Assembly: GCA_023920165.1 (NCBI GenBank)
Contig: CP089275.1
Location: forward strand, 1,798,001 to 1,862,000
DNA: 64,000 nt
Direction: 5' to 3'
Source of the DNA: Curvularia clavata
Taxonomy: Eukaryota
Shown here: positions 1 to 64,000 of the stretch, one piece after another
Numbering within the stretch: position 1 is the stretch's first letter
Layout: each line of letters opens with the position of its first letter
Notes under the pieces: model-generated
Seen by the model: only the letters and a program-made list of their open reading frames with translations
Database searches by the model: none
Told to the model about the DNA's origin: nothing
Position numbers and translations under genes: made by a program

Positions 1-811
1 ATACACTTGGATCAACCTTGTTGTCTTGCGCAGCAAGTCGGTACAATGGCGTTTTGGTTTATGTATCTTTCCTTTCTTTCGACCCACGATACCCACGGCA
101 TTTATCCATTGCTATTGCGTGCGAGTTTTTTACCCATCATAGTCCTGTTTTATTGAGCAGTATACCAACCCACAGCCATGTACATAGACTTAGACACATG
201 CAGGGTTTGCCTTTTTTTTAATAATTTCTATTGTCGTTGTTCAATCATCAAACTACTTTGCCATGATACTTGGTTAAGCACTGTTATTCAACTCCAAGTC
301 CTTCTCTATAATCGTTCGTGAAATTCGTGGCTTCTATGAATCCTTGTTCTTGTAGCCGTGACCTTGCGAAAGCTTGCCAGATATATGTGGTCGTGGTCGC
401 TCCTGCCGTTGTCACCAGGACCCACGTCAAGTTTTCAGCGACGGTATTCTCACCCTAACAGCTTTCTCCTCGCCATCTCTTCTTATTATCTCTCCCCGCC
501 GCAACTTTCTGTCTTGTCTTCTCGGCGCCTACTTTCGATGCTTCTTCTTGACGCTTCTTCTCGCCATGTCGAACCATGTGGCTCGTAAACAGTTTTCTGA
601 TATTGGTATACTGAATGAGAATGTCGCCAAGAATATGGGCCACTCTGAAACATTATTTAGGTCAAGCTAGTGTATCTTGTACCATGCAATAGACGACTAG
701 GGTATGAGAATGTGTTCTTTTCATTCATAGCCGTCAATGTAAGAAGAAGTCCCAGGCCGACCCAGATACATATGAATCGTGTCGTCCCGACGAAAAGCTA
801 GCTCCCTTGTC

Positions 812-2102
812 TTAGATACCTGCCCGCCTTTTAGGCCTTATAATATCGTCGACGGCGACTTCAGGCCTATTCAAGTCAACTGGCCGAAGCCGTTGCTGAC
901 GAGGAGGCAGATTAACTCTGCCCCGCCCAGCCCGGTGAGCATCGATGCAGGAGTCTGCGATCTCTCGCAGTCTCTCTGCACCCACGTTCCAGACATTCTC
1001 GGCTGTCACGTCAAGCATATCATTTTTGACGTCCGTGAGCCAGTCGTGCAGTACGCTGGCCACGCGTTCAAACTCGGCGTCTTCAAAAGGATTGGCCACC
1101 AGGGGATCGTGCAGCCTTTCCAGGGTGTGGACCGTGATCGAATTGAGGCTTTTGAGGTCGCCCTTCCTCGTACGCCCCAAGAGAATGCGGTACTGCTGCC
1201 AGGTATATGCCCGGCCGACATCGTTCCCAGGGTCGAGCGGTTCTGGGATCTATGCGTAGACTCTTGGTGGTGGGGAAGGGAGCCATCTGGATACGATATG
1301 GCCATTGCATCCATCCACCGCGATGTCATGATTGGCTCCCCGATGTACGCAAGTTTGAGGTCTATGTCTTCATCGAACGTCCCCACTAGCTCTACATAAA
1401 AAGCTCTCAGGATGACCTTTTTCGCATCTTTAGGCGTGATAGGTCTTATTATAAGATTGGCGCTCGCCACAGGGCGCAGATACGAAAGACGAATCGTATC
1501 GGCGTTACGGAAAATTATTTGTGCTGGGTCGCGGTTATAGAATAGATCACCATTACGCTGGTGCTTCCTAGGCGACCACTTAGGTGGAAATTCCGTTGGA
1601 TCTTTATTCACCACACGGATTGTGGGTGTCCAGGTTGTAATGATGGTGAATTCGATGATTTAGTCAAACAAGTAGAGGTCCATATTGGTCTCTGCACCCT
1701 GTCTGTTGGGGATAAGTCCTCTGTGGTGGCGCCACGACGCCGCTGCACGAGCGAGCATTGGCTCAGTGAACCTCTCGTCTAAATCAGCTTGGACAGCCTG
1801 TCTCCAGGCGTCCAGCTGAGGCTGCAGGACGGCACGTCTCTGCCCCCATGCTTGGATGAACTGATTAGCGTCTGTCAACATCACACCACCAGTGTATCCG
1901 AGGCTATTGCCGAGGACAGCAGCGTTGACGGACCGTACGTCTTTGTTGAGTAGCATGACCTCTTGTGGCTTAATAAAGCCAGCATGGAACGCGTTCTTGG
2001 CTCCCTGTGAAAAGTTAGAATCATGGACAGTAAGAGACGTAGATGGGTTCACTCACTGTGATCTCGCCTTGCCGCTGCTCAGCAGCGACAGTATATAGTC
2101 AT
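812..2102 (-). pseudogene. Decayed intronless orphan ORF (~430 codons), unknown product
   Basis: ORFs 1660..2052 and 1006..1614 are in the same frame and separated by a single TAA (…DLYLFD*IIEFTIITTWTPTIRVVNKDP…). A frameshift near 1270-1285 leads into the frame of ORF 812..1180, which contains one TAG (…PRVYA*IPEPLDPGNDVGRAYTWQQYRILLGRTRKG…). Both stops revert to Gln by a single C>T change. The 5' end near 2050-2102 is also frameshifted and uncertain. Confidence 0.55.
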
Positions 2103-2624
2103 GGTTCTCGAAGAATTCTGAGTGCGGATGTGGGATTCGCGCAGCACGGAGTCCTCGGGTTATTTAAGGGGATAGTTTGGCATGACACTCTGCCATTGAG
2201 TAGCTGTTCGTCGTAGAGAGCAGTAACTGCATCTGCATCTGCATTTGTTAGCACTGTTCATGCCAAGTTCGCAAGCTTTTCTTACCCAAGTCATTTATAT
2301 CGAAATTAATGGTCATATTAGATAGCTTGTACCCCCCAATACTCTGTCGTACAAGCTCGCTATATGTAGGAACCTTGGAAGTCGACAAGTTTGGCAGGGA
2401 GCACACTGGATCCAAGTTGTACTCCAGCCATTGTTCCCAAACCGGACTGTTTGGCGATATCTTTTCGGATTTGTGTGCCTGTAAGGCAGCACAGTAGGCT
2501 TTCAGTCTCTTGCTTAGGCCTTTCTACATCTTCTGATGCCGTCTCATTGCCAGGTAGACCTGCGCATATGAGTTTTTATCCAAGTTGTTGTAGCGGCAGC
2601 AAATCTAACTGCTCGGCAACACTT

Positions 2625-2957
2625 AGAGACATCTCGAGTAGGGTTGCTGATTTTGTCTTCACTCTTTTTTCCATCGACAGCTACGAGAAAGAGGTCCTCG
2701 GTGGTAATGGATCGACCGTTTTTGAACTACACCGTCTTCGAGATGATGGCTGACACCGCCGCAGCATGTGGCTGTTGAACAAGTGTCATCCAATTCCCGG
2801 CAGTACTGAGACCGGGATGAGAGTTATTTGAGAGCTGGTAGCAATACCTACGGCATAACAGCTTGAGACCCCGCACTGTCGCTGGCTCCATCGACTGGAG
2901 TGAGCACCCTTGGTAGCAGTCCTCGCAAGGGACATCTTGAATAGAGTTGCTGATTTT
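2625..2957. repeat. Pair of 30-bp imperfect direct repeats (2625-2654 and 2928-2957)
   Basis: agagacatctcgagtagggttgctgatttt vs agggacatcttgaatagagttgctgatttt: 4 mismatches, all transitions, 303 nt apart. Confidence 0.6.
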
Positions 2958-3277
2958 TGCAAGTGGGAAATGGCAGGGAGGCAAGTAACAAGACAGTCAA
3001 ACAAGAGAGATGCTCGAGTTGAGTTGAGCAAAGGCGGCTTGACAGTGGAGTTTGTGGTAAAAGTAAAAGAGAAGTGTGATAATATATGGTTGTGACCAGG
3101 CGCTAAGCCCAGATAGGAAGTGTTGCAGCCAAGCGGTAAACCCAAATAGGCACGTTATCTTGTAAACTTGCTCACAAACGAACTCGAGAGTACTAGAAAC
3201 AAACGAATACGCTTCATAGCCATATACATTACTCGTGCCCCCAAATATCTACAAGTATCTATGTCTTGTGGAGAAAT

Positions 3278-3605
3278 CTATAACTTGGCCTCCTCCTTTA
3301 CACTCCCAATCTTCAGCTTGGGCGCATACTTTTTCAGCACGCCTTCGTTGTGATACTGTCTTTGCGTCAGTCTTTTCTCTTCTCTCCCCATCGCTCCACG
3401 GGAAGTAAACGCAAGAGGCCAAACTCACCTTCCAAAACTGCTTACTCGCGTCCTTGCCGCCCACTCTCTTCAAGATCTTCGCGCCGCCCGGGTGCTCATC
3501 TACGAAGGAATCCATCTTGTATACATCGCCGTCGATGATAATGTACAGGCCCTTTTCCACTGTGTTGTGCTCGGCGACTTGCTTGGGAGTGAAGGAGTCG
3601 GACAT
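3278..3605 (-). CDS. Small cytochrome b5-like heme/steroid-binding protein (84 aa, 2 exons)
   Basis: Exons 3605-3429 and 3355-3278, with a GTGAGT…CAG intron. [15 protein letters not shown]…[12 protein letters not shown]…[20 protein letters not shown] contains the HPGG heme motif and the second His. Confidence 0.92.
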
Positions 3606-4426
3606 TTTGCGCGCGTGTGATTCGGTGGTGTGCACGTGTGGAAGGAAGATAGGGCGGTGAATAAGGTACGAGGTTTGATTTACAGGCGCGCGCGTTTCGT
3701 GTGGAGAGATAGCGGCGAGGAAAAGAGAGAGGAAGGCAGGATACTGGAAATGGCGGAGTGGAAGTCTGGGGTAAAGCTTCAGAGGAGAGTCGGTGTTTGA
3801 ATGACGGGGGTTGCGCAACATGCCGAGGTCCAGAGAGAGTCTGCCAAGGTTGGGGGCGGCGCCCCGCGAGTCGGCACGGGAAAGAGATAAGCGGTTTCGT
3901 GGGGATTGTGATTGGCTTTGGGCTAAAGAGCTGTATTCCGCACATTCAGGAACGTAGTAGGTACTGCTGTCATTACGACGAGTTGCTTTTTGTAAAAACA
4001 AAGGTGGAGGTGTAGTATCTACCAGTGGGATTGCGCTGGCTAGCTACCATGTGCCACCAGGGTGGAATGTTTTCCTATCTGTAAACTACCATTCAGGCAC
4101 AAAGCGCGTCACATCTGACGATTTCATTATCCTATTGATCTATGGGACGCAAACACGAGGGCATGGGTAGGAAAGGGGAATCACTAAATTGTCTGGCTGA
4201 GCCCGAGACCGATGTTGTCGTGAAGAAGGAAAAAAGAAGACCACGCAATGTAACTCCAGTTGCTGGGCTGCGCGATTTGCGCTGCTTGACAGAACATGGA
4301 AGAGAAGAAAAAGTAGCAGAACGCCAACGCCCACTGTCCGTTGTCCACGCTGGGAGAGATCCTAGTCACCGGCATTCCCTGCATTCCTTCCCGCATACGC
4401 TCGTAGTCGTATCACTGTCACAAACC

Positions 4427-6985
4427 TTAGTAAGGGCTGTTGACAATGTCGTTCCGACCGAGGTAGCTTCCACGCGCTCCTCTTCTTACAGCCCCAATAC
4501 GACTCGGCGTCGCGATACTTTCTCTCGTTGGTCGCTGCAGCGCCTTCCTCGCGACCATGTCAACCTCGTTCGGCAGTGCAACGATCAAGTTCTTATCGGA
4601 GCCAAACTTGAAGTTATCGGCCTTAACCTCCTCGGCGTAACGTTTGATACTGTAGGGATCTTTGCGGTTGGCCAGAACCTTCTTGAGACTCCAGGTCACA
4701 ATAAAGGGACCTGTGGCAGTGATGATGGAGGTTTCCTTGTCTTCGAGACCAGTGTTGAAGCGTGCGGTGGTAAAGGATATGGGCGCTTTGGTCTCGTGTT
4801 GGAACTGGGCGACGTGGGCAGGCGTGAGGGCAAGACGGCGGGGCTGTGGTTTGTCGTCTTTGGCAAACGACTTTTCGAAGCCAAGTTTGCCGTCATTCTT
4901 GCCACCTTTTTGAAGTGCGTCGATAAGGAGGAGATAAGTTCGTGTGGTAGCAAGCACCCAGCGACCATCTGCCGAGACATCCATTCCAATAATGGGATCG
5001 CCCAGCGCAGGGATGAGAGTCTTTGCGTTGATACCAAGCCTGTCAAATAGTCGGATATCTCCTTTCTCAGACGCTACAGCGATATGGCCCTTGGCTGTTG
5101 TTGCAGCTGCAGAGAACGCATTCTTGGTAGCATATTGCTTAAGCTGATCATCAACGAGCTTGTTGCCAGCCAAGCGAGGATCAACCCGGTAGAGAGCATT
5201 GTCAGAGAGACCCAAGAATGTCTGCTCACCACTCATTTGAGCGAATTTCTATAAACTGTTAGCACATGATACAGTACTTCAAGGCAAGGAGTGTACATAC
5301 GTTTTCTGGCGCAAAGACCTTGACCGGAATGTCGTCGTGCACCTTCCATTCGTCCACAACAGTACCAGTCTCAAGATCCATCCGGTAGAGGTTGTTGGGG
5401 TTGTCCAAGTTCTGCAGAATCATATCCCGATCTTGCTGGTGAAGCATGACTTTGTGAGGGTTGAAGGCCTTGCCCTTGGGAGTCTTGATGTTTGAGATGG
5501 TGGTAGAGAATTGCAGCTGGTTGTCGGGCGTGTGCTTGAAGACGCCAATCTTGTCGCCACGCACAACGAACGACCTGTCATGCTTGTAGCCTACAGCGAG
5601 CTGCGAGTTTACATCTCCGTCCTTGGGGCGGGTTTCAACGTCATCTTCGGACTCGTCTGAATCGTAGTGTTCGCTGCGCTGGTCGTCGGTTTCCTCATCT
5701 TCCTCCTCTTCTTCCTCATCCTCCTCTTCCTGCTCTTCATCTGGCGCATCTTCCATAGTCAGGTCCTGGAATGCCTCCAGAACGTACTCGCGGTCAGTGT
5801 CCTTTGCTTTGCCCCATTTCATCTTGTTCAAGTGCTCCCAGAGTGCCTGCATGACACCCTGCTGCATGTTCTCTAGTTCTTCCTGTTCGGTAAATTTCAG
5901 AAGCCATGAGTATGCAGAGCCATCTTCGAGGTAGTGATTGAAGATGAAAGACTTGTATTCGTAGTTGAAAACTGGGTTAATGTCCTCCACAATGGGTTGT
6001 CCGAGCCACTCGCGTTCTTCGCCAACAATATGTAACCAATAGTTCCAATCGCCGATTTCAGTGACAGTGACGTTAACCTTGTCATCCTGCTTGATGAATG
6101 TGCCTGATGGAAAGTCAAAGAGATGGAGCTCAGCATCGCCTTCAGCCAAGGTCTCAAGGGCCTCTGGCTGCGCGGCAGATGGAGGCGCAGCGGTTGCCTC
6201 ATCTGGCTCTGGGATGGTGCCCTTGCCAGCAACTTTCTTCGCCATCTTTTCCTTTGTGGTGTTGGGGAACAGGTCTTCGGTGGTCGGGGGCTCGATGGGC
6301 CGGGCAAAGACAGTTGAGCTCGTGGGGCTGGTAACGGGGCTCGCGTCGGGAATGGGTTCTTCGTAGTAGGCAAGCGCAGCAAGGTCGTCTTCAGTCGCGT
6401 ATTCGTGGCTGCGTCTGAACTTTCTCTCGTACTGGCACTGCAGGGCGACGCGCTCGAAGAGGGCAGCGGTTTCCGGTTTGACTGAGGGGTCGCACACAAA
6501 CTCCCAGAGGTCGTCAACGTCGCCACTTAGGTCGCGCCAGGCAAAGATCTTTTCGCCAGTGGAGCGTACGTCGTCGCGAAGGCGAAGGTCCTCGTCGAGG
6601 AGGAAGATCTTCTCGTCTTTGTCTCCAGCTAGCGCATCCAGCGCCGCGTCCTCGTTCTCCTCAGCGAGCAGGTCCTCCTCGCCTTCCTCGTATGCGCGTT
6701 GGACGACGAGCTGGTACTGGAACTCTTGTCCTGTGCGGCGGATGGTGGCTGCGGCGTCTTTGAATATGAGCTCCGAGTAGCCCTTGACGGAGCGGGGTCG
6801 GACGAGGTAAAGTTGACCCTGGGGGATTTCGACAATGGTTTCCTTGGAGTTATCACCAAAGACAAGTTTACCAACTGGTGATGTAGTGTTAGTGCCGTCG
6901 CGGCCATGGCGGGGGAGGGGCATGCGCTGGTGCAGGCATGGGACAAGCAAACGAAGCAGCACTTACGGTTGCGGAGCATAAACAT
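4427..6985 (-). CDS. VID27: Vacuolar import and degradation protein 27 (3 exons)
   Basis: Exons 6985-6967, 6874-5301 and 5248-4427 with canonical splice sites. N-terminus MFMLRNLGKLVFG…IPQGQLYLVRP, an acidic tract, NSQLAVGYKHDRSFVVRG, LYRMDLETGTVVDEW and LGDPIIGMDVSADGRWVLAT are typical Vid27 blocks. Confidence 0.92.
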
Positions 6986-7533
6986 GGCGAGGGCACAGGC
7001 GTAGCTAAAGGATGGAGAGCTGAGCCGTTGGTGAACTCTAGGAGAAATGGGCGTCAGGGCCCATCCAAGGAAAAGTGATAGGCACTGGGTCCAAGGCAGC
7101 GGCGTGCAATCATTACGATTGCCAGGGTCCAACGCAATCGCTCGCTTAAGCAACGTCATGTTAGCCTTGCGGCAGCCAGTAGGCGCCAGTCTAGCACAAA
7201 CACACCACAGACATGCATCTGGGCAAATGGACGTATTGTACGAAGAGCAGAGCGCTTCTGCTTGATACTTTAATTATTCCTTTCACAGCCTAGACCTCAT
7301 CCCTAGATGGTGTGCATCCTACTCCTAACGTGAAACTCCCAGATACCCACATCCCGTCGCCTTTTGATAGCAAAGTAAATAAAGTAATAATAAAAAAAAG
7401 ACATCAGAAATAAGAAACAAGTAGTCCATACAGTGTCCATCATTCGCCGCATCAGATTTTGTCGCTTTTCATGTTCGTTTGGGTATCACAGAATCGCCTT
7501 TGTTTGCAAACACGTGCTTGCGCACTTGCCCCT

Positions 7534-9987
7534 TTACGGCGATTTTTGCGCGCCCCAGACAATACTTTCCATAAGTGCATATGGTGATGAGTCCAGCTCT
7601 AGCCCAGCCAGCGGAGATTGCGAAAACATATTATCCACATCGTTGGTAAGTGCGCTGTTGATGTCGTGCGCCGTAAAGACGTGCATGGTGGGCGACGGCT
7701 GTGAACCAGTCTCGCTTGTCTTTCGCGTGTGCGTTGATGTAATCCTGAGTAGTCGCTCGAGTGCTGAGACAGATCGCGTAATAGGTGTAGAGAGCTCGGC
7801 AGGATCCACATCCTTGGTGACATCTGTGAGAACTTGGATCACGTTCTGGAGAAGACCTCGTGCGCGTTCGTTGCGATTGTGCTCGCCGAGAATTCCAAGC
7901 AAAAGAGCAGAACTTAAGGAGCGATGGACAGCGGACCAAGACCGTGTTGCGAACGGCGTCATGTTTTGTAAGCCGAGGAAAGCCTCGACGGTATTTGTAA
8001 GGCTGTCAATGCATGTCTTGCGCAGTGTTTTGGAGAGATCAAGGTTAGCCGTTGCAGGACTTATGGCTGGTCGACAGAGTTCAGATGTGACGTATGAAAT
8101 GTGGAGGTATAGCGCCCAATGTTCCAGCTGATCTCGCATTGAACGGCATCTCCGGGAGTCTTTGAGATAGTCTGCTGCGTCTATCATGATTTCTTGGAGC
8201 TCATTGCGATGTTCGGTGATCCTTATGAGGGCATCGTGTGAGTTCTGCGGCCGCTGACGCTCGCGTACAATATCGAGGCCAACCTTGCACAGGCGATACA
8301 TGCTCTCGACGTATGTCCTTGTCCCTGGGGCTGTGTGCTGGCTCATTGGCACGGTGTGATCGATAGTCGTAGTCGACGAAGCTCTGTCGTATGAGACGGA
8401 GAGCAGAGAGTCTTGCCAAAGCAGTGCCCACCACACCTTGCTCCGGATAACCTTTTGCTGCACAGGCGTTGATGGTGGACATTGCCTATGTAACCCTAGC
8501 GTTTGCGAAAGACGAACAGTTAAGCCCATCAAACTCCAAGCAACACCGGCGTTCATGTTGTTTGATATGACGTTTCCGAGGATAAGGAGTGTTTGTATGT
8601 TATCTATGTTTGCGTGCGAAAGGAAGTTGGTGAAGCGCAAGCACTCGAAGCTGCAGCATACGTAGACTTGTGAGGTCAACTCCCGTTCTCGCCTGGAAAG
8701 ATTGGAACATTGACACCCTGAGGCCAGGATTGCAAAGACCAGACCTATCCAGTGGAAGTCTTTACCGTGTATTTGTTGGTCTGTTATACCATTGGTGCCC
8801 TGTGAACTTGCGCGGTTGATCAGGAAGAGCAACAGATCTGATTCAATGGCCTCGATGTCAGCAACGGCGGGGTAGACGACGTGTGCGGTTTCACGATAGC
8901 TGCGGAAGAAGCTGAGACATTCGGAGTCGCTGGGTAACGCGTTGGCTAGTTCTTGGGCGCGTAGTATTGATCCATGAGGTAGACCCCACAGGTCGACGAA
9001 CGGGTATGTAGCGCTCTCATTGTCTAGACCAAATATCGGTAGCATGCTCTTCTTGCCCAGCAGATCCTGTACGCCGGGTGCCCATTGTGTATCTCCCCTT
9101 CCCAAGGCCATGACGAGTGCCGGAACTGAGCTGGGCCCGATGTGAATGGTCTGGCCGGTGATGTCGTTGCGTGTGTGTATCCCTTGGGTTCGTACGTGGC
9201 TCTGCTCGCCGTCCATAGGCGCTGCTGCTGCCAAGGGCGTGTTTCCGGATCCATCTCCTGGAGAAAAGCCGTTCGCTGGGGGTGGTATCTCTGCGACACT
9301 GCCTACTGCATTCTTTAGGTCGTTGAGCGACTTCTCAGCCTGCTGTAGCTTGCCACAAATGCGCTCCCAGTCCTGCCATGGTTAGCCTAGGTGCATTGCC
9401 CTTTCTACCTGCGTATGCGTACCTCTCGAGGCAGCGTGACCGTGCCGCCATGTATGTGAACGAGGCCGTTGGAGAAGTCATGTCCGTTGTTCTGTCCGAC
9501 GCCTAGGTTTATCCGTTTGGCAGGAGGGTGCGATTCGCTGGGCGGGTGGTAGGTACAAAGTTCGGGATGTTCGCGCACAACGCACGTCTTGCAAGGAACG
9601 TTTTGGTCGCATTTGACCTTGCGCTGTCGACACGGGTAACAAGCCTGCAGGAGAATCAAGAGTCAGCGCAAGTCCGTGGGGCCGTGGTATCTAACAGGCC
9701 AGCAATGCGCCGGGTGTCATAGCCCAATTCGGCAAACCAGAGAGGCGGCAGTTTGTTTTCAAATTCCCCATACTAACATCTGGCGACCGTCGGGACTGTT
9801 TTCCTCATCCCTCTCTTCCTACTGCAGTCTCCCGCGTTTCACATCACGACGCATCCAGATAGCGTACCTTGTACTCTCTCGCTTTGCGCTTGCGCCTCAG
9901 AATCTCATCGACGTCCGCACGTGGTGGCGTGTCCTGCATAAACCCATTGGTCGCATGAGGATTGTGCTGCTCCTTCAGCTCGTCCAT
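7534..9987 (-). CDS. Zn(II)2Cys6 transcription factor with fungal-specific TF (middle homology) domain (3 exons)
   Basis: Exons 9987-9868 (MDELKEQ…RRKRKAREYK), 9644-9423 (ACYPCRQRKVKCDQNVPCKTCVVREHPELC) and 9372-7534. Contains SQTLGLHR…RSKVWWALLWQD (Fungal_trans motif). Confidence 0.9.
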
Positions 9988-10466
9988 GGTCGAAGCTCGG
10001 GGGAAAGTCGTCGCAAGTCGAGATGGGCCGGATAGGCGCGCTTGGTGGAGTGTTGTTCGGTCGGGCTTTCCGCTCGCTGAAGCCCCACTCCGGCAACTTC
10101 AGGATCGCCCGCTGGCATTCGGATCAGCTAATCACGCGACTTGACGGCTTCGACAAGATCTTCAACTATCGTCTTTGGCTATGACATCACCACAGCTGGG
10201 TATCGATACTGCTCAGCTATGACTGAGCTTGTTCATTGCAACAGTCTTTCGCGATCCTTCTTCTCGCTCTCGGTCAGGGGATGCACAGCGAAGCTAGGAA
10301 TGAACTTGTTGGTTGATTACATGCAATTGTCTAATGCTAAATAATGTACAGGACAGGGGGGCGACCCACTCCTCCAGGCGCCCATTACAGCAACAAGGAA
10401 AGAAGATATCTTCTAAACCGCCAGCATATGCTACAGATGATTTATTTCTAATGACTTCGTCCCCAC

Positions 10467-12143
10467 TTATGCAACCTCTTTCTTATCCTTGCTCTCATCC
10501 TCCTCGTGGAAGGCGTAGTGTGACTTGGCTCGGATCCTTGCGCCGTAAAAGTAGAACAGGAAGGGGATTCCACAGCAAGCCAGTCCAATAAAAGCTAGTA
10601 GAGAGCTTGCCCATTGGTCTCCAAGACGGTCGTACATCTGGTTCGTAAAAAGCACGACACCCGCGCCCCAAAAGCTACGCAGGAATGTTTTGGCGGCCAG
10701 CGCAGAGGCTGCTTGGTGCTGGTATGAATCGACTAGGTAGTTGTTGGCCGCGTTGTACAGGAAGATGAAGCCGAATCCAACTGCACCGCCTCCAAATGCA
10801 GGGCCGGCCCAGTGAGTCTCCTTGTAGCTGGTCCAAGCGAAGATGAAAACACCGATTGGAATAAACCAGCACGAGCACATCATGGGAATCAACCTTGCTT
10901 CTGCTGGTGGGTGGCCGTTGTGCTTCGCCGCAAGCTTGAGATAGTGCTTGTTAACAAGAGGTGCGCATGCGGCCGAAAGAAGAACACCACAGATGAGGGG
11001 GATGAACATCAGGCCAGTTGATCCCGCACTCCATCCCTTACCCTTTTGGTAGACAATGGGGTAAGCGACAAAGAACATGTACAGAAGACCGTACAGGACG
11101 GACATGTATAGCGATATAAGGAAGACGATGAGCTCTCGAAAGAGCAGTTGGAATGGTCGCAGCAGGAAGAGCTGCAGGCGCTGACTGAAAGGCCGCATGT
11201 CGAGGTCCTGTTCCGTAACAAATTTATCGTCGCCCGTCTCCTTGCGCATCTTCTTTGCCCTCTTGGCGAGGATCTTGGGCGCGTACGTCTCCGGGACCGT
11301 GAAGGTGATCAGAATCCAGACGATTCCACTGAGGATCAACTGAATCCAATACAACCAGCGCCATCCACCTGCTTGACCAAGGTATCCACCAACCAATGGA
11401 CCTACTCCAGGACCAATGAAGGGTGCAGCACTGAAGAACGCCATCGGGACACCTCTCTCCTCCGACTTCCACAAATCCGCCAGTGTACCTCCAACAAGCG
11501 TCATGGGCGCCGAAAAAGCCACACCAGCAATAAATCGCGTTACCAACAAGGTGCCAATGTTCTGTGCCACAGCCCCTGGAATCGTAAAGATGACTGCAAA
11601 CGCCAGCGTAACAGCATACACTGGTCGTCGGCCCCAGATCTCTGACGCAGGCGCAAAAACCATGGGCCCAACACCAAAGCCCACGACAAACAGCGTAATC
11701 GTAAGCAGCGAGACTTCCTCGCTAACCCCAAATTCTGCACTCACACCCTCGAGATCTGCTGTGACGACTGCGGAGTTGAAAGCCACGACGAAACATGTTA
11801 TGGCGACACAGATTGTGCACCACCATTTGAAGGCTTTGCTCCAGTTTTTTGGGTTCTCCTTGTCGTCCACGACAAAAGTGACGAGATCGTATTTTTCCAC
11901 CTTGCCGGCGTTGGAGCGTACCTCGCGGACCATTTGTCCTGAGATGGTTTCTTGAGTGTATTCTTCGAGGGCGGCATTGTTGGAGAGCGTGCGCGTGGGG
12001 AGGTTGACTAGGTCTTCGGCGGTTGGGATGCGATGCAGGGGTTCGACGTTTGTTCGTTCTGAGGCAGCATCATCGTGGTGGGCGTATGGGGTGGTGTTTG
12101 CAAAGTCCCTTGATGTAGGGAATCGGACGGCTTCTGTGGCCAT
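10467..12143 (-). CDS. MFS transporter, drug:H+ antiporter DHA1 (Tpo/Flr1-like) family, intronless
   Basis: [56 protein letters not shown]-like PAEARL and YLVDSY…ASALAA motifs, with about 12 hydrophobic segments. Confidence 0.92.
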
Positions 12144-13611
12144 GAGTGGGTGTAGTCGAGGGACCACGGGGGTCCTTTTCGAAAATTTGTGTAGAAAAGA
12201 TAGGAACACCAGATGAGTATTTCTTTTGAAGGTAAAGATGTTATCAGATATGCTCTGTTGGATCCTAACTCAGTAGGCCTCGTCGGTATTAAGCCTTGTG
12301 GGAAAGATGAGAACTCGATGATATCAAAATCCCCCTTGCACCCTGCCCTCCCTCTCTATATATACATATAGCACACCACTCTACAACTGAAAAAAGCGCA
12401 TCTTTTTTCATGCCCTTCGTACGAATACTGACATGTCTCTGACACAAACCCTCAAGAAAGCCTCCGGATATGTCTCGGGCCTTGGCATCTAAGTAACACG
12501 CCCCCCAAGTCCGTCAATCATTCGTTCCCGCCAGCATGTCTGACTCCACCGCGGAATGGTATCCCGCACACACGCTAGTACCGGGTAGGCTTAGCGGCGG
12601 GTGCGTACCATCGCTCCGAGCGAAATCCGAAGCGTTGGGTGTGAGGTTTGGTAGGGAGGTATCGTGCACCTTTTGATTTTTTCTAGATTTTACAGACTAC
12701 CAAGGGACGTTTTATTTGATTCTGATGTGAATGTGGCGTGGGGGGTGGTGAGACGGTATTGGGAGTTGGACAGCAGGGACACAAGGGGAAAAAAGGCGGT
12801 GCTGAGCATTGAGAATATACTCCGTAAACATTCAAAGTCAGGCAGGGGCTTGACAAGGTTACTCTAATGAACAGGGTTAAAGATTGGCGTTGATATGGCG
12901 ATGATGAGCAGATAATGCGGGCTTGGCATCAAGCTAGCTTGACGAAATGACGAGATGCTTGGGTACAATCTTTGATTTGCGGATAGAGGATTGGGAACTG
13001 GGTTTACTATGAGGAAAGCTGGTATGCTTCTGGTTGAAGTTGTAGTGGGAGGAATGGATCGAGGATTGGCGATTCTCGGTGCTATGAGGTAAGATATACA
13101 TATGCTCGCCACTGGTTATTGGTAACCTTGTAGAGCGCTTTACGACATGAGCTGTAATTCGTTTTAGTACATCCACAGTCAGACTGACGTAGTCTCCTGT
13201 TCTGCGATTTGTTGTTGTCTATGGCTAGTTCTATCACAACATGGAAGGCAGCAGCATTTGGAATTTCTCTTATTTTCATTTGCGATCGATACTCTTTTAG
13301 TACGATATAACCAACATAAAATTGTTGTAATGTGAACAAATCCTCAATCCTGACCCGATAAACGCCATGCTCTTGTGGACAGATCCGTCTAATAAAATCA
13401 AAAATCCTAACCCAGAAGACAGCCCAGGCAGGGTCAACCCGCATTGATAAGTAATGGGTAAAAAAGGTCGATGGCTACCTGCTTCCTTTCTAGATGACGC
13501 CTTTTGTGAAACGCCGTGGCGATGTTGAAGTGATGGGAATGCTGGAAGTTTACATGCATTTTTCCAAGGAAAGTCGTAAATCAATCATGTGACGTGTGAG
13601 ATGCTAGAGTT

Positions 13612-15614
13612 TTACCAAGTTTCCTGCGTAAAATTAGCGTTTGTTGTACTGGAGATTGCGAGGGTAAACTTACTGCAATGTACTGGCCGTCCTCCTTCTT
13701 CTTGGCCCAGAACTCTTTGGCCTGTGCTTCACTCAAGCCGCCCTTTTGCATAGCCACGTCAATCAACGAGGCTTCGACGCCTTCGCCCATGCCCTTGCTT
13801 GAACCACAGACGAAGATGCGTCCATCAAGAGCATTGATGACAAACCATACTATGTCTGCCTGTACTCTGACCTCGTCTTGAACGTATTTGACTTCGTTGG
13901 AGCCGCTAGATTTGACCTTCCTGCTCTGTACAACCTTCTTGATCTCGCGTTCGTGGTCTCCCAGTTCACCAGAGTACAACTCGTCAAGCATCGAGTCTCG
14001 GACACCCTGGATCAGCCAGATCTTGTTGGCGCAGTTGGCGTTCTTGAGTCTGTTCAAGATGAAGCCTCGGAAAGGAGCCATTCCGACACCAGCACCGATG
14101 AGGACCATGGGTCCTTCTCCGCCAAATTGCTTCGAAAGAGGGTTCGCCATGAGGCCACGGAACATGGGGATGCGGAGATCAAGGATGCTGCGAGGATCCA
14201 CTCCCTCGTTCTCAGTGGTAATGAAGGTATGGGCCATGCGCTCCATGAAGCCACTGCCAACACCAGTGCGTATAGCGCCATCAGCATGCCAATCGGGTGT
14301 TTCGTGGACAGTGACGGCCATTTCAATGAGTCGGCGGGTGCCTGGCAGGCCGGGACGAGCGGACGAGATGTGGGGATCGTTTGAGAGGGAGTAGAATCGT
14401 GGCATCAATTGGGTGAGAACCGAAAGGAGGTGTGGTAGCGGCGGCTTCGACGAAGGGAATGCACTGAGAAGCTGTGCCACGGTGAAGTGAGAGCTAGTGC
14501 GCAGATCGCAGAAAGCAGCCTGGCCTTGGGCCGAGCAAAGGTACGTCAATATCTTTTTCTCATTTGGAGCCTCGGCGTACTCGGCCATGACACGAAGGAG
14601 ATTCTTCGTTGGCGGGTTGGACTGGATGTCTGTACACCAGGTCAAGAGTTCGCGGCGGGTTGTGAGCAGCTCGCGGGGCTGGTCCTCTCCCCAGATGGTG
14701 GGCCATCTTCCTGAGAAAGTCTTGAGTGTGACTGGCTTGTCGCGAACGAACTTGGGGATGCAGAGAACGTCGAACACCTCGTCGACCATTTCCTGCGAAT
14801 TGGGCGGGCAGATACCAATGGCACCACCGACCTTGAAGTCGACACCTCCCTCATCGGGATAGTCGGTTACATCGATATCGAAGTGAATGGTCCGCTTCTC
14901 GGCGCCCGGCTTGGTGAGTTCGCGAGCATGGTACAGAGGGGCCGAGTAGACTTCGTATGGGGGGTGGGGCTGGACGTATTTGGGGGGCATCTTGTGCACC
15001 TCGGAAACGTACTTGGTCTCCTTAGAGGGCAGAGGTTCGAACGACATGTTGACAGGGGGAAGAGGCGTCGTGTCTGTGAGTTCGCTGTCGAGGGCGAGGG
15101 GACCCAATTTCAAGTTGAGGGTGCGGAAAGCACGATTGTCGGGAATGACGACGGGGACGAAGTTGGGCGACGAGGAATCAGGAGCCAGTGTCTTGAGCAG
15201 ACAGCACCCGCCGCCGCAGCATTGGCTGATGAGCTTGGTGGCTGTCTCGCCCTCGCCCAGTATGCGTGTGATATCACTTGGGCTATCTGAAATTAGTGTC
15301 GTGGAGGCTCGCCGAGGCCGGGGCTCCGCCAGATTGACGGCGGCGGCAGGTAGCTCTTGCAGCTTGTCGACGACCTCGTCGACAGCCTGGTCGGGCTCGG
15401 TCATTGGTGTCATGGGAGCCTCAGAGTCATCGCTGCTGTTTGTCCATGCTGTGGCTTCGCCGGAGGATTTGGGCGACGTGGGCTCGGGGTGTGACTGTGA
15501 CGTCCGCAGCGTCAATTGGGGAATGCCCTTGGGCTCGGATGGAATGGGGTCTTCGGGGTGCGAGGTCACTGTGTGTGGTATGGGGGTAGCCATTGTGGGA
15601 GTCGAGGATGCCAT
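13612..15614 (-). CDS. FAD/NADPH-binding reductase (cytochrome P450 reductase / sulfite reductase flavoprotein / MTRR-like FNR module) lacking a flavodoxin domain
   Basis: PRFYSLSN (FAD-binding RxYS), GVGSGFM, MVLIGAGVGMAPFRGF, YVQD and IFVCGSSKGM motifs. Intron 13673-13624 gives the family-typical C-terminus YIAETW*. The N-terminus is low complexity and contains CCGGGCC. Confidence 0.85.
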
Positions 15615-18031
15615 GTGTCGGCGTGGAGGAGAAGAGGGATAATAAGGTAGCGGCGGTGGGCGCAGGCCTATCAAAGGCTTGAGGAAGAGAAGTGCTAGCG
15701 CGAACCATGGTTAGCAACGTCTTACTCAGGCTTCCCATGCAATATCCAATCCGACGGGCAGATGAGTCTGTCAGGGCGCGCAGTCTCCGGTGGCTTGCTA
15801 AGCTGCGGGACAGGGCAATGTGGGGGAGCAGAGGGTTATCTGATCTGATGCTTTTTCTATGCACGGCGGAATTTGTGCTTATCAGATGGCAGCATCACAC
15901 TGACAAACACTCACCTTGGCTGGCTGCTGACAAACGAGCGCGGGCAAGTGGCAGCCGGTTGCTGGATCTCGCAAGAGTCGAGGACAAGTGCGCCGGAGAT
16001 TGTGCAAAGAAACGTTTCGCAGTGGCAGAGGGCATGCGCATGAGGAAGAAGAATGGTGGTGACGCGCCCTTGTGCTCTGCCGCGCCCGGCCGCTTTTCCT
16101 TTGCCTAGAGCACTGCCGATCCACGACGCCTTCAAGGGCTGAGATTGCCATTCACGTCTGCGCCCAATGACGCTACCACGGCTGCGTCTGCTCTGCCCAC
16201 TCGATCCGATCGCCGAAGCCGGGCTTCTCCCCCTTCCGCCTTTGCCCTGCTTTTCCCGACGATACCGTCCAGACGCTCATCTCCTCGGCCAACCTGGTAT
16301 CTACCAGGCCGCTATGTGCACTCACAGCCTGCATCTCCTGATCATGGTCCAACTGCTTTTCATGGCGCCACCAGCTACCAACAAGCTTACCCCTTATTAC
16401 TGTTTGACAGCTGAAGTTCTCCATGGAGAGACTTTCTCGGTGCATAATCGTGCAATCTTCAAGGCCCAAATGCCACTGTCAGCTGCCGGCGCCCGAGGTC
16501 TCGGCCTCTACTTCATCTGATAACCTCTGCTTCGGATACGGGCCCCACCGCTGTCTCGAGAGCCCCGTCACCGTGTCTGGACATTGAAACCTTCTCCTCA
16601 ATTCACACTGCGCACGCATCCCGTTGTGGAAAGATTCTACTTCATGATCTTCGTCGTTGGAGCATCATTACGTCGTAGGCACGCCACCCGCATCCGCGCA
16701 AGACTTTGCCTCATCAAGCCATGACCACCCTTCACGAGCTCACTCTTCTCCGTACAGTGATACCCGCGTCGCGATAATTCGGTTGCGCTGCCGTTGTGTC
16801 GGCGAGCAATCCAAGCGTCTGCAGATAGGGCTATCCTTTGTGTTCCGCCAAACCGGAAAAACGTTGACAACGGTCCCGTTAGTGGCCCACGCCAAACTTT
16901 CTCGATTCGCCACCGGTATGTGGAGGCCTTGCACAACAACTTGTAAAGCTGGTCCTCCTCCATGACGCTATTTGATCTTCCCTCCACCTAGCTATGCTGA
17001 TCGACGTGTATTTTAGCAGTTGCTCATCTTTGCTCCGTGACTGGTGAACTGCATGTCGTGCATACCGACAGCCAACCCTCCAGAGGTGTCTGCACCTACT
17101 TTGGCTAGTATGATTGATCTTAGTCCCATATAGCAGTGTTGTGTACCATATCAGATCTAACCTGTGACTACATATTTCAAGGAACTTCGAAGTTTCTATC
17201 TAGTTGAGTGATCGGTACGGCTAGCAAAGCTGAGGCTTCGTCCTTTTCTCATAATTAGTAGTCCTAGGTGTTGTAAGAAAAAAAGGATGGACATTGCAAG
17301 TAGACTAACGAACCAAAACAGCCCATAGAGTGTACTTTACATTGTCTCGTAAACTGCTTGTATTGGGTCAAGCTAGGCTGTTTTTAGGGAGTTTATTTCT
17401 GGGAACATATAGAAAATAGATTTAGTTTCGAAGCTGTGCCTCACTATATTGTCATAGTGTAAGTTTTCTTCACTTCCTCGTAAATCCCAAAAGCTCTTTG
17501 TACAGGGGCCGGGTCGACAAGACCTACCTGCTAGAAGACCGCGCGAACCCGTCGAATATGTCGATGGGTCCTTGAAGTATGAAGATGGATGGAAACCAGG
17601 CATGGCAAAGAGAGCCTTCAATCCCGTGTCGATCTTTCGGCTACCATACCAAGTTTGCCGGTTTTACAAACTCACCGCCAGGACGTGAAGGCAAAATTCA
17701 AACGCTTGGTTCTCCTATAAACTGGGTGCAGCTTTACGCTACATATTACTATCCACCCAAGGGCTCCCATGTAAGACAGAACGCGATTCGACCAGCTTGG
17801 GAACCTCTTCCCTGTATAATAGTAGAAATTGCAGATCCCTACTCCCTACATGATAGTTAAAATTGCAGAGCCTCAATTACTTCTTCAATTTCATGCGAGT
17901 AGTACTATAGATGCTCGTTCACGTAGTTAATGTTAAAAAGATATACCCTTCTCCATCATGAGAACCGCTAATATAAGAACATTCCGCCTGCTCGCCAATC
18001 CAATTATTTCAATCTAGACGCACGCATACAC

Positions 18032-18793
18032 CTAATACTTCCCACTCTCCTTCACCAAACCCTTCTTCTCATTTTCCGCCTTGCCCCTCAACGCCCACTC
18101 GGGCGCCTCATCCACGCCATCCTCTTCAGCCTTGTCCCCCTCCTCTTTGGTCTTGTGCACGCTACTCGGCAAGTGCTCAGCAGGCGAATACACGGTAATC
18201 AGCTCCAGGGGCTGGTCCCCCTTGGTCACAAACTGATGTTGCGTCCCCGCAGGCACAACAACTACGTCTCCCGCTTGGACCTCCTGGTCCTTACCTGCGA
18301 CAGTAGCAAGACCCCGACCAGAAGTGAAGAGCAGGACTTGGTCAACTAGATGTACTTCGTCGCCGATCTCACCGTTCACAGGTACTTCCATGGCGACGAT
18401 TTGGCCTAGAGGTGGTTGGTTAGCAAGATATCCTTGTAGGACTGCGGTTGCGACGTCATAGCAAATCTCTACAAAAACATAGAGGGGAACAAAGAGAGAA
18501 AGGTTTCACTCACTATACAAGCCCGTATGCAATACCGTTCTGAAATCCCCGAAACTCCGCTTTTCGCTCATCAGACCGGGGAAATGCACCATCTCGTGCT
18601 TTGGTGGCGCATTCTCCCTGTTTCCGACTTTTTTGTACGCCTCCATCTTCTCTTTCAAAGCGGAATTGACGACACAGCTACTTTGAAAACTGCGAATTGC
18701 AGGAATTGATCGTGGAGTTACAGGTTGAGCAGTTGGTGATAACCGTATAGCGGGACGAGGGAGGAAGCGGGCCCAGCACGAAGTCTTAAGCAT
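18032..18793 (-). CDS. Cupin-2 (RmlC-like) domain protein with probable mitochondrial presequence (2 exons)
   Basis: Exons 18793-18514 and 18405-18032 (GTGAGT…TAG). FRTVLHTGLYSQIVAMEVP…GEIGDEVHLVDQVL…GDVVVVPAGTQHQF are cupin motifs 1 and 2. The N-terminus is Arg/Ser-rich and lacks acidic residues. Confidence 0.85.
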
Positions 18794-19634
18794 TGAGAAG
18801 GGTAAGAGTGGTGACAAGTCTAGAATCCCGGGAATTACGTGGCTGACAAAGGGATTTTTATATGTGATTACTACGTACATATACCTAGGTCGTTCGTTAT
18901 GGGCGGATGCAAGCACCTTCACAAGCAGCGGCATACATGACGTCACCATTGTGAGGGGCTCACCCGCAATATGTACTTCTTTTTGAACTCTATTAGACGA
19001 GTCGTGCGTTAGGCCATGCGGAGCGCTGCCGTCTGAGTGGTGGTGGGCGGGCCGGATTAGGTCATGGTAATGCAGGCTAAGCGTGGGTAAGCACACCCGA
19101 TGGGCTCCGCTTGGTACTGGATAGTGAAGCAGCAGACTATTGTGTAGTAATCAATGCCTAGATTGATCAATGTACATGCGGCCTAGCATGAGTTTCTAGA
19201 ATGGACAGCACTGCTACGGATTTTCTAGACCAAACGACTCACGAAGTGATGTCTGTTTTGGGAGAGGAGAATGTTGAATTACGAGGTGATACTCGCGTGT
19301 GAAAGATCTATCGGGGCGGTCATATCTCAACAGTGTAATACCCCCCAAAGCGGCTGGCTGATAGCACACAAGGTTATGCGACAGGCCATTACCACTTCCT
19401 CTCCAGGTCTCTCTTTGTAATGTACATTCCTACACGCCAGTCTCACAAATGCAAGACTACACCAAGTCTAATACTGGCATTCCAGCCTAGTAAAGGTGGC
19501 AGACTCGGCTGCCGTTTAGAACCCCTAGAGTTAAACATATACGAAACCCTTTCTTTGCGTCATGAGTACACCGAAGAAGCCTCCTTCTATCAATGTCATT
19601 GTCCCAATAGAATCTGGGAAACATGATAGTCCAT

Positions 19635-22024
19635 TTACACAATCTTGCGGGCCACCTCCTCTTCCTTCTCCTCTTCAAGCTCTCGCTCAATCTCTTCTTC
19701 TTCGGTTGGCTTTGAGCTCCTGACATCCCGCGTTGGAACATCACCGCCGCTCATCTGCCATTCCATTAGCTTGTTGAATGCGCCCTCCGGGTTGGAGCTA
19801 AGCTCCTCGTAAGTGCCTTCTTCGGCCACCTTGCCATCTGAGTCGATGCATATGATACGGTCCGAACGTTTGATAGTAGAAAGGCGATGAGCGATGCTGA
19901 TGGTTGTGTTTCTCTCTTGTAGAAGTTTGGCGAGCGCCTGGTTGACAAGCGTCTCGGATTCAGCATCCAGGGCACTTGTTGCTTCGTCAAGAATTAAAAT
20001 ATCAGGCTTCTTAATCAAAGCCCGAGCAATAGCGATACGTTGTTTCTGGCCTCCCGAGAGTTGTGTGCCTCGTGCACCAACATGTGTTTCAAGACCATCG
20101 GGCTACATTAATCAGTGGAATGTCTAGGAGGACAAGGTGTTGTACTTACGAAATCACTAATGAACTGGCAGTTGGCCTTTCGCGCCGCAGCAATGATCTC
20201 AGCGCGAGTAGCGTTTGGTACACCGTAGGCAATGTTCTCTGCAATGGTTCCAGAGAAGAGTACAGGCTCTTGACCTACATAGCCAATCTTCCTCCTCAGC
20301 TGTTTCGCGTTCAACGTAGTGATGTCCCTTCCGTCAATGGTTATGACACCTGAGGTTGGAACGTAGAAGCGCAAAAGCAGGCTAGCAACGGTCGACTTTC
20401 CGGCACCACTGGGCGCGACGATAGCCACGTTGGTACCCTGCTCGATCTTGAAGTTTAGGTCCTTGAAGATAGAGACTGCTGGCCGGGTGGGGTAGCTGAA
20501 TGAAACGTTCTTGAACTCGATTGGACCGCGCGCTGACTTGACCGGTAGACCCTTAGTTGGCGAGATAGTAGGGTTGCGATCTTGAAGCTCGAAGAGCCGA
20601 CTAGCGGCACCGACGCCCTTCATCATTTCGCCGTAAAACCCAGACAAGCCGACCATACTGGAACCGGCATACACAGTGTACATCAAGAATGACGAGAGCT
20701 CACCAATGGAGATGACGCCATTCTTGACCATGTTGCTGCCAACATAGAGGATAGAGATGATTGTCAAGTTACCCATGAGGCCCGTACTTCCATAAAAGGT
20801 GGCAGCAACCACGGCTTCCTTCTTTCCCAGAGCGAATATTCGCTTGATCTGACGGTTGTAGCGGGATGCTTCTTGAACCTCACCGGCAAAAGCTTGACTT
20901 GTCCTGACGTTACCTAACCTTTCCTCGGCAATCTTGGTCAGCGTTCCTAGATTCTTTTGGATTTTACGACTGAGATTTCGAAGCGATCTACCAGAGAAGA
21001 ATGCCACGAGAGCGACTGGCGGAGCAATCAAAGCAAGAATACCGGTAAGCTTTAGACTGACGAAACCCATCATGGCAAAGCCAGCTGCGCCACTGACAAG
21101 CGCGCGCAGGCCATCGGATAAGTTTTGGGTGATACTCTTTCCAACAATGATGGTATCAGAGCCCAGGCGAGAAATGAGATCTCCAACCCGGTTCGCGTCA
21201 AAGAATTCGGCATTCTGGATAAATGTCTTGCGGTAGAGCTGTGATCGCAGACGGGCTACGATACGCTCTCCTACAATACGCAGAATGATGATGCGGCCAA
21301 AGTTGAATGCAGCGCCAGTAGTCAACACTCCAGCGAGAGCAAAGTAGAATACCGAGGGTGTCATGCCAAAGAGTAGACCATCCGTATTTTCAGTCGAAGT
21401 CGCAGCGTCGAGGATTTTGCCAATAGAGAACGGGACAGATAATGAGATGCTGGATCCGACGAGCAAGAAGAGAAAAGCAAAAGAGAGTGCGCCGAGTTCG
21501 GGCCGTGCGATACTGATGAGCCTCCAGATCTCCTTCATGCCGCCAGCGTTGCCTCCCGACCCAGAGCCATCCTTGCTGAGCTTTGCACTTAGATTGACCT
21601 GTTTAGCTTGGGCGGCCTTCTCGGACTTTGCAAAGCCCTGTTCAGCCTCTGGTTCGCCGTCATGCTCCTCGAGATCTACAATGCCCTTTTCCTTGATTTC
21701 GTCCTTGTAAGATTTACGTTGCTTGGTGAGCTTCCCGTTGGCTGATGTTTCAGATAAATGCCGGGTCGCATTGAACATTCGAATTGGCTGTTGTAGGCCA
21801 TTGTAACGTATGGTGCCCGCAGTTGTGAATCGTGGGATTGACGACGGGAAGGAACAGGCGGCATTCGATGCTCTCCTCACGATTGAGGCATTGGATATCG
21901 GTTTCGTAGCGATTGGTCTAGATAATACCGGCTTGGTCGAGATGCGCGATTGTATTTGTGAAAAAAGAGCTCCGTTGCCGGGCCCATGCCAGGCCTTCGC
22001 GGAGAAAGCCAGCGGGCCGCGCAT
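19635..22024 (-). CDS. MDL1: Mitochondrial ABCB half-transporter (Mdl1/ABCB10-like), 2 exons
   Basis: Basic presequence, ABC membrane domain ([14 protein letters not shown]), Walker [11 protein letters not shown]-loop [16 protein letters not shown] signature, [10 protein letters not shown] and H-loop IAHRLSTI. Intron 20149-20103. Confidence 0.88.
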
Positions 22025-22694
22025 GGCTCAAATAGGGTAGACGAGGTGACTACCGAGTTTGGATAGCAGATTGAATCGTCAGCAAGGCATTCGTCATGGC
22101 GGTGGATGGGCTGGCGAGAGGGCGACTACGGCGGAGATGATGATGATCAAAAGTTCGGCGTCTTTGATGACGACAGGACGGCTGCGTCGATCTTGCGCCG
22201 ACACGTGCCGCGGCTACTCCCACAGCGACCCTGAGCCAAACCGTCCGAGAAACGTCGACTCAATTTTGTCTCAAACGCGAGGCCTCTATTACAGTATTAT
22301 TGTACGTTCTAAATGTTGCGTGCACCCCGTGTCGTGTCTTTGTGCATCTGCACTACGTCGTGAGCAGGTATGCTGCGACGGGTTCACTACCCCCTCGCGG
22401 ACACCAGTCATCCGCTCTACCTCCACGCCGACGCTCATGTGAACTGCGTAACGACGCCAAAGGCACAAGGCCTTTTGGATATTGTTGTATTGTCTACAAC
22501 CAATTGATACGACACACAGCCACAGCTATGACTGCCTGAAGATGAGAGCGATTGACTCATCTTCACTCATCCAAATTGGGACATTGCTCGCTATGCGATA
22601 TATCTAACCGGCCCCTTTTTCATAATCGAGTATGCTCTGTCGTTCACAGACCCCAAAAGCAATCTTCACGTACATTTATTCCCGCTCCTTCGCC

Positions 22695-23891
22695 ATGGCG
22701 TCAGCCCCTCCCATTCAGCTGAATGGAGCAACTCTTGAAGGTGGAGGCCAGTTGGTTCGCATAGCCCTTGGTCTTTCTGCTCTTACCAATAAACCAATCA
22801 GTATCAGCAAAATTCGCGCAGCGCGTTCAGGCGGTGGTGGCCTGAAGGCTCAGCACTTGACTAGCGTACAATGGCTAGGAGAAGCCTGCAATGCAGAGGT
22901 CACTGGCGCGAGACTGAAGAGCAAGGATATTACATTTGTCCCAAACACCATTGAAAGAGCCAAGAAAATCCTTCAAGATGAGCGGATATGCATCAAGCAG
23001 ACCACCCCCGGGAGTGTCAACCTGATCCTACAGGCCATCCTGCCCTACCTTCTCTTCTCAGGTGCTCCATCGCCGATAACTGTTGAGATCATCGGAGGCA
23101 CTAATGTGTCCAACTCTCCCTCATGCGAATATATTACTCAAGTCTTGATACCCACACTGGAGCTTATTGGCATACCACATATCGAAACTCAACTACACTC
23201 GAGAGGCTGGTCACAGGGCAGTCTCAGTCTCGGAAGCGTCACCTACACCATCACTCCGCTAAGCAGTAAACTACAGTCTTTCCAATTAGTCAACAGGGGA
23301 GACATAGTAGGCCTGAGAGCAACCGTTATCGCCCCTAAAGCCACTGAACGGCAATTCGATAGACAGCTAGACAATGTGTTCAAGCGGTTCTTCGCCAGCA
23401 ACAAAGCCAAGGACAGCCTCGAGACAGAAGTCAACTTCGAAGACTCACAGCATGAAAAGAGGTACTATCTCCTCTTAGTCGCCACCACGTCCACCGGTAT
23501 GAAACTCGGCCATGACTGGTTGTATGATCGTGTTGTACGACCAGGCCAACAGGACCACGTTGTTTCTTCTATTGTCAAGACCGTGTCAGAAAACTTATTT
23601 GCCGAGATCGAACATGGCGGTTGTGTGGATGAGTATCTGCGCGATCAGTTGGTCGTCTACCAAGCCCTTGCTGAAGGAGAGAGCAATGTATACGGAGGAA
23701 CAAGGGGATATGATCCCGTAGGTCCTAGCTTGCATGCGCAGACCGCGCAATGGGTGGCTGAGCAGGTGCTGGATGTAGCGTTTGATGACCAAGGTGGATG
23801 TGAGGGCATCGGGTTTGATCCTAGTAATGAAGTGAAGGGAGAAGAAGATTTGGTACAGGAGTTGGAGAGACTGAACGTCGCCAACGCATAG
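22695..23891 (+). CDS. RNA 3'-terminal phosphate cyclase (RtcA-like, EPT/RTPC fold), intronless
   Basis: LNGATLEGGGQLVR, GLKAQHL, GSVNLILQAILP, GGTNVSNSP, VDEYLRDQL and SLHAQT (candidate catalytic His). Confidence 0.85.
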   Translation: MASAPPIQLNGATLEGGGQLVRIALGLSALTNKPISISKIRAARSGGGGLKAQHLTSVQWLGEACNAEVTGARLKSKDITFVPNTIERAKKILQDERICIKQTTPGSVNLILQAILPYLLFSGAPSPITVEIIGGTNVSNSPSCEYITQVLIPTLELIGIPHIETQLHSRGWSQGSLSLGSVTYTITPLSSKLQSFQLVNRGDIVGLRATVIAPKATERQFDRQLDNVFKRFFASNKAKDSLETEVNFEDSQHEKRYYLLLVATTSTGMKLGHDWLYDRVVRPGQQDHVVSSIVKTVSENLFAEIEHGGCVDEYLRDQLVVYQALAEGESNVYGGTRGYDPVGPSLHAQTAQWVAEQVLDVAFDDQGGCEGIGFDPSNEVKGEEDLVQELERLNVANA

Positions 23892-24031
23892 CAAGCTTTT
23901 ATGGATGATGGGTATATATTTCGTTTTTTCGTAGACATTCCGTCACTTGCATTTTAAGCTTCTAGGTTCTATCATGTGTTGAGATTCACATGTTCATCTA
24001 AAGTCTATCGATCATCTTATCTCACCACCGT

Positions 24032-25635
24032 CTAGATCGCATACCTAAAATGCTTCGCCTGCATGTCTGTCAAATCACTAAATCCATCCCTAACCGCCTG
24101 CTCATCCTCACCCGCACCCCACAAGCGATCCCTCCTCTTGTTCTGCCAGCTCATCCACGCCGCCAACACGCCTGCCACAACCACCATGGCACAATAACAC
24201 ACAATCAAGCCCGTCAGTGCCGAAAAGTATCTCGGTGCCTCTCTGGCAACGAAGATGTTCGCACCCACGATGTTCCCTGCGGCATAGAAAACAAACCACA
24301 TGCCATTGGCAGTGCTACGCTTCGTATGGCCCGCGATATTTGTCGTGAGCAGATTCCAAGAGAGGATGACCGGCGCACCGATAATGTACTGCAGCCATGT
24401 GCAGCCCACGAGACTCCATCGATGCGACAAGGGCGTAAGGCGGATACCGAGGAGACCTGCCAGCGGCGGCAAACAGATAATCGCGAGAATAAGACAGCGC
24501 GTATTTCTGAAGTAACCCGCCGCAAGACCGCAGAGAGGCACAACGACGAACTCAATCGCACCCGTGGGCAGCTGTAGAAGAGTAGCGTATATACCACTGA
24601 ACCCAAAGCCACGCAGCAGCGAGGAAGAAAAGTTCGACACACCCCCATTAATAACGCCACACGCCAGTCCAATAAGCGCAATACAAAAGACCTTGAAGTC
24701 CAAAAGCGCCTCAATAGCCTGGTGTTTCTGAAACTGCTTCGTCTTGACGCCAATCATATTGCTCGCGATGCGATCAATCGCCACAATGCGCTGCTTATGG
24801 GATAAGAACTTCGCCGATGAAGGACTATCCGGCATGACCCAGAGAAAGACCCACGCCCAGACAAAATTCAGCAGTCCAATCACGAGGAAAATAAGCTGCC
24901 ACGTCTTGATATGCGAAGAGTGGGCGTGGCCCAATCCGTAGCCCAGCAGCGCCCCGATCATAGTCGCCGCGCCGTTGAAAGCAAGGAACACACACATGCG
25001 AAGCGGTTGCTCTTCGCGCGTGTAGAACATGCTTACGATGTTCATGATTGCCGGGGATATCGAGGCTTCGAACATACCGAGAAGAAATCGTAGTGCAAGC
25101 ATGCCAGCGTAGTTTTTGGCTGCGACGTGGCAGCAGAGTAGGATAGACCACAGGAGTATCATGGAACCTGTGTATTTCGACACAGGAAGCCGCTGAATCA
25201 GGTAGTTTGCAGGCAGTGCCCAGAAGAGATAGCCAAAGTTGAAGATTGCAGCGACCCAGCTGTAGCGGTTTCCGTGCAGACCCAGGTCCGGGGTGAGTGT
25301 GTAGGCGTTTGCGTAGTTGAGACTGAGCTTGTCCAGGAATTGTATCATGTAGGTTATACAGATCTGTTGTACTCAGCTACGGTCGCCCTTCTCTCACCAC
25401 TGGTATTTGGTGAAGTTAGAGCAGAGGAAAAACATACCATGGGCATAATCACCCAATCAATCTTCCTCAGCACAACTTTCCGCTCCGCCTCCAGCTCTTC
25501 CCGCGAGTACTGCTGCACCTCGAGATACAATTCGGCTCCGATATCGCGCATCTGCTTCTCAGCTTGTATCTGGCCTTCGTCCATACTAGGCTCTCGCGCC
25601 GCGGGCGAAATGTCATGTTCTTTATCTTGCCCCAT
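24032..25635 (-). CDS. MFS transporter, allantoate permease (Dal5/ACS) family, 2 exons
   Basis: Exons 25635-25438 and 25363-24032. LRKIDWVIMPMICITYMIQFLDK, FYTREEQPLR, MPDSPSSAKFL, NIAGHTKR and C-terminal FSDLTDMQAKHFRY. Confidence 0.92.
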
Positions 25636-26292
25636 CTTTGCGCATTCCACCGAATAAACTTGTAGTGAAGCTGGGGTTTAGAGAGGGTTAGATGGCAACC
25701 TGGCGAAAGACGTCCAAGGGAAGGAGGGGTCGTATAAAGTAAGGGCCCTTGACCCGGTGTGATAGCCGATAGTGACGTCTCAATGGCTTGGTATACAAAT
25801 GGGCAAGGGACCTTGATTCAACTTTATGCCGCCGATCGGCTATTCGTCTACCTTTGCCGACTATCAATGGACCTGGGTTATCATTCGTATCTCTACTAAG
25901 CTGCTCTTATCTCCGTGTTGAGGTTGCACGTCGCTAGGCAGGTGGTAGCATCATGCGGGCTGATGCAGCCGCCATTGGTCCTGTCGATCCTTCGGCATGT
26001 TGAATCAGGCAATCCCCGGTTAGAGTTGCCGTGCTCGGTGTAGCTTCTGGTATTTGGGATGTGGGTTAGTGGCTTGCTTTATATGTGGAGAACATCATTC
26101 TTATGACTGTTATCAAGTGTGATATCGGCTTTCGATACAAAGAGATCAATTGTGTGGCAGCTGGCTTGCCGACCGATACTGCTTGTATCGCATTTGCTAT
26201 TATTCACGTGTTGGGGGTCTGAGTCCTGTGCCGTTGCAGTTCAAAATGACGTGTACGACGACAGAGAGCAGCACAGGCCGCAAAAAGAACAA

Positions 26293-27296
26293 TTACTTCC
26301 ACAGACCATACGGCCCTGTTGTAAACTTCCAGAGCTTGACTGTACCGTCCTCGCTGCCTGTCGCATAGAGCTTTCCGTCAGGCGAGAAGCTCGCCGACCA
26401 AATAGGTCCATGGTGTCCCTTGTTTGTCTCAAGCTCCTTCTCTTCATCAAAATCCCAAACCCTAACCCATGTATCGTTCTGATTGCTACCACCAGTGACA
26501 AACTTGCGCTCTCCATTGTGTAGCGCTACGCTGGCGAGTTCGTATGGAGTTTTGACGCTCTTGATGAGCGAGCCTGGCAGGAGACTGTTGAAGAAGTAGG
26601 CGCTGTTTCCAGCAGCTACGCTCAATACGCCATCCGAGGAGGTGTTATCCAACTCGCATGAACCCACTGTGCCCTCTACCGCGTGCTCTCCAATTGTCGA
26701 CTCCTGTCGCAGATCCCACCAGCGAATCTTCTTGTCTTCGGATGCCGTGATTATGACGTTGGGATCCGATGTCCACACAATCGACTTGATAGTTCCAGCA
26801 TGAACTCCAGCGCCGATTTCAAAACTTGTCGCGTCGCTGCGGGACAAGTCATATATGCGCAGCTTCTTTTCCATTCCACCTGTCGCGAGGATCTGAGGGT
26901 GGGGCTGGTTGGGGAATGCGACCGCACGGACGATGTGGTTATGCGCGAGAGTGTGGAGAGCTTCGCCAGTATGGGTATCCCAAACTTTGCTGTAAACTGT
27001 TAGCACTTTCGTCACAAAATTACACAAGGGGGCCCGTACGCAGAGAAGTCTGCTGAAGCTGTGGCTGCCAGAGAAGCATTTGAAGATAGGCGTGCTTGCC
27101 AGACTGCGCCCTTGTGGCCCAGAAACGTGCCGATCCAGTCACCCGTTATGCCATCGCGAAGCATAGGGTTGTTGTCCTTGCACGCCGATATGATGTAGTA
27201 CTGATCTTCGTCCACGAGCGACGAGAAGTGGATGTGGGGGACTGGTCTGGAGTGACCATGGCAGGTCAGAGGCACGACTTTTGTAGTCTCAGGCAT
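26293..27296 (-). CDS. WD40 protein, serine-threonine kinase receptor-associated protein (STRAP/UNRIP) orthologue, 2 exons
   Basis: VPLTCHGHSRPV…SACKDNNPMLRDGITGDWIGTFLGHKGAVW is the characteristic STRAP N-terminus, and KGHHGPIW…YATGSEDGTVKLW is present. Intron 27039-26990. Confidence 0.9.
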
Positions 27297-28362
27297 TGCG
27301 AAATGGTAGAGAGGGCGTGTAGTTTCGATCTGAGTGTGGGCTGGGCAAAGTGTGTAGTCGAACTTCTAGATGCAGTGAATGTCTAATGCGCGAGGGTGGC
27401 GGCGAGTCGACCAATTTGTGTTGTCGCAGACGGTACAATCTTGGCTGCACAGACGCGGTGGTGGCAGGTCAGAAAGACAAGAAAGAGAGTGGAATATGCA
27501 AACGGTCGTCAATAGGTCGTAACGTCGTGAAAATGGTGTCCTCGCGAAACCGCAACCTCATTGAGAGCGGTCCGAAGGGGGGAAAGTGGACGACCGTTGG
27601 CCAGGGTTGCTTAGTGCCGGAGATCTCCGCTCGGGGGCCTGCTAGCCTAGACCCTCTCGGATATTACGACAGAGCCGCTCACCAACTCAATAGAATGCAC
27701 TTTTGAGGCGAGAGGCAGATACCGATGCCTGTCTGTCGTAGAGCAGTCACATCGTTTGCATGCATTCGAATTATCGAGATGGTTTTAACTAAGGTTGGCT
27801 GTTTAGCGGGGCTGTTCTTATCCAGCTATTTGGAGTAAAGTATGCCGAGAGATGCTTACTCTATTCGTTACAGAGCCGTCAGGTCAAACTTCGTCCCGTG
27901 TTTGGTATTTGCATCAAACCATACAAGAGGCTCGTACTTCCCATGACTCATGCCTATGCTCCCGTATTCGGTCTGCCTATATCAAACTGCCCTGAATATC
28001 TTATTGCAAGAGCCGCCACATTGTTCAACAGCGCTGACATGACTTTATCATCACCAATCTTTGACAAACTATATATCTTAACTTACAACATGTCTCTCAT
28101 GTAGCAACAACCTGATGTTTCTAAACCAAAGAACGTGCCGCAACCCATAACACCAATATCCTGAATTACTCCCCAGATTCCTTTTCCTCCCCATCACCAG
28201 CCCTTTCTCGTGACCACTCCACCTTCTTCGCAGCCTGAAACTAGACACGCTACAACATCAGCATCTCGTACACAAAGCCAAGTACCGTGTAGCACTACTA
28301 TTGCTCAACAACTCCCCCCAAACCCGCACAAACCATGCCTTCAAACCCACCACTCCACACCC

Positions 28363-31122
28363 TCACATGATGGAAAAATTATTCGCCCACCCCAACGGCC
28401 CAAACGCTTCGAATCCCGTCGACTGTGCATTCTCATCATCACTCGCCTCCCACCCAAAAAAGTTCTGTAAATCATCCAGATTAAACATTGGCTGTTCGAA
28501 CCCTGCTGCCGAGACCGTAGGCGCACCATACATTGCTTCGACTTGGTCCTGTGGCGAAGTCATTGTATGACTTGGCTTGTGTGTGCCGGACGACGATGAC
28601 GACGATGCTGAGGATGATTTATCCAGAGGGGGTGCCGTGAAAGGGTATCCTGTACTTGCTGTCCTGAGAGTGGATGGCGAAGTGGCCGATAAGATTTCCT
28701 CTACAGGCGTTATCATAGAAGTGCCAGTGGTACGATGCCTTGGCGTCCCTTGCATGGGTGCAGGAGCACCAACAATTCTTCTCGCCTCATTCTCCGACGG
28801 ATCCTGCGGCGCAATATAATCCGCTGAGTGACCTCTTGCCAGGCTATCTCTTACCGTCTCGAGCCAGCGCTCTGAAGTAATGCACAAAGACTCTGCGAGC
28901 GGGTATATCAGCGCCATTTCGCGCAGCGCGCGGTTGTTGTACTGGACTAGTTCGACGGTGCGCGAGATGACGGTTCCGGTATCGGGTTTGGAGGTGTCCA
29001 TGATGCGCGCGATATAGTAGAGCATGATGCGGTTGCTGTTGTAGACGAAGGAGGGTAGGATCGAGTCGGCGAAGTGCTTGACGCCGTGTTGGAGGATGTG
29101 TGAGACCAGGACGGACATGCGCTGGGCATGTTCGAAGCAGACGTCTTGAAGGTGGCTTACGAAGGCCTGTTGGTCGGAGGGAAAGACAAAGGGCTCTTGG
29201 TTTTTGAATAGATCGGGCAGGGCGATTCGGTGCACGTCGCACATGACGTGGTGGTACATGCAGTGGATAAGGAGGAGGGCACCCAGCTGGTGCGATTCCC
29301 GGCGGATGTAGATGTTGTCGGCGGAGAAATCTAGCCAGGAGGGTAGGCTCTGGCGCCACGATTGTATGTCGCCAATTAAGACTGCGAAGCCGGAGTTTGG
29401 GAGCCAGGGTGGCTGCTCTTCGTCCATGTGCTTGACGAAGCTGTACAGAATCAGTATCATCGTGACATGAATTACAGAGATGACTTACCGCAAGACTCTC
29501 CGCCATATACTCACAATCCGCACATAATACGCCGCCATACCCAAGTTATCCGACGGCTTCTCCGGTATATCCTCCTGGGGCATAAAATCCAGCAACGTCC
29601 CCTTCTCCAGCCGCTCAGTGACACAAGGTATCTGCAGCGAGAACTGGCGCTCATTGCACGGAAGTTGGATCTTGAGGTCTCTTTCATTGAGTATAGTGAG
29701 ATGATCGACTCCGCTACCCGCCCAAACATCGATCATATAGCACGCCCACATCAGCCTTCGTCGAGACTCTCGCACAGATACTTCGTTTGGACTTCCTCCG
29801 ACCTCTTTGCACAGAATGTCAGGCGCCACTTCATTGTTCAGCTGCAAGGCATGTGCCATGCGTACAACTAGGCCCGTGAGCAGAAAGGAACCGGCATAGT
29901 TACCGTTCCTTGCTTCCTGGTCGTGGAGCAGGACCAGAACTTTGAGCTTGGTAATTGAGATGGTGCTGTAGTCTGCGAAGAACATCTCTTCGGCGGTTTT
30001 GGCCCACTGGCTCCCAGCTGATTGTATCAAGTCTTTTGTCAAGGGCGCGTACGACTCATGATATTCGAGGGCGTAGAACCGAGCTCCTAATGCACACATG
30101 ATGTGTAAAAGCGCCTGGTCCGACGTGTCCACCAGCTGGCCTTCATCCAACATTCGAATAAAGGAGGGTTTGTGCTCAAAGGCAAAAACTCGGATTGGAT
30201 GCACATTGTTGAAGTATGCGTCTAGCAAAAGATGTAGCTTGTTTCTCGGTGGTAATTGCTTAGAAAACAACCTGTGCGCTTCTTTCAGCAAAGGTAACCT
30301 CATGTAAACGGTGTTCAGCTCACCATAGTAGTCCAGGCGGGCACCCAGGTACAGCGACATCGACACCTGCCATCGCATCCAGCATCCCAATGCTATTGGG
30401 AGAAGGCTGGGGAGCATGAGGAGATATCATCACCGAGTTTGCTTGCAGCCCCGATGCAGGAGTGCTGATGCTCTGCACCCAAGCTGGTTCGTTGTGCTCT
30501 GCATCGTACACACACGTGGTGCGGCGCTGCTGGCATCTTGTGCAAGTCGGTCGTTCGCCCGAGCACTTAACTTTTGAATCTCTACACGGAATGCAAGACC
30601 GGAAGGTGCGCTTCCTCTTGATTCCCACTACTGGCTCGTACGCTGTGCTTGGTCTTTTTGCTGCGGCGGCGGAGACACTGCCATTCTGAACACAATCTAG
30701 CTGGAGTCTCTCGCAATTCAGGCAGCCGTTTGGTCGCTCATCGCATTTGACCTATGAGAGTGTGAGCCTTGTTTTGACCCTGGAATTTTATTCTATGTTG
30801 GCTGTTGGGCCTAGATCTCCGGGTTGCACTAATACCATCGCGCTGGCATAGTATAGTGTTTACTCCTCCGCTGTCCCATGCACGCTGCTGCAGACTGACC
30901 CACGATGCGAACCCGCCAAAAAAGCAAAAGAGGACAAAAGAAAGTTACTGCTAGAGCCTACCTTTCTCGCACGACAAGTAGTACAAGCTATGCAAGCGCT
31001 ATTAGCCCCAGCCTCGCAACATCGATAGCCGTTCAAGTCCATGGCTACATACCATTAATTGGCCGTCTGCGCTTCTTAGCTGTAATGTCAGACGGCTGCG
31101 CGGGTGTTTTCGGCGAGTCCAT
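28363..31122 (-). CDS. Transcription factor with two tandem Zn(II)2Cys6 clusters plus a fungal-specific TF domain (5 exons)
   Basis: Exon 31122-31053, a 26-nt micro-exon 30987-30962, then an exon from 30751: ACTTCRARKVKCDERPNGCLNCERLQLDC followed by SCIPCRDSKVKCSGERPTCTRCQQRRTTC. Later AHALQLN…RESRRRLMWACYMID and QLPCNE. Confidence 0.88.
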
Positions 31123-31880
31123 CTAGGTATTCGGTTTGTCGCTCGGATTGTCGCATCCTCTGCGAAAGCTGGGGATTCAAGAGGCGACGAGCGGGGACAA
31201 AGCCCAGACTTAAGGCAAAAATATGACGTGCTGGGAGGCGCGGATTGGCTCACAATACGTGGCTTGGCACTCAGGTCATGCTGTCTTGGGGTATAGTGCA
31301 GGTCTACCGGCTAGCCGTGTGAGATGAATCAGCCTCGTCTTTCTACCGATAACTTTGGTCGCTAGTCACGCGGTGCGTGGGAACGTTTTACAACGTAACG
31401 TATTCTCTGTTGCATGTCCAGTAGGACATCATCCTGACTAGGCACCGCAACAAACCCCTCTTTTGTCTACTAAGCCTAAAAGCGTAAATCTATCCTTTAT
31501 CCCTTATCACTTTGGTTTCTTGGAGTAAATCAGGGTACATTGACTGTAGAATCAACACATTGTATCCACGTCATCTAGTATACAAATGATCACCCCTACT
31601 CAATCCCTGTGGGATTAAACAATCATGATTGAGTATACAGTCAATATCTCTGCATAAAAAAGATCAACGCTTTTCATTGGTGATCAAAAACTGAGGTATG
31701 TTTACTACGTTTTGCGCGGTCTATGATGCTGTGGTTCCGTATAGAAAACAGGCATACGAAAACGCCGTCATTGGAAAAAGTTGCGCGCTGCTGACGCTAA
31801 AACAAGGTGCCGAATACACGTCTTGAAACTAGTATATTTTGAGCCCAATTGTCAACACGAACTAATCAGTGTCCGAAGTC

Positions 31881-34800
31881 TCAATGCTGCCGATGCACGC
31901 AGTCCCATTCGTACTAGAGAGTATGTTAGCATTGATGCGACGCATAAAGTTTACAAGTATCGAGAGCGCCAATGACAGGCTTTTAGACAACCTCTACTAT
32001 CGGTTGTTCGTTTGATCCGCCCAATTTATGCATCTTCCCGTCATAACAAACCGAAGATAGAAAAGCTTCTACTTACCACTCTACCATCCTCATCGCCCGT
32101 ATATACATTATGAGGCATAGGCAATATACACGTAATGGGTGCTGACTGTGCCAGCAAAGCAGGGTCGCCGTGGTTCAAGACGTTGATAAGATTGGCAGAC
32201 CATTTAGCGGGCGTGGAAGACGAGGAAGGCATGGTTGGAGGTGTTGGCGATAGGTGAAAGATCTAGTATTTGTCAGCAGACGTAAGACGCGAAATGGCAC
32301 AAAAAGGACTACCAACCTTTACGACTCCTCTCCGATGCCCGGTGAAGATGAGTTCGCGTTCACACCATTCGTTGCCTACTCCCTCATACACCGCCACAGC
32401 CGTAATATAGTCAGCATCGTCTTCACTGTCACAGATGTCTTCGTCGAGCAGTATCGCGCCGTTGAGTGTCGTGATGATGAGCCGGTTTCCACACGCGAGA
32501 ACAATGTTTCCTGTTACATTGTTGATTTTGGCTGCTTGTACCGGCACTGGGTTCCGCTTTGACTGCGCGCCGAGGGCAAGCTCGCGTACAAATTCATTAC
32601 GGTTAAGGTCCCAGAGGAAGACACGCCCATCAAGTGAAGCAGACAGGAATGCAGAGAATGCACGACTGGCGGCAATCGTCATAACAGGCGACTTGTGTCC
32701 GAAAAGCGTGGTGGCATTCTGAAGCTCCATACGGCCTCGCTCGCCTCTGTTGACGGTCCATATGGCAAGAGTACAGTCTGTTCCTGCTGTAATCAATGTT
32801 CGGCCGTCAACGAAATGCGATGTTGTTAACTGTCCAGAGTGCAAATGTTCAAACAATCCAACCAGCTTCTTGGAACTAGATTCGTAGAAGCGAACGCTAC
32901 CATCCGTAAAGCCCCACTCCATATACCGATCGTGGTGAGGAGGGATATTCTGGCGGAATGGTGCAGAGCACAGAAGCTTATCGCTCTTGCTAGTATAATT
33001 GAGCGACGCGATGCGATCGTGCATTTCAAGGAGCGTGCCTGGCACGCGATGCAAGCTCTCTGCTGACGTATCAAGCCTGGTGGGCCGAGTGACATTGTCT
33101 TTTTGCGGGTGCGGTCTCTGGAAAACCTGTGGAGGCGTCTGCCCGAAATTGTTGATAACACTAATCTTTTGCGCTCGCTCCTTCTCGTCGGTAATGGAAT
33201 CAAGATCGATTGCACCTTGGTAAGTCATGTGGTGAAAGACGTTTGCTGCCTCAATAGCTGCCTCACCACGTTGCTTGTATCCGAAGATCAAGTCAATCCA
33301 GTGATGTAGATTCTGGCTCACGTACGGACTCTCCAAAGCCTCGCGCTGCTTTGCGATGAATATCGCAGGGTCGCCCTTGGCCCAAGGAGGTAGTTTCACA
33401 TTGTCAATTGTTGAGCCGTCCGAACGCAGACCGAAATTGTATCCATTGACGTTTGTCAGGAAGTCTGGCAGGAAATAGAACTCGGGTGTAAGCTCGCGTA
33501 CATCCGCCATGTTCTTCGCTGATACCGACTCCCATACGTTCTGGATTGAGTAGAACATACGGTCAGCGTGATCCCACGTGCCGCCCTGAATGAGAAAGAA
33601 GGCTGCACTAAACGGCTGAAGGCGCATAAGGTAAGATGCCACAGTCATGGCAGAGGAGTAGTGAGTGCCATAGTGGAACGCATGGCTGGCATCACCCATC
33701 TCGGCAAAGGAAGCAAACCTCTCCCTAATCAGATGCTCTTGTTTGGGATCCTGGATGCCGATAGGCTTTCGGAGATCACGAAAGTTGCTTGGATCGCTCA
33801 GGTCTAACTCTTCGCTATGATAGTTCGAAAGCACCCAGGGGAAGACAGGGTATTGCGTGAGGTCGTTGAAGGTTCTTCCGGCAAGGGTGTTAACAAACAT
33901 CAGGTAGTGAAAGTTAGACATCTCCCCTTTTAGCCACTTCTTCGTTGCCGGATGAGACGAAGCTGAGCCAAAGGCGGACACAAAGCGCGATCCAAACGTC
34001 TGGGGTGCTTCTTCAGGGTTTCGCAAGGAATCGAGACGCCATGAAATCTCGGAATTGGCAAGCTTGTCCGGATTTGCGACATGTGATGCTCGCTGGAGAA
34101 CTCTTGAATGTATGTCGTTACGAGCTTGGGGAGAGATCGCTGTGAGAAGGTAGCTGCGGCCGTCATCAAAAAATATTTCGATACCGACGTCTCGGTGCAG
34201 GAAACGCCGCTTTGAGATACTGATAACTTCGGTCCATTTCCAATTTTTCACTGCATCTTCTTGATTTCTGGGCGGCGGGCGACGGTTGGTCACGGCCTCT
34301 TTGCCAGCAATGACCTGCACATATGGATCGCGCTCATCGGGCGGTGCTTGCCAGACACGTACGATTTCGCCGTCAGATCTTTGGAAGAAGTCATCCAGCA
34401 GGTAGAGACAGTCTTTTCCGACAATGAGAAGGCCTTCTATAGCTTCAAGACCCACCACCCGTGAAATGTTGCAGACGTACTGGACTTGGTCGCCTCGATT
34501 GAGGCTGCGCATGACTTTGCGATTCTTATCTTCGAAACCGTCTTCATCCTCGTACATGGCTTCAACCATCTCGAAGTCGTCGTCGCTACCGGACTCTGCC
34601 TCTTCTGTTGGGTCACCAGATGCAGTCGCTGTGGACAACGATCTTGCTGATCGTCCATCAACAGGAGTAGCCTCTACAGCCTTGGCAGTTATGGCAGGTA
34701 CAGCGGTATCCAATTTAAGCCTATCCCGGGGATCCGTGTCTTTGCGCTTGGGTTGGTAGCTCTGATCGCGGGTAGTGTTATCGACAATGATGCGCATGCG

Positions 34801-37800
34801 CTTCCGGTCACGGCCTTCTGTTTCGTCAAGCCGCCATCTGGCGGGCGGGCTATTCTCGAACAGGCCACATGGACCTTTCAGCTGGTGATCCAACTTGGCC
34901 AGGACCGTTGTCATGAAAGTGGCGTTGTCTTGCTGGTCTTGCAGAACACGCTGATGCTTGATGCGCTCAGAAGCATGTATGTTTGATCGCCAGTGGTTTG
35001 TTGAGTTCTCGTGGTGGTTCCATACGTTTTCAGCCACAAGCTCGTCCGAGTGCCACTGTTTCAGCTTCTCTTTGCGCTTGGCGATTCGTCTCTGTGATGT
35101 CTCCTCGGTCTTCTTATTCTGGCTATGCACGTAGTCTTCCCACGGTCTAGTCATCGAGTTGTGGAAGAACTTATCCATGTCGGTCTTGTTTTTGTCAAGC
35201 CATTCTAGGAACGTTTCATTATCTAGCTCAACAAGCTTCTGGAAACCGTCGTAAAGATCCTTCATGTCTCCGTGAATGGCGTCGGCCAGAATCATGGACG
35301 TTTCGTCGGGTTTCTGTACCATGAGCAACCTCCAGAAGCTCGCTGCCGCAAGGCGTACGTTCATGTGCTCTGATGATAGCTGTGAGTAGAGCAGATAGCA
35401 GATCATCTTTAGTGAGAAGGTTTCGTTGTTAGCAGAGGAAAGAATGATTGGCTGCCAGTATACCATCTTCTCGATCACTGCTGTGGTAGTTGCGCCGCCT
35501 TCGGACTCGTCTGGATCTGCTAGCCGGAGAAGAGCGACTCTCAAGAAAGTTGTCCGAATCGACTGAATGGCTTGTGTACACAATCTGACGGATTTGATAG
35601 ATGCAACGTCAGGACGCTCCAAGTATTCCAGAAGAAAACCAGCAAAGTCGAGTAATGGCTCTGCACCCTCGAGGAACCAGCCTTCAAAGACAGCTTCGGA
35701 TACGTGCTGGACGAATCGTGAGAGGTTCGTAAGGACCCTCGGCTCATGCAAAAGTTTTTGGTCTAATTGGAGTGCGTTCTTTACGGACAGCATGGTCTGT
35801 CGTAGAATGTACGACTCGAAGTATGCCTGATGTTCTTGGAAGCCTGGCGGCGTTTTCAGGAAGAGCCCCAAGCCAGGGAACTCTTTGCGCGTAAATATCT
35901 GGTCCTTGAACACATCGAGAACAACCTCTAGCATTGCCTCCACCACCGAGCTGCCAATCTTCAGCGGCACAGGGGCGATGTTTTTCGACGAGAGAATCGG
36001 GTTTAGCGACGGTTGTTGAATGGCTTGCTTCTTATCCGCTGATACGAGCACGAAAGAAGATGCTTTACGGAGAGGCAAGACGCGCCGAGATGAAGGCGCA
36101 GGTGAGCTGCTGACGTTGGTGGTCCGAATTACAGGCGCTGTTTGTCCATTGGCTTTGGAAAGCGGCTGTATCACCACATCCTGGCCTTCGAACGTCAACG
36201 CGGAGCCTCGTGAGAGCAACTCAGTCTCTGCGCTCACACTGTCAGAGGTAACAATGACGGGGTATAGAACAAACAACAACTCCTGGACATAGTTGGATGT
36301 GTTGGCGTAATCACGGAAACTCTCTGAGCGAGAGTGCAACTCAGACAAAAACTGGATGGCAGAGTTCAGAACAACAGCAAAGTCGTTCAAGCGGTCTGTT
36401 TGAGGCGCACGCATGTCTGCCGAGAGTCAGCACTGGAGAAAAGGTTTGCAAATACATACATACCGACAGTAGGTTGCTTGGCATTCAATGACATCGTTCT
36501 ACGTCTGCCACGTGTGACCGAGCCCTCGCTACTCTCCTGCTTGGGAGTGCTGTTGTCCGTTCGAGCCAGATCTCGGTCGCGGACGATCGCTCGTAACCCC
36601 GTCTCCAACATCGCGGTGATTACAGGAAAGACCTCTGGGTAACAGATCCTCAGTTCAGGCTGAGGAGAGTGAGCGATAAATATATCGACCAGGTTAAAGA
36701 CATCAAAGTCACGCTCAAAGTCAATGGTTGCCACGTCGCGACCGAACAAGATGGCGAAGCAGATGGTCCAGATTCCTGGTGTATTCCACCAATGGCGCAA
36801 TCTGTTCTTCATGAGAATGAATCCGCCGGTCTTTTCTGCGAATTTCTTCACATAATGGGTTCCGTTTAGCACAAGCAAACGAGCAAGGATCTTCGCACCG
36901 AGAACAACCACTCTCTGCTCAGGTTCAGCAAGCAGATAAAGCAGCCATTTACCCGTGACGTTCTTCGCAAAACGCACCACCTCGTGTGGGTTTTGAGGGT
37001 CACAGAGTAGCTCTGATAAGAGATTAAGGATGGCGATACCTAAATCTGGCAGAGACAGCGGCGGTGTATCTGTTCCAATCGAGGATGGACTCGCCGACCG
37101 TGATGTACCGTCTGGTGTCAAAGAAGGTGTGGTACCTCTACGAAGACGGGCTGCGCTCGCCTTCGTACGTAGCGGACGTTTTCCGTAGTTCGCACGGCTG
37201 TCATGCAGTGCGTATGTGACGAAAAGGGAAAGTGACCTCGCGTTCTCCCCATTGAAGTTGGTCAATAGCAGAGTTTTAAAAGCAGCAAGGAAGAGCTTGA
37301 ACGTTTGTGGAGTAAATCTTTCGCCTTTCAGAGCGTCTGTAAGGCGCTTGACCACACCTTGACGATGTTAGCTAGAGATTTACAGGTCAAGCAAAGATAC
37401 ATACGTATTCGATGAAATCGCTTAGCATTGTAGTGATGGTGTTTGCTACCTCGAGCAAAATGGACAAATTGCGTGTAGTACAACTTATGTGTCTCCAATG
37501 AGGTGGCTCTGCGCCAGATTTCCAAATCAACTAGTAGGACTCTGTATGCGAGTGGATTTATGATTAGTGACTCGGTCGGCTGTTGCTCATCATAGCCAAC
37601 GAATCGGAGAATGATTCGCAGTAGCTGCAAAACAAAGACCTCGCAATCTTCCTGTGTGACGTCAAGCGACGATGCATTTCTTGCTACTAATCCACCCATG
37701 GTGAACCCGATCTTTTGGCGCAGGACTTCGGCTAGAACAGCAAATCCATTGCGCTGCTCCATGGCCTCGCAATTGCGCCAATTGCCTCCCACAGCCTCGA

Positions 37801-40069
37801 GTAGGATGTTGACAGCGCGAAGCATGCTTTCTAAAGTTTGGGCAGACTGTACCAGCTTTAAGCCAACGGCAACACATCCACCAACTCGCCAGATGGCGTC
37901 ATCCAGGGATTGGGGAACGACAACAACGGGGTCACCAGATAGTCGTCCGAATCCCCTTGCCTGGGACAGTGCATCGTTAACTGAGGGAACAGCAGCGTTG
38001 ATGATGATTGGCGTGCTATGCATCCTAGTGTACTTGTGAAGGGTCTTGGCCGACTCTCGCGACAGAGACCGAATCAGCTGAGACTCGTCAATGGAATTCC
38101 TGTCATCGTCATCCATGACGGAGCTAGGGGAGAAGCTCAGGATTATCTTTGACTCGGACATGAGATGGCTTGCAGGTGCCCTGATGGCGGCCACGATATC
38201 TGATCGCTCTTCTTTCCCAGGGTGAAGCATTTCATTATGAACATGAAGCTCTGCAGAAGTTCTATAGGTTTGGAACGAGCCAAGCTTGTCTTGGAAGTTG
38301 CCACAATAACGTGGGCCGAGTTTGTGGTATACAGCAATTAGTTCATCCGACAGGGGCTCTGAAAAAAGATGAAAAGAAGCGACTGATAGCTTGGAAGAGA
38401 TGACATTTCTTCCCAGTCGAGGTGCTAGGTTCCGTGGTGTTCCTAGGAATGCGAGTATATGGTGCTTGGGGATACTGGAAGACATGGAGGTAAAGCTATC
38501 CTGGCTGCTGTCCAGCACTGGAGGGTGCGATGGATAATGCGCTTTCATGGTTTCGGTAAACTCACCGTCCACGAAGAGGGATGCTTTGGCAGGGCCCATA
38601 CTGATGGCCTTGGCTCTTCGGTGGACCACTGCAATGTGGTACCATCTTCCCTCTTCAAAGCGTGGGGCCTTTTTGAATCTTACACTAGGAACGACGCCCG
38701 GCGAATGACCCATATATGTCTGCAAGATGAAGCAACGGCTGTCTCTTTCCAAGTAAGCCATCAGAAAACAGGTCTGTGTGTCATCATAGGCACCAAACAA
38801 TGTGGTGTGGCAGTTGGTGTCAAACTTATCCACGCGCACCCACGCGGTAAATGTATAGCCGCCCCCAGGAGACACAGGCGGGAAGGGCCGGCCAATATCT
38901 GGGAGCTCAACGGCGCTGAAACCATGCAAAGACAGATCAAACTGTATAAAGGGTGGGTCTCGAGACGAGCGCATAGCTCGCAGAAGGAACTCGGCAGCCT
39001 GTTCGGATGACGCAGCCTTGCGGAAGAGGTAATAGGCATCATCGAGCTTGTTGATGCCGTATTGCACCAAATCGTTAGCCAATTCTTGCAGTAGGCCAGC
39101 TTCTGCGGGAGCGCACTTGTTTTCAAAGAGGAGAGGCAATATCAAGCTCAGCACACCTGTGATGTGCAGAGCAGCTTTGTTGTATGACGAGAGAGCAATC
39201 ATCTCTTGGACGGCAAGAAGGACCGAGATGGAGAGGGGTTTGGAGTGGGTGCCTGGAACATGCTCGCCAGACAGGCCTTGCCAAAAGTGAAAGATGGTTG
39301 GCATGATGTCTGGATTCTGCAGTACTTCATTGCCGCTGAATATGGCGCGCACCTGAATGCGCAATGACTCGACGTCCATGTCGGTGTCGCTGACCATAGA
39401 CCGCGGACTCGATACGGCAGTCTCTGGGGGCTGCTCAGCGCCATGGGCTGCTGGAGCCTTATCCTGCTCTGGCCGTGGCCCGTCGACCTTGTTATCGACG
39501 TCCCTGAATATCCGTGTCATTGCCTCTTCGCCTAGGGCAAAAGCGAAGAGGGTGCCAAAAAGCTGCTCCTGCCCCGCATCATCACGCTTACTCTGGGACT
39601 GGCCACCAAAGATTCCGGTGCTGCCCAGGGCCTGCTCCAGCGCATTCCAGCCGCCATGCTCGACTCGCTTTGCAAAGAATCGCCTGTTACCGGCGTGCTC
39701 GTTCAGTGCGTCGGACAGGACATCTAGGGTAGCCTTGATAACATCGAAAAAGTCGATACGGTCGGAGGCAGGCAGCTCGGCGGGCTTGTAGAAGCCCGAG
39801 AGGGAGCGGAGGGTAACGAGGAGGGTCTCGAAGCCATGGACATGGCGAAAGGCATCTTTGGTGTGGGTTTGATTGTTGGACTCGATAAGCAACTGGCGCA
39901 TGCGGCGGAGGGCATTGCTCTGGGTCTGGAGGATGTCGGCGGTGGGCGGGGAGGACTCGGAGGCCTTTGTGAGTTCGTCGGCCAGGCTGCGGAGTTCGGC
40001 TATCTGGTTGTTCATGGGCGGGAGTCTGGAGGCGGCCGTCGACGACCTGTGCGGCCGGGTGGTGGCCAT
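31881..40069 (-). CDS. BPH1: BEACH-domain protein (Beige homologue; ConA-like, PH, BEACH, WD40), 5 exons
   Basis: Exons 40069-37405, 37357-36464, 36416-32317, 32262-32077 and 31913-31881. BEACH motifs TLAGRTFNDLTQYPVFPWV, HYGTHYSS, DVRELTPEFY, WIDLIFGYKQ and NFGQTP, followed by C-terminal WD repeats. Confidence 0.92.
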
Positions 40070-41038
40070 GTTCAGTCGAGGCCGCTAGGGAGCAACTTGG
40101 TGGGCGGAGGGAATAGCGGGGCGGAAAGTATAATCATGTCTCCCGAGCCTCCCGAGCACCCATTGGGCGTGGTAGCAGATTGGCTGGATGGTCGAGGGTT
40201 GGGGAATGGCGCACAGGATTCTGGCCGATGCGTCGCGTAGTGTTCGGGCGGTGTTGCTCAGACGAGAGGGTGGAGCTTGGACTCATGGTGCGAGCTACCC
40301 CAGGCAGCCGCGAGGTGGAGCCGACCCAAGTTGTCCTCGCGCGGCAACAATGGCGAATAATGCACCAGGATAGCGCGAGGTTAGCATGCGAACGCACTGC
40401 ATGCTAGCATGCTACCTAACCAGACTGCAATATGATAAACGGCCCTCATGGCTCACGGGGCCCTGCAGGTGCACTGCTGACAACCGGACCCTGAACCGGC
40501 CTGCAGACAGCCATAGATAGATGATGTGCTTTGGAGAGCAGACCGTTAGCCGGCCCCAGGTGGTAGTCAGGGAGACAGGCTGGACCTGACAAGTCAGACC
40601 GCCTGCAGCCATGACGAGTACAAGCAGCATGGGGGTGTCGACTGAGGCTCTCTGCTTTGGACACAGGCTGCCTCGACAGACTGGAACCACGGCTGCGCGC
40701 TGTGCAGTTCCGCCCTCATTGGCATCTTGATACGACACGTCCGCCATCTGATACGCGGGCGCGTGCATCCCATCCCCACTGGGACTAGCGCATCCCCAGC
40801 CTCACTGGCGGTGCTCAAGCTCCCAGGTCAGGTGCGTCATGCTCGGGTGGGTCCATGCACCGAGGCCGTCCTGATAAGAGAGCTCATCGCCATAGCTACC
40901 CCCAGCTCATCCACCTCCCCATCTCTCCTCCACATCTCTCCCATCTTCTCCCCCGTTTCCATCTCATCTGCCCTTTCCCCCCATTTCCCCAGGCCTGTCT
41001 TTGCCAGAACTCGCTGTGCGAGCACAACAACAACAACC

Positions 41039-42852
41039 ATGAAGTACAGCCTGATCGCCGCGCTCCCGGCTTTGGCCGCTGCGTCGCCCACCTTCTCGAC
41101 AGAGACGATTCACAAGGAGGCTGCTCCCGTGCTCTCGTCGACGTCGGCCAAGGAGGTGCCCAACAGCTACATGGTCGTCTTCAAGAAGCACGTCAAGGAT
41201 GCCTCCAAGCACCATGACTGGGTCCAGAGCGTCCACTCCAAGAACACGCAGGAGCGCATGGAGCTGCGAAAGCGCTCCAGCCATCTCCCCGTGAGCAACG
41301 AGGTCTTTGCTGGCCTCAAGCACACATACGAGCTCTCAGGCCTCAAGGGCTACTCAGGCCACTTTGACGAGGAGACGCTCGAGGCCATCCGAAACCACCC
41401 CGATGTAAGTTCCATCCTCGCCCCCTCAGTGGCTGCGTCCGTCGGACCAGGCAACAGCGCCTGGCTACATTCGGCCATCCGGCGCGTGGTCTCGAATCTG
41501 CTCCGCGCGCCTTGGCTCGGCGACCTGCTCCGGCCGCGCAATCAGTCGCAATTTCACGTGACATCTTCGACGGCCCGGTACCTGCATTGAACTTGGCGCT
41601 AACAGTAGCACAGGTTGACTACATCGAGCGTGACTCCGAAGTTCGCATCCTCGGTGGCGATGAGCCCTCCGTCGAGAACAACTCCCCCTGGGGTCTTGCC
41701 CGTATTTCGCACCGCGACTCGCTGAGCTTCGGCACCTGGAACAAGTACCTGTACGCCGCCGACGGTGGTGAGGGTGTTGACGTCTACGTCATCGACACTG
41801 GCACAAACGTCGACCACGTCGACTTCGAGGGCCGTGCCAAATGGGGCAAGACCATCCCCAACGGCGATGCCGATGAGGATGGTAACGGCCACGGCACTCA
41901 CTGCTCTGGTACCGTTGCCGGCAAGAAGTACGGTGTTGCCAAGAAGGCACACGTCTACGCCGTCAAGGTCCTCCGCTCCAACGGCTCGGGCACCATGTCC
42001 GATGTCGTCAAGGGTGTCGAGTTTGCCGCAAAGTCGCATTCCGAGGCCGTCTCTGCCGCTAAGAACGGCAAGAAGAAGGGCTTCAAGGGCAGCACAGCCA
42101 ACATGAGTCTGGGAGGTGGCAAGTCCACTACCCTCGACATGGCTGTCAACGCCGCCGTCGACGCTGGTCTCCACTTCGCTGTGGCTGCCGGTAACGACAA
42201 CGCCGACTCGTGCAACTACTCTCCAGCTGCTGCTGAGAACGCCGTCACCGTTGGTGCCTCCACGCTCTTGGACGAGCGTGCCTACTTCTCCAACTACGGA
42301 AAGTGCAATGACATCTTTGCCCCCGGTCTCAACATTCTCTCCACTTGGATCGGCTCCAACCACGCCACCAACACCATCTCTGGTACTTCGATGGCTTCCC
42401 CTCACATTGCCGGTCTCCTTGCCTACATGCTGTCGCTCCAGCCTGCTAAGGACTCTGCTTACGCTGTTGCCGACATCACCCCCAAGAAGCTCAAGGCTAA
42501 CCTCATCTCCATTGGTACCGTCGGTGCTCTCTCCGATGTCCCCAGCAACACTGCCAACGTCCTCGCCTGGAACGGTGGTGGTTCTTCCAACTACACTGAC
42601 ATCGTCGAGAAGGGTGGCTACACTGTCAAGAAGGCCGCTGCCAAGGACGAGGAGGAGTCTGAGTTCCGCATCACCATCCCCTCGCTCTCTGAGCTTGAGG
42701 ATGACTTCGAGAAGGCCAAGGAGTCTGCTGGCCGCAAGGCCCACCACGTCGGTGGCAAGCTCCAGCACCTCGAGGCTGAGATCGAGGACTTCATCGCCGA
42801 GGAGATGGAGTCCATGTTCGAGAAGGTCAAGGAGCGCATCGCCAGCCACTAA
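41039..42852 (+). CDS. PRB1: Vacuolar subtilisin-like serine protease (proteinase B / Alp2-type), 2 exons
   Basis: Signal peptide MKYSLIAALPALAAA and I9 propeptide. Intron 41405-41613. Catalytic triad in VIDTG, GHGTHCSGT and SGTSMASPH. KKKGFKGS insert and acidic C-terminal tail typical of vacuolar S8 proteases. Strong codon bias. Confidence 0.95.
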
Positions 42853-43477
42853 ATGGCAATGTCTTCGTAATTACACTGATGCATGTGATCTATTGCTATT
42901 TGATACGGTATGAATTAGGGTTTGGCGTCGGGTTTTGGCATAGGTCACGGTTTCTTATTTCATTAGGCACAATTTGATGCGCTGTACGCTACAGGAACGG
43001 ATAGGACATGAAACGCAAATCGAGATAGAGTAGGATATCTAAATGAATCTTGTCGTCTCTACCAAAGAGTGGTTGTCGCCCCTGATCGTGACGCGTGTGC
43101 ATGTGATAGTGGAACTGTACTAACCTGATGCGGAAATAAAGCACGTGGTTGCATAGGCGACGTGTTTAGTGACATGGCTAGAGCGTGCTAGCGGTACATG
43201 CAAGGTACCAGATGAAAAGCAAATGTAAGAAAAGAAAGCTCAAGAGCGGGCACCATAAAACAAAACAGAAGTGTGAACAATTCACGGAATGCAATAAGCA
43301 AAGCACATTCTAAAACAAAAAGGCATGTAGCTATGACGAGTGTCGAACCAGATTGTTTGCCAAATCCACACTCTTGGATTGCATGGTACCTACAAGTAGT
43401 CGAAAAAAGTACAGTCAAGTAGGCAGCGTGCTTGTACAGAGCATCCCAGCCGTCTCCACCACCTAAACCAGACACAA

Positions 43478-45518
43478 TCAACCGCCCTCCTCTCCACCCC
43501 TCTGTTGAATAATACTCGCTGCCTTCTCCCCAACCGCGTACATCGTTGCCTGTAGATGCTGCGCCGGCACAAGTGGTATAATCGACGCATCCACAACCGA
43601 TAACCTCTCCACCCCATAAAACAGCAGCTCATCCGAAACACATCCCCCCATCTCCTCTGGCATCATCGCACAGGTCCCTGACGAGTGTGAAAGTGTAGGC
43701 CACAAACTCCTGCTTTTGATTGCTTTTTCTAGAATCGCCTCGTCGGTCGTGTATTCTAGCCCTGGCGATGTTTCCACGAGCGAAAACTTGGAGAGGTTGG
43801 GCTGAGATAGCAGTTTGCGGATGTATCGCACGCACGAGGCTAGGACAGTCTTATCGATGGAGTTGCTGAAGTCGTTGTAGAAGACTCTGGGGGCTCCATG
43901 CGGGTTGTCAGGATTGATGGTGACGGTGCCGCGTGAAATGGGTTTTTCGAGGTCGATGATTTGGACGGCGGGGGAGCTGGTGATGGGGAACTCGGCGACT
44001 GCTGATTTCTTGCTCGAGTATAGAGTAGCGAGGATATCTCGCTGGGTGGAGAAGCCACGGAGCAGCTTTTGGCTGTGCTGGTAGAGTGGAGGCAGATATG
44101 CTTCGTTGCTGGGGCTGAGCACAGATTCAGCAATGAGACTGTATTGCTCGGGATCGATGTCTTGGAGTGGGATGAATGCGAGACTGTTGCCTCGGGCCAT
44201 GATCAACGGACCCGTCTTGTTGGCCTGGTATTGCGCCCACGCTGAAGCGTTGAAAGCAGGGTCGTTCCAGAATGTGGGATTGGGCTTGCTCATGTTGCTC
44301 ACGTTGAAGAGCAGGTTGGTGTACGGATGGTCTTGGAAATTCGCGCCTACGTCGTCGTGCGAGAGCTTGACAGGGATCCCAGCAGCTTCGAGTACGGATT
44401 GAGGTCCGATTCCGCTGAGTTGGAGGAGCTTGGGTGTGTTGAGTGCTCCGGCTGCTAGAATGACTTCTTTGCGCGCGTATACGATAGAGGTGCTGTTTGT
44501 CTTGTCGGTGGTCTTGACTCCAGTGGCAGTAAGGTTGTCACCATCGAAAACAATCTCAGTCGCTAGAGTCTCAAGTACGACATTCAAGTTCGAGCGCTGG
44601 GAGACGGGCTCGTAGTAAGAGTTTCGGGCGTGCGACCTCTCGCCAGTCAGAGGGTTCATGGAGTTAGGGAACCAAGCTGTTCCATAGGCATCCCCGTTGT
44701 CGCCGCTGTGAGCTGCATATACACCTGCACTTTTAAACGCCGCAAAATATTCCTTAACGTCAGGATATTGGAATTTTGTAATACCAATCTTCAACGGGCC
44801 CTTTCCGTACCCATTCATTGTAAGTTATTAGTAAGTGTTGCTACGAATAACTCCCACTTACACTTCAGAATCCCAAGTAATTTCAAATTCCTCAGTTGTC
44901 TCTTTCGACGGCTCGATAAACTCCGTCGACTTCTTCGTGAACGGAAAAAGTCCTTCCCATCCCCATCCCTTGTTTTCCAGAGCCTCCCAGGCGTCGTAAT
45001 CAGCAGCAGCAGCACGATCGTACATTAAGCCATTCACGATTGAACCACCGCCGAGCACTCGCGCAGCCTTGGCATCAAAAGTTCTGTCTCCAATTTCTGG
45101 TTCGGGCTCGGACTTGAAGCCCCAGAGGTGACTGGTGTTTACAGGATGGGACGCAGCATATGGCATGCGGATGTTGGGGTTGTCGTCTGCGGCTCCTGCT
45201 TCGATCACTAAAACCGTCTCTGTTGGGAATATCAGCATCGGCTTGAGTTTTTGAGCTCGAATGCAAGCGTCTAGTCAGCCCTTGGCTGTACATTCGTGTC
45301 GAGCATGCAACCCAGTATGAAAGCTACTAAACCGCCAACTTACTATTACTGTCCTCAGTCAGTCGATTCGCCACAACAAGCCCAGTAGCTCCACCTGCAA
45401 CGATAACATAGTCCCATGTGTTGTCTGTAAGCCTGGTATCCGCTCTGCCGCCATTTTTTGGAAGAGCAGTGGCAGAACTTAACAGCGCGGTTACAACCGA
45501 ATATGCGTTTGATATCAT
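43478..45518 (-). CDS. Secreted GMC (AA3) oxidoreductase, probably damaged (possible pseudogene)
   Basis: Exons 45518-45344, 45219-44862 and 44810-43478. DYVIVAGGATG, VLVIEAG, LGGGSIVNG, EVILAAGALNTPKLLQLSGIG, VGANFQDH, HSSGTCAM and VVDASIIP…HLQATMY motifs. The acceptor of intron 2 reads TGG instead of TAG. Confidence 0.75.
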
Positions 45519-46154
45519 GTTGAGAGACTGGTGCCGCTCTAGCCCAGGAAAACTGCATCCTCAATCGTCGGATATTCGCCTTCTTAAAGGTTCCTCTAAC
45601 CCCATCTACCGCTCGTCTAAAATACCTACCACGCTGCACTCGGGGGGGGGCGCGAGTCGCGGAACTACTACCGATGAGTTAATGCATGTTCTGCCGATAG
45701 CTGCGGTAACAAGATTCTGGTGCGGAGAAACAGACGCTGAAAGGCGTGAGAAACGATGATAATGTTGCATATTCCTGTAGTTTGCATAAACTAGTCATGG
45801 CGTGGTTGTAAGTCTGGGTCGTAGACCCACACATCGGCAAGGGGGCGTTACACAGGTTGGGATACCTACTTCCCCTCTCGTCAATGTTGCTATGCTTCTT
45901 TGCGTCGTAATTTTCTGCGCTTAGAGTCTTTTACGCATACAAAAACTTCTTGTGTGTGATAATTTTGCACGTAATCTGTTCTTCGGTAACAACAGCAACC
46001 TTTTGTCCTGTTGAAGGTGTACGGCCCGCTGTAGATACCAACTTTGTGTGACCTGTGTACATCTCGCCTCGCTTTTGCCTCACGCTCGCTACTCTACATT
46101 CCCGACCCGCTAATGCGGCATAACTAGTTACTCTTTGAGGTGAGTCAGGTAGTA

Positions 46155-46428
46155 TACTCGCTTGCACAATCGGCTTCCGGTATCTATACTTCGCGCCCTT
46201 TCTCACAGCAGGGGGTCAGCCTTGCTTAGCGGGAGCTATACCTCATACGTATCAGATCAACTTAAGCCGCCTAGGTCCTGCTAGTATCTGTGATATAATA
46301 TGCCTTTATCGCTAGATGTTCACAAGGGTACGGGTCGGCAGTCCTCCCTGCTAGGGTCGCTGGGATAGTTTCTTAGTTCAATGATGTTGAAGGGGCGAAT
46401 CTTCAACGTGCACGTAGCTCTAGAAGTA
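46155..46428 (+). repeat. Left inverted repeat (~274 bp)
   Basis: 46168-46240 matches the reverse complement of 49849-49921 at 70/73 nt (3 transitions). 46383-46408 matches 49653-49678 at 26/26. The middle part aligns with indels. Confidence 0.9.
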
Positions 46429-46669
46429 GCCATCTTACTACTTGAATTTAGGACATGCTCGAAGCTTCTGTGTCAAATCAATGTAGTATACAGTTATGCT
46501 CATCCCCGCCCCTCTACAAGATAGAGAAAATTATAATATGTATGAGAGCAGTCTACGTTAAGTCAACATTGTATCCCAAACGTGACAGATCTACGCACCA
46601 CGGCTACACATATGACCAGCTAAACGCAGAGCTAGTCAAGGTTTGGGGTGTGCAGCCCTCAACCTTAGG

Positions 46670-49143
46670 TCACTCCACGTTAACGTCGGCGCCCTTGTCG
46701 AGCAATAGCTTCACTACTGTCTCGTGGCCTCTCCATGAAGCCGCCTGGAGCGCGTTGCCGTAGTGTCCACTTTGGGCGTTAACGTCGGCGCCTCTGTCGA
46801 GCAGTAGCTTTACTACTGCCTCGTGGCCTCTAACTGAAGCTGCCTGGAGCGCGTTGCCGTAGCGTCCACCCTGGACGTTGACGTCGGCGCCCTTGTCGAA
46901 CAGCAGCTTCACCATTCTTTGATGTCCATGTTCTGCTGCAAGATATAGGAGAGTCTGGCCCTCGCTATCTCTTCTTTCTAATATGGATGCTGTCTCTCCT
47001 ACTTGGTTTAGGAGCAGGGCTTCTAATATAATGGCTAACCCGAAACGTGCTGTAAGATGCAATCCTGTACTGTCCTTGGGATATTCCTGGCTATACCCTT
47101 GATATGTGTATTTTGGTCGTAACAGTGCCTGCGTAGCGCAAGAAACCAACTCTTTGCAGGAAAGAAATGAGCAGGCTAGCTCATATATATCACCTTCCAC
47201 TGTTAACGCATGCTCTCCCCAGTGCTTGGCAGTATAGTCTAAGAATTGGCTTGCTCGAAGCCTCTCTTCAAATTCTTCGTCAGAGGAGCATCTCCCAGTT
47301 TTAAATATGCTGAATGATAGGTACGTGAGACATTTCGAGGCTATATGTAGTTGAGCGCCTGGATTCTATGTATCTCGGATACGTTCAAAAAATTCTTGAG
47401 TGGTATAATGCACAAGACGGATAATAGCACTTTCTTGGTCAACGACGACCAGTCCAGCACACACGGATAATAGATCCTCAACATCAGGTATATTCTTAGG
47501 ATCGAGCTCTGCCTCGTCCGGCTCTACTGCTAGAGTACAGCAGATCTCTGTCGTGGTAAGCGGCCGTTTCGCATACGTGATTTATGACAGTACTCTTTTG
47601 GCTAGTTCGTAATCTCCGCTTAGCTGGTACTCTATGTGATAGATCGCCTCCTTGTATGCGTCATCAAGTGCGGCCGAGCCTTTGGAGAGCTTTGCTAGTG
47701 TTGACTTTATGTCTTTCGCCGTTCTCTTGTCTAGCAGCGAATCAGTGTAGAGGCAAGCAAGAAGAAACCTAAGAATGTGTAAGTCCGCGTTATATTACAA
47801 GTTGGCTAGAAGAAACATGCATGCCGTCTACCGCCTTTATGATCTTTTCCTGGATAAACTTCTGTAGTATACGGTCACGTTGAATACACTTTGGTAGTCG
47901 ATATATCTGGCCAGCCACGAATTGCTTCACATCCTCTTCACTAGCCTGTACTTCTAGCTTTAGCCCTTCCTTAAACCAGTCCACAATTTCTGGCATAAAA
48001 CGCGAGGTGGCCATTAGGCGAACGTCACGTCCCGCCTGAAGATCGCGGAGTTTGGCTAGAAACTGGCGCCGAGTGCCGTCGCTGTCTATACATTCATCTA
48101 GAGCATCGACCATAACATAGATAGTAGAGTAATGTGCAAGTACATCTCGGAGTGCGCTAAAGACCTTATCAGGCGAGGGCCTGGTTCCTCTGTTAGTATG
48201 CTGTTTGTGCAACCGTTCCATAGGATCCACTAGTGACAGTCGAGCCTGCACCAGCTGTTTAAGGATAGCTGCCAACATCCTCGAAGTATCCTGCTCCTCC
48301 TGAGCCTTGTAGTTGCAGTACACGTAAGCAACTCCAACTCTATGTAAGCTACTCTGCACTGATTTCAACAGGTAGTCGATCGCGATGGCGGCTACCATGG
48401 TCTTGCCAGCTCCCGGGATACCTAGGCAAAAGAGTGTTGCCTGGTATTCACTGAGCTACGTAGTCACCTGAGGCGCATCTAAAAATCATTGGCCTGTTCC
48501 CTCCTGTCTGCGATTTATAATGTCGGATTGTTGTGCGGGGTAGTCTGAGGGAGAGATTCATTCTAGAATCCTGCGGTGCTTCTCGGCGTCTTGATCTTGC
48601 CTGATCTCTTCTACACCCGACTGGATAACAGGTACGTGCGTCCGGGTGAAGTGAGTATCGTCTTTGATAGCTTGGGAGAGTTTGCTTTAGGATATAAGTA
48701 ATAACGCTTTACCATCCTAGTAGGGAAGCTTATAAGAGGTCCATCTGCAACGCGATCTCTATAAGCGACTTTAAACGCTCTATTCGATCTAATATACTAG
48801 CAATCTCCTCTTTCTTAAACTTCCACACGAGCGCTTTACCTACATTCTTCAACCGACCTCCATCTGTAATCTTAGTCTGCAGCGCTTCAAGCGCCTGCTT
48901 GAACTGGTCGAATGGGCCCTCAGAACCTGCGAGCTCTGCGATAGAGGTATACCACGGCTGGCTTAGATCTCCTGTCTGGACGTGATCTCGCAAGTCGCGA
49001 AGTAGAGCGGAAAGGTTCGATATCTCAGCCTCGCAGTGCGAGCGTTCTTTCGGGGCATCTCTAACGTCGCTTAGGTACTCGAGGACCTTGGCTGAGAGCT
49101 GGAGAACTGCGATGATGCTGGCTGCGACGCTGAGCGGATCCAT
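46670..49143 (-). pseudogene. Fungal NLR (STAND) pseudogene: HeLo-like/SesA-type N-terminal domain + NACHT + ankyrin repeats
   Basis: MDPLSVAASIIAVLQLS…LVWKFKKEEI N-terminal domain, Walker A GIPGAGKT (~48399-48422), Walker B VDALDEC, GMFLLA, RPLT…[10 protein letters not shown] and GNALQAAS ankyrins. Five Trp-position stops: 48558-60 TGA, 48486-88 TGA, 48456-58 TAG, 47582-84 TAA and 47366-68 TAG. The first intron donor is mutated (ATAAGC). Confidence 0.92.
46681..46914 (-). repeat. 99-bp-period ankyrin-coding tandem repeat (~2.4 near-identical units)
   Basis: Units start at 46681, 46780 and 46879 (t[a/g]acgtcggcgcc…) and encode GGRYGNALQAASVRGHEAVVKLLLDRGADVNAQ / SGHYGNALQAASWRGHETVVKLLLDKGADVN. 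Confidence 0.85.
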
Positions 49144-49629
49144 GTCATGTAATCGACATAGGCGGTAGATGCGTGTTGAAGGGAGGCGGAAATGGAGGAC
49201 GATGGCATTGTCTAGGCGGAGGAGCTGAAGCGGGAGCGGAGGGCTGAGGGATTGCGGCTGCAGCAAGGCTGAACAGCTCGTCGTGCTGCGCCGCACCTTA
49301 TCGACAACACCTTATTGTCATCACCTCAGCGCTTCTCCACTAATGAAGCACGTGAGGCCACAATATAGCTTTGGGGCTAACGCATTTCCAAAATCTGTAA
49401 GGTAATCTATCTATTGTGTCAGTCATCAGCGCCTCGATCGAGCACCTTAGAGTAACTCAGCTGGCTCGAAGCTACTCTAATGAGGTTAATTATCTACGAT
49501 TAAGGGTGCGGGTAAGGCTAAACTGCTAGGAGCAAGAACTTAGCCACAGGCAAAAAAGTGCACTAATCGCTGCGGCGTGAGCATTAGCCTCGTAATCGTC
49601 CTAGCCAAGTAACGGTAGATCGGCTATAA

Positions 49630-49934
49630 TACTTCTAGAACTACGAAGTTGGCGTTGAAGATTCGCCCCTTCAACATCGTTAAACTGAGGAGCTCCTCCA
49701 GCGACGCTAGTAGGGAGGATGGCTGACCCGGCTACAGGGTTGTGAGCTTTCCGGTTATTAAAGAGTATCATATTACGGAGTACAGATAACGACTCGCAGG
49801 AGCTGGGCGCCTTAGGCTGATCTACAGCGTATAAGGTAGTTAACTAGTTATAGCTCCCGCTAAGCGAGGCTGATCCCCTGCTGTGAGAAAGGGCGCGAAG
49901 TATAGATACTGGAAGCCGATTATGCGAGCGAGTG
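49630..49934 (-). repeat. Right inverted repeat (~305 bp)
   Basis: Reverse complement of 46155-46428, with a 12-nt insertion (gttaactagtta) at a TA near 49838-49850. Confidence 0.9.
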
Positions 49935-50522
49935 TAATTACCAAAGCACGTAGAGCTTTGTACGAATCCCATGTCTCCCTGGTTGTGTGACTTCAGATAG
50001 GTACCCATTGCTTCTTCAAAGTCGACTGGGCGGACCCTTTTCACGTCATTTGAGCACGTCATATCAATTTAGGCTCTAGAAAAGCCTTCTGTAGCAGGAA
50101 TTCTTAGTCTGTGTCGTTCCCCAGATCATCATGGGCCAGTGCTGCGGCACAGTCGACCGAGGTCAGGGATGCTACATCCTGAGTAACCATTCACAAGAGC
50201 CATCGCTACTATTTCTTCCACGTGATCCAAAAAATCAAATTCTCGAATGCATAGCACACATTCCATCGTTTGAAACCCCTGTGGCAATCCTGAAAATCAC
50301 GGAAATGCATCCCTTTTACAGCCCGACCGTGGCTATCGCAAGGCTGGTCTCCGTACTATGCTGTCGGGACATGGGCCCTAACCTGGTATTTGGGACAGTT
50401 TAAGATGCTATATGAATCAAGAGAGTGAATTCACCATGCTCTTTTGTTCTGCTGACCAGTTTTCTTGCATAGTTGTCCTTTCACGCTTCTTGTTCGTGCT
50501 TCTTTCCAGGGTTGCCTTCACC

Positions 50523-50803
50523 ATGGCAGAACACCAGAACGACTGGCCCCATCGCCGCGTTACCATTCTCGCTCCAAACACCGCTCTCGTCATCATCAGC
50601 ACGCTTTTCGCTATGTGGCGTGTGATCTACGGGATCAAGACCAAACGCAAGGGCATAATATGCGACGTTCTTCTCTCCGTTGCAGTCGTACGTACATACA
50701 CTCTCCAACAAAAACAACTTACATCCTAACTGTCCTGTTGCAGATACTAAACATAGCATCCATCATCATCCACTTCAAATCACAGCCCACCATGGGAACA
50801 TGA
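50523..50803 (+). pseudogene. 5' remnant of an integral membrane protein gene (PTH11/rhodopsin-domain-like), truncated
   Basis: MAEHQNDWPHRRVTILAPNTALVIISTLFAMWRVIYGIKTKRKGIICDVLLSVAV, then intron 50688-50743 (GTACGT…CTAAC…CAG), then ILNIASIIIHF… and a stop after only two TM helices. The family call is tentative. Confidence 0.45.
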
Positions 50804-51227
50804 GAACGACAAAATGAACTCTCAACATCTCCAGTTAGACAAAAACGTGTTCTTAGCACCCTACTCTTCAACCAGGGTACATACGTCTTAGTGTACCACA
50901 AAAGACTGCGTCCATCAACTCCACTAAGCTGCACTGTTTTCAGCTCTTAGGGAGAGGGGAGAAACATTAAACTTGTCCATCTTTATACCACTGACTAGAC
51001 AACAATCTAAGTCTTCAACGCGAGACGAAATGGTTTCATCCCGCTATTTCAGCACACAAAGAGATCGGCTGGGGCCACCATGCATTCCATAGTTGAAGGT
51101 CAATGTTGCCTAGAAGGTATTATTTCAAGGCATTTGGACCTTCTTTATCAATTTCTCCTACAACTCAGAGTCGCGACCACCACATAGTGCTCCTGCATGG
51201 TATCAGCAACCAGCTTTACCAACAACG

Positions 51228-51930
51228 ATGGCGCCCCATTTACTCAGTCTTCCAGCCGAGACACGCGACCTCATCTAGAAATACGCCCTGATCGGGGAAG
51301 ACAATACCCTCTACTATCATGAAGATCAGCGCAGCACTGGCCGGCTGTTCCTGGAAGAGAAAGTACCGGACATGATGTTCGAGACCGTGTTGAAATACTT
51401 TGAATCTGGGATCGGACAGCCCCCAAACAGATACTTCGATCAAGTTTCCAAAAAGGACAAAGTCGAAGCTCATGCGACTCATTCCCAATCAGCTGCAATT
51501 CGTCTGTTGTCAGCTGTGCCTTGAGACTAGAGGGCTCAGTATGAAATACAACTCGAGCACATTGAACCAGCGCCACTCCGATACATCGAGGGCGCCGCAT
51601 TTGTTGCGCGCGGTTTTTGAAAAAGATATTCTCTCGCCCATTTACAAGTGTACGAGCGAGAATCTCACGGACTGCTACTTATGCCGGCTTTGCCACTGGA
51701 CTTTTCGGAGCATGTACAAGTACAATGGTATCCTGGCCCCGTCTTTCTTCCGTGAAGTCCCGTCCAGTTTTCGTTTCTATCCCTGCATGGCAAAGTTTGA
51801 TGAAGAACTCTTTGGGATTTTTGTTGAGATGCAGAATGTTTATCTGAGTAATTCTATGAAATATGGATCCCCGATTGATACAGATACTTTTGTGGCCTGG
51901 GCCAAGCATTGGCGGGAGAACGGTGTGTGA
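51228..51930 (+). pseudogene. Relic of an F-box-like ('LLSLPAE.R..IW') hypothetical protein gene
   Basis: MAPHLLSLPAETRDLI*KYAL has TAG at 51276-78 where Trp is expected. After a frameshift, the ORF 51400..51930 frame carries NQLQFVCCQLCLETRGLSMKYN, resembling a common fungal hypothetical family. Confidence 0.55.
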
Positions 51931-52137
51931 GGAAGGGTACGAATTGTTTAGAGTGAACAATACTAGAAGAAGATGAGACCTCCTCACAAAATGTACATTA
52001 ACCGGCTTCTTATCAATGAGTACTTCATATCTAACGATCAGTAATATGGTTGTCCCATACCAAACATTTCCATCATACTTCGTACATTACACTAACAAAA
52101 ACAGCGCTAAAATGCCAATCAAATAAAACACGCCCTC

Positions 52138-55100
52138 TTACTCCTTATCAACAATCAACACATCCACCGCCGCGTCCTCAGGATGATGTCTCTCCCTCAG
52201 CAGATTCTTCTTAGCCCGTTTGCTGCGGAAATGGCGCGTGACAAAATGACTTGGGATCGCGCTCTCGGACGCCATGAGACGGTACTGCTTGGCGGATGGG
52301 GGTGAAGAATCCGCCTTCATGCGAATACATCGTTTTTCGTTCCACATGTGGTAGGACTGGCCGTTTTGCAGAGTCCAAGGACCGGTGGTGGGATCGTCGT
52401 CTTCGTCTACCTCATTGCGGTATTGGATTACGGCTGTGCCAAGGCACTTTGGAGCCATGCGCCAGGATTGCTGTAGTGCCGCCTGGCAGGGATTGTCCTT
52501 GCATATTAAACATGTCGTTGTCATGTAGGCGAATGTGACGCCTTCTTCTGAGTCCGCGAGGACTTGCGCCCAAAGGTGTTTGTCTTGGCATGAGACTTTG
52601 ACGCCGCGGTGAAGATCACCTTCCTTTGGCCAAGCTATCTTGATATGTGTCCGCTCGCGGTTCAGGCCTGTGGGCTCGAGGATGCTCAGTATGCGGTGGA
52701 AGTATTTGAGCAGAGTAACGTAGGAGGCGGCGGAGGAGTGGCGCAGCGTGCGTAACCACTCGCTGACACCGTCTCTGCACAAACCGCTCACAATGCCGTC
52801 TTGGGTGTTCCAATCGTTCCAATCCGTTTCTCCCATGTGTGTGATGCAAAATGTGGGAATGAGATCGCTGAGGAGTTCCTGGAGCGAAATCCGGCGTGCG
52901 ACACCGGTACAGCAGCTCACTTGGACGCCGACATAGTATCCCAGGAACTCCATCAAACCGAAATCTCCCTGTTCAAGCTGATATTCCTTGAGCAATTTTG
53001 CGGGGATCTTGCTCCATACTTGGATAGCTTGAAGCGCAACATGGTCGGGCCCAACCTGCAATCCAAGTTGCCTTTGGTTCATAGCCCATCCCTCGGGTCG
53101 AACGGCTAGATGGACGAGGGGGCACGACAACCTCCATGTTTTCCAGTCAAACGAGCACTGTGTGAGATTCTTGGTGACGGGCGCCCCCACAATGACCCTG
53201 TTCCGGTAGTGGAAAGATCTCTCGGGGGATTTCTTTGGGCCGGGTCCAGCCTCCCAATGCAATCTACGACCAAACTCGTATTCATAATAGATTACGCCGC
53301 CTCCAACATTGATGGATTGCAGCCATGCTATCTCATCTTCTTTGTCCCCACAAGAAACTAGCTGTCCCGGTCCCCAAGTGTATAAGATGTCTTCTGGTGT
53401 CGCTGCTACATTATGCACATCCTGGTCGGCGAAGAGATCTTTGAGACCAAGTTGAGAAATTTTGTTAGGATCCGAAAACGCCTCTTGGATAACTGCTTGC
53501 GATCTCTCACTCTCGCTTGGAGGATCGCGTAACAAGCTGAAGGTTATTAGCGGTCCTTTGGTCATTTCGCTCAGGCAGGTGAGCTTGGTCAGGCGGACTG
53601 CAATGTGAGGACGGGGGAGCATTCCATCACCATTCAGCGTGTCTCTTCCTAGTAATACGGACCTCTCTTGCGGGTGGTTGGTGAAAACCGACTCTATAGG
53701 CCCTATGTGTCCTTGGCAGAATGACACAAGTCCGATGCATAGGCATTGTGCAGCTAAACAGCAGAAATGAAGGGGATCTTCAATCATGCATCGATCAAAG
53801 GACCACAGAGTGTCCTTAAGAAAGGGAGCTAGAACCGCGAAAGCCTCTAACAGCAGCGTCCCTCGACTGAGCATGTCAGAGGAGATGCACGATGGTAGTT
53901 TATCGAGTTCCTTGTATAGTTGGGCAGCCAAATCAATATCAACTCTCATAATTTCCACCTCGCGTATAGAGGCATTCGGTGTAGCAGAAGTGCGAGCGAT
54001 TGTAAGATATTCGAGACACAGACCAGCGCCTTGGAGAGCCGTTGCCGCTTCGCAGAAGCTTCTGAGAATGCGTTTTAATCGGGAAGCCAACTGAGACAGT
54101 CGTGTGGCTTCATCATCCTGGGAAGCGATTGAGTAGCTTATGTACGAGGTTGAAAAGTTGTCTTCAAAAATGACTTCACCGTTCCAATCCTGTAAAGACC
54201 GAGAGGTTGGTGCAACTCCGCCGAGACCGCAAAGCTGCTGAACTATCTTTTTGATGTCATGGCGCTTGGACAACCATGGAGAGTTCGAGAAGGCGTTTCT
54301 TACAGGATCCTTGGCTATCATCTCTCGATGTCGTAATATCCAATCTGCAGCAGTGTCCTTGGAAATCAGTGCCAGACGCTGTGCATTCTGAGCCGGCAGA
54401 TCTTGGGGATCACAGTAGATCCACGGCGCGTCATTTTCCTCCTCAAGGAGAAGCTGTGAAATATCGTACCAGCTGTAGCCTACGTCGGCGAGCTCGTTGA
54501 GCCACTCGTAGTCGTCTCGAGCTACCTTCTCAAATTCGATTTCCAGCAGCATTCGTACGGTACGAGAATCACGACGCTGCAACGCTTCGGTTAGGTGTGC
54601 TGGCGTCTTTTCTGGCTTTTCGAACTTACCAAAGTCTACTTGCCTGGGAATCAAAGCGGAAGGCAATGTAAGCTCCGGCGCTTGCGTCAGGTCTCCTGGT
54701 GTCTTGTCTGGTATCTTGACCCTGCCTAATTCCACTTGCCTTTGAATCGCGCCAGACGAACCAAACATGGGTTCCAACCTTACTCCGCCAAAACTCCACC
54801 CATCAACAGCGGTTTCCTTCTCGTATCTCTTACTGACCAAGAAACCCAACGCGCCATCCAGACCCACACTGACCTCTGTATCGCCCTGGATTTCCACCCA
54901 CCCTTTCCCTTTGAACTCCTCGTATCGACGACTCCCGACACGCACTCTGACAGCGTCGGGATGCAGCAGCACAGAGGCGACGTCTGGTGTAATTTTGACG
55001 TCGACATAGCGTGTCGTAAACGTCTGGTAGTCAAACGGTTTACCTACGCTAAAGACAACGTCGCGGGGCGGAGAAAAAGCCGAGTCATGGAAAGCGACAA

Positions 55101-56754
55101 TGAAAGAGACTCTGTATTTGCCCTGTGGAATGCCTGTTTTGATACTTCGCAAGCAAATATTTTCGGCGGATACACATTGGTAGACAGCGGCTTCTTCACG
55201 GCGGCCGTCGTGATCTAGGTCAGCTGCTACGGGGTAGATTTTGCGGAGGCGGCCGGTCTCATCCATAGCGAGTCCCCCTTCGCCAGTTGGCGAGGACCTA
55301 GTACGGAAATGTTGTGGTGTTGTGAGACCAACACCCATGGGCAAGCCACTTTTGAAATCTACGTGTACGAGCTTGAAAGAGTCGCCGAGCTGGCGGCTTC
55401 CTGACGTGTCAACAGCAAATTCGGTGGCGCCGATTTCGAACTTGGGTGGGAGAGCAGAGAGATTTGCCATGAGCTCGGCAAAGGCCCTTGCTTTGCGGAT
55501 TTGCAGGCTGTCTGTCATGTAGAGTTCAGTCAGGCTGGCCATCTCGTCTTCCTTCATCCATTGCTCTAGACTGACATCGGCGAGGCCGCGGTCGACGTCG
55601 AAGCGGAAGTACTTTGTATCTGAATTAGTGTACATACGCCTCATTTCGTTGTCCACGCGTGCTGTGCTAGTAGCCATGCCGGTAAGTGCACTGGCAATAG
55701 AAAGGTCAGTCCCGAGGCCAAACGGTAGCCATGAGGCTATCTTCTTAACACTAGGAATACTCTGCAGACCTGTTCCGACGGAGAGAATGACACCTATGGA
55801 TCGATCTTCCCACAATGCTTTGGCCGCATAGTCGACCTCTGCACAAGGGTTGTTGAAGCCAACGCCACCGTCTAGGTATGTGACTTTGGGTGTACCAAAC
55901 TGCATTTCTTCAAAAAATGTCGGTGCTGCCGACGTGGCTCGCAACGCCTCCCAAATGCGAGTAGTCCGGTCATTTGGGTCATAGGTAGATAGGACCCTGG
56001 GAAGCCCTAATGCATTCTTGAGTGAAGTGAGGACAAGGCCGCGACAGCCTTTTTTATCTGCTTTTTGGTGGACCGATGTTCGTTTGTGAGCTTTCCAGGT
56101 AGATTTTCGCGTGGGCTGCTTTGGATTGAATGGACTAGAGCTGTAGAGGGTCGACCCAGGCTTTGTATCACCAGGAGTCCCTGATTCTAATGAGGCCAGC
56201 GAGTTTTTCATGGTCGCCAACGGGCTTTCGGTAAGTGTCAACTTGGGCGCGGCATCTGCCCAGATGCTGTCCCCAGGCAGGTCGTCTTCTATCTCCTCGA
56301 ACAGTTCCTCATCCCACATGAGCTCGTCGGCATCGAAGCCTAGATCTGTAAGAGCACTTTTGATGGCGTTTGCTAGTACCGCACCGGAAAATCGGGTGGC
56401 TCCCGTGGGTATTTTCATGCCAAAAGCATTGATTGATCGGTCATGCTTGAAGATCTGCTCAGCCAGCTTGCAGTAAACAGCTATGCATTGCTTGCAGTCG
56501 AGTCTCAACCGCGAAAGCATAATAGCGATGATACCTCCGGTCGATGTACCGCCAATGAGATCGAAATAATCACATGGCTTGAGTGGCTCATAATCGTTGG
56601 TGGCTCTTCTCCCTAGTCTCTTTTCTTCCAAGGCAATGTTTTCCATCAGCGTGTCGAGAACAAGAAGTGACGACAACCCACGCACGCCTCCTCCGTCGAG
56701 GGACAGCAACCGCAGCGGTGCATTTGGGTTTCTCTCAGCGTTTGAGAGGTCCAT
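52138..56754 (-). CDS. 1538-aa intronless protein: patatin-like phospholipase + PP2-lectin-like domain + large uncharacterised C-terminal domain
   Basis: LLSLDGGGVRG, FDLIGGTSTGG (nucleophile Ser), WEALRATSAAPTFF and YLDGGVGFNNP (catalytic Asp) are all intact. The middle domain runs GKYRVSF…GWVEIQG…GWSFGGVRLEP. The C-terminal part has LCGLGG, TWGPG, GVQVSCCTGVARRISL and WAQVLADSE…TFAY. Confidence 0.88.
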   Translation of the reverse strand: MDLSNAERNPNAPLRLLSLDGGGVRGLSSLLVLDTLMENIALEEKRLGRRATNDYEPLKPCDYFDLIGGTSTGGIIAIMLSRLRLDCKQCIAVYCKLAEQIFKHDRSINAFGMKIPTGATRFSGAVLANAIKSALTDLGFDADELMWDEELFEEIEDDLPGDSIWADAAPKLTLTESPLATMKNSLASLESGTPGDTKPGSTLYSSSPFNPKQPTRKSTWKAHKRTSVHQKADKKGCRGLVLTSLKNALGLPRVLSTYDPNDRTTRIWEALRATSAAPTFFEEMQFGTPKVTYLDGGVGFNNPCAEVDYAAKALWEDRSIGVILSVGTGLQSIPSVKKIASWLPFGLGTDLSIASALTGMATSTARVDNEMRRMYTNSDTKYFRFDVDRGLADVSLEQWMKEDEMASLTELYMTDSLQIRKARAFAELMANLSALPPKFEIGATEFAVDTSGSRQLGDSFKLVHVDFKSGLPMGVGLTTPQHFRTRSSPTGEGGLAMDETGRLRKIYPVAADLDHDGRREEAAVYQCVSAENICLRSIKTGIPQGKYRVSFIVAFHDSAFSPPRDVVFSVGKPFDYQTFTTRYVDVKITPDVASVLLHPDAVRVRVGSRRYEEFKGKGWVEIQGDTEVSVGLDGALGFLVSKRYEKETAVDGWSFGGVRLEPMFGSSGAIQRQVELGRVKIPDKTPGDLTQAPELTLPSALIPRQVDFGKFEKPEKTPAHLTEALQRRDSRTVRMLLEIEFEKVARDDYEWLNELADVGYSWYDISQLLLEEENDAPWIYCDPQDLPAQNAQRLALISKDTAADWILRHREMIAKDPVRNAFSNSPWLSKRHDIKKIVQQLCGLGGVAPTSRSLQDWNGEVIFEDNFSTSYISYSIASQDDEATRLSQLASRLKRILRSFCEAATALQGAGLCLEYLTIARTSATPNASIREVEIMRVDIDLAAQLYKELDKLPSCISSDMLSRGTLLLEAFAVLAPFLKDTLWSFDRCMIEDPLHFCCLAAQCLCIGLVSFCQGHIGPIESVFTNHPQERSVLLGRDTLNGDGMLPRPHIAVRLTKLTCLSEMTKGPLITFSLLRDPPSESERSQAVIQEAFSDPNKISQLGLKDLFADQDVHNVAATPEDILYTWGPGQLVSCGDKEDEIAWLQSINVGGGVIYYEYEFGRRLHWEAGPGPKKSPERSFHYRNRVIVGAPVTKNLTQCSFDWKTWRLSCPLVHLAVRPEGWAMNQRQLGLQVGPDHVALQAIQVWSKIPAKLLKEYQLEQGDFGLMEFLGYYVGVQVSCCTGVARRISLQELLSDLIPTFCITHMGETDWNDWNTQDGIVSGLCRDGVSEWLRTLRHSSAASYVTLLKYFHRILSILEPTGLNRERTHIKIAWPKEGDLHRGVKVSCQDKHLWAQVLADSEEGVTFAYMTTTCLICKDNPCQAALQQSWRMAPKCLGTAVIQYRNEVDEDDDPTTGPWTLQNGQSYHMWNEKRCIRMKADSSPPSAKQYRLMASESAIPSHFVTRHFRSKRAKKNLLRERHHPEDAAVDVLIVDKE

Positions 56755-58459
56755 GGTTGAGGTTTGCCTGAGTGGGCAGGCAATCCTCTTTTCCGTATTT
56801 GATCTTTGGCTATACAACGCGGAAGCCTCGTGGGGTTTGGATAAGTTTTAACGAAAGTTTTGAATATTGGGAATCGTGCCGAGTACAGTTGAGCGTAATC
56901 TCACAAACAGCAGCGTGTTAACAGAGTGTACTCTGTAGCTGCCTTATGTATGCTTATTACCGGCACCGGGAGGCCTCCTCGACGTGGCTGTGCTGATGGT
57001 GACGCGATGAGTCAGGTGGCCGAGTGGCCTGTAGATCGGTGCTGCCAGCAAGGCTGCACTATTGTGTCGAATGGCGATCTGGGACAGGAGGTCATCGTCG
57101 CACATGTAGGGTAGGAAGGTATCATATTATATGTTGAGCAGCAAATGTGGCGGAGCTGGTGGAGCTGATACAGCTGCCTAGCCACGTTCAGGCGGCTGTT
57201 ACTGAAATGGGCGAAGAAAACTGCCTCCCCCACAATAGTGCAGCCACCCCTCAATCACACCTTCCCGTTCTTAGAGACCCGAGGCAGACAGGAACATTTT
57301 TATCTCAAATTCACACTATCTACCACAAGATTCAATAGATGCTGCCATCTTGAATGTAATCCAAGCCGTTAATAGGGGGATTTGTATCCAGCCATTGTAC
57401 GGTACACCAGGAGAGCCTCTTCCCTATACTAGTCCACTATATTTAACTCTGCCTTCGTAAGCTTCCAATATCGCTAGAGTTACTCTCTATTGATTCGTGT
57501 CGTGAACCATACAGACCATTTACTACTTTACTTTTAGGACACCCACTCAGCCCCATAACCCCAGCACAGATGTGCCGTGTTACCGAAGATGGGAGCTTGG
57601 GGGCCAACTTCGTGCTGATCCTTCAAACGCAACTAGTCATGTCCACATAGTAACACCGGAAACAAGGCAAAATGCACAAGCAGAATAATATCCAGTATGT
57701 CATTAACAACTACCCGTCACTCCTCGTACCAGTGAGTGTGCGTCGAGAAAGAAAAAAAATTCAACAATTAAAACAGTCGAGTTGCGACATGACAACGTGT
57801 CGGTGTGTGGTTGCTTGGACCAATCACCAGTGCTGCACGATACAGGTGGGACACGTAGAGTGGTCAGCAGACAGAGAAGGGTGGAGGGGGGCTGATGTAA
57901 GAGGTGTGTGTGCCGGAACGCCGAGCTGAGGCTCTGCGGGTTCGCGCAACGCACGGTGATGTTATTGATGTAATACATATGAAACGTCCGATCAAGGTAT
58001 GTAAGTAAAGTATGTAAGTAGTGTAGAAACAAAACGAAACGAAACAACAAAGGCGCGCTGAGCTGAGGCCTCGTGTGAGCTGGATTAAATTACATGTTTG
58101 TATCGCGTACTGATGCGTTTAGAGGGGGGAAAAACCGGCGACTATATGCAAAAACCAGGTGTGCATAAAACTCAATAATGCTGAATATTCAAAACCCTGG
58201 GTATTATAATCGAATGCTCTGTGTAACGCCGTACGTGTTCCCCCCCAATATCGGGTCGTTAGTCATGATAAGTCGTAAGTCGTTTTCGTTAAGGTCGCTC
58301 TGCAGGCTGCATGTCCTGCAAGTCATTATCTCTGAGGGAGATCAGCGGCTGTGACGGAGAAGGAGTGTAGCGGAAAACTGACATCCATCCATCTCGTCCA
58401 GTGTGCTGTGGGGTCGTGCAATAACATTCTTGGACCCTGGCGACAAGAGTGGAGTTGAG

Positions 58460-58561
58460 CAAGTGGTCGTGGTAGTCGGATAGTAAATGATGGTGGTCGT
58501 TGTAGACAGAGGGTAGATGATGGCGTTCGTGGTAACCAAATGAGATATGATGGCGGTTGTT
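58460..58561. repeat. Degenerate 30-bp tandem repeat (~3.5 units) just 3' of the Pro/Ser-rich gene
   Basis: Minus strand reads taccacgaacgccatcatctaccctctgtc / tacaacgaccaccatcatttactatccgac / taccacgaccac…. Confidence 0.55.
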
Positions 58562-59754
58562 CAATTAGTGAGGGCTGCAAAGCCTGTCCATTCCATGTAA
58601 GCCGATGTTCGTTGGTCGTATATGCGTTCCAGACATGCATCCGATTCTTTTGCTCGGAGGGTTCGCAGATTGTCGAACCTAGGGCTGTCCTTGCGCCTCA
58701 GCTTTTGGCGGGGAATGTAGACTGGGGAAGGCGAAGTGGCGATGGTCCAGTAGGCTGGGGAAAAGTAGCACATTGGCGAGCGAGCGCGGGTTGCTGGGGA
58801 ACTCGGTGGAGATGTCGTCGGTGTCGATGGTGTCGAAGGTGCCGACGCAGAAAAACTGGCTACTTCTGAAAAAACGGATGGGGTCGGGGATGAGGTCACA
58901 GAACTGGTGTGCGAGGTGACGGGCGATAGGACCATGGGGGATGGGGGCTGGAAAGGAGCAATGTTGGCAGGTCCGGGGCGGCGCACGCTTCCTTTTCCAG
59001 AAAGTGGGGATGGTCTCTTTGGGGTCGAAGCCGTTACGGAGGACGGCTTGGAGGGAATCGCCTTGGACGCGGTCGCCTTTGAGGGAGCAGGCTTGAAGGG
59101 AGTCGCCATTGACGGAATAGGTGGGGCCGGCCTGGTTGGGTGAGGAGGTATCGCAGGAGTAGCCGTTGCTGGAGCAGTCTTGGGTGGAGTGGTTTTGCGT
59201 GGAGTAGCCTGTGTCTTCTTGGTCGACTTGGGGATGGTGATGAGGGTTGGGCGTTCCTTTGGAGAGGTGGGTGGGGACATGGTGACCACGGTGTGGGTCT
59301 GGTCCTCGGATGGTTGCGCATCCTCCCTGTGGGACAGCGGCGAGGGCCGTCGCTCAGAGGTAGTGGCACGGCGAACACGCGGCGGCAGCGTGTTGCGGCG
59401 GCTGAATAGAGGCGATGGGCTTTTGACAATGTCCGAGTTGAACTGGAAGGGCTCTGGTGGTCGTGAGGGGCGCGACGATCGCGAGGGTAGCGAATTGCTT
59501 CTGCTGGGCAGCGAATTGCTCCGGCTGAAGAGCGGCTTGGGGACGAGGTCGGGCTGGGATCCGAACGTGAACATGGGCGGGCCAGCGAGGTCGGTCATGT
59601 CTACATCAGGCTTTTCGGAGGGCTGGTCGACGGGCTGGGGTTTTCTGTACTGGTAGAACTGGCGATAGGGGTGGCGCCGGGGGACGGGTGGTGTTTTGCA
59701 TAGCGTCAACGTCTCGTCCATCAACACGTCGAGGTCGGCCATCTTTCTTTTCAT
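58561..59754 (-). CDS. Pro/Ser/Thr-rich hypothetical protein, probably disordered
   Basis: Open frame of about 397 codons from ATG 59754 (MKRKMADLD…), with an internal SRSNSLP tandem and a structured-looking C-terminal block QKLRRKDSPRFDNLRTLRAKESDACLERIYD. Confidence 0.6.
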   Translation of the reverse strand: MKRKMADLDVLMDETLTLCKTPPVPRRHPYRQFYQYRKPQPVDQPSEKPDVDMTDLAGPPMFTFGSQPDLVPKPLFSRSNSLPSRSNSLPSRSSRPSRPPEPFQFNSDIVKSPSPLFSRRNTLPPRVRRATTSERRPSPLSHREDAQPSEDQTHTVVTMSPPTSPKERPTLITIPKSTKKTQATPRKTTPPKTAPATATPAIPPHPTRPAPPIPSMATPFKPAPSKATASKAIPSKPSSVTASTPKRPSPLSGKGSVRRPGPANIAPFQPPSPMVLSPVTSHTSSVTSSPTPSVFSEVASFSASAPSTPSTPTTSPPSSPATRARSPMCYFSPAYWTIATSPSPVYIPRQKLRRKDSPRFDNLRTLRAKESDACLERIYDQRTSAYMEWTGFAALTN

Positions 59755-60970
59755 GCTAGAGGCCCGCGGCAGACGCAGCCAAAGGTCGCAGGCTCGTGTC
59801 TGGGAGGGGCAGCGTGTCGTATCCTGGGGGTAGACGGCGGAGGGGGAGGGTGAATAAGAGGACGTGGTGGGTTGCAAGCGAGACGAGACAAGACAAACGG
59901 CGCTGGCAGCGTGGTCTGGGCAGCGGCGGCGGCGAGGGCCAGAGAGCAGGGCGGGAATTTTAGGATGTCCAACGACGCCGTCACCCGCCTACTCAGGAGA
60001 CCCGAATTAGTCGGTCAGATCCCTGCTTACGTGCGCGGCCACGCGAGGCACTATCTGGCGTCATTGGTTGGCGATGCAGGCCAAGCCAAGTTGCGGTAAA
60101 GACCATCCAAGGACTCCAAGGTTTGCCAGCGTGGCTGGGCCCCCGTAGCCCTGCATCGTGATTTTGACCGCCCCACGATACGGCGAAGCGTGACCCCTCA
60201 TGCTGTTCGGCGCTTCTTCGCTCAGCTGAGCGCTGGCAGGCAGAGCCCAGTACGCCCATATTGTCCCTCTCCGCCTCGTCGAGCTGCTGCTGACGGGCAG
60301 CCGAAATAGGGTCATGGTGAGATGGCCTGAGTGAGCACCTTGTGCGACCAACGGACCGCACAGTCTGCTCCCCAGCACCAGCCCGAGTACGCGCCCTCTC
60401 TCAGTCTCTTCTCGCGCCTCAACCAAAATGGGCAAGACGGGAACTAACGGCGTCCGGCTCATCGGCCCCCCTTGAGCTGCATCCCCGCCAATCGTCTTTG
60501 TCAAGTTTTCATCGCCAGCCCATCATGTCATTCCGCATGCCATGACGGCTGCCACGCTGCTGGGTGGGGTGTCCATCATACTACCGTCTACCATCTCTCT
60601 ATACACAGCCTTGTAGCATGACGCAAAGACGGTGTGTAAAAGAATGAACATGCGTTCTCATTCATGCGAGCTTTGGCCGCATACAGCACCCCCCGAGCAC
60701 GGCTACATACATACTCCGTACTACATGCAAAGCAATTCCGTCCTCGTCAACATATTACAATCATGTACCCTTCTATCAATTGGGAAAGACGAGAAGGAAA
60801 TTACAGGAAAAGGAAAGAAAAAAACTTTGGTCATGTAGACGCACCCGACATGTGTAAACCCCTGTAGATGCAAACATTAACCGTACCAAGACACACCCCT
60901 GGTATCATTCAAGATTACGCAAACCAAACCTTCCTCTAATTATAACACGCCGACCTTGCTTCGCCTTGGT

Positions 60971-62827
60971 TCAATCCACGTCACCGGAGAAGGTTCGTCG
61001 TCGCAGAGTTGCATTCTGCAGATTGTTGAGGGGAATGCCAAAGTCGTCCTCGTCCCAGTCGGCTTCGTCATCTGACTCCCACGAACACGGAATCTTCTCG
61101 GCCCGACGAGCGCGATACGCACTCAACCCAATGCCATTCGAGATGGTCGTGGCAATCCGCAGCATCATCGACACGAGATGCGCTGGTGGGCCCAGGACGA
61201 TCTCACATGTCCGGCGCACCAGGGCATTGGTGAACTCTTTGCTCGGGCTGTGCTTGGGCGGACAGAAGAGGTTCTGCGTCGGCGGCATGGGTGAAAACGC
61301 CCGCCTCTGCGACGCTCCAGTCAATCGTTTCATCCGCATGGCGTCTGGCGGCGTGGCAATATCCAGGCTCGCTCCTCCCAGACTATCGTTGTCCGAGTCG
61401 CTGACGAGTGGCGGGGTAGACGGTGCTGACGACGGGCGCATATCGGTCGAGACAATGGTAGTCGCCGTGGGATAATAGGGAACCGTTGGAGTAATGGGCC
61501 CTGGTGCATCGGTTCGCTCCAGGGAAGAAGCGCGAACTGTGGCTTCTGATACATGGCGTCGATGTGTCGAGCGGCCCCTGGGTTCGTCTTGCTCTGCAGA
61601 GAAAGGGGCTGCCCATGGGTTCATCACAATTGGCTCCGCCTCTAGATATTTGGGCGAAGGGGTTCCTGTAGTCACAGTGTCGAGCGAGTAGAAGGAATCC
61701 GTGCTCGAAGCCATGCTGCCAGCGTCTGACACTTGACGCTCGAGCACTGGCTTCTCACTGTCGCCATTTGGCTGAGCCCGTGGCGACTCGACAATGCGTT
61801 GCATAGGAGGTGCAAGTATAGATGCAGACGCCGTTCTATGTGTCCGAATCGGCGCAGTCACAGAGCGTGTACCCTGGAAGATGCTTGCGCGTTCTGCCAC
61901 GGAGAGGCGGCGTGGTGCTACATTGGTGGGAAGTGATAGAGCTTGAGGCTGTGGCAGTGTCCTCGCAAAGGGAATCTCTGGTGCTTCAGGCACAGCCTCA
62001 CTGCTGTCGGTGCAAATGCTCCGGCGATCATCCTCATCGTTGGACGAAGCCGTGCTTGCAAATGACCGGTCAGTGCATGAGGTAGAAGGCCGCGAGCCAT
62101 GTTGTTCCGGCACCCAGGTCTTGTCCAGTATCCACTTCTTTGCCTGGCCAGAAGGTTTCCTCTTGACCGTCTTGCGCGGCGGGCTCTTGGGGCGCTGCAG
62201 CTCTTCGGTTCCGGACCCCCTCCTAAAGGGACATTGTGTGCGCTCATACTGCATCACATGGGCCAGGACCGACTTGAAGTGGGTGACCTTGGCCTTGTCG
62301 TCGTCGGTCTCGAAGGGAAGCTCCATGCGGTAGTATGAGTCGTGGCGTACGCGCAGCACGAAGACGGACTGGTTGTCGACGCACCAGCATTGTGAGCGGG
62401 GGAAGATTGTGTGGAGTAGGTTGCCGCTGTTAAGGAAGGAGACGTTGGAGGCGGTCACACGGTAGATGCGCAGGACACCTGGTCAGACATTAGCACTCAT
62501 TAGACGCCACAGCACATGGGGCGACATGCCGACTGCCAGTGTGCGCTCGGTGGGCGTCTTCCACGGTATCGGCTGCCATGCGACGCCCTGTCGGTCGGGT
62601 GAGGGGCGCCGAGCGGCGCCCGCTGTGGTAAAGGAGAAGATCTTGCAGTCGGAGCAGACAAACAGCGTCTCGATGCCATCTGCGCTGTGTGTCGAGGCAG
62701 GCACTGACGCCGTCCTCTGTGCAGCGCGCGCGGGCATAGTGAAGCTCCTCCGGCCGCTGGTAGAGTTGCTGACACTGAGGGCCGAGGGCGCGTCATGGGG
62801 GTGCTGGGATGAAGCCGGCAGGGGCAT
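60971..62827 (-). CDS. INP1: Inheritance of peroxisomes protein 1 (Inp1 domain), 2 exons
   Basis: IETLF…PWKTPTERTLAV|GVLRIYRV…FLNSGNLLHTIFPRSQCWCVD…FVLR…YYRMELP, with a C-terminal WDEDDFGIPL. Intron 62529-62479 is GC-AG. The start could also be 62908. Confidence 0.82.
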
Positions 62828-63402
62828 GGCGGGCTGTCTATGCGGTCTATGTGAGCATGTCGGGGCCAGGCAGTGTGGTAGCAAAGACGGCGTATACGTA
62901 GGAGACAAGGCTCGGCACCTGGCCAGAGGATTGCTCGAGTCTTTGGCAAGTGTCGTGTGCGTGTCGAGGGGAAGGTCGTCTCAGCTGCGTCGGTCAATGG
63001 CAGCGGGCGGAAGGCTACGCGCTGCCGCCGCTATGGCCACCGGCATGCTGCCTGTGTCTGTCGAGTCTCAACCTGGTCTGCGACCCCGCGTGTCAGACAT
63101 AGATGGCTCTCTGGCCATGCCACAGTATCGCGAGCACGTCGCCATGAATACGGGCGTGTACATGCTGCCATGCACAAAGCGCGCGTGCCCTCTGTTCGCA
63201 GCGGAGCGCTGCATAGCTCTGGGGCCGTCGGCGGCGCGGCTGCTGGCGCCCCATAGCGCTACGTCATGTGCTCCGCCAGTTCGCAGGGCGTTCGCACATG
63301 CACTCAGCACAGTAGCCCACAATACCAAGCTTTGCTGCGTGTCCGCTGTGCAGCCTCAGACCACCACGCTGCCTGCCCGACTGGCCTCTCGGACCGCCCG
63401 CC

Positions 63403-64000
63403 ATGGACAAGCTTGACATGTCCAACTTCGATGTCTCCAACTTCGACCCCAATGCCATCCTGCGGGGCGCCCAGCTGACCTTGGTCGGTGGTACGTTGCT
63501 GTCCATGACGCTGTCGTGAGCTGCTTTCTGACAGACCACACAGTCAACCGCGCCCTACAGAACCCGCGTCTCTTCACCTCCGACCACTACCGCCAGGCCG
63601 CCATTGCTGTAGCTGCTGGTATCGCCATCCGCATCATCGTAGCCATTCCGGTACGTGCCGCAGCCCAGCCTGCCAGGCAAACAACAAACAGCGTTGCTTA
63701 CACGCCTTAGATTGTCGGTGTACGAGTGTTGCTATGGATAATATCGCTGTTCGTGGACATGAGCCAGACCCAGCTGGACGAGACGGTTATCAATGGCCTC
63801 CATTTCCTTGAGCACTCGGTTCTCCAGGTTCCCTTTTTCCTCATGACTTTGATGCGTTATGTCACGCCAACCCTCGACCAAATGTAAGCTGCCTCCGGTC
63901 GTGTCAGTTCATGACTAAATCCATATCTGCAGGTTCATGGACTCCCTCCGCTGGGTAGACGAGACGTACGTCCAGAAGCACAAGACCGACGACCCCCACA
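63403..64000 (+). CDS. usgS: Transmembrane protein UsgS-like (EI24-related), 5' part; runs off the window
   Basis: SNFDPNAILRGAQLTLVG | NRALQNPRLFTSDHYRQAAIAVAAGIAIR | …SVLQVPFFLMTLMRYVTPTLDQM | FMDSLRWVDETYVQKHK, with three canonical introns. The start is 63403 or 63418. Confidence 0.75.

Follow-up and report, generated by a model that had tools for sequence, protein, structure and literature searches.

The element and its NLR gene

In the window, that is, the whole 64,000-nucleotide stretch of Curvularia clavata DNA analysed here, a single NLR gene is enclosed between two inverted arms at 46153-46428 (276 bp) and 49630-49936 (307 bp), each counted with its terminal TA. The features of this element, 46153-49936, are given below; L084 is a metagenome locus that carries a related cassette.

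46153..46154 (+): TA, putative target-site duplication, left; conservation of the family end begins here and is absent outside; no longer direct repeat
46155..46428 (+): left inverted arm; terminal ~26 bp family-wide, then ~250 bp of subfamily sequence; single outward-facing terminus
46670..47768 (-): NLR exon 3; winged-helix region (L084 alignment) and ankyrin repeats (Pfam Ank/Ank_2); stops at 47584 and 47368
47769..47820 (-): intron 2 (52 nt, borders accurate to a few bases), where the L084 copy has a 52-nt gap; AG end
47821..48684 (-): NLR exon 2; NACHT (NPHP3_N, 48000-48500); stops at 48560, 48488 and 48458
48685..48733 (-): intron 1 (49 nt, borders accurate to a few bases), where the L084 copy has a 49-nt gap; starts with AT
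48734..49143 (-): NLR exon 1, with the ATG at 49143 and a SesA/HeLo-like N-terminal domain; 90% identical to L084
49630..49934 (-): right inverted arm, from the inverted alignment and the homology stop at its terminus
49935..49936 (+): TA, putative target-site duplication, right; family-end conservation; no longer direct repeat

The arms, which the original prediction had placed around exactly one NLR gene, do align in inverted orientation with 74.3% identity over 307 columns (E 1e-53), and their outermost 91 nt are 92% identical. An inner block at 46383 and 49678 is exact on re-measurement (26/26), as had been reported, while the reported outer match of 70/73 holds when counted from 46168 and becomes 67/73 (82/88) from the terminus, with all six mismatches being C/T or G/A. 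The C>T change postulated for the left terminus agrees with four of four related runs, which read C at 46155. The expected lack of an 8-9-bp duplication was also confirmed, since the flanks hold no direct repeat beyond TA, and no transposase was found in the interior. Each arm has one outward terminus, and no inner second terminus appears at <=9 mismatches; neither arm is a MITE, which would be short and non-coding with two termini of its own, and the two have the form of the terminal inverted repeats of the Tc1/mariner superfamily. At the right terminus, homology to L084 and to another element of the genome, on C7, ends exactly. The family-wide end is only the outer ~28 bp, and the full 300-bp arm is a feature of a single subfamily.

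The enclosed gene had been described as a HeLo-like/NACHT/ankyrin NLR. Pfam bears out the NACHT (NPHP3_N, E 7e-27) and the C-terminal ankyrin repeats (Ank, E 1e-23), with three 99-nt ankyrin units in exon 3 at 46677-46927, but the N-terminal matches to PigL_N/HeLo-like PF17111 (E 4e-4) and SesA PF17107 (E 5e-4) both lie under the Pfam cut-off. The gene is a pseudogene without an intact reading frame, having five in-frame stops (48560, 48488, 48458, 47584 and 47368) and a first intron that starts with AT, not GT. Relative to L084, its mutations show a RIP-like bias (139 C>T/G>A vs 54 in the reverse direction). The window copy is old and dead. Frameshifts were considered and rejected, the apparent breaks being the two introns in the L084 alignment. 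The broken state of the gene had been overlooked in the first reading. The window NACHT groups (95/98) with two NLRs that have no recognisable end in the DNA examined.

Inverted pairs in the genome

The family end, ~26-28 bp, reads TA, then CA(C/G)TCGCTTGCA(C/A)AATCGGCTTCC. It is common to the window arms and five further inverted pairs of 3.8-18 kb, giving six pairs in 32.4 Mb and none with a reversed-pattern control; a looser pattern yielded 14 hits in the control. Most of its 2-mismatch hits, and C5:1638207, were rejected as ends, being at chance level. All six pairs contain a NACHT NLR, each one of the 67 NPHP3_N matches of the genome, for which the random expectation is 4e-12, or 1e-8 leaving out the window and C7; a copy on C5 without a paired end also holds an NPHP3_N match. 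About 7 of the 67 matches adjoin family ends. A seventh pair of 1.9 kb, C7:1243475-1245392, about as long as a simple Tc1 element, has no NACHT, HET or DDE_3 match, a result that speaks against immune cargo. The predicted inverted pairs around NLR cargo are found in six of seven cases, and 14 of the well-matching ends form seven outward-facing pairs, which is not the behaviour of a common solo MITE in random orientation. Because the search pattern was derived from NLR-bearing copies, subfamilies that carry something else may be under-represented.

The enclosed NACHTs are only 21-27% identical to each other, except for those on C6 and C7 (76%), and in the C7 element an NLR of C6 type stands between arms of window type. 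The cargo genes on C1, C4 and C6 are uninterrupted. The window cassette has no duplicate within the genome, which counts against a cargo element.

Copies in metagenomes and G001

The family end was found at 30 metagenome loci, whose contigs may be misjoined through repeats, and three further NLR-filled pairs lie in fungal-looking contigs of G001. Cargo comprises NACHT-ANK, NACHT-WD40, patatin-TPR, HET-ANK and kinase genes. NLR/HET-type domains lie inside at 11 of 16 informative metagenome loci vs outside at 2 of 13 (Fisher p 0.008); against an immune cargo, no Pfam immune domain is present inside the other five or at G001:C153. The L084 cassette matches the window element at 86% identity across 2,593 bp and, in addition, along the arm up to the exact end, and its flank is unrelated to that of the window element. 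The family also includes MITEs of 266-274 bp (L064 and L083) and solo ends (L067 and G001:C153), and NLR/HET genes occur outside some ends (L069, L070 and L094). In some cases, subfamily ends accompany cargo type, as in C6 with L079 and the window with L084 and L069. In viral contigs, two patterns did not detect the family end, a single weak transposase match was irrelevant, and a 491-aa ORF of C7 had no relative.

Target site and mobility

Every one of the 48 listed ends begins with TA, including 21 that were detected by a search not forcing it, and conservation among family ends begins at TA and is absent outside. Two abutting MITEs at L064 have one TA in common. The L084 end interrupts a conserved gene within a Val codon, between G and TA, and all 31 homologues inspected run on past this point. 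Direct repeats outside TA are at most 0-1 nt in 14 pairs and 3 nt at C7; a 3-bp duplication suggested by C7 was rejected, a repeat in 1 of 15 pairs being at chance level. The ends thus show neither the 9-11-bp duplication of Mutator and Pack-MULE elements nor the 8-bp duplication of hAT elements such as ToxhAT, nor the CACT(A/G) termini with 3-bp duplication of CACTA/CMC elements, the termini being mostly CACTC or CAGTC after TA.

Homologous cassettes occupy sites with unrelated flanks, and their homology stops at the terminus. In the four related runs compared, of 18 listed, no joint across the window element was seen: the X5 run spans the locus with the element present (~96% identity), and X3, X6 and X8 have holes there and are uninformative. 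Relatives retain the repeats with the gene; an NLR kept without them would have argued against mobility. Reconstructed empty sites of 14 pairs gave no convincing reading frame across the joint. The TA target originally proposed is backed indirectly by the ends, the insertion in the Val codon and the shared MITE TA, with no empty allele in those four runs. Family elements probably insert at TA. A few ends are flanked by sequence resembling a Tc1 excision footprint, a post-hoc observation not used as evidence.

A candidate transposase

An intact DD34E gene lies inside the C7 pair, and a 5' remnant lies inside the C6 pair in the same arrangement. The 325-aa protein, which we take to be Ant1-like, has 1,243 relatives at E<=1e-20, among them Pezizomycotina entries named Tc1-like transposase. 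Ant1, a Tc1/mariner element of Aspergillus, contains host sequence. We know of no immune cargo bias in Ant1-type elements. The C7 pair is, however, a nest: besides LTR-like pieces, it holds another Tc1-like element, which has separate ends of 52 bp, and because of this nesting and of the 80 DDE_3 matches in the genome, the DD34E gene may be a passenger. Against its being the driver, tblastn found no match in the 30 metagenome loci or in three MAG loci. A pair around a DDE transposase is present on C7, and as a remnant on C6, but possibly through nesting, and at none of 33 outside loci. A DD34E remnant in G001 was set aside, being 21 kb from the nearest end with ordinary genes between; the 9-mismatch end adjoining it is at chance level.

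Explanations for the family

The pattern fits non-autonomous Tc1/mariner-type cargo elements with an immune-gene bias, and 46153-49936 is probably a cut-and-paste element, old and non-autonomous, from a fungal family that is widespread. Its members run from MITEs of ~270 bp to units of 3-18 kb, most of the latter carrying one whole NLR or HET-type gene. Outward-facing ends surround a wide variety of immune genes, and cassettes that are nearly identical stand at unrelated sites. Following insertion at TA, for which support is strong, the elements would be mobilised in trans by a Tc1/mariner transposase, with the DD34E gene of C7 as the best, if tentative, candidate. Cargo would have been captured repeatedly from host NLR lineages, for example, when gaps left by excision were repaired, and selection would have retained the immune genes. 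For the copy at 46153-49936, duplication may have led to RIP, which would have killed the NLR. The mobile NLR cassette of the original prediction is upheld in this form, with a dead copy and only a candidate enzyme.

It could instead be argued that independent MITE or solo insertions accumulated in NLR/HET-rich regions and that pairs are coincidental or composite around resident genes. Family MITEs, solo ends and the NLR/HET genes outside three ends are in keeping with this, but the single terminus per window arm, the resolution of 14 genome ends into seven outward-facing pairs and the stop of cassette homology before unrelated flanks are not; pairing largely refutes the idea, and we regard it as quite improbable. 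It is harder still to credit that the 28-bp motif is a cis-element or recombination site flanking immune genes. Although its core is short and strongly conserved, interiors are unrelated and a transposase is mostly absent, the motif interrupts coding sequence at TA, bounds empty ~270-bp MITEs and adjoins only a small minority of NPHP3_N matches. A single ancient NLR-bearing element, whose cargo diversified within it without repeated capture, would explain why subfamily ends follow cargo type in some cases. However, the cargo spans NACHT, patatin-TPR, HET-ANK and kinase genes, the window NACHT has its nearer relatives among unbounded NLRs and not among the remaining bounded ones, and C7 combines window-type arms with a C6-type NLR, making this co-divergence unlikely.

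A far stronger contender, which falls only a little short of an even chance, is that the same cargo family is moved by a different enzyme (a further Tc1, a transposase of pogo/Fot type, or one of CMC type, for which the ends are CAC), with the C7 gene as a nested passenger. DD34E is absent from seven of seven complete cargo pairs outside the genome (tblastn for six, plus L098), a separate end may lie ~110 bp past its stop codon, the L080 end contains a pogo-like fragment (HTH_Tnp_Tc5, E 0.04), and CAC directly follows TA in most ends. Conversely, the genome's only close DD34E-family copy is enclosed by a pair, as is its remnant, and the two share a promoter and NLR 5' region (69-77%); no left partner was found for the separate end, and both the TA target and the CAGT variant of the end are in keeping with Tc1.

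Relation to known elements

The Tc1-like impala/mimp system of Fusarium has TIRs of ~27 bp, and its non-coding MITEs are moved in trans (PMC3599309), and the mimp end pattern (PMC6131394) has CAGT and then GCAA in common with the CAGT variant of the family end, a partial match made by eye. However, mimps are 200-220 bp and lie beside genes, whereas the ends described here lie around whole NLR/HET genes. In A. oryzae, an Ant1-like ORF is found near duplicated amylase genes (PMC3111232). Pack-MULE/Pack-TIR elements are likewise non-autonomous TIR elements with host cargo, but Pack-MULEs carry mostly gene fragments (PMC11162782), unlike the whole genes of one functional class, flanked by TA only, seen here. 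ToxhAT is a 14-kb fungal TIR transposon that moves a host gene (PMC6737239, PMC12506042), but as a single element with a single cargo gene, in contrast to interchangeable immune cargos. Starships resemble the family in cargo, as NLRs (SesA-NACHT-Ank, HET-NACHT) and patatins are conserved in them (PMC9156397), but they span tens to hundreds of kb and have a DUF3435 tyrosine-recombinase captain at the 5' end, in contrast to units of 2-18 kb with TA and TIRs. Among the ORFs scanned, there was no Pfam match to DUF3435, and the pairs measure 0.27-18 kb. No description of the family or its end was found in the literature covered, which lies outside most subscription papers and Repbase/Dfam.

Implications for NLR turnover

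Fungal NLRs are described as turning over rapidly, now and then at new positions, with Starships named as carriers. The family units offer a concrete route by which fungi could move and reshuffle immune-receptor genes, in a small, sharply bounded vehicle whose searchable end makes NLR relocation testable in any fungal assembly set. Such elements would escape repeat annotation because their interiors are unrelated and their copy number is low. A broader reading, toward which we remain somewhat doubtful, is a pan-Pezizomycotina Tc1-type family specialised as an immune cassette, which repeatedly packages single intact NLR, HET and related cell-death genes between a single conserved set of paired ends and moves them within genomes and between species. 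If true, it would be detectable anywhere with the 28-bp motif, would parallel the bacterial mobile elements that carry defence systems, and would explain a considerable part of NLR turnover; in this genome, roughly one NACHT match in ten is located within or next to family ends.

The window element and its relatives in the source genome

When the inverted arms of the window element (46153-46428 and 49630-49936) are aligned, they show 74% identity over 307 columns. The inner block of 26/26 given in the original prediction is exact, and the outer match of 70/73 holds if counted from 46168, but is 67/73 from the terminus; the first 88 nt contain six mismatches, all transitions. As predicted, exactly one NLR gene lies between the arms, with a weak N-terminal match:

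ATG at 49143, minus strand: NLR gene, weak SesA/HeLo-like N-terminus, NACHT and ankyrin repeats

This gene has five in-frame stops, at three of which the listed rows of related sequencing runs carry TGG. A GMC oxidoreductase gene neighbors the element on one side and a patatin gene lies further right. A 1,569-aa open frame (52138-56847), 2.2 kb from the element, has an N-terminal patatin domain followed by a long region without Pfam domains.

In the 32.4-Mb genome (8 contigs, with the window at G000:C2:1798001-1862000), which is probably that of a filamentous ascomycete judging by its introns, genes, and pattern of mutations, BLAST yielded only one further pair of ends, on C7, while mismatch-tolerant patterns yielded more; control matches numbered 0 with two strict patterns and 14 with a loose one.

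Outward-facing pairs (cargo read from the sequence for the first five) and a single end in the source genome
C2:5220914-5224770 (C2b): NACHT-ANK, one stop
C4:868954-877444: PNP_UDP-NACHT-ANK
C6:2169758-2173599: NACHT-ANK, 859-aa frame
C1:5304713-5310397: PNP_UDP-NACHT-ANK
C7:2821249-2839331: NACHT and 72-bp repeat array
C7:1243475-1245392: 1.9-kb pair
C5:3198137: single end, facing ankyrins and NACHT

The expectation that inverted ends would recur around NLR cargo was borne out: with the window included, six of the seven pairs contain NACHT, and the 1.9-kb pair has no profile matches to NACHT, HET, or DDE_3. The probability that all six random intervals of such lengths would hold NPHP3_N is 4e-12 (1e-8 without the window and C7), based on 67 genome-wide matches, a lower bound. 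The shortest arms are ~25 bp and the longest ~300 bp; common to them is the outer 26-28 bp. Outside ankyrin units and the C6/C7 pair, no DNA alignment was found between interiors; the NACHT regions share 21-27% identity, except for C6/C7 (76%).

Probable target site and candidate transposase

All 48 listed ends start with TA, which was imposed by the search pattern in 27 and free in 21; ends without an initial TA that are damaged or abutted (L093 right, L098 at 5198/5202, and G001:C17:934) were left out of the list. The ten bases outside are unconserved, and direct repeats beyond the TA are at most 1 nt in fourteen pairs and 3 nt in C7. In metagenome locus L064, two ~272-bp MITEs have one TA common to both, as expected if TA is the target instead of part of the end. 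A TA target and ends of the CAGT type are established traits of Tc1/mariner, to which this family likely belongs, judging from indirect TSD evidence. The mimp end, as printed in the matching text of PMC6131394, is also of the CAGT type.

The C7 pair encloses an intact 325-aa DD34E ORF (residue spacing counted by hand), divergent from the C7 NLR; C7 is, however, a nest, and the gene may be a passenger. C6 keeps the 5' part of this gene, the promoter region, and the NLR start at 69-77% identity to C7, and close copies of the gene occur only in C7 and C6, in a genome with 80 DDE_3 matches. A possible separate end follows the C7 ORF, and this gene was not found in the loci from outside the genome. 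The C7 DD34E is put forward as a tentative candidate for the driver of the family.

The C7 element (extracted as L006 and L007) has other features. The C-terminal region of its NLR (L006:1012-6541; G000:C7:2822011-2827540) is an array in which a unit of 72 bp (24 aa) recurs 76.6 times with 83% identity; the array is heavily RIP-like and has many stops. The NLR 3' end is duplicated, inverted, near the opposite element end (L006:6483-6939 and 686-1047 versus L007:6347-7112), and the duplicate carries about one repeat unit. Upstream of the NLR lies a short inverted motif (L006:8195-8364) that is found again upstream of a HET gene at L069:1751-1783. Also present are a small, apparently secreted cysteine-rich gene (L007:4673-5293; hydrophobin-like by eye, no Pfam match); a 491-aa ORF without a Pfam match (L007:293-1768), convergent with the DD34E gene and 126 bp from its stop; and a separate nested Tc1-like element (L007:2298-3760), whose 52-bp ends are perfect and whose 436-aa ORF is intact, equal-scoring copies of the element lying at C2:2314 and C6:1052539.

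Occurrence outside the source genome

The exact degenerate end pattern was found in 30 metagenome loci and in three loci in prokaryote bins. Bin G001 (L093, L094, L096-L098), labelled as a bacterium, holds 10 family ends and many fungal-looking contigs, in which these ends evidently sit. Complete or abutted pairs surround SesA-NACHT-WD40, HeLo-like-NACHT-ANK, and TPR genes in L093, L094, and L098, respectively; L097 has no NLR across 18 kb. In L098:5180-5225, two ends adjoin back to back and have lost a few terminal bases; NLR-type TPR genes flank them on both sides, and the arrangement resembles an end-to-end junction or tandem insertion. In another prokaryote-bin locus (L092:4100-7050), one family end accompanies a NACHT-ankyrin fragment of fungal type amid high-GC bacterial-looking genes; the contig is most likely chimeric, transfer being less likely.

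For the cargo count, duplicates (L063, L065, L068, L082, L090) were dropped, L087 was merged with L091, and two MITE loci were set aside together with six others that have <1.3 kb inside, leaving 16. NACHT, HET, ankyrin, TPR, patatin, or HeLo-like Pfam domains, tallied by hand, occur inside 11 of these versus outside 2 of the 13 loci in which 1.3 kb or more lies beyond the ends (p 0.008), a bias that may be overstated because the search pattern derived from NLR-bearing copies. No such domain was found inside L067, L074, L080, L085, or L091; L074 carries kinase genes, and L091 is HET-like by eye only.

Comparison with known systems

The family elements work like Pack-TIR. Starships carry the same cargo classes but differ in their tyrosine recombinase and much larger size (PMC9156397), and the cargo of Pack-MULEs is described as mostly gene fragments (PMC11162782). 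A study of NLRs in Podospora infers that TEs are involved but names no element (PMC13449251), and a Sordariales NLR survey does not mention TEs in the matching text (PMC12258605). No description of the family was found in mostly openly accessible papers; the end itself could already be on record as a MITE or mariner derivative in subscription papers, supplements, or repeat databases.

Mobility, age, and origin of the cargo

Metagenome locus L084 is 86% identical to the window cassette over 2,593 bp and also follows the right arm to its last base; the 844-bp flank of L084 does not match anything in the window. This flank is a conserved gene, interrupted within a Val codon between G and TA; among 432 homologues found, all 31 inspected have V or I at the cut and run on for 8-198 residues. 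Similarly, L069 matches the window left arm and ankyrin end (77%), L071 the C4 element, and L079 the C6 element, all with unrelated flanks. Both introns are absent from the relative of the window NLR in L084 (1061-3532), and a 4-base leftover remains at a likely intron site in the interrupted gene; L084 appears to be either a read-through contig of RNA origin or a processed copy.

The empty site that had been proposed for the window locus was not seen in the four related runs examined. In one of these, X5, a single contig spans all 10 kb of the locus with the element and has 409 differences; consequently, the insertion predates ~4% divergence. The absence of an empty site, together with X5, counts against recent activity of the window element.

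A NACHT tree of 14 rows places the NLRs of the window and of L084 in one group (95/98) with two others in whose sequence the end was not found, one a paralogue in the source genome (60-68%) and the other in L070; deeper forks are unsure because the branches are long. This tree and the range of cargo types favor repeated capture of cargo. Alternatively, family ends beside the grouped NLRs may have been lost by decay. When the window copy is compared with L084, its C>T/G>A changes number 139 (57 in CpA/TpG) versus 54 in reverse, a RIP-like excess suggesting that the cassette, of which no second copy remains in the genome, once had one.

Follow-up and report, generated by a model that had tools for sequence, protein, structure and literature searches.

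The closest described counterparts of the gene reported here are two fungal NLR proteins with an N-terminal patatin domain, PLP-1 of Neurospora crassa and het-z/PaPlp1 of Podospora anserina. According to the accessible sections of the respective papers, cell death by PLP-1 needs the patatin domain (PMC10197012), HeLo-like, PNP_UDP and patatin domains are NLR effectors linked to cell death, and ANK, TPR and WD40 repeats are NLR sensors (PMC10197012, PMC13449251). Fungal NLRs also shuffle their domains, take up non-canonical ones and, in rare cases, capture housekeeping domains as putative integrated decoys, as far as the accessible text describes it (PMC12258605).

Here, we analysed a locus in a stretch of 64,000 nucleotides (the window), whose host is fungal based on nearby BEACH, VID27, Fungal_trans, MFS and subtilase genes (Pfam). 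The locus contains an open frame of 1538 codons, and the encoded protein is identical to a public model in NCBI/UniRef. The frame consists of two parts, a conserved unit of a patatin and a PP2-fold domain (residues 1-668) and an orphan domain of about 820 aa. Its features are the following:

52138..56754, reverse strand: whole open frame of 1538 codons (1538 aa), translated in full if the junction intron is retained
51744..57169, reverse strand: span covered in single RNA contigs (run X10, 51744-57014; run X6, 51985-57169)
55450..56715, reverse strand: patatin-like phospholipase domain, residues ~14-435 (PF01734 and predicted structure)
56677..56694, reverse strand: Gly-rich oxyanion loop, residues 21-26 (sequence)
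56536..56550, reverse strand: GTSTG nucleophile motif, residues 69-73, with Ser71 (sequence)
55864..55872, reverse strand: DGG motif, residues 295-297, with Asp295 (sequence; near-invariant alignment column)
54757..55449, reverse strand: PP2/Nictaba-fold beta-sandwich, residues 436-666 (predicted structure)
54550..54741, reverse strand: lineage-specific linker of two 96-nt tandem copies, standing for an ancestral tail of ~14 aa
54577..54629, reverse strand: 53-nt intron with GTAAGT donor, CTAAC branch point (54594..54590) and CAG acceptor
54569..54571, reverse strand: TGA reached after splicing, which ends a 710-aa patatin-PP2 protein
52138..54603, reverse strand: orphan C-terminal domain, residues ~718-1538 (family profile, model)
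53014..53070, reverse strand: uncharged conserved Gln/Gly-rich beta-hairpin, residues 1229-1247, of low pLDDT
58561..59754, reverse strand: upstream Pro-rich gene, syntenic beside the patatin-PP2 orthologue in Stemphylium, Bipolaris maydis and Alternaria
51228..51930, forward strand: damaged F-box/2EXR-like remnant (weak similarity, with 60% over 39 aa and 36% over 58 aa)

Going by the accessible sections of the two papers, the window protein has an N-terminal patatin with intact motifs, a fungal host and a polymorphic C-terminus in common with PLP-1 and het-z (PMC10197012, PMC13449251). In contrast to both, it lacks NB-ARC and TPR modules, and its long form depends on an intron. No NB-ARC or NACHT domain was detected in the 1538-aa protein with Pfam or NCBIfam, and Pfam found no C-terminal TPR, ANK or WD40 repeats; the model of the C-terminal domain is a mixed alpha/beta fold. 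This agrees with a preliminary description made from the DNA, which had reported NB-ARC and TPR as absent. With neither a NOD nor repeats, the window protein is not an NLR, and patatin is all that it shares with PLP-1 and het-z in this respect. Moreover, NLR patatins match only part of the patatin-PP2 orthogroup, at 1e-47 or weaker. We place the locus among the modular fungal defence-type fusions. It resembles NLR shuffling in its free exchange of partners and rare capture of a housekeeping gene, but the NOD is the constant part there, to judge from the accessible text (PMC12258605), whereas a non-NOD C-terminal domain is constant here. Unlike in integrated decoys, the captured partner is the single resident gene, still in its syntenic position, and not a duplicate.

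The patatin assignment rests on a PF01734 match at residues 17-306 (E 1e-21, 78.5 bits against a cut-off of 27.7 in Pfam) and on the predicted structure, which aligns with 1oxw (Z 22.8, rmsd 3.4, 301 aligned residues) and iPLA2beta 6aun (Z 21.1) and contains a low-confidence insert at residues ~149-261. The GxSxG pattern occurs in 121 of 122 sequences, and the Gly loop, GTSTG and DGG that had been noted as complete are indeed all present, at residues 21-26, S71 and D295.

For the following domain, a beta-rich segment had been proposed at ~55200-54770 and likened to PP2 lectins. The segment is real and larger than proposed, spanning residues 436-666, with a pLDDT of about 90 over residues 521-660 (AlphaFold, 99 sequences). 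Its predicted structure matches the plant proteins hinokiresinol synthase 8jmr (Z 12.8), the PP2 protein Cus17 7vs6 (Z 12.4, rmsd 2.7, 144 of 148 aligned) and Nictaba 8ad2 (Z 10.6), and the best carbohydrate-binding module scores below these PP2/Nictaba structures (Z 9.5). Foldseek agrees (8jmr, E 8e-6; 8ad2, E 5e-5), and the nearest Atlas clusters are PP2 as well (score 0.81, a lead only). Thus, judged from the model, the PP2 identity holds at the level of the fold. The beta-sandwich is shared with the plant proteins at only 10-16% identity, and the window's domain is fungal and joined to patatin; the top match, 8jmr, is an enzyme and not a lectin. Sugar binding by Cus17 involves Trp19 and Trp48 in its N-terminal third, according to the accessible part of the report (PMC12337204). 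In the window's domain, Trp is missing from the N-terminal half, and Trp619 and Trp653 are the only ones within residues 436-669, a comparison with Cus17 made by sequence and not by residue-level superposition. Because there is no Trp before residue 619 and Pfam PP2 (PF14299) does not match residues 436-670 at E 1, lectin activity is not supported; of the PP2 lectin only the fold stands.

The patatin-PP2 unit (residues 1-668) is a conserved stand-alone protein of about 680 aa in Dothideomycetes. A search with residues 436-668 gave 155 matches among proteins of 368-1173 aa, and among the 120 matches listed the identity is 57-79% and 116 carry patatin. The named relatives, which we take to be Dothideomycetes, include a Bipolaris oryzae protein as the nearest to residues 1-670 (85% identity over aligned columns). 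After the last strand, stand-alone relatives have tails of at most 30 aa in 106 of the 107 scored cases (median 14), where the scoring excluded the window protein together with an Aulographum model that is fused to an aminotransferase, and 13 further proteins lacked the anchor pattern. Among proteins of 845-2692 aa, three besides the query span both domains, and none of the three has the window's C-terminal part. Synteny is kept upstream, where the Pro-rich gene lies. The five Parastagonospora sequences are about 100% identical, and hypervariable alleles, suggested by their falling into five clusters, were rejected. Owing to its stand-alone relatives, their short tails, the upstream synteny and the near-identical Parastagonospora sequences, the unit looks like an ordinary conserved gene. 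An immune role for it, as proposed in the preliminary description, is at odds with a gene that stands alone, is syntenic upstream and is nearly monomorphic. We thereby identify a conserved Dothideomycete patatin-PP2-fold protein, of which no description in fungi was found in the accessible literature. Public models often fuse this gene with its neighbours (P0006, P0007, P0008, P0396 and P0405, with the Pro-rich gene, an aminotransferase, a histidine kinase or an F-box-like gene as partners), and these fusions look like annotation joins.

Compared with this conserved gene, the window lineage alone carries an in-frame insertion of the C-terminal domain at the 3' end. A member of the orphan family was inserted there in frame, replacing the tail and the stop codon. 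A displaced ancestral tail further downstream was considered and rejected, as it was not found within the window. The junction linker is single copy in the genome, and a linker of 57 codons is free of stops by chance in about 6% of cases. Its second copy holds the intron, and the first copy (54646-54741) contains a degenerate version with a weak donor and a CTGAC branch point, which is unspliced in the contigs aligned.

The intron has no internal stop and a length that is not a multiple of three, so splicing shifts the frame and yields 710 aa, close to the ancestral size. Four of the 23 listed runs were aligned to the window (X3, X4, X6 and X10; the kinds of run are guessed). X6 and X10 come from two studies, carry the window's organism label (labels unverified) and represent another allele than the window's. 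Both behave as RNA: they skip 48684-48734 and 58331-58383, X6 also skips 49569-49633, and intergenic bins are nearly empty. At the junction, the contigs of both runs skip 54578-54632 with two letters between, a net loss of 53 nt which corresponds to the intron 54629..54577 together with a single allelic difference immediately upstream of the donor. As the DNA runs X3 and X4 retain the 53 nt, the skip is not a deletion. The bin depth at the intron is that of full splicing (134.8/151.4 and 585.4/657.6), and no intron-retaining contig was found in X6 or X10, contigs being prone to drop rare variants. It is the only intron seen in the gene. The open frame of 4.6 kb described before is therefore open over 1538 codons and not uninterrupted, with a 53-nt GT-AG intron spliced out in RNA contigs. 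The spliced 710-aa lipase appears to be the default product in the RNA assembled, and the 1538-aa model in public databases probably does not represent the main product.

A comparable intron motif is absent from 11 other long open reading frames of the window (21,954 nt) and arose in 7 of 2000 codon shuffles. An in-frame splice of 45 nt to an earlier AG was rejected, its acceptor lying 6 nt after the branch A and its use being unseen in RNA. Likewise, a junction intron common to the family was rejected, since none of 18 distinct metagenome loci has a consensus intron at the equivalent place and only one weak candidate (L017) emerged; this survey used a crude detector and covered the 31 of 46 loci with the anchor region, including 2 without the anchor Trp and 11 duplicates. 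Exitrons are introns inside coding exons, and the intron described here resembles them in being canonical, wholly within the open frame, without stop, frameshifting on splicing and observed in spliced form. It differs from exitrons in that the spliced form seems to be the default here, and keeping the intron would append an entire domain of ~820 aa.

The orphan domain belongs to a large family of at least 676 clusters of 50% identity at E 0.001, 269 of them at 1e-30 (HMMER, 1.84 billion representatives). In the 151 relatives examined, it lies at or near the C-terminus after 0 to 4400 other residues. The blocks in this region that had been picked out before proved to be conserved motifs of the family, and Gln1003, His1016, Cys1060, His1166, Cys1200, Lys1256, Ser1280, Cys1282 and Arg1288 are invariant or near-invariant. 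It is single-copy in the genome, and two queries returned no paralogue beyond the window copy. Among metagenome copies, L018, L020, L021, L023, L024, L038 and L040 are split by stops or frameshifts, and L035-L037, L039, L041 and L046 break at one common place that may be an intron.

The predicted structure of the domain is confident (pLDDT 80, pTM 0.76; 819-aa model). No match was found in Pfam, NCBIfam or PADLOC, nor by profile against PDB sequences at E 1, nor with Foldseek for the whole 819-residue model against PDB and viral libraries at E 0.001. The best hits of VIA-align (Z 6.4 and 5.2, for the whole multi-domain model of 819 aa) are generic helical bundles and were rejected, as was the best ESM Atlas hit (0.85, at most 92 shared features). 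With regard to a pore-forming fold of the gasdermin/beta-pore type, the whole 819-aa model offers the same best Z of 6.4, and the uncharged hairpin at residues 1229-1247, which ranks only 18th by alternation, is a weak hint of a transmembrane beta-hairpin. The domain is thus without structural match as a whole 819-residue model, from which a new fold does not follow. A description of the family was not found in the accessible literature, and supplementary domain tables, outside its scope, may list it. This large fungal family, which has no Pfam model and found no structural match in these searches, is a candidate new effector or sensor.

To characterize the partners of the domain, 112 of the 113 relatives with at least 100 upstream residues (one exceeded the size limit) were scanned with Pfam for the best five families per protein; all counts are lower bounds, PNP-like domains were sought by NCBIfam in 5 of the 112, and some NCBI models may be mis-joined genes. 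At least 33 of the 112 carry NACHT/NB-ARC, ANK, TPR, WD40, HeLo/PigL_N/SesA, PNP-like or patatin domains, at least 9 a kinase, and at least 10 Rsc7/Swp82, NDT80, Gti1/Pac2, NUDIX, dsRBD, C2H2, CorA, ubiquitin, DAHL or DUF6590; 56 have no labelled partner among the best five families per protein. The pairing with cell-death-type N-terminal domains that had been anticipated was found, in the form of HeLo-like, PNP-like, patatin and NLR parts, but the HET partner named in the same context was not seen among the 112 (best five families per protein). One other member of the family carries patatin (P0383), and the PP2-domain profile matches only the window protein among 152 proteins with the orphan domain. 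When 117 proteins were grouped by the 200 residues adjoining the domain, 47 groups resulted, the largest with 59 members and the next with 9, besides four pairs and 41 single sequences. A quick tree built from 120 sequences places the window copy among P0002, P0245, P0244, P0003, P0004 and P0005. Apart from P0244, a fragment, these five nearest relatives have five different N-termini (PigL_N in P0002, ankyrin-like in P0245, no Pfam match in P0003, DUF7708 in P0004 and PNP-like in P0005), and partners change at nearly every step of the tree. The orphan family thus exchanges partners with the repertoire of NLR and cell-death domains.

An unnamed helical, acidic module of ~200 aa lies directly upstream of the domain in 59 of 117 proteins, including P0004, P0005 and P0254, and is lacking in the window copy. 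In P0002, the stretch at residues ~240-278 after the HeLo-like domain resembles an amyloid signalling repeat and may be one; it is cut off where the orphan domain begins.

The two halves of the gene differ strongly between alleles. Against the window, X10 differs at 14 of 2382 nt upstream of the intron and at 155 of 2831 downstream, and X6 at 14 of 2537 and 142 of 2594. The C-terminal half is therefore about 5.5% diverged compared with 0.6% for the lipase half, about nine times as much, under the same, unverified organism label. The preliminary description had proposed allele diversity as a check; the C-terminal domain is indeed polymorphic, and deeply diverged alleles within a species label, a trait of the allorecognition type, are present in the C-terminal half. 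RIP was rejected as the cause, as no RIP signature was detected over 50000-59999. In X3, which has another organism label, 0.67 of the gene's words were found, and since this exceeds the maximum of ~0.55 with a C-terminal allele of the X6 type, we infer that the X3 allele resembles the window more than the alleles of the same-label runs do (labels unverified). This closeness fits old balanced haplotypes or introgression.

Despite the divergence, the frame of the orphan half is kept, with no net indel in 2440 coding nt compared with 3 indels in 394 nt of the 3' UTR (Fisher p 0.003; 0.010 counting one compensating pair in the coding part). All gap letters in the X6 and X10 contigs are accounted for, and frame keeping was judged from indels. 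A contig of X4, which differs at 24 of 572 nt, spans the junction without any gap. These data bear on a scenario in which the insertion brought harm or no benefit, the intron evolved to suppress it and restore the lipase, and the orphan domain drifts as an untranslated, neutralised relic. The spliced form alone is seen, the intron is lineage-specific, the C-terminal half is the more diverged one by the factor given above, neighbouring genes are damaged and several metagenome relatives are broken, all of which such a relic would explain. It is hard to reconcile, however, with 2440 nt without frameshift at 5.5% divergence next to three UTR indels, with a frame intact in the window where RIP left no signature, and with a domain whose model still folds confidently, and we regard it as quite improbable.

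Based on its partners, their swapping and the allelic divergence, the orphan domain would be a module for non-self recognition or cell death. That it is the acting part is slightly favoured, because the domain is also found behind full sensor arrays and behind housekeeping domains, and its core is invariant; a sensor role is possible and rather doubtful. Even less probable is the reading first offered for the locus, a 1538-aa protein made constitutively, with patatin as the killing part, the PP2 domain as a glycan binder and the C-terminal domain as a sensor of non-self. The open frame, the intact catalytic motifs, the PP2 fold, the effector-type N-termini of the nearest relatives, the patatin of P0383 and the polymorphism of the C-terminal half are all in line with it. 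In contrast, the RNA contigs from both studies have the short, spliced form, so that in the observed mRNA the C-terminal domain is not translated with the lipase; in addition, the patatin-PP2 unit is conserved as a stand-alone gene and Trp is missing in the N-terminal half of its PP2-fold domain. We consider this effector-lectin-sensor protein very unlikely.

We give about even chances to a splice-gated fusion, in which retention of the intron would arm a defence-type module on a housekeeping gene. Removal of the 53 nt shifts the frame and restores a lipase of near-ancestral 710 aa, the orphan domain staying in the 3' part of the message. At times, the domain would be translated by intron retention as part of the 1538-aa protein, and this occasional translation would be the reason why its frame is kept. 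The lipase-PP2 unit may act as the host gene that provides promoter, location and perhaps bait, and splicing may act as a safety catch on the orphan domain. In this form the locus would be a simple switch, one gene with two products between which a single 53-nt intron decides. We counted in favour of the gate the NLR- and cell-death-type partners of at least 33 of the 112 scanned relatives and the different N-termini of the nearest ones, the short tails of the stand-alone relatives, the restriction of the PP2-domain profile to the window protein, the kept frame and the allele divergence, the same skip and bin depth in two studies, the rarity of such an intron motif by chance, and the family's first conserved helix within the intron. 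Counted against it were the perfect consensus splice signals, which argue for efficient splicing, the local nature of the intron (0 of 18 distinct loci), the chance of about 6% for a stop-free linker, the 56 of 112 relatives without a recognised partner, the many partners that are not immune domains, and the origin of the RNA from other samples and another allele, the long form being seen as an open frame only. A retention-gated defence gene of fungi was not found described in the accessible literature.

A separate start could also keep the frame. The intron encodes the orphan domain's first conserved helix, and the domain has no Met before residue 735 (54552), which follows the spliced stop by 17 nt. 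Two products with two starts, the orphan domain being made from Met735 by an internal promoter or by re-initiation at this point, would account for the kept frame without retention; the 1538-aa protein would never be used and the open linker would be a leftover of the insertion. The position of Met735 directly after the spliced stop fits, 10 of 136 relatives have fewer than 40 aa upstream of the domain, and a contig does not separate one transcript from two overlapping ones. On the other hand, such a start drops the first conserved helix, which has a pLDDT of 94-97 in the model and is present in the family consensus, the reading frame continues through the intron and, in the X4 allele at 4% distance, has no gap there, and some of the short relatives may be partial predictions. 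Because this helix sits in the intron, upstream of Met735, read-through is favoured over a separate start, which we judge to be unlikely.

The splice-gated fusion can be extended to a view of the orphan domain as an undescribed fungal cell-death executioner that spreads onto the 3' ends of genes, with the window copy as a splicing tripwire. The gene's single intron would hold the executioner out of frame, and interference with splicing by a virus, a bacterium or a competitor, or retention promoted by a non-self signal, would lead to translation of a lethal long form. If true, arming an executioner through a retained intron would be new in kind, and we hold this extension to be improbable.

Four damaged neighbours had been described around the open frame, two of which, an NLR-like gene and the F-box-like remnant, are confirmed. 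The remnant resembles SETTUDRAFT_32027 of Exserohilum, the neighbour of the patatin-PP2 orthologue there, and its strand is opposite here. The NLR-like gene (49143..46670, reverse strand; PigL_N/SesA, NACHT, ankyrin) is interrupted by 6 or more in-frame stops, has lost an intact splice donor and is flanked by inverted repeats of ~280 bp (46153-46408 and 49653-49936). RNA from other samples, or from paralogues, covers this gene and is spliced there. These repeats recur as a second pair, 18 kb apart (G000:C7:2821248-2839331; L050 and L051), and these pairs are possibly a family of TIR elements carrying NLR genes. Between the repeats of the second pair lie a NACHT-like open reading frame, a transposase-like one, which we take to be of the Tc1/mariner type, and a long tandem-repeat tract.
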